Source: Trichoplax sp. H2 (taxonomy: Eukaryota). Taken from it: DNA of 40,653 bases. This document shows positions 1-40,653 of this stretch, piece after piece (position 1 is the stretch's first letter; each line of letters begins with the position of its first letter). Location of the stretch: contig NOWV01000175.1 in NCBI GenBank assembly GCA_003344405.1, forward strand, positions 124,001 to 164,653, given 5' to 3'. Under the pieces are notes generated by a model, which made no database searches, was not told the origin of the DNA, and saw only the letters and a program-made list of their open reading frames with translations. The translations under genes and the position numbers were made by a program.

Positions 1-537
1 CTCTTTAGGACTTAAAGCATCTATCAGAAATTCTGTATCACCACGACGCTTTTTCCTATTCGATTCTTCATCCATTGCATCCATAGAATGGAAGATTTCA
101 TCTTCGCAGCGATAATCCTCTTGTATTTGTATGAGCAGCTGATTTAACTGAATTTTGGTTTTTGCATTTCCAACTAGGTCATCGACGATGGCGCTAACAT
201 ACTTGGCTAAGCAATTGAAGCATTTAACTAGACTTTTGCATTCCTCATCGACTGCATTTTCAAAACGTTCACGATTATTACAACTCTGACATAATGCAGT
301 CTGATTTCGACCAGTCCACCGACAATGCTTACACACGTAATGACAGCATAATTTGGATTTTACTGGAAAGACCACCAATCTTCTACACCATGTGCATATC
401 ATGAGTTGCTGAAAGCGTCTGCAAGACTCTAACAATTCGCTGCAGCTGGTTTCCGACGGTGGTTGTGTTAATAACCGGCAAAGTTCAACGTAGACACTAA
501 CAGCTACGCTCTTTCTACTTTTTGCCATAGGAATCAT
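1..537 (-). CDS. MSL2: MSL2-like RING-finger E3 ligase, 5' part (ORF runs off the window start)
   Basis: Stop-free minus frame from ATG 537 (or 528) to base 1: MAKSRKSVAVSVYVELCRLL...RRFQQLMICTWCRRLVVFPVKSKLCCHYVCKHCRWTGRNQTALCQSCNNRERFE...KSLVKCFNCLAKYV. This matches the MSL2 N-terminal RING pattern as recalled (human YFRQSLSCCVC...CQHYVCKTC...CSWC...LVNCYKKLCEYI). There is an in-frame stop upstream. The ORF track misses it because no stop codon lies in the window. Confidence 0.82.
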   Translation of the reverse strand, partial: MIPMAKSRKSVAVSVYVELCRLLTQPPSETSCSELLESCRRFQQLMICTWCRRLVVFPVKSKLCCHYVCKHCRWTGRNQTALCQSCNNRERFENAVDEECKSLVKCFNCLAKYVSAIVDDLVGNAKTKIQLNQLLIQIQEDYRCEDEIFHSMDAMDEESNRKKRRGDTEFLIDALSPKE

Positions 538-1799
538 TTTTGGTACATGACTAATTGTGACGGTTGGGAGTCAATGCTGGGCTAGTACGATAATAATGCT
601 GCCTTGAGATGTTGTTGGCAATCCAGTTAATGATCTGTAATAGAATGAATTCAATTCAAATAGGGTTGAGGTTATCAGAAGGTTATTAAAACAGTCCATT
701 ATAGCCTAGCTAATTACTCATTCTAACTTTAGCTTTGATATTTTAATAAAAATATTATGCTATTTGTAAAGTAGGTTAGTCATGATTGTCTATTTTATTG
801 AAAGCAGTTATCAGTACAAGAATTATTGTAGGGCTACTTTAACCCTTTAAGAAGTGGTACTGAATATCATCAAGTACAACAATATACGAGTACTATTGTT
901 GATTAGATTCAACTCGGACTTCATCGCGTAGGTACTTAGCCATTCCTGCGAATTTTGATATCTTTAAAAAAGGCCAATGAGCTCTTAGCATCATGGCTTC
1001 CATCGACTAAGCACTGTACTGTATATGAACAAGTGTGTTGCGTGTAGAATCCATTCGATTTTTAGTAGCTAGTATACAGTAAGTTGTAGTTCTATCAAGC
1101 AGAATGATTGCGAATTTCCAAGGGGGCAACATCTCATGGTAGTGAATGACAAATTGTTGATTACCAATAAACAGATGTAGAGAATGGGTTTTGTAGCCTC
1201 TTCTCATCTGCGATTTCTTTAGTAAAGATAGCCGACTATTCTACGTTACATGGTGCTCACTTCCTACAGTATTACTTTTATCATCCATTACACTACAGGG
1301 AATTAGCAGAAGTCGCTGTACTGATCTATTTCTTATCCATCACTTTAAATGTCGTTTTTCATTTAGACGATACTACAGTATGCTAGACTATAGCTATAGT
1401 ATTTATTGAATCATACTACGATACAGGCTCTTCGAGAAGATAAGAGAATCACTCGATCAGTTCCCTTGCTCTACTTATTGGGGACCTTATAGCGATAGGC
1501 AAGATTGTGGTGATTTCAGTCAATGCATAAAATTAGAAAGTTACTCCATTGATGACACAGTTTACGTAGCGGATTCAACTTGCAAGTCAAGAAGGTAGAA
1601 CAAAGTTGATCGCCTTACAGCCACTCCGAGCTCCAAGTCTACTCCAATGGTAGCACTCATCGTATCCAAAGTAGGAAGAAAATAGACTCAAGTTCAAGTA
1701 TACTGTTGGATGAGTCGAAAGACTTTATTCAACCGATCCAGGTAGAATTATCTCACGCAGTAGCTTACCATCATGGCAATATCAGTAGCAATTGATTGA

Positions 1800-3245
1800 C
1801 TGTGAATCAATATCTCTATTCGATCCTAGTTGAATCTAGTGGACTATCATGTCAGCAAGTTTGACTATTTGAAGTGATACTGCAGTACTTAAGAGTAATG
1901 CCATTTCCGATTGATCCTAATTCAATCTGCAATGGCGTTAGCTACCATGACAGTCAGCCCTATGATTTGAACTAATAGCGTGCAAACTATCTTGGATCGA
2001 TTTTCGTTTCATTTGCGTAGGTAGTGGCTATCACGACAGTCCATTCGATGATTTGAACGAATAGTGTGTAAAATATGCAATCGATCCTAATTGAATCTGT
2101 ATTGGCGTTGACTATGATGACAGTCAGCTACAAGGCTTGAGCTAACAGTGAGTAAACTATCTCCAATCGATCTTCGTTCAATCTTAGCTATGATGATTTA
2201 AACTGAGGGTGAGTCAATTATCTTCGATTGATCTCTGTTCAATCTTAGCTACTACGACAGTCAGTTTGATGATTTGAACGAAGAGTGTGTAAAATATGCG
2301 ATCGATCTTCGTTGAATCTGCATTGGTGTTGACTATGATGACAATTAGCTACAAGGCTTGAGCTAAAACAGTGAGTAAACTATCTGTAATCGATCTTTGT
2401 TCAATCTTAGCTATGATGACAATCAGTTTGATGATTTAAACTGAGGGTGAGACAATTATCTTCGATTGATCTCTGTTCAATCTTAGCTACTACGACAGTC
2501 AGTTTGATGATTTGAACGAAGAGTGAGTAAAATATGCGATCGATCTTCGTTGAATCTGCATTGGCGTTGACTATGATGACAATTAGCTACAAGGCTTGAG
2601 CTAAAACAGTGAGTAAACTATCTGTAATCGATCTTTGTTCAATCTTAGCTATGATGACAATCAGTTTGATGATTTAAACTGAGGGTGAGTCAATTATCTT
2701 AGCTACTACGACAGTCAGTTTGATGATTTAAACGAAGAGTGTGTAAAATATGCGATCGATCCTCGTTGAATCTGCATTAGCGTTGACTATCATAACCGTC
2801 ATCTATATGACTTGAACGAACAGTGAGTAAACTATCTCTAATCGATCTTTGTTCAATGTTAGCTATCACAACTGTCCGTTCTCTAATTTGAACGAACAGT
2901 GAGTAAAATAACAAATTCATCCTAGTTGAATCTGCATTGGTGTTGACTATTACAACAGCAAATTCGATGATGTTCACCAGTAGTAAGTAAACTATCTCCA
3001 ATCGATCTTGGTTCAAAACTACGTTGGCGGTGGCTATTCCAACAGTTAGTTTGAATCATTTGAACTAAGAGTGAGTAAAATATCCGGATCGAGTTCAATC
3101 GTTGAATCTGCATAGGTGTTGACTATCATCCATGGTGAGTCAACTATTTGCGATCAATTGTAGCCCAATGTGCGTTGATGATAACAATCAGTGAGATGAT
3201 TTAAACTAATGGTGAGTAAAGTATCTGCAATCGATCTTGTTTGAA
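1800..3245. repeat. Degenerate tandem array of ~70-90-bp monomers organised as a ~216-238-bp three-monomer higher-order repeat
   Basis: Recurring GTGAGTAAACTATC..ATCGATC..GTT(C/G)AATCT..GCTA..GACA.TCAG..TGATGATTT. The marker AA(G/T)AGTG(T/A)GTAAAATATGC occurs at 2060, 2281, 2519 and 2735. Confidence 0.9.
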
Positions 3246-4180
3246 ACTGTATCTCATTCAATATCACCACAGTAATTTAGCGTGCTCGACGTAGTCTAGC
3301 ATGGGGCATAGTCCTACTTTCGACTGCAATGGCGTGTATGTCAATCGTGTCGTCTCCAAGATAGCTAGAAAAGTAGTGGGCCTACTATGTCCATAGCTAC
3401 TGTAGTCAATTGATGAAGGATAGAAGACATCGTTGATGGGGTACTTGTTGGCTGTTCAAGTCTCGATCTGAGCCACATCCTGTACCTAAAAATGGGCCCA
3501 TCTCATTGAACGATTGAGTGGCTGACTGTCGTTCGTTTGCATCGCTTTCCAAATTGGTAGAGAGAGTCTATTCTACTTACATGGGTAGCAATGGTCGTTG
3601 AAATCGATCAATGGAGACAAGTCTTTGGGCTCTTTTTTTGCCTACCAATGGAGCAAGATGGCTGTCAAGAAGGTTTGAGGGAAAATGGTCGCCATGGACA
3701 AATGGTTGCAATGGTGATTGGCTTGAGGCGTGAGCGGCTTGACGTGTTGATGTTGTCAACCCAAAGGTCACACTCACTTTCTGGAGTCTGGTGTCAACTC
3801 AAGAGTGAGTGTCACGACTGCACTATCGGGATGAGTCAGCAGCGATCCAACGAACGACACAATACGATGACGTGTCGTCTGGTTGGCAGTCTGCTTCTAC
3901 TCCAGTCAGTGACAATCGAGGACTATTTTGTATTGCATACAGTATAGGTCGTTGGCTACAGAAAGAGCATCATGCCAGCTGTCTGCCCACTCTGTCCTAC
4001 AGATCGCATTGCCTGTCCCATCTTCCAGCAGAGTCCAGTAGTCCAGTACTGGACACAGTACTATAGTACTTGGTCATGATAGCATTTTACAAAGTCGCAG
4101 AAACTTGAAAATCGAAAATAAATTGATAGATCATGTCTGTACCTCTGAAAACAAGAATCATTTTGGAATTACTGTACTGT

Positions 4181-4778
4181 AGACTGCATACTGTACTGTC
4201 CTGCACTTGCATAATGAGAACGCGAAGTACTGTACACTGTACAGTAAGTACTGTAGTGGTCACGAGTTCGCTGAGTACTGTGCTACTGTATACTGTACAG
4301 TACTGTATCCTGAGTGTACAGTATAGTGTACTGTAAAGTAAGTACTGTAGTCAGGACAATGAGGAGGTACTGTTGTGCGCATGGCTCATTTCCAAGACCA
4401 GGCCAAGACATTGATTTCAAAATTCCCTAAGCAGCCATGGACTATTTCTATTTTTTTACAGCTAGTGGAATTAGACTGCATACTGTCCTGTACTTGCATA
4501 ATGAGAGCGCGAAGTACTGTACAGTACACTGTACAGTAAGTACTGTATTGTGCTATACTGTACTGTACTGTACAGTACTGTATCCTGAGTGTACAGTATA
4601 GTGTACTGTAAAGTAGGTACTGTAGTCAGGAGGGTACTGTACTGTACTGGAAGTACAGTAGTCCGGACTCTGAGGAAGTACTGTTGTGCGCATGGCTCGT
4701 TTCCAGACCAGGCCAAGACATTGATTTTAAAATAACCTAAGCAGCCGTGGACTATTTCTCTTCTTTTACAGCTAGTGT
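4181..4778. repeat. Two-copy ~290-305-bp tandem duplication rich in TACTG/CAGTA
   Basis: AGACTGCATACTG...GTACTGTTGTGCGCATGGCTC...GACCAGGCCAAGACATTGATTT...TTTTACAGCTAGTG occurs at ~4181-4467 and ~4473-4777. Confidence 0.9.
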
Positions 4779-6744
4779 AGTAGGCTACTTTTAGCATATT
4801 GCACTATGGTAGTGTAAAGTACTCATCTTTGCACTCCACCGGGATCAACTTGGAAGAACGACCAGATCTCTATGCTACCGCTAAAGAGGAAGAAAAACAA
4901 CCCATTGTCATACTGTAGACGCGTAGAATAGACATGTAGTCACCCTTTTGCATCCAAGAGTGCAATTTGTCAAACAATTTTTACAATGCATGTCGAAAAT
5001 ACACCATTCTAGGATAGACCTTCATATACGCTCCATCATTTTATATTCTATAGTACAATGATTAGTGTTTTTAGCTATGTCGTTAATTTCAAATGTTAAA
5101 ACTACTAGGTGTAAATATGGTTGGCCAAGTGGCCATTTCCAATGCGATAGCTGGCATCACCTGAACTACAGTACCAATGGTACAGTATACGGTCAACTTT
5201 ACTGTACTTTGTATTGTAGAACGAGGAATTCCACCGGTCCAATTTTCAAAATCAATTTTCAAACCGTCATCGATACAAACAAAGTTTATCATCGCCATTC
5301 ATCTTCTCTTCCATCGGATGCAGAATATTCTTCCTAGACGAAAGGTAACCGAAATCATTCAACTTATAGTATTAGAAGGACCACTGTAGACTAAAGTTCT
5401 CTCTTACTCGATAGCGAAATAAAATTCAATGATCAACTTGATTGCGATGAGTTGAACAGGACTGCTAATGAACTCTTCAACTTAAACGTTATGTAAACTA
5501 TGATGTAAACACAAGCAGCCAACTTGATAGTCTTTCCAAATATTCACATCGCTTATGTTGAAGATGATTATTGTGATTGCTATCGTGTATTGTTGTGAAT
5601 GGATGGATGCAGTAGCCCTACTGTGATAGCAATGCGTCAATAGAGCAATCATTTTTCATATCCGGTCCGATCATAGGATCCATCTTATCCTGCATCTGTT
5701 TGTTGACATCATGTAGAAAATGATTCTTAGTAGTAATTCATGTCTGAACGGAAAATCTTCTACGATGCCGCTGGACTCTACCAATTCATATATGGCAGCA
5801 TTCATTTATTGATAGGATTATTCATTAAAGTTGTCTTTGTAATTAAATTTCTAGTATCAATAAGGGACAATCTGCACCCCCATTCAGCCAAGGAGACAAC
5901 TAGCATACATAATTCGATTTGTTGACGTGATCCATTTTAGAGAAAAATGATTGCTTGTTAGCCTTAAGTAATGATGCTATATTTTATATTAGAATACTAC
6001 TACGACGTAGTTGGGTTGAACGAATTTATAAAAAACATCATTCGTTACTTGATCAGATTTTATAGTGTCAGTTAAAACCTGGTTCTATTGACGTTACACG
6101 TTATATTATATTACTTACACTAGGAAATTATTCATTGCTAGTCTTCATTTAAAGTCTGCTATGACATAGCTTCACCTAAACAGTTCATGAAGAACAGTAT
6201 TCCTTTCTTGATAAGGCTATATAGTTTCTATCAGGGCCAGTCATCACGACAAGCAGGAACTATATGGTCCTGGTTGTTTGTTGATATTATACGTTAAATA
6301 GGAAATTATTTGCTGTTAACCATTCGGCTTTAATTCATAAATGACAGCATTCGTTTTCTGATACGGTTACATTGTGTCATTTCTATCAGTAGTCCCTATT
6401 CCTATCATTATTAATCTTAATTTTAAAGTCATCATGGCCCCGGTCTGCACCTTGTTTCATCGATCGGGACAAAGTATAATCATACAGTATCTTGCTTATC
6501 TCTATAGTGCTATCGATTTGATAATTACATAATCGACAGTGTTGATTTACTTTCATACTGCCATTACAGTTATCTTCAAAGCCTTCTAACTCTTCAATAC
6601 AAACTACCACTATGCTAACCTTAGTATAGTACAATGTTTAACATTCTTTTCTATTTACTGTGACTATCACAATACCAACTTGTCATACTATCATCTTTTT
6701 ACAGTTTATCTGTCTGTGATACAATATCAATAACGATATACTAG

Positions 6745-8889
6745 ATGGAGATCCAATCTGAACCGAGTGAAAAAGTGAGTTGTGCATGGGATATCGACTT
6801 GGAGGACTGGGAAAAACCGACAAAGTCCAAGCGTAAGCCCGATCTTAAGCAGAAATATCTCAAGAAAAACAAACAGAAAGTAGAAATAGTTCCATGTACT
6901 ATGAATCAAGAGCTAATGATTAATAGAAAAATGCTAGATGTGCGCAGATGGTAAGAGATGATACACTATATGAATACCAGCAAATAGCGTATAGTATTCA
7001 GCAGAGAGTGATGCCAAAGTTTTAATTTGATTACCATTCATATACACCATGTCATAACAAAGTTACAATATTCGTTAACATGTACTGGCTAGGTTTTGCA
7101 TAAGTCGACCTCAGTATTGGAAATCTTGTGGTATGTCATCGGTAGTTTCATGTTGGAATTATTTATTCAGTACTTTGGGAGCAGGAAGGTTTGTAAAAAA
7201 TTCTACTACATACGCATTAGTGGGTTGCTATGAAACCGAAATGATTCCCAAAATCTAAATCGATACCTATGTTATTAGCTTAAATCCTATACGGCAAGAG
7301 GATGCGCTTTCTATTCTGGGATTTGAAAAGCCTTTTAATGAAATTCATTTTGGCCCTTTTACTGGCAATGCAACGCTAATGAGGTAATGATGGACGCTAA
7401 TGACCGCGCATTAATGTCTGTTACAGACTAGTCATTGCCATTATTATCCATGTTGTATTTTATTTACTGTTTACTGTTAGTCTTGAACTCACCCTTAGTG
7501 GACAGTACTAGCTTATCCACCCTTATAGCTCAATATTATATTATTTGTGACAACATTTAATTTTATGGCATCAAAATGTTAGATGATAGTAATGAAATGA
7601 TTACTACTGCCAGTCCTGTACAGCAGGCTACGCTAGTACAACGATCGGCTACAAATAGAGTGCAATATTCTATGTTAACAAAGTACCTACATGATCCTCT
7701 TATAAAAACTTCCCAGATTGATTGCATGTCAATACCATAGGACATTTACATAAAATAGTAAAAGTAAGAAAATAAAATGATATTTTTGCATATAATTTTA
7801 GATGGTTTAGAAAGCTTTGCATATTCTTTGGAGTGAAAGGAAGATGCTCTTATTTTTATAAGCCTCATGGGGCAGGCAAAACTTCAGGCGTCACCGCAGA
7901 CTGCGCTCTTGAATTACTCCAAACAGGGCTCCGAAGTAGTAATTGTGCCTTCATCTACCATTGCAATAATCATTATATGTGTCCAATTGGATATGAAGTC
8001 GTACCACAATCTGCCGAACATGCTTACAGGTATGTAAACCAGGGAAACCTTTAATGTTCTCTACTAATCTAAATACTAGGTATAATTAATAATTGCAATC
8101 TAGAAGTAAGCTCCAATATAAGCTGCAATAACAGAATCTTACTGTAGCTATATACGGACATCAATATAATTAACATTGAATAATTGTATAAATTTTATAG
8201 ACCAGTTAAGGGAGATGTGGTATGGACTACTAAAAGACCTACTAAAACAAGGTCTCTTAGCAGTCCATGGATGTGAATACCAATATATGACTTTGCCTTT
8301 TTGAAAATGCTATAAATAGAGTAAAATAACTTTTCTTATGAACTATTTGAATTCAATTTATTACCATTTCTCTACAAGCGATGTAACAAGCGGCGTATAC
8401 AATGAAGATGAACGTAAGAGTTGGATTTTAGTGGGTGATACAAGCAAAAAACAGCCTGGTATCCACTGCATACCGTATGTGTACAATAGTTAAATATTAT
8501 TTTTGAACATTTTGTATTACGTTTACCGTAAATGAATCAATAAGGTCGTCAGATAAAACTAATACGTGATAGAATAATGCTGCTGTGTTGAATTATTGTA
8601 CGATAGTTGGGAAGAAATTGTTAAAGATCTGAATACCCAGATGCCATACCTTTACGATGTTCGACGTCGATATAAAGGCATAAAGAAATTAAATACCAGC
8701 AAAGAAGGTGGAAATATACATTGTCTCATGATATTTCGTAAATGTTCTACGCGTTGTTCGGACGTAGCGAAACAAGTCTTGCAGCCGATTCAAGACTCCG
8801 GGAGTAATATTGATGATAACATATTAAAAGTCAACTTTAATAGCGTGCAAGAAGATACTACGACTAAATTGATAGATCTCGATATTTAA
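6745..8889 (+). CDS. BIVM: BIVM (basic immunoglobulin-like variable motif-containing protein), 6 exons, ~337 aa
   Basis: Exons 6745-6950, 7093-7188, 7279-7383, 7802-8029, 8379-8474 and 8607-8889 are all GT-AG and phase-consistent (1014 nt). Translation [40 protein letters not shown]...[14 protein letters not shown]...YKPHG...[15 protein letters not shown]...[27 protein letters not shown]...GGNIHCL matches the BIVM core. Confidence 0.93.
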
Positions 8890-8954
8890 AGTCAAATTTA
8901 TTGTAATGTGAATCACTTTCGTTGTATAGTAATTGGCAAGTGTTATTTGCATTT

Positions 8955-9060
8955 TAAGCTTTAAAGTAAATCCTGAGCAAGAAAATACTCTGTTTGCTTT
9001 GGGCTTAAAAGGATAACACTGCATACCCTCAAAAATATCTTACTGTAGATCTTCTTGTTT
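8955..9060 (-). pseudogene. Decayed copy of CMC4 exon 2
   Basis: Minus frame KQEDLQ*DIFEGMQCYPFKPKANRVFSCSGF aligns with the intact QEDKCKDILEAMRRCCLKPNAKNSICCSGF. It has an in-frame TAA at 9040-9042, has lost several Cys residues and lies ~2.46 kb from the intact exon. Confidence 0.8.
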
Positions 9061-9707
9061 ATTGAATAGATTTCTCATAGTTCTATCACTAGCAGATCGA
9101 CTCTACCATAAATCATTATTCATTTTAATTGAGGTGGTAGCCTGTAGTCATAGACAGAATATATTGTCGCTAATTCACTGTAAAGTATAACACAACCTGT
9201 GCGGAGTTTCATTACAGTCTTCCGTTAGTGATAATTATTTTGTTCACTACTATACGTATGTTAATCTATGCGACTCTATTTACATTCTTGTTCATTTTTC
9301 GCAATTTTGCAGACATTTTATTCAATCTATTTGTTATAGCTTAGGTTACTTTTATCAAATTTGGCTGAAATTTTATGTACATAAGCTTTAGCTTATACTG
9401 TCAACCAAATCTGAGGAGAAAAGTTTATGTTACTACTAGTCATGACTGTATCGCTGATGACAGTAGAATTTCCTTTCTTAGTAAAATGACAAGGTTTATA
9501 ACATAATCTTCTCCATTTAATGTGCAGGAGTGAAATCATCATTTACGTTTATAATTAATGTACTATTACATGTTATATATAAATAAAGTATATTGATTTA
9601 CACTTTTGTCTTTCATGCGCTATTCTAAGTGTTGCATTGGCATGATTTAGCTCAGTAATAGTGGCAATATACACCGTACTCTCCATCGCTTACAATAAAT
9701 TATCTCT

Positions 9708-11354
9708 TATTTCCAAAATCTAAATTTACGCTAGGTAATATTATTTGCTTAAATCCAGTATGCCAAGAAGATGCGTTCTAGGTTTTGAAAAGTCTATTGA
9801 CCCTATTAATTTTCGGTCCCATTACTGGTAATTTGCGGCTAATGAGGTCATGATAAGGTAACATACTCTACTGTCCTTCGCGTATCCATCGTCGCCATGT
9901 TATATTTTTTGTCTTCGGTTATAGTGCTAGCATTCCTTACAACTCAATTTAATTCTACTATCGTAGTTACTTTTAAGCTATTAATGTCTTTATTTACAAA
10001 TGGGTGAAAGAGCTACTAGTATAGATTTGTATAGTATACCTTATTAGTAGCAAGATCACATCTTAAAATAAAATTTTATAAAGGCAGGCAAAGTACATGT
10101 CCTATCAATAAAGATTGAATTTAATTTCTTTCTATACTCTCCGTTATCATAATATTTGCAGTACTCTTCAATGTAGTTTTTTCAAGTCTAATTACAAGTA
10201 CGTAACTATAGCGGGACAGTAGTAACAATTTAGAGACGGTATATAAGGCCCAGATGTTATTTATGAAATGTAATTTTAGCTGGTTTAGAGAATTATGCTT
10301 ATACTTTGGAGTGAAAGGAACATGCCCCTTCCTTTATAAACCTCATGGGATAGCAAGAATGCAGGAATCACTGCAGACAGCGCTCTTGAATTACTGCCAA
10401 CGGCATTACAAAGTAATTATTGCACTTTCATCTATCATTGTCATAATCATTATACTGTATGTATTCAATTGGATATGAAATCGTACCGGAATTTGCCGAA
10501 CATGCCTACAGGTACGACAGCTAAAAGTAACATTAAATGTCTACTAAAATGCTAGGTATAACTTACAATCTAGAATAGGCTTCAACGCAGGCTAAGGAGA
10601 ATACAATCTTATAGTTGTAAACAGTACGTTAGCATCGTTAAGAATGTATAAGAGTACCAATTTATAGGCTAGTTCAGTGAGATGCGTAATAGATCAAAAC
10701 ACGATATTGCTTTTATTTTGAAGGCTGCACGAGTAGTATGGATGTCTTTTGATAATTTAAGAAATAGAATTTAGTAGATTTTATTTTCAACTACTCGTAT
10801 ATAATAATATAATGTATCATTAAATCTGCAATGTTATGTCTGCAAGCGATGCTGCAAACAGCATGGATAGTAGAGATGGAAGTGAGACTTGGATTTTAAT
10901 TGGCTATACCAACGAAGAACAAACAGGCTTTCATTGTATATCGTATGTTTTTATGGTATTTACATCTTACTTTTAATTAATAACAATTAATTTTGAAATT
11001 AACCAACGAGATACCGGAATAGACAGGTGCTAGATAGACTAACACTGCTGTATGACATGGTTGCGGTACAGTTGGAAAGGAATTGTTCAAGATTTGAATA
11101 CCCAGATGCCATACCTGTACGATATTCGACAGCGATATAAAGGTATCATCAAGTTGGATGCTCCCAAAGACGGTAGCAATAACCATTGTCTGATGGTGTT
11201 TGGAAATTGTTCAACACGCTGTTCAGACGTAACGAAACGTATCCTGTAGCTCAATCAAGACTCAAAGAATAATATAAACGATAATATATTAACAGGCACG
11301 TTAAATGTTGCGGAAGAAGATACTGTAATCAAGTTGATCGATCTTGATAAGTAG
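9708..11354 (+). pseudogene. Partial BIVM pseudogene (copies of exons 3-6 with introns)
   Basis: Exon-3-like 9748-9846 (acceptor TAG changed to TTG, indels), exon-4-like 10280-10511 (232 vs 228 nt, frameshifted), exon-5-like 10847-10942, exon-6-like 11072-11354 with a premature TAG at 11247-11249. The offset from BIVM is ~2.47 kb and intron sequence is also homologous. Confidence 0.9.
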
Positions 11355-11409
11355 CACAGAATTTCTTGACTGCGAACTGCATTGTTGTCCACATGTTAGC
11401 ACGTATAAA

Positions 11410-11790
11410 TCACTCTTTAGACTTAAATCCTGAGCAGCAAATGCTATTTTTTGCATTTGGCTTAAGACAGCAACGTCTCATGGCTTCGAGTATATCTTTG
11501 CATTTATCTTCTTGATAATGATTATCTAATAATAATTATTAAAAAGATAGTTAGTTTATAGTCTAATGGATTGAATAGCAGATCTAATGTGCAATGACAG
11601 TGACGGATATTTATTTAGTGTAGCATTTGCTGTTTAGGATTTGTTATTGCATCAAGCGCATTATTACGTTTTATACACATCATAATGAATATTTGAGTGA
11701 TAATCAAGAATATCTACTTCACCATTTACCTCTTAAACAGACTTGAATTGCGCAGGCAATGTCCTTACAAGGTTCTTTCTTTGGATTCAT
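11410..11790 (-). CDS. CMC4: CMC4 / p8-MTCP1 twin Cx9C mitochondrial intermembrane-space protein, 2 exons, 58 aa
   Basis: Exon 1 11790-11730 and exon 2 11525-11410 (GT-AG, phase 1) give MNPKKEPCKDIACAIQVCLRDNHYQEDKCKDILEAMRRCCLKPNAKNSICCSGFKSKE*. Cys spacing and CSGF match human CMC4 as recalled (MPQKDPCQKQACEIQKCLQANSYMESKC...RKCC...CSGF). Confidence 0.92.
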
Positions 11791-12732
11791 TTCCTTCGTG
11801 TAGATTAACTTCAGTAGGTCAGAATGATTTTGGTACCTAATCCATAATCAATTGAGATCAAATTTAGTTACTACATGAATGCAGGTAAAGATTATTGTTT
11901 ATGGCATTGTAGCACTGTAATTAGACTACACATCATAGCTACAATTTCGATTACATAAGGAACCAATATCGCTGTCCATGCATCGCCTTTATGTTGTTCG
12001 CTTACACACGACTCATGCAAAACTCTTCTTTCCAGTGTCATTATAGCCTATAACCAAGGACCAAGCATCTAGTGGTCCATGATCTAACCCTAACATGGCA
12101 TTTGCACAGTACTGGAATAAATGTCCATAAATAGGATAGCAGGTTGTAATCTTATTCGTAACTGGTTGTACTCGCACAGCACTGGTATCTTTCGAATCGT
12201 GCAAATAATGAACACAATTGTGAGTGGCATACGGAATTGCTGAAACTAAAATTAGCAATGCCATTCTAAATCCTATCGATTAATTGATAGCATTTAGAGG
12301 TAGAAAAGGTTCTTATCAATCCACTATGTCAAAGTGATGGTAAATCAAGAAGAAAATTCCATATTTATAGAATAATGTAGAATTCATACTTGAAGGCCAT
12401 TATCGAGTGATTACATTTCTATCTCTATCTTCTGAAAACATTGAATTGATGTGTACATTGTACTGCATGCTATTTTTAGTTGGCTTATATATATGTGTAG
12501 AATTGTCTTAAGCGTTTCGTCCAGTTGTTGGATTTGTGACAGAAAGTCTAGCTGTTTAACCTAGCTCTTACTCGAATAGCTGTTGCAATACAACGTTGCT
12601 CTATAGCATTTACTGTGCTGGTATTCTTGTTCAGTCAGGCAGCATCTCCTATACTGTACTGGAATTACAGAAAGTAGGCAATTGTTCAGCTACCCGCGGG
12701 CCCTTTTTAAGGGTTCAAGAGGCAGCTATTAA

Positions 12733-13399
12733 CAACTTGCTCTCTTTCTAACGGTATTAAGCTAACAGTTGATTTAGTAACATGTCCTATCGTAAGCGGT
12801 AAGCACGGCAACAATTACAGCATTAATCTCGATGGTAACAGCTTGCTCTCTTTCTAATGGTATTAACACTTAAATTAACAGCAGATTCAGTAATATCTCC
12901 TATGGCAAGTGGTAAGCACGACAACGATTGCAGCACTAATCTCGATAGAAGCAACTTGCTCTCTTTCTAATGGCATTAACACTTAAATTAACAGCAGATT
13001 CAGTAATATCTTCTATGGCAAGTGGTAAGCGCAACAACGATTGCAGCATTAATCTCGATAGAAGCAACTTGCTCTCTTTCTAATGGCATTAACACTTAAA
13101 TTAACAGCAGATTCAGTAATATCTTCTATCGTAAGTGGTAAGCACGACAACGATTGCAGCATTAATCTCGATAGAAGCAACTTGCTCTCTTTCTAACGGC
13201 ATTAAATTAACAGCAGATTCAGTAATATCTTCTATCGTAAGTGGTAAGCACGGCAACGATTGCAGCATTAATCTCGATAGTAGCAACTTGCTCTCTTTCT
13301 AACGGCATTAACCCTTCAATTAACAGCAGATTCAGTAATATCTCCTATCGTCAGCGGTAAGCATGGCAACGATTGCAGCAGAAATCTCGATCGTAGCAG
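12733..13399. repeat. Minisatellite, 6 copies of a 113-bp unit (two copies 106 bp)
   Basis: CA(A/G)CTTGCTCTCTTTCTAA starts at 12733, 12839, 12952, 13065, 13178 and 13284. Confidence 0.95.
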
Positions 13400-15510
13400 A
13401 GTGAACACTGTCGTAACATCGCCTGTGCTGTCAACTACTGCTTGTTGCCTAGTAGAGCTGATTCATTGTCACAGTTCTTATGTCTTGTTAACGTGCGTAT
13501 GATATTGTGCTTGGCTCGAGTTTTCAAATAAAGTAGATTAAAAGAAAGGAAAGCTCAAATCTCAGATTCGTGAGCTCGTTATAAATACTCACCGATTGGT
13601 GGTGTTTCTATCAACGACGATGGTGTATTATTTCAGTCTAATAGCAGGCTCATTTCGACTCCATACGCTGCCTACTACCCAGCACTGGTAGAAATCTAAG
13701 CAAATGAACTCTTCCTTGTGCTACGTTGAATTCAGTCTTTTTGCAAGCTGTAAAGAATGCCTTGAAGGCCAATGCAAAGTCCTATCAACTCTGTAGTATA
13801 GAAGACTTTCATCGGCCTCGTCCTTCCAGAGTCTGTACACTTGTACAGTATAGTAAACAGGGAGAGGATGATGTTTGCAGGAAATGCTCAAACTGCTGTC
13901 GCTGCAGTCTTGATCAAGCTTAAGGAAGAACTGTTTCCCCTTGGTCGAGAAAATGTAGGCGTAGATTTGATCCCTCTTCTGATAGACTAAATCAGTAGAA
14001 TTAATTTACATGATAATACTGTAGCCCTGTTAGTAATGGAGAGTAGATTTTGTCTTGGAAGAATGGTGATGTCACCATCTTGATTGGCAGTCTTGACTAG
14101 TCGAATGATGTTATGGCTTTTGCAATGTAGGCCGTAGTGTAAGGATTGCCGCTGTAGGCTAGGCAAGCATGGATGTTGCCTCATCGATATTTCTACTGCC
14201 TATATAGCTTGATGAATATGAGCAATCACGATAGAAATAAGGCAAAATCAACAATCAAGTTGGTCTTGAAGTGGGCCTTTTCGTCTTACTTCCATCATGG
14301 CGGAATGAACCATCGAAAGCAAGCGAGCAAAATGGATGTCACTATAACAATATACTGTAGAACGTGGCTGATGAAGGCGTGTAGACCACCCGACTGTCTT
14401 TGTCAACGACTTGATAATAAACCCTATATCGCCATCAACACTACGCGACACATACTAGGCTAGCACTATACACCGTTGATGAGAACGTTCGGCCACTACA
14501 TCCAGTACTGAGCTCGAATTCATTAAAGGAAACCTTCTCTCTCTCCAGTTTCTACCTCTATTCTCTTCACTTTAGACTTGTTCTCCTTGATTTTGGGTTG
14601 AAATCCTTCTCTATTCCATATAAGTCAATTAATTAATTAATAAAGGACATCATCATGGCTCTCCATTAACCTTCATGGATGCCTTTTACAACGATGACGT
14701 CACAGCAAGAGGATTGTACTGTAGGACAGCTGGAGCTGAGGAAAAGAGATGTCGCAGGGTTGTCGATTAAGACTGACTGAAACGTGACTTGAGAGTACAG
14801 TTTACTGTATGGATCCGAAGTTGGTACAGTTCATTTAGGGTCTGATCAAGTTGTTGTTTGGGATAGGAGACTGGGCAAGTAGTCCAAATGAGTGTACCAA
14901 CAAAGTACAAACTATCTCAGTTTTAATTGAATGAAAAGCGGCCATTTCTAGACATTAATACAATATCATGGCAAGCTTACAGTATAGAAACATGGATTTA
15001 TCAATACTATAGAGAAAAAACTAGTCTTGCCCACTGCCCAATCGAATCAAGATGATGGCTAATCTATCGGCTGCAGGACTCACACCAACAAAGTGCCATG
15101 ACATCTGTTTTAAGCACACTGGAAGCTACAGTACAATCTCCAATCCAAGTACTGTAACTCTCCAGTCTACAGTACTGTACCGTACTGAACTGGCCGTCAG
15201 TCGCAAAAATAATGTCACTCTCCAGTTTGTACTGTAGCTAAAGCTGTGCTTTGTACTGTACTCTAGGCCACAGCACACACAAGCCTATTTCAACCTGGTT
15301 TACAACATGACTTACGCCCCTGCCTGAGGGACCAAGACGAAGATCAACACTCTGCAGTACTAAGTACTCTTCTACAGTACCTGTTACCTAGGATAAGGGT
15401 GACATCATTTTAGCACTGTACAGTACAGTACGGTATAGTGCCGACATCAGCAAAAAAATAAATAAATAAATTAAGTCTTCATTTACACCTAAGCTCGGAG
15501 ATAGCTAGTC

Positions 15511-18500
15511 ATGGCTACCGCAAGTTGTTCATCAGCAAATCAAAAGATCCGAATTTGGCAATTTTTAGACGTTCATTTTGGAAGTTGGCGCTATTTCTCT
15601 GCCGATCAGTGCCAATCTTTGCGACAAGGAGTTGATCGTGGCCAACAAACGGTGCAATTGCAAGGCTGCATTGTCAACTTCCTATGCAACGAGATGCAAA
15701 TCCAACAGGGTAAGAGTTCATTTTAGCATGTTTACGATGCAAAGTTGCCCTTGTCGAGTGCATGGGGTGCCATGGCTAAGCCTTTTGCCATGCAATACCT
15801 CTGTGTTCATCCTGTGTCTTGGACGGATTCAGCTTGTAGATAAAATGCCACTTGGATAGGTTGAAATGTCAGCTTTGCAGTCAAGGTTACTGTATACTTA
15901 CTTTCGTTATTGAATCTTGATAGTGTTCTATTGAAATCCTCGCTTCGCTTTGATACAGGAAAAGAAAAGTCGAAGGATGCATGTCCCACAGTCTTGTTGG
16001 AACTATAGGATTGATCGGTTGCGTAGTATAGGATCTTACTTTCGTTATTAAATCCTTCTGATACTATTAAAGTTATTCCTTAGCGTTGATACAGTCAAAG
16101 AAAAGTCGAAGGGTGGATGCCTACAGTCTTGTTGGAACCATTTCACTGATCAGTTATGTAGTGTAGACTGTTATTTTCGTTATTCAATCCTTGTTATTAG
16201 ACCTGAGTGTACTGTGAAAGAAAAGTCGAAGGATGGAACTATTTCATTTGCCTTCTTTTCATGGAGTAGCACATCCAAAACCTAGCTGTTGATATTGTTT
16301 TTATCTTAGTTTTAGCCTTTGTGGTAAATTAACCTTGGCAATGGTAAAGGTTAACTCGGTATGATCGTCAATTCGCACTGTTGCTCAAGATAATAGATAC
16401 TAACTACTACTACTTGGTAGTTGGTAGATTGTGTCAGATTTAGCGATACGTTGAGGAGTGATTAACTTATGGACTCCCTTCTTCAGATGAGATTTTAGCT
16501 CCAAACGCTCAAAAACGTGTCATCTAGCAATTCAGTTTAGTCAGACAAATCAGTAAAACGATTGCTGTAGTGTTTTATTTCCATGAATCGTTCGTTCATC
16601 ATGTATGATAGTAACGGTAGTGAGAGAGTGTGAAATAACTGTTCGATAGGCAGCTAAACTCATCAGAAAAGGGCCCCCTGGCTTGATATTAGTTCTCTCA
16701 ACCTTGTTTCCTCCTATTTGGTATACGTATTCTTTACACTTGCTGTTAGTGTTACCTATTCTTATCCAATTATCCATCGTGTGTAACAAGAATAATAATG
16801 TGTCCAATTGTGAACGTTTTACAGTAGATCAACCCAATCTGCCAACCATAATTCCGATTCGACAAATCGATATTGCAGCCGATTCCATTATCGCTGAGGG
16901 CATCGCATGGGAATGGGAAATAGAACACAATGAATGGATTCCTTATAGGGACGATGCCAATGAATTAATCGAGCGGGAATTTTCGAGAAGCAAAAACCAG
17001 TGGAAAAAGGATGTGGACTTGTCTGTCATTGGCTTACCTTATACGATCAATTATAAAAAAAACTTTCAACGAAATACTTACAGCGGTTTCAAAAGAAAAA
17101 TTCGAAGAAATATTTACGGAAGCTACAAAGATACTTTACCAATAATTACGGATAATGATATGCAAGACGATTCTCTCCATAAGAAAGAATTTTCTACAGG
17201 TTTTATTCTATAGGCCTAATAACGTAATAACTTTTCATTGACTAATTTATCTTCCAACGCTAGCAACCTACAGTAGCAAAATATAACTATGCCATAGTGT
17301 CTTGGCAGAATGTTAAAAGCATGTTCTCCTTAACGCTGTCGATTGAGATTTAATGAACCGAAATGATCCCAAAGAGTAATTGTAACAAATTCTTCGTAGG
17401 CAACAACGACGATCTTAAAGGGACAAACTCTTCTGCAATTGAAAAGAAAGGAGAAAACTCAGAAAAGACGGCCGTTGATTTGACTCAGTCGCCACGTAGT
17501 AATGTTTCAGCATGGGATCGGAAATTGCATAAGCAAAAGTATAAACAGCTAGCTGATTTTATCTTACCAGTTGATAATCAACAATTGCCTGATGAGGTAA
17601 AATGATTGAAAAATTTGTTGCTATTATGTATGATGGTATTGGATATCTACCATGGATAGATGCATATAGTAATGTTCCTTTTCCTTGATAACTGCTTACA
17701 AATGTGCGTAGGATCAATTGCAGTTTGCATATTAGTAATATATACCTCGTCTATGCGTGACAAATGATAACTTGCATCATTGAAAACTCCTAAAGTCCAT
17801 TCTAGCTCAGTAACTATAATTGAAGTTCAGTAATCATACGAAAATACATATTTTTGAGCAAGTATAACATCGATCTTTATTAAATTAAAAGTATCATCTA
17901 GCTATACAATGTTAGCTTATTTATTGTTAGCTCGCTAAAGGGTATTGGAGTTAGAGGTTAGATTGCTATAGGGTGTATGCTCGTATCTGTATTATAACTA
18001 TTGAGTATTTCGGTACAGTTATAACGTTCAAAAGTCAATAGACACATTTTTAATGCTACTGCTATTTCGATGCATGACTGTTAGTTAAAATTGACAACAT
18101 TGAAATATCATTCCACCCCTTTCAATTTTATTATTATCGTTACAGAACTGCATTATATGCTTTGAAGAAGTGACAGCTGCATCAGGCTTTAGTAACGAAG
18201 ATGAAAGTAGCAGTCGTGTCGTCATGCTTAGCCAGTGCAAGCATTATTTTCACGACGAGTGTATTTTCGCGTGTGTGCAAAGTAAAACTGTAAGACCATG
18301 ATAACGTGATAAATATTCAAGTACTAAAGGCGATTGATATTCTCACCATAATGTGTAAATGTATCTTTAGATGTAAATTTGAGATGTTAACAGTCGAATG
18401 ACTGAAATATCCACTTTTCTCAATAAATGTAACATTAGATCAAGATACAAATACTGTCCAGGACTTCTAAGTAGACAATATTGAATCAATTCAAATATTT

Positions 18501-19270
18501 AATCGCATATCAATCTTTTTTAATACAGTCTGAATTTTTAGAATGTCCAAAATGTCGCACGTTGCATGGAATAAAGACTGGTAATCAACCTGAGGGAACA
18601 ATGACCTATGTAGTACAGAATGGGATGCAAATACCTGGATTTAACTCTACATCGGCTATTGTTATTACCTATAATTTTCGAAGTGGCATACAGGTTATCA
18701 TTGTGGATTAAAATAATAAAACTTGTTGTCGGTATATGTCCAGCAGTTGGTAGGTTTATATAATGAATTAATTAATAATTATTATTCATCATTCTATGAT
18801 TTTAGGGGCCACAGCATCCCAATCCTGGTGCGAGGTACCATGCAAATGCTTTTCCCCGAGTAGCTTACTTACCAAATACTGCTGAAGGACAAGAGGTATG
18901 TGTTCCGCCCTTGATAGTTTCTTACCAAACTGCTCACTCCCGAACAGTACTACTAGCACACGTTAGGTTAGCGTATTTTGTACTGCTAGTCATGTTTATT
19001 GCATTCTAATTAGATACTGTAACTAATTACTGTGTTAAAAATTGGGTATTAATTGCACTGTAGGTACTTCGCTTACTTCAGATCGCTTGGGCACGCAGTT
19101 TAATATTTGCCATTGGACGATCATCAACAAGCGGAGCTGACAATGTTATTGTATGGAATGATATCCATCATAAAACTGAATGGCAAAGTAACTATAGTGG
19201 TCATGGCTATCCAGATCCGGACTATATAAAACGCGTAACTGAAGAATTGCATGCCCATGGAATACGCTGA
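15511..19270 (+). CDS. DTX: Deltex family E3 ligase (WWE-WWE, RING-H2, DTC), 7 exons, ~458 aa
   Basis: Exons 15511-15709, 16825(or 16828)-17199, 17400-17596, 18146-18289, 18529-18693, 18806-18895 and 19064-19270 (1377 nt, phases consistent). WWE1 IWQFLDVHFGSWRYF; WWE2 GIAWEWEIEHNEWIPY...YTINY...QRN..SGFKRKIRR; RING-H2 CIIC...CKHYFHDEC...CPKC; DTC GNQPEGTM...GPQHPNPG..AYLPN...WNDIHHKT..GHGYPDPDY. Confidence 0.93.
15895..16240. repeat. Three degenerate ~120-137-bp repeats in Deltex intron 1
   Basis: TTTCGTTATT..ATC and AAAGAAAAGTCGAAGG recur; the latter is at ~15961, ~16097 and ~16217. Confidence 0.8.
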
Positions 19271-20390
19271 ATACTTTTATGACATCAAATAATCATCTAC
19301 TAACAGATGCATAATTCATTTGGCATTATGTAATCGGATTACATGGTTTTGAGATATCCTATATATTTATTGGCCACTATAAACAATTTACTAATGGTAA
19401 TTTAGCTAGTAACTAGCTTCAATATCCTACGATTTGTTCAAGTAATGTGAGTATGTAGATCACTTACGAGTATGTATGTATATATATATGTACAAATATA
19501 TATTTGTACTGTGATAGGTCAGTAATATCAACGAAATAATACCATGCCTACGCATTTTTTTACAAATAAATGATATAACAGCAAAATGGTATCGATATGT
19601 TAAACAATAAGGCGTTCTTGTGTTTTTACCTCGTACACTTGTCGTTAATTTAGTATTTTAATACCGCATAATTGCCGTAGCATTTGTACATAAGATATTC
19701 GTATCTTTACCATATTTGGCTACTCATAACGGCTTTACAATTTATCTTTGGGTCATTATATTAGCTAGTTTAGTGAGCATTTGGCACGAAATTCATACCA
19801 GTATCTGTGTTTTTCACACACGTATATACCATCTATCTAAATATTTATATAACTTTATACGTACATATGTATACTTCATATATCTCTATTTGGCTAAATG
19901 CTTTCAGTTAGACTTGTTTAGAGAAATTCACACAAATAGCCCAGCTAAATTACATTCGTACATTGATCATTAACAAGTAATAACATCAGCATTGACAGTT
20001 TAGGTAGGAGTTCCGTGGTAAATAAACGGCAGAGATACGGTTGTGATAAGGTCTGCTAAAATTATAATCACAGACGATGATACATTACAATAAGTCCGCA
20101 ATGAAAGATCAGCTATATAATTACAATTCCAAAAAATGATGATGATTTTAAAATTCAATACGAGAATTGCATAGAACGTTAAGGAGATATTATTTCGTAT
20201 ACAGTAGACCCTAAAAATGTACTTTCTAAGGATCGATGTAGTTTTTAGTTTAGGCCAATATAATACAAATTTTTATGATATATATTTCATTTTTTCTTAA
20301 ATTAAACCCGATCTTTTCACCGGGCTTCGCAGATTTAATGGTTGTCTGAGAACATTCACCCAGTGTAATGTAGATTGTTTACACGACTTA

Positions 20391-23382
20391 TTACAATATA
20401 TGACAGCATCTACACATTCTAGTTCTTGCAGTTTCTGCTTGATCTGCTGGCGTTGCAGGAGGAAAGTATACATGAATTTGTACAGATGGTAACTGATTCT
20501 AAATAGAAAAAATACAATTATGATCGTTACACTTGAACGATTTATCGCACCAATTTTACAGTATGACATCAAAGATACATTACACACCATCAGTCTTTTA
20601 ATGCCACTTTTGGTAATGCCTTGGCAATCATACAATCCAATACGTTTCAGATTACGACATTCACTATTCAAATAAGTCGGTGAAATTTAATCAATACTTT
20701 ATAAGATTGTAATCTCTGCCAAATACAACGTTGTACTTGATAGCGTTGTTGCTACTTACTGTAGTTGGCCTAAAGTGCCGTCAGTGAGTTGTGGGCAGTT
20801 GTCGAGTTCTAAATGCTCAATATTATATTTAATAGGGCTCTGAACTATCTTACGTATGCCAGAGTCTGTTATATGCTCGCAATACGATAGAACCTAGGTT
20901 ATAAATGTCAAAATCCACGTTAATTATCCTATACAAAAAGTCGTAGCAATTAGGGGGAGACGAGATTGCTTACCAAAGAACGCAACTTTGGACAATACAA
21001 TGCCATTTCATTTAGCACATTATCTGATATCTACACAAATATATGATAACAACGTCAATAGACGACCGTTAATGCTATAAAGTTGATTACATATTATTTA
21101 ATACCCTAGCACAGTCTTCCAAGTCTAGTCGTTCAATATCGCAGCAATTCTGCATAATAAAATGATAACATTAGTGCCAGCAATTAAATCTTAGCCAATT
21201 GCTATGCTAAATGACTCTTGTCTATTCTAAAATGCGTCAGTAGCGATTTATATCACATACTTTTAACAATACTTGAAAGCCATTATCCGTTAAACTGGAA
21301 CAGTGGGCAACCTCTAATACTCTATGTTCGTTGAAATATACAAATGTGAATTGGGAGTTGTTTATGCTTGATAACTTTAAACGTTCATTAAATACCTTAA
21401 ATGTTTACAACCGTGACCCAGATACTTCAAGGAAGCATCTGTAATTAGGTCGCACTTTGACATGCATAACTCTTCTAGGCTATGACAATTTACACTAACT
21501 CCTTCAACAGAAACATCATGGATACCCTAACAATAAAAATAAGCTTGCTATGATAAAATGTCCATTGAAAATCAACCGATGATTAGAAACTGAATGCATT
21601 AGGAAATATCGCAATAAATTTTAGCAGCTGCATGTCTATTCCAGATAAATTACTTACTATACAGTTATGTAAATTTAAAACAACCAATTCCTTGCAATTC
21701 TTTGCTGCTGTAATAACTGCATCATCCGTTAACTAATGGATATATAAATTCAAGAACTTAAAGCAAAACATCCTATTTCAGGTATTTTCTTAGAGTGTAT
21801 ATCACTCACCTGAGTGCAACCTTTCATTAGTAGAGTTCGAAGTTTTGGGCACTCCTTCGTTAAATTCTTGATGCCACTATCAGTAATCCGATTACACCAT
21901 GAAATATCTAAATAACTTAATGAACCGCAACCATTGCTACGGCGTATATACAGACATCTATTAGATACATTGTGCTAGCTAACAAACTACATATAATATA
22001 GCACATGAGTGATAAGCGAACTTCATTTTATGCAGTTTCATACCCTATTGCTATTAGAGAATCATCGCCAACTCCCGAACAAGAAGATATATCTAGATAT
22101 CGTAAATAAGGGCAGTTTCTTCCAAGACTTATGCAAGTTCTAGCACATTAATAAAAAGGCAAACTTTAAAATCAAAATAGTTTATTGTGACAATACAGTA
22201 TACATAAGCAATAAAAATACGAACTTATCCGTTATAGCACTGCATCCCTCTAACTTTAGTGCTTCTATGTATCGGCAATGTTGGGAAAATGTCCTGAATA
22301 ATTGAATTCCATAATACGTGATCAAATATTTGTGGTTTCAAATATAAATAAATAATTAAGATTATAATGAAGTCGGAAAAATTTTAAAACATACTCTAAA
22401 GCATTATCTCCAACTTTTATGCATCCTCGAATATTAAGCGTTTTCAAAAAGCCTCCACAACGTTGTGCAATCCTCTCGATAACTTTACACTAGGATGATG
22501 CATGAACAATGCTTCATTAATGATAGCTATCGTATACAGTCAATAATATTGCTTAAGTAGCCACTTTGGCTATATCAAACTTAAGTTAATATAGCGTTAA
22601 ATTTGTATATCAATATCAACGGCATTGGTATTCATACTTCAATATCTTTTTGAAAGCAAAAGAGATCTACATGTTGCCAATTACTACCATCCAAAGCTAA
22701 AGTATTCCAGGTCTAAACCATGATAATATATGTAATGCGCAATTCCATATAGATTAGTACAAAATTATGCTGATGATGTCATGAATATTTTCTAGGTGAG
22801 TACAATGTAGCAAAATTGAATTCATCTTACCCTACAAACTTGTGCACATCGACAGAGCGTCACTGTGTCTAAAAAGGAGAATATCCTGAAAAATGATAGA
22901 ATAGCGATGTCAATGGAAATTTTGAATACTTGACGTATACTATCGACGGTACTTGTGGCAATCACTAAGCTTGGGCTTTCCTTTTTTATTAAACTACGTC
23001 ATCCATTTATGAGAAATGTTGTCTATAGTTCAAACTGGCAGGACTGATTTATATTTAAGGATAATCTCTATTCTAAAACAATAAAATTTTACTACCACTT
23101 TATTAGTCATTTTATAGTTATAGATATATTTCCTTATTATAATTTTACAATTGGAACATGATAAACTTGAGCCTACGACCTAACGATGATTGATACAATT
23201 TCGCCGGTACGAAAGCGTACTAATTACCTCAACTAATTAATAAATGGTGTCCTATACAATTTACCGTTTAATTCGTTACAAAGTGAAAGTTGATGAAAAA
23301 AATTAGCTTACTTTAGAGTTATTTCCTTCGGCAGCTTACGGATATTATCAATGCAATCCGGTTGTTTCGATTGCGATAAATT
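20391..23382 (-). CDS. FBXL20: F-box/LRR protein of the FBXL2/FBXL20 family; at least 15 exons, start exon not resolved
   Basis: Spliced translation RKLPKEITLKIFSFLDTVTLCRCAQVCRTWNTLALDGSNWQHVDLFCFQKDIECKVIERIAQRCGGFL...LDISWCNRITD...LELDNCPQLTD...LYDCQGITKSGIKRL...RMCRCCHIL*. Exons include 23382-23312, 22885-22831, 22712-22638, 22489-22395, 22293-22225, 22139-22044, 21936-21810, 21732-21658 ... 20498-20391, all GT-AG. It is probably co-orthologous to FBXL2 and FBXL20. Confidence 0.93.
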
Positions 23383-24356
23383 CTATGGACAGAGAATCAA
23401 TTTTAACTTTTAAAAATAATTTGACTTTTTTAACAAAGAGCTTGCTTTAAGTATCATTGGCAGTAAACTTTTCGTCGAGATATATATTATATACAAAAGG
23501 TTTTGAATATAATTGTATCCGTTATATACAGTATATAGCTATTGTATATATTTCTACAGTAATATACTCTTCCATTTTTTACAGGACGCTTACAATGATA
23601 GAAATGAAAGTAATGTTTTTTTTTTACATAGCAGCTCAAAGTAAGCTAGTCCTTCGGAGAGCTTTTCATTTTAAAAGGGAACGATTAATAGGTGTACTTT
23701 ATGTATAAAGTGATTCTATTCATTGGAAGTGATGGCAAGACGAAGCGTTTCAGAAAGCATTCTCTCCGTTATGCTCGAATCATAACCATCATTACATCAT
23801 GACAGTTCTTTGCCTATCGACCATCGGAACATGCATACTGCCTTCTCCGTATTTGAGTAGTCGGTAGTCTGTGCTGTGCAGTTCTAAAGCCATTCATCCA
23901 ATTCTTTACGGGTAATATCAATGTCAATGACTGTCTTAAATATATAGTTCTCATCATTTTGTACTCAGAGAGTGGATTACGGTACAAGTCAAAGACTACG
24001 ATTATGCATATCATCCATGTAATGCCCTTTCCACTCTTCCTGTCTGCATTTTTGGGTAATGCATAAAATTCGGTTGGGATCAAAACTGATGCATTCCGAA
24101 CAAAAGATACTGTATTTTGATCCATTTTTGCCAACAACTAAGGCATTACATTCATTTCTAGGCTAGCTCAACAAAAACTATCCACCGCGTCGATTTGATT
24201 ACTAGTACTAGTAGACATGAACAGAAAATTCTCTCGGCATGACATCAATAAGTTCAAAAATAGCAACAGCAGCAATGGTGATGGTTATTCCAATTAATAA
24301 ATAGGATCTGCACTCGAAGTATAGAACGTGCAGTGTAGTATTGTGTAATTTGCAAG

Positions 24357-25545
24357 CCCTTCACTCTTCATCATCTTTATCGATGATCACCATTCCGTCA
24401 TCGTAGAAAGCACTATCCTATTCATCGTCGCTGTCTAGAAATACAAGGTACGAGGATATAAAATGCACTATTACTACGATTCCGTTCATCCTAGACTGCA
24501 TTCTACAATGTCCAAGCACTTTACTCTTCATCATCTTTATTGGTGACTACTATTCCGTAATTTTATAAAGCACTTGACTACTCATCATCCTTATCTATGC
24601 AGTACAGCACAGTACAATAGGTATAAAGTAGATAAAGTGGGCTATCGCTACGATTGCGTTAACCCTATACTGTACTACAGTAGATTGTATAATTTAGCTA
24701 ATTTAGTAAATTTTACGTAATTTACGTATCCCTTTACTCTTCATCGTCCTTTATCGATGACCACCATTCCGTCATCGTAGAAAGCACTGTACTATTCATC
24801 ATCGTTGTCTATAAATACAAGGTACGAGGATATAAAGTGCGCTATTACTACGATTCCCTTCATCGTAGACTGCATTCTAAAAAGCACTTTACAATCCATC
24901 CTCGTTGTCTATAAATACATGGTACGAGGATATAAGGTGCGCTATTACTACGATTCCCTTCATCGTAGACTGCATTCTAAAATGCACTTTACTATCCATC
25001 CTCGTTGTCTATAAATACATGGTACGAGAATATAAAGTGCGCTATTACTACGATTCCCTTCATCGTAGACTGCATTGTAAAAAGCACTTTACTATTCATC
25101 CTTGTTGCCTAGAAATACAAGGTACGAGAATATAAAGTGCGCTATTACTACGATTCCCTTCATCGTAGACTGCATTGTAAAAAGCACTTTACTATTCATC
25201 ATCGTTGCCTAGAAATACAAGGTACGAGGATATAAAGTGCGCTATTACTACGATTCCCTTCATCGTGCTGTAGACTGCATTCTAAAAAGCACTTTACTAT
25301 TCGTCATCGTTGTCTAGAAATACAAGGTACGAGGATATAAAGTACGCTATTACTACGATTCCCTTCATCGTGGACTGCATTCTAAAAAGCACTTTCCTAC
25401 TCATCATCCTTCTCTATCAATATAAAGTGTACTATTACTACGATTCCGTAATGCTATACACTGCATTCTGCAATTTCCAAGCACTTTACGATTCATCGTT
25501 CTCATCTGGAAATATAACGTGCACTATTACTACGATTCCGTAATC
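24357..25545. repeat. 100-bp minisatellite (about 6 well-conserved copies plus degenerate flanking copies)
   Basis: G(T/C)CTA(T/G)AAATACA(A/T)GGTACGAG occurs at 24807, 24907, 25007, 25107, 25207 and 25312, with an older copy at ~24433. A lead-in segment is duplicated at ~24357 and ~24730. Confidence 0.95.
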
Positions 25546-27154
25546 GCCAATCTCAGTATCAGTAGCGTTGGAGCAGCTAAGCGCACCTGTCACGGGCCGA
25601 AGATTTTCAATCGTTTTGCATGACAAATGGAAACAATCGATATTATTCCTGTATTTTTATTGATATTATGATTATTTTTTCTCTTTTCCTATCTATATGG
25701 AATAGTGCTGTTGTAGTACAGTGTACATTAACCTCGAGTGTAGTCTATATTGTACTATGTCATTTTCATGTCTTGATGGCAACAGTTCCCTAGCTCTCCC
25801 CCCCCCCCAAAAAAAAAAAACTAGAGACACAATACAGTACTGTCTTGTACGGTATTCAACAAGAATCAGACATAGTACAATAGTGTAGAGAAAAGTATGG
25901 CGATTTTTTCTCTTTTTATTCATGCCAAGAGTTGTATTCCAGCCATGCTATCCGTGCATAGACACGAAAATTATTTGAAGGCAACCAAGATGTAAAATAA
26001 TGTCTTTTGGACGATTTTAAATGCAATTGATTGACTGAGAAAGGTGGGAAGGATTTTCTATTTTGATCCACTGCCTATGGTGGGGTAAAGTAGGCTCCCA
26101 ACTCTTTCACATTTATTCGTTTCTGTTTGGTAGTCAATATGCTGATGCCGGGGACTTGCCAAGTAGGGTAGTCGAGTCAGCTAACAAGAATAGTAAACTG
26201 GATCATCGTACTGGAAGCATAACACGGCAGTCGATGGAGAATAGAGTAGAGTGGAGAGCAGAGTACCTGTGCTGTGTTTACTGATGACGATAGCAAAGCA
26301 ATCGCATACAGTAGCAGTGTCTAAGCGGTACAGTACTGTAGCAGGATAGTCGAATTGAGTGAAAAACGAGAGACACGGTCGCAATATTCTCAAGATGAAC
26401 GATTTCCCAACTGAGCATCGATCATTCATCATCCAATGCTACAAGCCCTGATGATGAGAATGCCTCCTATCTCCAATCATTTATTCATTGTATGACTATG
26501 CCATGGGAAAATAGGTCCCCAAATGGGTCAAGTACAAGTGGAATGAATGAGAAAATGAAACTCGATCGCAAGTGGAAAAATGAGCCAGTGTCATCAATGC
26601 GTGGAGATACTGTACTCGTATGGTCCAGTATTTTATTATTATTATTATTTATTTACATCGACGCGTATTTCAAAACAGAGTTGACTTTTTGCAATTGATG
26701 ATTGCTTTTACGTTCAACATCCTTGATGCAGTTGATCGTTGGGCTTATTGCATGTCATGGTCAACTAGGATCGTGATGGTGTCGCGTTTGTTGGATATAA
26801 CGCTCAAAGAAGTCCATTGGTAGGCAAGCGTCGTTTGGCTAGTGAAACAAAAAAAGTTTGTGGGACAAAAATGGCAGAACCCTGTCTCACTTACCTGAAC
26901 TTTAGTCTTGCTACCGAGTGTACCAGTCATTGCATTTCTAACGTGATCCAAGCAAGATAAAGCGACTTGAAAATCGTGGGTTGTATCGAACTAGTTGGAT
27001 AGAGTTAGGATAGGACGACGTAATCTTTTTACGATAGCATTCGGCTTTCCTTGCCACTTTTATTGATTGATGATGGATAGAAATTTTCCACAGTGTTTTC
27101 AGATGAATGTGGTAATCCTGTTGTTTTGTTTTCGTCCAACTTTGAAGCACAGTG

Positions 27155-28950
27155 TGCAGTACTGTATACTCTAAACAGTGCACTGTACACTGTACAGTGT
27201 ACACGGTAGAGTAACGGACAACCGATTGGCAGGACAATACACCTACAGTACAGTACATGTTGAGTGCAGGCACAAGTACTGTCCATGCTGTACAGTACAG
27301 TACAGTACTGTACCCTGTACTCAGACCATCCTACAGTATAAAAGTTATCGCTATTACAGTACTAGTAGTACTGTACTGTACTGTACACTGTATGCTTTTT
27401 AACAGTACAGTACAGTACGTACAGTACTCCATTCAAAATTCTCTCTCGGTACACGGTAGAGTACGGACCACCGATTGGCAGGACAATACACCTACACTCC
27501 TACAGTACATGTTGAGTGCCGGCACAAGTACTGTACTGTCCATTACAGTATAAAAGCCATCGCTATTACAGTACTAGTAGTACAGTACACTGTACTGTAC
27601 AATATGCTTTTTAACAGTACAGTACACTAGTACAGTACTGTACTGTACTTGTACTCCATTCAAAATTCTCTCTCGGTACACGTACAGTACAGTACACTGT
27701 ACTGTACATGTACTGTACACTGTACAGTACAGTACAGTATGAACCAACAGCTGTTACAGTACAGTACTGTAACACTGTACACTGTAGGCGATAGTCCTGT
27801 CGATTACAGTGTACTGTACTGTACAATACAGTGCCCACCAAAGTACTGTACACTGTACACTGTACACTATTGTACGTGTTCTAGTCGGTAGTGTACAGTA
27901 CGCCAGCGCAGTAGTGGGTGGAATGCGGTCTGAAAGTGCTATACTAAGCAGACATGGTAGCGACATACTGTATTTCAGCAATGTTGCAAGGGGGATTGGA
28001 TGCATCTTTCCATCGATCCGTTAGAAGACGCGAGGAGAAGCCTTTACATGCCTTTGGATAAGCTCATTACAGTATTTGCTTTCTTTTAGTGTGGGTCGAT
28101 ACTGGTTAATCAAGTGGCGTGCAGTTGATTAAGGTTGAAGAAACGCCATCGANNNNNNNNNNNNNNNNNNNNGTACTCCATTCAAAATTCTCTCTCGGTA
28201 CACGGTAGAGTACGGACCACCGATTGGCAGGACAATACACCTACACTCCTACAGTACATGTTGAGTGCCGGCACAAGTACTGTACTGTCCATTACAGTAT
28301 AAAAGCCATCGCTATTACAGTACTAGTAGTACAGTACACTGTACTGTACAGTATGCTTTTTAACAGTACAGTACACTAGTACAGTACTGTACTTGTACTC
28401 CATTCAAAATTCTCTCTCAGTACAGTACACGTACAGTACACTGTACTGTACATGTACTGTACAGTTCACGGTAGAGTAACGGACCACCGACTGGCAGGAC
28501 GATACACCTACAGTACAGTACATGTTGAGTGCAGGCACAAGTACTGTCCATTACAGTACTGTACTGTATAAAAGCCATCGCTATTACAGTACTAGTAGTA
28601 CACTGTACTGTACAGTATGCCTTTTAACAGTACTGTACAGTACAGTATAGTACGGTACAGTACAGTACTCCATTCAAAATTCTCTCTCGGTACACGTACA
28701 GTACAGTACTGTACACGGTAGAGTAACGGACCACCGACTGGCAGGACGATATACCTACAGTACATGTTGAGTGCAGGCACAAGTACAGTACTGTACAATG
28801 TACTGTACATGCTGTACTGTACAGTACTGTACACTGTACTCAGACGGTCAGACCATCCCAAAAAGTCATCGCTAGTACAGTACTGTATACTGTAAGTGTA
28901 CAGTACAGTACAGTAAAGTACAGTACTGTACTGTACATACTGTACAGTAT
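27155..28950. repeat. ~220-270-bp tandem repeat heavily interspersed with CAGTA/TACTG pentamers
   Basis: Core CTCCATTCAAAATTCTCTCTC at 27427, 27654, 28177, 28398 and 28667. Core GGTAGAGTA(A)CGGAC.ACCGA.TGGCAGGAC at ~27205, 27455, 28204, 28470 and 28716. Confidence 0.92.
28153..28172. other. Assembly gap (20 N)
   Basis: Run of 20 n within the repeat. Confidence 1.
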
Positions 28951-29255
28951 AACAACAACGAAACTTACTTATTGGTTAAATTCTTCTTCATATTTAGGCC
29001 AAGCTAGCAAACAAAGAATAAAAAGAGCTGGATTCGACGCTAATTCAGTATATAGCTTTCAAAGTAAGTTTATAAAATATTTTGAAATTGTATGCACCGA
29101 AACGCCTCAAATTTAGAAGGCAAGATTATTAAATTTCTAACGGCTCTCTGCTAAGGAGTTAATTCTAGAATACTAATATCAAAGCAATAAAAGCTAAATA
29201 GAGAATAACGTTTTCTTGGAATTCAACACTGTCAAAAATGTTACAATATACAATA

Positions 29256-29367
29256 CTAGTGCAAACTCCCGTCGCTTTGCTGACGGTTTACGATAATGTG
29301 CTCATTTAACAGATAGTATTACCATTTGTCGTAGACCTGTCAGAGGTTCAGTAACTTTATACCGTGT
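29256..29367 (-). mobile_element. Helitron-like 3' terminus, copy 1
   Basis: Minus strand reads CCGTC-AGCAAAGC-GACGG (hairpin 29269-29286), then 9 nt, then CTAG|T (29256-29259). This is the canonical Helitron 3' end. Confidence 0.6.
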
Positions 29368-29509
29368 ACTGTGTAGTAGTAGAGTGTATGACATATACTG
29401 ATATACATACCGCATTTCTCTAATCTTACAGTAACTCTCCATTTTTAGCTAAGTGGAACACTCTTACCCACTCATTCATACCGTATAATATACAGTATAT
29501 ATATATATA

Positions 29510-29592
29510 TTAGTGCAAGCTCCCGTCGCTTTACTGACGGTTTACGATAATGTGCTCATTTAACAGAGGTTCAGTAACTTTATACCGTACCG
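29510..29592 (-). mobile_element. Helitron-like 3' terminus, copy 2
   Basis: Near-identical to copy 1 (hairpin 29523-29540, CTAA end next to (TA)n), with an internal ~30-bp deletion between CAGA microhomologies. Confidence 0.55.
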
Positions 29593-30910
29593 TGTAATCC
29601 TGTGACTTTTCATAAATGTGAGTTTATGAAAGGCGAAAGCGGCTGGAAACAATTACAAGCTGTTGACTTTACTGACTGAGAACGTGGTAAGTATATCAGT
29701 TTTATTACTCTACAAATTTGAATTTGCAGCTATGTCGTTGCCAAAATTTTAATCGAAAATTTTGTCCAATAAATCAAATTAAATACTCTAATCAGGATTG
29801 CAAGAATAGCACAAATTCCAGTTTACTATTGGGAATTTAGCTATAACTTCAACATCATAACCTGATTTCTTGCTCAATGTATATTTTCGTCTACTTTTAA
29901 AAGATGCTAAAATAGGAATGGTTCTCAATTCCAAATATGAGAACATTAATGGCCAATATGCGGATATGATTAGTCCCCCAATGGTGAAATCTCATGAAGC
30001 AAATTCAATTAGGGTAATTCCTTACTGGTATTTAAGATGATGATTTGAAGATCAGCTTACTTTGCAAAAATTTAAACTCTCATGACTATATGAAAAATTT
30101 AGGCTTGAAAGATAATTATTACGCTTATGTCCAGAGATTTCCATATAATTCGACAGTTTCTACAGCAATTCTACGAAGTCCAGTTTTACGACGAAATTCA
30201 GATAGTCAGTCAGTGGAGGTAGCTTCAAAAAGTCGGGCTGTTTTCTTTAAGACAGATTTCTATAAGCTATTATGACAATGCCAACATCAAATTGACTCAT
30301 TTCTATTACATTTGATTTTGCAAAAAAGATGTATTACCGTCGTTTGATTATCGGCTTTCAAACTGGAACCTACGCTATCAGGTATCAATACGTTAACAGC
30401 ACATTTATCACCTTAGATTTTGGAGTTTTAGTTCCAAGTTCTCGAGAGAGCTGGAGTAAAGTTGGTGTTCCGCCGAATCAATTCTATCCCACCGAAGATT
30501 TTACTGTAAGTCATGCAAAATAAATCTTAAGATACGAGTTAATTACGTCTTATTTACGGCAAATACTTTTATTCGCTCAATTATCCATACAGATGGAAAT
30601 CGTGTATGAACTGCGTGGCTCAAGTACACCGTCTTCAGGCGGCATCCTAATCGATGATATTGAAGTAACTAATTCCAAGGAAGGTAATGATTACCAAATA
30701 GAATATAGAAAAATGAAATAGGAACAAGGCTTAATTTTTTGATGGAGTACCTTATGGTGTTATTGTGTCTTAAAGACTAAAAAGTTCTTCAATACGCTAG
30801 TTAATTCCGGAACCAATAAAGCATTTGGTCTATTTCATGCTGCAACCGTGGTGGGGATAGCCATTTTGAGTACCTTGCTGACACTATCGCCCTCGAGTCT
30901 GCTATTTTGA
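29593..30910 (+). pseudogene. MAM-domain protein with C-terminal GPI-anchor-like signal, disrupted at its 5' end
   Basis: Phase-compatible exons ~29593-29686, 29916-30013, 30329-30505, 30593-30683 and 30801-30910: KCEFMKGESGWKQLQAVDFTD*ERGMVLN...YADMISPP...MYY...ESWSKVGV...GGILIDDIEV...NSG..FHAATVVGIAILSTLLTLSPSSLLF*. MAM motifs CxF..GW, DW, SP and IxIDDI are present, with TGA 29677-29679 at the conserved Trp. Confidence 0.7.
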
Positions 30911-31149
30911 TTTATGGATGCTTCTGGATAGGCGAAATTGGACCAAAGCCTTTAACGCTTATTGTTGTAATTATTTAGATAATTAATAGATCTCAGATAC
31001 TCTGATCCAATATTTATAGTAGTTTTTACAAGTACGTTCAGCTCAATGCCTGAATGTGGGACTAAGCAAAGTACTCTGATTATTAGCAAGATTATCGAAG
31101 ATAACAGAGTATCTAATACTGTATGAGATCTAATTTAACTTAGGTAATT

Positions 31150-31612
31150 ATTATTTTACAACATTGACACGAGATCCAATAAGCTGAAAGTTTTTCGACG
31201 CTTGATGTGGATACCGAAGTTGTAACATTTAATGGTAGTTTATTAACAACTTACAACGCTAACGATAGATTCAATAAGAAGTAAGTCTTCTGCCACTTAG
31301 CATGGATACCAACTTTTTTAGTTTTATTGATAGTTTATTAATAACTTATAATGCTAAGACAGATCTAATAAGGTGTATACTTTCTGACTCTTGATATGGA
31401 TTCCGAAGTTTTTAACTTTTAATAATAGTTTATTAATAACTTAAAACGTTAACGATATATCTAACAAAGCGCATGTATTATGATACTTGATATGGATACT
31501 AAAATTTCTAGTTTTTAATAACAGTTACTAATAATTTTAATGACAGATCCAATATGTTGCAAGTCATTTGACATTAGATATGGATACGAAAATATTTAGC
31601 TTTTAATAATTG
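31150..31612. repeat. Degenerate ~95-bp tandem repeat, about 5 copies
   Basis: TGGAT(A/T)C marker at 31208, 31303, 31397, 31493 and 31581, with shared AGAT(C/T)(C/T)AATAA and TTTATTAA(T/C)AACTT blocks. Confidence 0.85.
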
Positions 31613-34469
31613 TAATAGAAGTTATTTAGCCTAGTAACTACAGCAATGTCAGTTTGCTTAGGAAAGTCAAAGTTAGAAAGATCAAATAAAGCATTTGAAA
31701 TTATAAATCATATTTTGATGGAGATTTAATGACTGATCCAATAATTTTTTGTTTATATACTGATACTTGAGTGTAAGGAATAGTCCACAGATACTATACA
31801 CATTTGCCATAAACTAATGGGGCATTGTTGAAATATGCCGGTTGTACAATTTTACTTACATTAGTATCAGAATGCGAGATAAATCTAGAATATAACACAG
31901 TGTAGAATCTAATAGTAAACAACCTTAATTAATATAAATCAATCAACGATCAATTAAGACCTAGAGAATCAGCACCACTAAATCATTTAAGAGACTCAAA
32001 TTAATAATAACTCACTAACAAGTAAGGTTGGTGCTAAATTAAATATCATAATAAACATAATCATGTCATAGTCCATTATCACTTCCAACTACAAATTAAT
32101 TTACACATAACAAGAATGAACATCGTGACACGCACTAAAATTTTTACTAACAGTTACTGGAGAGCGTATTGAATGTTGGTGCTAGACATGGTTACAAAAC
32201 TCAATCGTTTCTTGGTTTAGAAGAAAGTTATCCAAAACTACTGTTTCTACTATTTCCCCGAAATGGTTTACTTTAAAAGATATGTGGCCAACGGATTGCT
32301 TTGGGCTCTACTCAATTGTAGGTAGTATTCATTCCAATAATAATTTTGGATACTGTAAGGAGCGATATAAGCGAATCAAATCAAATTTGTACAGGTAGTT
32401 GTTACTTAACTAAACTTGCCTAATCTAAACTAATTAAATTACCGTAGATAAGTAACAATGACTGAGAAATGCACTTTCGGAATCTTCTAGCTATATCTTT
32501 ATTCTAGAAAATACAAGTCTGATTTAATATTCAAAATCAATCATTTAAATAGCTGTTCTAGCAATAAAACCAGCTTACGATGTGTGATATATTTCGACCA
32601 ATAAGACTTCGTGAATACATTAAATTATTCCTAGTCTAATCCAATGAATTTGTAATATTAATATAGATTAACTTTATGTTTCCTCTAGCTTATAATTAAC
32701 AGGATTTATATCGAATTTACCATTGACAATTCATATACTATATTTAGTATAATTTAAGCTGTATTAGGAACAGGTTTGTATCGGCTATATTAAGTCTTAA
32801 ATTAATTCATGCACAAATCCTAATTGATAACTATCTTATCGTGATCCATATACATATCTAAATTAAGTAAGATATCATTCATCACAGTTGATTCACTACC
32901 GTGACAAAAGTACAGTTTGCACAGCGTTTCTGTATAGGGAATAACAATGAATGTCTGTATTTCCGGGTAGGAAGTCAGAATAATTGTGAATTTCTCTGTA
33001 ATATATAGGTAATGTAGGAGTATGTCCAGTTCAGTGTGTTGTGTATTTATATTTGTTTCTGTTACGAAATCAAGGTTACTGCAAACCTTAACATTAAAAA
33101 AAATGATGTTGTATGACGTCGTTGTATAACACTGTAATTTAGTAGCAAGTCATTATCAACCAATATTACGATATATTGTATTCAAAAGCTAGTCAAATTA
33201 TGAATTATCTTGACCAGCTCTAACAGGGTTTGCAGCCATCGTCACCTTACATTTCTGCTTTATTCGCTGCAAAACAAAAAGACAGGGTTAGATGTAGAGC
33301 GAAGTAAGTCTACGAATGTACAGTTATGTAGATACTGGATTGTCACTTAAGAGCTTTGCTGATGTCATTTTTTTAAATCGAATAAACTTATGCTAAGCAG
33401 TATCACTATGCTCAAATCTAATTTAATACGGTATAACATTGTTTTGTACAATTGATACACCAAATACAAGTTTCATAACGAAATTAAAACGACCAAACTA
33501 GCTAAGACCAAATAGGCTATGATTAAACTGTGATTATTGACAGGTGGCTGAAGGGTTGTTATAAAATTGAAATAGGGTTAGGTTTTCTTAAGATATTATT
33601 GGCTTTAGATTGATTTTATCGCAATGATAAATCAGTATTTGTATGAATGCTATCGATTTGTTTGTGATATAATCTTGTCATACGCAACAGAAATTGATGA
33701 GAATTAAATCATTTGGCTGGCTTAAGTTAAAATCTCATACTAATGAAATGAATAACTTCTAATTGGCTAGGTCTGTACTTACGTATCGTGATAAGATAAG
33801 CCAACATGAGTGTCAAAGAAGTTAAAACAGTATACAAATTCAATGAAATGAAATTGCAAATTAGCCAATCGTTAACAAGAGTTGGACTCAGGCATATTTT
33901 GTCAAGATTACTTTACAGTTTACGAAGATGATGTCAAGATACGAGAATAAAAGTAGTAGTCGATAAAAGTTGGCAATCGCAGTAGCTAAGGTAGTCGAAT
34001 GCAATACTGTTGGACTGTGAAGAATGCATCTAGGCTAAATAGAATTTAGAAAAATGTGAAAAGAGTAGCCCATACATGTAATTTTGGAGCTGATTAGAAA
34101 GAAGAATTCAGAATAGCTTGCAACCCACAATATTTATTTCTATTGACTCAAAATCTCCCTATCTAACATTGCTTCCAGTATAATTTCATTGTAATATAAG
34201 TGCTTTTATTTTCCAATGCTACGAGTTATCGTGCAGATATTATCAATGCTAGCATGCATAAATACTAAAATGGACGAAAAGTATACTTCTGCAGTATTGA
34301 AATACTCGTGTCGTGAGTTTAGCATTTGAGTTCAATTCTGATTTAAACGTGGAATTACTAATATGCGCAACAGTATGCTATAATACTTGCGTAGTTTAAC
34401 GCAATTGGTTGCTCGTACCCCGTGTAATGTAACTAGTATTGTGATTGTAGACCGTTTGCCATGTTTAGC

Positions 34470-35373
34470 ATGCCGTTTGGATTACACAGTGCTCCAGCTA
34501 CGTTCCAGCGTTTGATGGATGCAGTGCTAAAAGATTTACAGGGAGTTGCTAGTGTCTACTTGGATGACACTATCGTCTATAGTGCAAATTGGAAAGAACA
34601 TTTGCAGCACCTGGGAACTGGTATTCGATCGATTGCGACAATTTGGATTAAGTGTTATAGAAGAAAAGTGCAATTTCGCAAGCAACACTGTGTCACATTT
34701 GGGACACACGATTGGAAATGGACGAATAGCGCCTATAGATGTACATGTTAGAGCCATAATAAAATTAAAGACGCCAACTACGAAGAAAGAAGTACGTTCA
34801 TATCTTGGAGCTGTTGGCTATTATAGGAAATTCATAAAAGAATATACCGAATGGACTGCGCCATTGGTAGAATTGACTAAGAAGGCAAAGATGAATGAAG
34901 TGAAATGGACCGAACAATGTGAAGAAAGCTTCCAGAAATTAAAGGAGAAATTAGCAAGTGGTCCGACTTTGAAAATTATAGAGCCGGATAAGAAATTCAT
35001 CCTGCAAACGGACGCCTCCGAAGTTGGTCTTGGAGCCGTATTGTCTCAATTGGATGAAAAAGGCGAAGAAAGACCCGTAATATTTGCTAGCCGAAAACTG
35101 AAGCAAGCTGAAATCAATTACACGGTAATTGAAAAAGAGTGTTTAGTTGTTGTTTACGCTGTAAAATTGTTCTACATTTACTTAGATGGTCGAGTGTTTG
35201 TTTTACAAACTGACCATAAGCCGTTAATATGGCTTGCTCATATGTGTAACGATAACCAGCGGTTAATGCGTTGGTCTATGTTTTTGTCGCAGTTTAAGGT
35301 TAATATTAGACATAGACCGGGTAAAAGTAATGGCAATGCAGACGTATTATCTAGACTAGTAATGGATAATTGA
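34470..35373 (+). pseudogene. pol: pol fragment: C-terminal half of RT plus RNase H, one frameshift near 34615
   Basis: MPFGLHSAPATFQRLMD...YLDD...EHLQHL, frameshift, then KCNF...YLGAVGYYRKFI...FILQTDASEVGLGAVLSQ...FASRKL...EKECL...TDHKPL...RW...GKSNGNADVLSR, then stop. Confidence 0.93.
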
Positions 35374-35458
35374 TTATTTGACCAGCGTGCCGGGAAAACT
35401 TTCGTAAGCTTGTTAGTTTGTAGAATTTTGTATTGGTACAAAATTCTAGACGGACGAA

Positions 35459-36012
35459 AGTAACGTAACTAGTATTGTGATTGTAGACTGTTAGCCATGT
35501 TTAGTATAATAATGTACGGTAGATATTTATCCTATGAGATATTTGGTAGACATAACTATAGACTGTGGTGGTATAGACTCTATGCTAGAGTGCAGATGAC
35601 TATATACAGTAAGGTGTTGAGTTACTAATAATGCTATAGGTAAAAATAGAACTGTAAATCATATGTTAGGATATGGTTAATTCATCGTACTTTGGCTGGT
35701 GTGAATAATGTCTACGTAAGTACTGTTGTCGTATCCATATCGGATTAATGATGGTCCGCAGTAGAATAGTCTTACTAAGAATAATTTAACTATGTGTAAA
35801 AAAAGGTAAAAGGTTGCCATGCGGATTGTAGCTGCGAATGCTACGGAAAGTATAAAAGCATGCAACTTTAGATTATTCTGTTAGTTCGTTGTAGAAGTCT
35901 TTAGAAGTAGTATTCGGCTAGAGAAGAGCTGTGTGTAGTTAATCTTTGTATAAGATCCAATAAAGCCCTTATTTTATTAAAATTTGGAATTTCGTGATTG
36001 GTATATATCACA
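35459..36012 (+). repeat. 3' LTR (~554 bp)
   Basis: Begins AGTAACGTAACTAGTATTGTG after a purine-rich AGACGGACGAA tract, contains TATAAAA (35851) and AATAAA (35959), and ends ATCACA before the TSD. Confidence 0.85.
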
Positions 36013-36090
36013 CCCCGGTAAAATATGGTAATTTAATGCCCGTATTTAGCGCGTGAAAGCGTGATAATGTTACTACCATCACTTACTAGG

Positions 36091-36416
36091 AGATAGAGAA
36101 GACCTGAACCCACACGAAAAATAATAACAAAAAGATAATAAAAGGAAATAAAAAATATAACACTAAAAATCGAATATATACGCCGCGCGAGCGCAAAGAA
36201 ATATATATATCGTTTCAACTCTGTAATTTTCTATATATATTTATGCAATAATGTATTATTGCATAAATATATATAGAAAATTACAGAGTTGAAACGATAT
36301 ATATATTTCTTTGCGCTCGCGCGGCGTATATATTCGATTTTTAGTGTTTCATTTTTTATTTCCTTTTATTATCTTTTTGTTATTATTTTTCGCGTGGGTC
36401 CAGGTCTTCTCTATCT
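36091..36416. mobile_element. 326-bp palindromic TIR-only element with AG...CT ends and 6-bp TSD (Polinton/Maverick-like mini-element)
   Basis: Arms 36091-36252 and 36255-36416 are reverse complements (4 mismatches counted) around a 2-nt spacer. Ends are AGATAGAG...CTCTATCT, and the direct repeat ACTAGG lies at 36085-36090 and 36417-36422. Confidence 0.85.
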
Positions 36417-39400
36417 ACTAGGTCATGCACTAGGATTTTATAAGCGTATGTATCGAGTAGATCGCGAGTTCTTCTTGTTCATAGTTTGTTATCAATACAG
36501 TTGCAGTTAGTTTCAGTGTATTAAAGCTTAATTCGACTTTTAAATCCACTTAGTCTGACTTATTGTGGACCCTTAAGAATTGACTTCAATACAAATACAT
36601 TCCTGATGCAAAATTGCCTTATCAATCAAATCAATCCATTTAACATCAAAATCGAACCAGGTTATACACTAATCGATCCTCAATTCTATAAGATAATTTC
36701 AACTGTCAAAAATATTCTAGTACTTGCAACTATTTTCGGTTTAAGTTTTAAAAGAAATTACTTGAGGATATAGAAATATAGTTGCACTGCGGCATGAATT
36801 ATCACTCGATAATCTGCATTAATTTAAAAGGCTGCTTGCTTTTGCGAACATACATACCCACAGACGTACAAAATTCGGACAGTCCAATTTGATGTATACA
36901 AGTCTCGTAATATTCAATGAATTAAAATGATAATTTTTTAGCTATAACGTTAATTGAATGATCTTGCTCATTGAATTTTCCTTATACAATATAATAGAAA
37001 ATTGATTAATTTTACAGTTGAATAATTTATTATGGCTAACAAGTAGTAAAATATTGTCCATAAAGTTCCTTCCCTGTGATTTTATTGATTTTAGTAGTTT
37101 GTGTTGACTGAATAAATCTATTTATCCTTCATTTTACCGACGTATAACGCTAATATTATTAGTACAACGATAATTATTAGACTTAACTTTGTATGGACAA
37201 AAAAATGATAGTCAAAGTATTTGTTATTAATATTACGATCGGCAACTTACTAGCACGATTGTTAATAATATTTTTCCTTATTTAAGATATGACGTAGAAG
37301 ATTTATCCTTCAAAGTCGTTTTACTATCTTATTACAATTCTAATCAGCGAATAATATGACAAGAACTTGAATTTCTTATTAACTTGACATTATTACTCTA
37401 CCCTGCACTGTCAGTACAGATCATATATATAAATAAGTTCTACTGAGAGCTATCTACATCTATCTTTGCAGTGATAATAAACACTTGCACAATTTTACAT
37501 TTTAACTTACAAACCAATCCATTTGAAGTTGTATTTCTCGTACGATGGTATGACTACAAATATTCAAATCTTCGTAGAATTAAGGAAATAACGATCAGAC
37601 TAACATTGATTGTGGCGTAGCTGTTTAGGACGAAAGAGTTTCCTTGTGATTAGTATGATAGATTAAATTATTTAGGACTATGACAAATGGATGATTTTCA
37701 CATTAAAGTCATGGTGAATTACTTTAATGCATGGAATCGTAAGGTCTATATTCTTTACCGCAACCGCTATAGCTTATAGAAAATAATCCTGCTGTCAACA
37801 GTGTAAAATTGGATTCATGCAGCCTTGATAACACACTTTCTAATTTCGTATGCATCAAGACTGTTTCCATCTGACGAATAGAAATGATTTTCGATAGTGC
37901 AATACGAGAAAAGTTGCAGCCATTTATGTAGCACTAATAACTGATTTCACCATTAATCGATTACTCTACTGTCTGTAGCATGCGTTTGTCATCTTCTATA
38001 CTAAACTACACTTAGAGTGCAGATTATATTGTACTAAAGGCTTTAAACATCTCATAACGAAGGAAGAAATGGATAAGAAAATTTTCAGCTAGCAAATTAA
38101 TCCTTCACTCAGCTGTGTACTCCACTGTGGAATCTACTACTATGCAGTACATTGTACTACACTCTGGTTAGGCGGGCAGTTTGTTGAACGTTTGATACTC
38201 CATCTTTGGCCAACACATATTCTCTTGCAATTTCATCATTGCTTGTTGGAATCATTTTCATTTTAATGAGTAGATGGTGCGGTAGTAACAGTGGCAGTCG
38301 TAGTCGATCAGATCTGCAATCGGCATAGCTATCAACGAATAAAATAGATAATGAAGTTTATACTTATCCTAGTTGCAGTTTTATTTATAATTATTGGACT
38401 CAGTGCCAAGAGGAATGGGTCTCCAAGATAATCGACGCAAATGGAAACAGAAAATATCCAATCAATAGGTAAGCTGTAGATTGATGAATACATAAGCAAT
38501 GATGGAGTAGAGATGCGCATTGAATTCCATAGAAAAGTTGATCAACTACCGTGCGCCAGTAATAGTCGAACAATTTATTTCTTATTGCTACTCGTAGTCA
38601 AACTGGTGATAATTATAATGAATTTTTATCCATAGACTACTAGCGGATAGAATTTGGAATCTTAAAAATATCGAAGAAAACAACATTATTGTAGATCGAA
38701 TCATGAATTTTACTTTTCATCTTAAGACGTGATAAAGATGTGAAAATTTTGCTTACAAGAGCAAAATCGGCGAGTAAATTAATTAATTAATCATCTAATG
38801 CAATATTTACATCCATCATCGAATGGATTTGCTCAATCTCGCTCACTTAACCAATGTTGCACTCATTGTAGGTAGTATAGAACGCTGACTACAATTCAAC
38901 GATGCATGGAGTACAAATTGATGAGCATGCAGCATAGTAATTGAAAAGATGACTTAAAACCTGGCCAATATTTCAGAAGGAAAAGAAACGTATGCTCATT
39001 GGCCTGATCCCTACGATTTTCCTAGTTTTTCTTCTTTTGTTTGAGTGGAGATCAGGGCAATGAACAAACGTTTCTTCTCGTTCTAAAACATTGGCCCTTA
39101 AACCTTCACCGGGTAAAGTGGATAGTGATCGCCACATTCACTGTCACATTTTCCCATCTATGAAAATGGCTAAATGGAATAAACATGCAAACCGTGTTAA
39201 TGTAACCCTTTCTGCCATATTGAACCGCAGATACATAGCTAGCTGGCAAAATTTGATGTCATTGTATTATTAACTCTTGCAAAGTACCGATTGAAAATAT
39301 TGAAAGGGTGCTATTGAATCAACCAAGTCTTTGATTACTATATTAATTGCCTGTATGAGTTGGTAACCAATCTACAGAATGAGAAATTGACTGTTTCTAC

Positions 39401-39821
39401 CACAATTCAAGTGTAATAACAAAGTAATGATGGAGTAATAAGTTAAAAGTGTTCTAGAAGAGGAGAATAGAGCATTTTGTAGCCTTTTCAAGTTCAATAA
39501 GAGAAATCTTTAAACAAAAAGTTAGCATGATAGCTTAATCGAAGATTAAAGTAAACTATGACAGAGTTTTAGCCATTGAGGATTAAGGGTCAGTAGAGCT
39601 TCTCCTGTACAAGTCATCATGTGATGGATCTGGATAAATGAGATCAGTGTTGTATCCTGTCTGTCCTCGTGCGCATATACTGGGTGTATACTAACATTGA
39701 GTGGAAAATAGAGCAGCAGAGTGGATGCTTCTTGTCATCCCAGTCAAATTCAAGCAATCAATATACTGCAGATTTTGTATTGATTTGTGTCTAAAACGAA
39801 GCAAATGATCTGTCTTTCGAG

Positions 39822-39995
39822 GTATCCAATGAATTTATGAGCGTAAACTAGGTCTGTTTCATCCCACAATTTGAAAAATAAAGATTGTGCCTGTAGAGTG
39901 CAAAGAGAAATAGGTGAGAAACTAAGTATCTAATGAATTTATGAACGTAAACTAGATCTGTTTAATCCTACAATTGATTAATAAAAACAGATTGA
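39822..39995. repeat. Two-copy ~104-bp direct repeat
   Basis: GTATC(C/T)AATGAATTTATGA.CGTAAACTAG.TCTGTTT at 39822 and 39926. Confidence 0.8.
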
Positions 39996-40653
39996 TTTAT
40001 ATGTAGAAAGAAATGGACTCTATGGCTGGTTATTGTACGCATATATGATTGCTATTGCTGCAATAGATATGAGGAAAAGTGTGTATTAGGTCGATCTAGT
40101 GTGTATGTCTATGAAATATTAAACTTATAGACAATTGCAAAGGGCGTAATTAGTGAAAGTTAAATGTTGAAAGAACGATTACTTGGTAATCTTATTTATA
40201 CTGACGCGATGAAGATGAAACTCTTTACTTGATGACGTGGTTGTACAACTGGGAGCAGTTGCATTTATTCAAACCAGTTGAACTAATGAATGTCAACACC
40301 AATATCTACCAATTCATTATTATATTGTAGCTATGTCGTAACGTCAAAGTTACCAAGGTGGTTGATACCTTATAGTATATCGGGAATTCTCTCTTTACTT
40401 TCACAGACTTCTTTTCCTTAAACAGTCCCCGATTACACAGCTTAATTGACTAGGGCATCAGCTTTGCAAGAATAGTACTGTAGATATGGTGTATGATTTT
40501 ACTCACACACAAGTTACTGTATCTACTACAAAAGTAACTTATTACTTTAATCAGATATACTGTACGTGTGTGTAAAACTCAAGTACTACTGTGATGCACT
40601 ATCTAATTTTATTTTCAAGTATTGCAGTAAAACGGAAGATTGATCCATGTAGG

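Follow-up and report, generated by a model that had tools for sequence, protein, structure and literature searches.

A 326-bp hairpin in the Trichoplax genome is probably a gene-less derivative of the ends of an integrating virus

The DNA analysed here (40,653 nucleotides of Trichoplax sp. H2, contig NOWV01000175.1, positions 124,001 to 164,653; hereafter the window) contains a hairpin element with termini AGATAGAG...CTCTATCT, the features of which are listed in Table 1. The element occupies 36091-36416 (326 bp, 28% G+C) and is a palindrome with arms of 162 bp, a 2-nt centre (36253-36254) and four mismatched pairs between the arms (36107/36400, 36114/36393, 36157/36350 and 36158/36349), flanked on both sides by ACTAGG, precisely as described in an earlier note made from the sequence alone. 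When the inverted repeats across the window were ranked by length, the hairpin came first with 167 nt versus 54 nt for the runner-up, and its predicted fold (-175.6 kcal/mol, z = -43) was equalled by none of 100 shuffles.

Table 1 Features of the hairpin element, in positions of the window
Feature	Position	Strand	Remark
Left target-site duplication (TSD), ACTAGG	36085..36090	+	One ACTAGG stands at the empty site on C798
Left 20-bp tip with the terminal motif of the virus, one substitution (36107)	36091..36110	+	The provirus end on C850 has the same tip
Left arm, equal to positions 1-166 of the terminal cassette of family 1 (201 bp)	36091..36256	+	151/163 bases identical to the C235 cassette
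Diagnostic variant of two bases in the left arm	36157..36158	+	Also present in C370 and C192; all other copies have the allele of the right arm
Centre, 2-nt loop and 2-nt overlap (microhomology) joining the arms	36253..36256	.	Junction 166/162, overlap 2
Right arm, inverted positions 1-162 of the family-1 cassette	36255..36416	-	154/162 bases identical to the C235 cassette
Right 20-bp tip	36397..36416	-	Identical to the tips of the C850 provirus end, the C235 end and the C634 end
Right TSD, ACTAGG	36417..36422	+	Direct repeat of the left TSD

The hairpin in the window is a real insertion into a pre-existing site that was accompanied by a 6-bp duplication. The earlier note had advised looking for an empty ACTAGG site in other haplotypes or strains, and such a site is present on C798 of the same assembly, where contiguous flanks surround one ACTAGG and no element; the left flank matches the hairpin locus at 97% and the right flank at 92%. 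Contigs from three of four runs (X1, X5 and X9; not X18) likewise join 36083 directly to 36416, a skip of 332 bp that corresponds to 326 + 6. We note that X5 and X9 come from two other studies with the other species label, and that X1 is possibly the sample behind the assembly and so not independent. Because the flanks of the empty allele have diverged by several percent, the insertion is younger than that haplotype split, though not necessarily very recent. That the palindrome is instead a chimera, a collapsed repeat mirrored by the assembler, is barely credible. No contig bridges the centre of the hairpin among the pieces listed from the four runs (all contigs), and other copies of the element contain N gaps and doubled halves; against this, all four differences between the arms lie at most 68 bp from the flanks, the TSD is exact, an empty allele exists, and the locus was assembled twice (on C214 and C556, 99.7% identical over 10 kb) with the same hairpin and the same differences. 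The earlier note had likewise read the mismatches and the TSD as speaking against a chimera. Only the exact centre is in doubt, since its placement rests on the assembly, in which it occurs twice.

The hairpin belongs to a family of small copies (here, minis). A search of the 94.9-Mb genome with one arm gave 47 matches, and a pattern of 15 nt from the tip matched exactly at 50 places versus 0 for the reversed control. After two duplicated loci had been dropped, the end type of the window (family 1) was found at 21 loci and a diverged type sharing the 20-bp tip (family 2) at six; outside these counts stand C157 and C930 (tip-like motifs of another repeat), C419 (the tip alone), a C188 fragment and two duplicates, C556 and C399. 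The TSD test took in 15 two-ended copies, one of which (C399) duplicates another. An exact 6-bp TSD flanks 13 of the 14 distinct copies, the fourteenth (C5) has one with a single mismatch, and the 13 exact hexamers all differ, which is the pattern that the earlier note had anticipated from a search with one arm. Two-ended copies are 105-361 bp long, in addition to one family-2 copy of 849 bp and a gapped span of 1062 bp on C192 that is probably a mis-scaffolded hairpin. Many are strongly asymmetric, the pure hairpin being one form among several. Three copies (C5, C197 and C852) keep only 10-15 bp of one end, and two (C309 and C919) are shorter at one end by precisely the first 4 nt; all five of these short-ended copies retain the TSD, that of C5 with its mismatch. 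Four further copies (C741, C175, C933 and C634) are truncated and one-ended. Among the 12 two-ended copies with a mapped junction 11 junctions are distinct, and identical junctions recur at different loci with different flanks in two cases (C309/C242 and C192/C798). None of the 14 copies combines a family-1 end with a family-2 end, and matching unpartnered ends across contigs by eye through their flanking hexamers gave no pair. We rejected a classical MITE family of uniform length derived from one master, given 11 junctions among 12 copies and lengths of 105-361 bp. In this short-read assembly N gaps and doubled halves are seen on C192, C370, C619 and C663, and assembly errors may have made some hairpin centres wrong.

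The family-1 end on C634 directly adjoins a fibre-like frame and an A32-like ATPase, and these led us to C546, with which the viral part of C634 is 97.5-99.3% identical. C546 encodes an integrase with rve and chromodomain (PF00665, E 8e-12), a double-jelly-roll (DJR) capsid protein (PF21738, E 5e-22), a C5-like protease at the cut-off (E 3e-4), a P-loop ATPase, a VLTF3-like gene and a frame of 897 aa. It overlaps C850 over 325 bp at 99.7% identity, and C850 contributes frames that are helicase- and HNH-like by eye (with no Pfam match), subterminal repeats and a family-2 end with the 20-bp tip. The ATPase and replicase frames of this provirus are broken in the present assembly. Over the 648 aa searched, the 897-aa replicase frame is 99% identical to the protein 'S1H [Trichoplax MELD virus]' (1294 aa). 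Searches for integrase and capsid returned C546, a second and degraded viral fragment on C231 (integrase, protease and capsid, 68-89% identical by piece, without the tip), and a weak integrase match on C754.

The earlier note had predicted a helper of the Polinton or Polinton-like virus (PLV) kind in this genome. A Polinton-like helper with rve integrase, ATPase, protease and capsid does share the terminus of the hairpin; it has no canonical protein-primed polymerase (pPolB), the place of which is taken by the S1H fusion. The pPolB profile PF03175 is absent from the Pfam matches of the 897-aa frame, and a PDB sequence search with the replicase gave no match at E<=1. Genome-wide profile searches gave 0 candidates for PF03175, with a control that was also blank, and no candidates for PF04665. 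By eye, the replicase contains a motif-A-like D568, a motif-C-like T785-D786 and the pair C277/H375, invariant in 24/24 aligned relatives, as are G872, G874 and K875 in 24 aligned relatives; its C terminus looks HNH-like, and its palm domain is without a profile match. The polymerase (palm) domain is therefore putative, resting on these motifs and on the literature. Judged by its sequence, the helper replicase is not a canonical Polinton PolB and is probably a PolB-helicase fusion of the Tlr1/PLV kind.

The arms of the hairpin were compared with the ends of the virus. The right arm in the window is identical at 154/162 bases to C235, at 148/161 to C634 and at 108/149 to C850, the 20-bp tip alone being the full match of the window arms to the C850 provirus end. 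Family-1 and family-2 ends are identical at 149/200 aligned bases and keep the same layout. On C235 the family-1 end continues into subterminal repeats that are 70-85% like those of C850 and then into a DUF3102-like frame, and on C970 related repeats and a DUF3102-like frame are joined to viral helicase sequence. On these comparisons, family 1 is the end of a sister lineage or of a variant of the same virus. The family-1 virus-type ends available (C235, C575 and C634) are all truncated, and no full-length parent with the whole end type of the window and a TSD was found among the best-scoring candidates in this fragmented assembly. Of the proposal that the element is a non-autonomous derivative reduced to its two terminal inverted repeats (TIRs), the non-autonomous and multi-copy part stands; the arms correspond to no more than the outermost ~165 bp of what in the virus is a longer end. 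Taken together, we consider it highly probable that the hairpin is a gene-less, non-autonomous derivative of the termini of a PLV of the Trichoplax MELD virus lineage, the rve integrase of which would have inserted it in trans. The role of the integrase is suggested by the length of the TSD, the shared tip and the shared junctions.

A second, inverted copy of the tip, unforeseen by the earlier note, lies ~200 bp inward of the virus-type end. Six ends (C235 and C575; C850, C1, C426 and the right end of C268) share a layout in which the tip, 160 to 190 bp, the inverted tip and the subterminal repeats follow one another. On C235 and C850 the inner tip matches the reverse complement of the outer tip at every base, and the two fold as a 20-bp stem in single-stranded DNA (z -6.7 and -5.8). 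Intact tip-to-inner-tip cassettes are flanked by a TSD in 0 of 5 cases tested, which indicates that they are parts of longer ends. A parvovirus-like flip-flop of the cassette is not supported, as all six intact cassettes (C235, C575, C850, C1, C426 and C268) share one orientation. When relatives were sought in which to look for the inner tip, a search with the single protein returned no relative from viral contigs or metagenome contigs, an alignment search found four distant IMG/VR loci (32-39% identity), none with terminal repeats within the DNA examined, and viral contigs contained no exact match to the tip.

A cassette running from tip to inner tip resembles a MITE of 201-230 bp with 20-bp TIRs, and a MITE family with ~20 members has been reported for Trichoplax, as have five Repbase entries for non-autonomous DNA transposons (PMC2871265; here and below, literature is cited for the portions of each source that were available). 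It could therefore be asked whether the minis are MITEs that came to lie at virus ends by chance and that belong to an unrelated superfamily of cut-and-paste elements making 6-bp TSDs. The missing TSDs of all five cassettes argue against this, as do their outer flanks, which differ while the inner sides enter related subterminal repeats, the retention of one layout in two diverged end families (149/200), and the lack of a transposase frame beside any tip in the ORF lists and in a Pfam scan of selected ORFs. The idea is largely refuted by these observations, and we regard it as very improbable. The tip sequence was not found in the supplements of PMC2871265, where the MITE sequence is apparently not listed, and the mini family may already have been catalogued without its viral link.

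Mapped on the C235 cassette, the long-arm breakpoints of 12 two-ended copies lie at 166 (window), 187, 171, 174, 187, 187, 109, 92, 115, 90, 162 and 181, and those of six gapped or one-ended copies at 187, 181, 181, 185, 162 and ~183 (the values for C798 and C634 were read by eye). With shared junctions counted once, 12 of 16 distinct family-1 breakpoints fall at cassette positions 160-188, where the inner tip begins at 182, and the remaining four lie far from it (90-115). Under a null model that takes the longer of two uniformly placed breaks, this clustering has P = 6e-5, a value that serves as a guide only because the interval was chosen post hoc and the copies are related. Broken family-2 ends behave similarly, in that 3/3 stop at 201-206 where the inner tip begins at 207, and no family-1 mini reads through the inner tip.

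We considered whether the minis might be scars on the host chromosome, left when full-length proviruses or longer palindromes were inserted and later cut by host repair. Long palindromes with short spacers are break-prone (PMC7999016), 11 distinct junctions were mapped in 12 copies, some copies are truncated and one-ended (C741, C175, C933 and C634), and trimming the centre of a palindrome of ~370 bp would also yield one breakpoint near 185. Set against these points, the junctions that recur at different loci with different flanks (C309/C242 and C192/C798) mean that some minis pre-date their insertion; unguided deletion is unlikely to have removed ~17 kb at 13 family-1 loci and to have placed both breaks no further than 190 bp from the ends; and the breakpoint cluster also appears where the cassette meets viral or unrelated sequence with no second arm (C634, C741, C933 and the left end of C268). 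We therefore judge an origin of the minis as host-repair scars to be improbable. Trimming of an already short palindrome after its insertion is compatible with insertion by the viral integrase, and room for such trimming by host repair is left by the absence of TSD-flanked cassettes, the four of 16 distant breakpoints and the mostly unique junctions.

Returning to a viral origin of the minis, we propose that during strand-displacement replication the outer and inner tips would pair into the 20-bp stem, and that synthesis begun at an end would stall at the base of the stem and switch, through a microhomology of 0-3 nt, to another end. The products would be short linear DNAs tipped on both sides, which could be palindromes of up to ~370 bp or shorter or asymmetric deletion forms. 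We lean towards this combination of tip stem, stalling and end-switching as the source of the minis. A model of stalling and release would predict intact cassettes flanked by a TSD, yet 0 of 5 was seen. The shared junctions at different sites (C309/C242 and C192/C798) point to some minis having been copied before insertion, and whether this happened as free molecules we consider evenly balanced. Integration of minis very likely requires just the tips, with 10-15 bp sufficient on one side. Jump-back of protein-primed initiation is known from adenovirus. Ends such as those of C309 and C919, which lack 4 nt, would be expected from a register slip on the repeated AGA of the tip, and they may reflect either a failed jump-back of this kind on that repeat or a slip in the register of the integrase. 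More speculatively, and at less than even odds in our view, each viral end may be a self-contained panhandle origin, consisting of the tip and its inverted copy 200 bp inward and needing no far end 17 kb off, the stem of which would spawn tiny defective replicons that are copied free by the viral replicase and integrated by the integrase.

The copy in the window records something of its own origin. Three derived sites are common to both of its arms, C370 and C192, and a fourth (36157-36158) is derived in the left arm only, the right arm having there the allele found in every other copy covering the site. Because the arms differ at a site that is polymorphic among copies, they come from two templates and not from a fresh snap-back, and the snap-back derivation put forward in the earlier note is ruled out for this copy. 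Either the parent of the window copy had two ends that differed slightly, or a switch between two molecules produced it; for instance, a central deletion or a switch at the 2-nt overlap would give rise to it from a two-ended parent with a single site of difference between the ends. C309 has a similarly mixed pattern of variants. In C663 the palindrome is apparently near-perfect, with its centre where the inner tip has its base, and this copy may be the longest form of mini.

MITEs and copy-back or snap-back defective genomes are gene-less, retain both ends and depend on a helper. The Trichoplax minis are like them in all three respects and unlike them in having no uniform master, variable lengths and a viral rve integrase, and the arms of the window copy stem from two templates. 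AG...CT ends are a feature of Polintons and Mavericks, and Repbase contains non-autonomous Polinton entries. Canonical Polintons and Mavericks also have a 6-bp TSD and long TIRs, and the same study, of lizards, reports an apparent absence of non-autonomous copies (PMC3014272); in C. elegans, TIR-only Polinton remnants are described as products of rearrangement (bioRxiv 2024.01.15.575659). Our system shares with canonical elements the 6-bp TSD, the long TIRs, the rve integrase, the ATPase, the protease and the DJR capsid, and differs in that the helper is without a canonical pPolB. In Tlr1-type PLVs an rve integrase accompanies a palm-helicase-endonuclease replicase of 1000-1400 aa with a C-terminal SF1 helicase and HNH domain; such palm-helicase fusions were at first thought inactive, the role of the domain being left to experiment (Krupovic 2016, PMC5499653), and their palm domains have since been predicted from models to be active and protein-primed (Krupovic 2024, PMC11161782). 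The rve integrases of PLVs typically generate 6-bp TSDs (PMC12220804). The helper resembles these viruses in its rve integrase and, putatively, in replicase motifs read by eye, and is unlike Tlr1 and most PLVs in having a maturation protease. TIR-only satellites are not mentioned in the available portions of PMC5499653 and PMC11161782, and those of PMC8363768 and PMC12220804 hold no precedent.

Closest to our helper is Trichoplax MELD virus itself, which combines adintovirus-like virion genes with an S1H that replaces PolB (Starrett et al. 2021, PMC8502044). The C546 replicase is 99% identical to that of this virus and the tip of the C850 provirus is that of the hairpin, whereas the window arms represent a sister end type that is ~72% identical to the C850 end. 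The available portion of PMC8502044 describes neither mini-derivatives nor an inner inverted tip, and a text search of its supplement for 'Trichoplax' returned nothing. The helper virus is thus already published, and we found no description of its minis or of the inner tip in the literature searched, a search that had Repbase and most subscription journals outside its scope.

These findings suggest repeated insertion into Trichoplax DNA of very small, defective forms of a virus by that virus's own integrase. As natural deletion derivatives, the minis narrow the cis-acting sites to the 20-bp tip, of which 10-15 bp are enough on one side. The minis also expose the inner inverted tip as a testable site, and they bear on how PolB-helicase PLVs start replication and on recognition by their integrase. 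The transposons of Trichoplax have been described as scarce and inactive (PMC2871265); the minis, in contrast, show repeated and still polymorphic insertion activity, and they connect a virus assembled from reads with heritable changes in its host. If the viral ends do act as self-contained panhandle origins, the family would be a fossil record of the defective-interfering genomes of a PLV in an animal, and the minis would map both the minimal integration site (10-15 bp) and the register of initiation (the 4-nt slip).

The region around the 326-bp hairpin mini-element is present in the assembly in three versions, namely on contig C214, which carries the window, on contig C556, and as a diverged empty haplotype (the insertion site without the hairpin) on C798. 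C214 (window 30015-40016) and C556 (4-10000) are near-identical duplicate contigs, with 99.7% identity over 10 kb, and C919 and C399 are likewise near-identical duplicates.

To the left of the hairpin lies an LTR-like repeat whose right edge is 72 bp from the hairpin's target-site duplication. Relatives of this repeat also occur near several other loci bearing the tip, the 20-bp terminal motif common to hairpin mini-elements and the provirus end (on C101, C370, C268, C426, C933 and C5), a proximity that may reflect either the abundance of the repeat or a habitat into which both tend to insert. The window's ORF list contains no long integrase frame behind the Gypsy-type pol fragment. Elsewhere in the window, the WWE-domain frame is probably a host-gene exon, and the ACAGT motif is already known from Trichoplax (PMC2871265).

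Features of the window and of a satellite-bearing contig
Feature	Location	Strand
LTR-like repeat, high-copy, ~550 bp	window 35459-36012	
Gypsy-type pol fragment (RT tail and RNase H)	window 34437-35373	+
Minisatellites (periods 76/238, 113, 100, 95) and ACAGT-rich tracts	window 2191-2866, 12733-13398, 24781-25416, 31197-31534, 27244-28949	
Frame with WWE domain	window 16650-17213	+
25-bp-unit tandem arrays (L068)	C561:5000-10000	

Fifteen nucleotides of the tip motif are found inside a different repeat (C157:98503 and C930:281690), which carries neither the tip's first bases nor the terminal cassette.

Two further loci contain sequence related to the Polinton-like virus. At C970:1-2857 (L067), subterminal repeats resembling those of family 1, the end type of the window's hairpin, together with a DUF3102-like frame, adjoin a 321-bp segment that matches the virus's helicase region without a difference; this is probably a form of the virus with an internal deletion, or an assembly node. 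C231:55162-58309 (L066) is a degraded, older virus fragment in which integrase and capsid both contain stops.

Contigs C561, C637, C678 and C738 contain long tandem arrays in which a 25-bp unit recurs, 92 times in one of them, and which are 74-88% alike to the virus's subterminal repeat over 40-100 bp. The viral subterminal motif may have given rise to host satellites, or the transfer may have run in the opposite direction.
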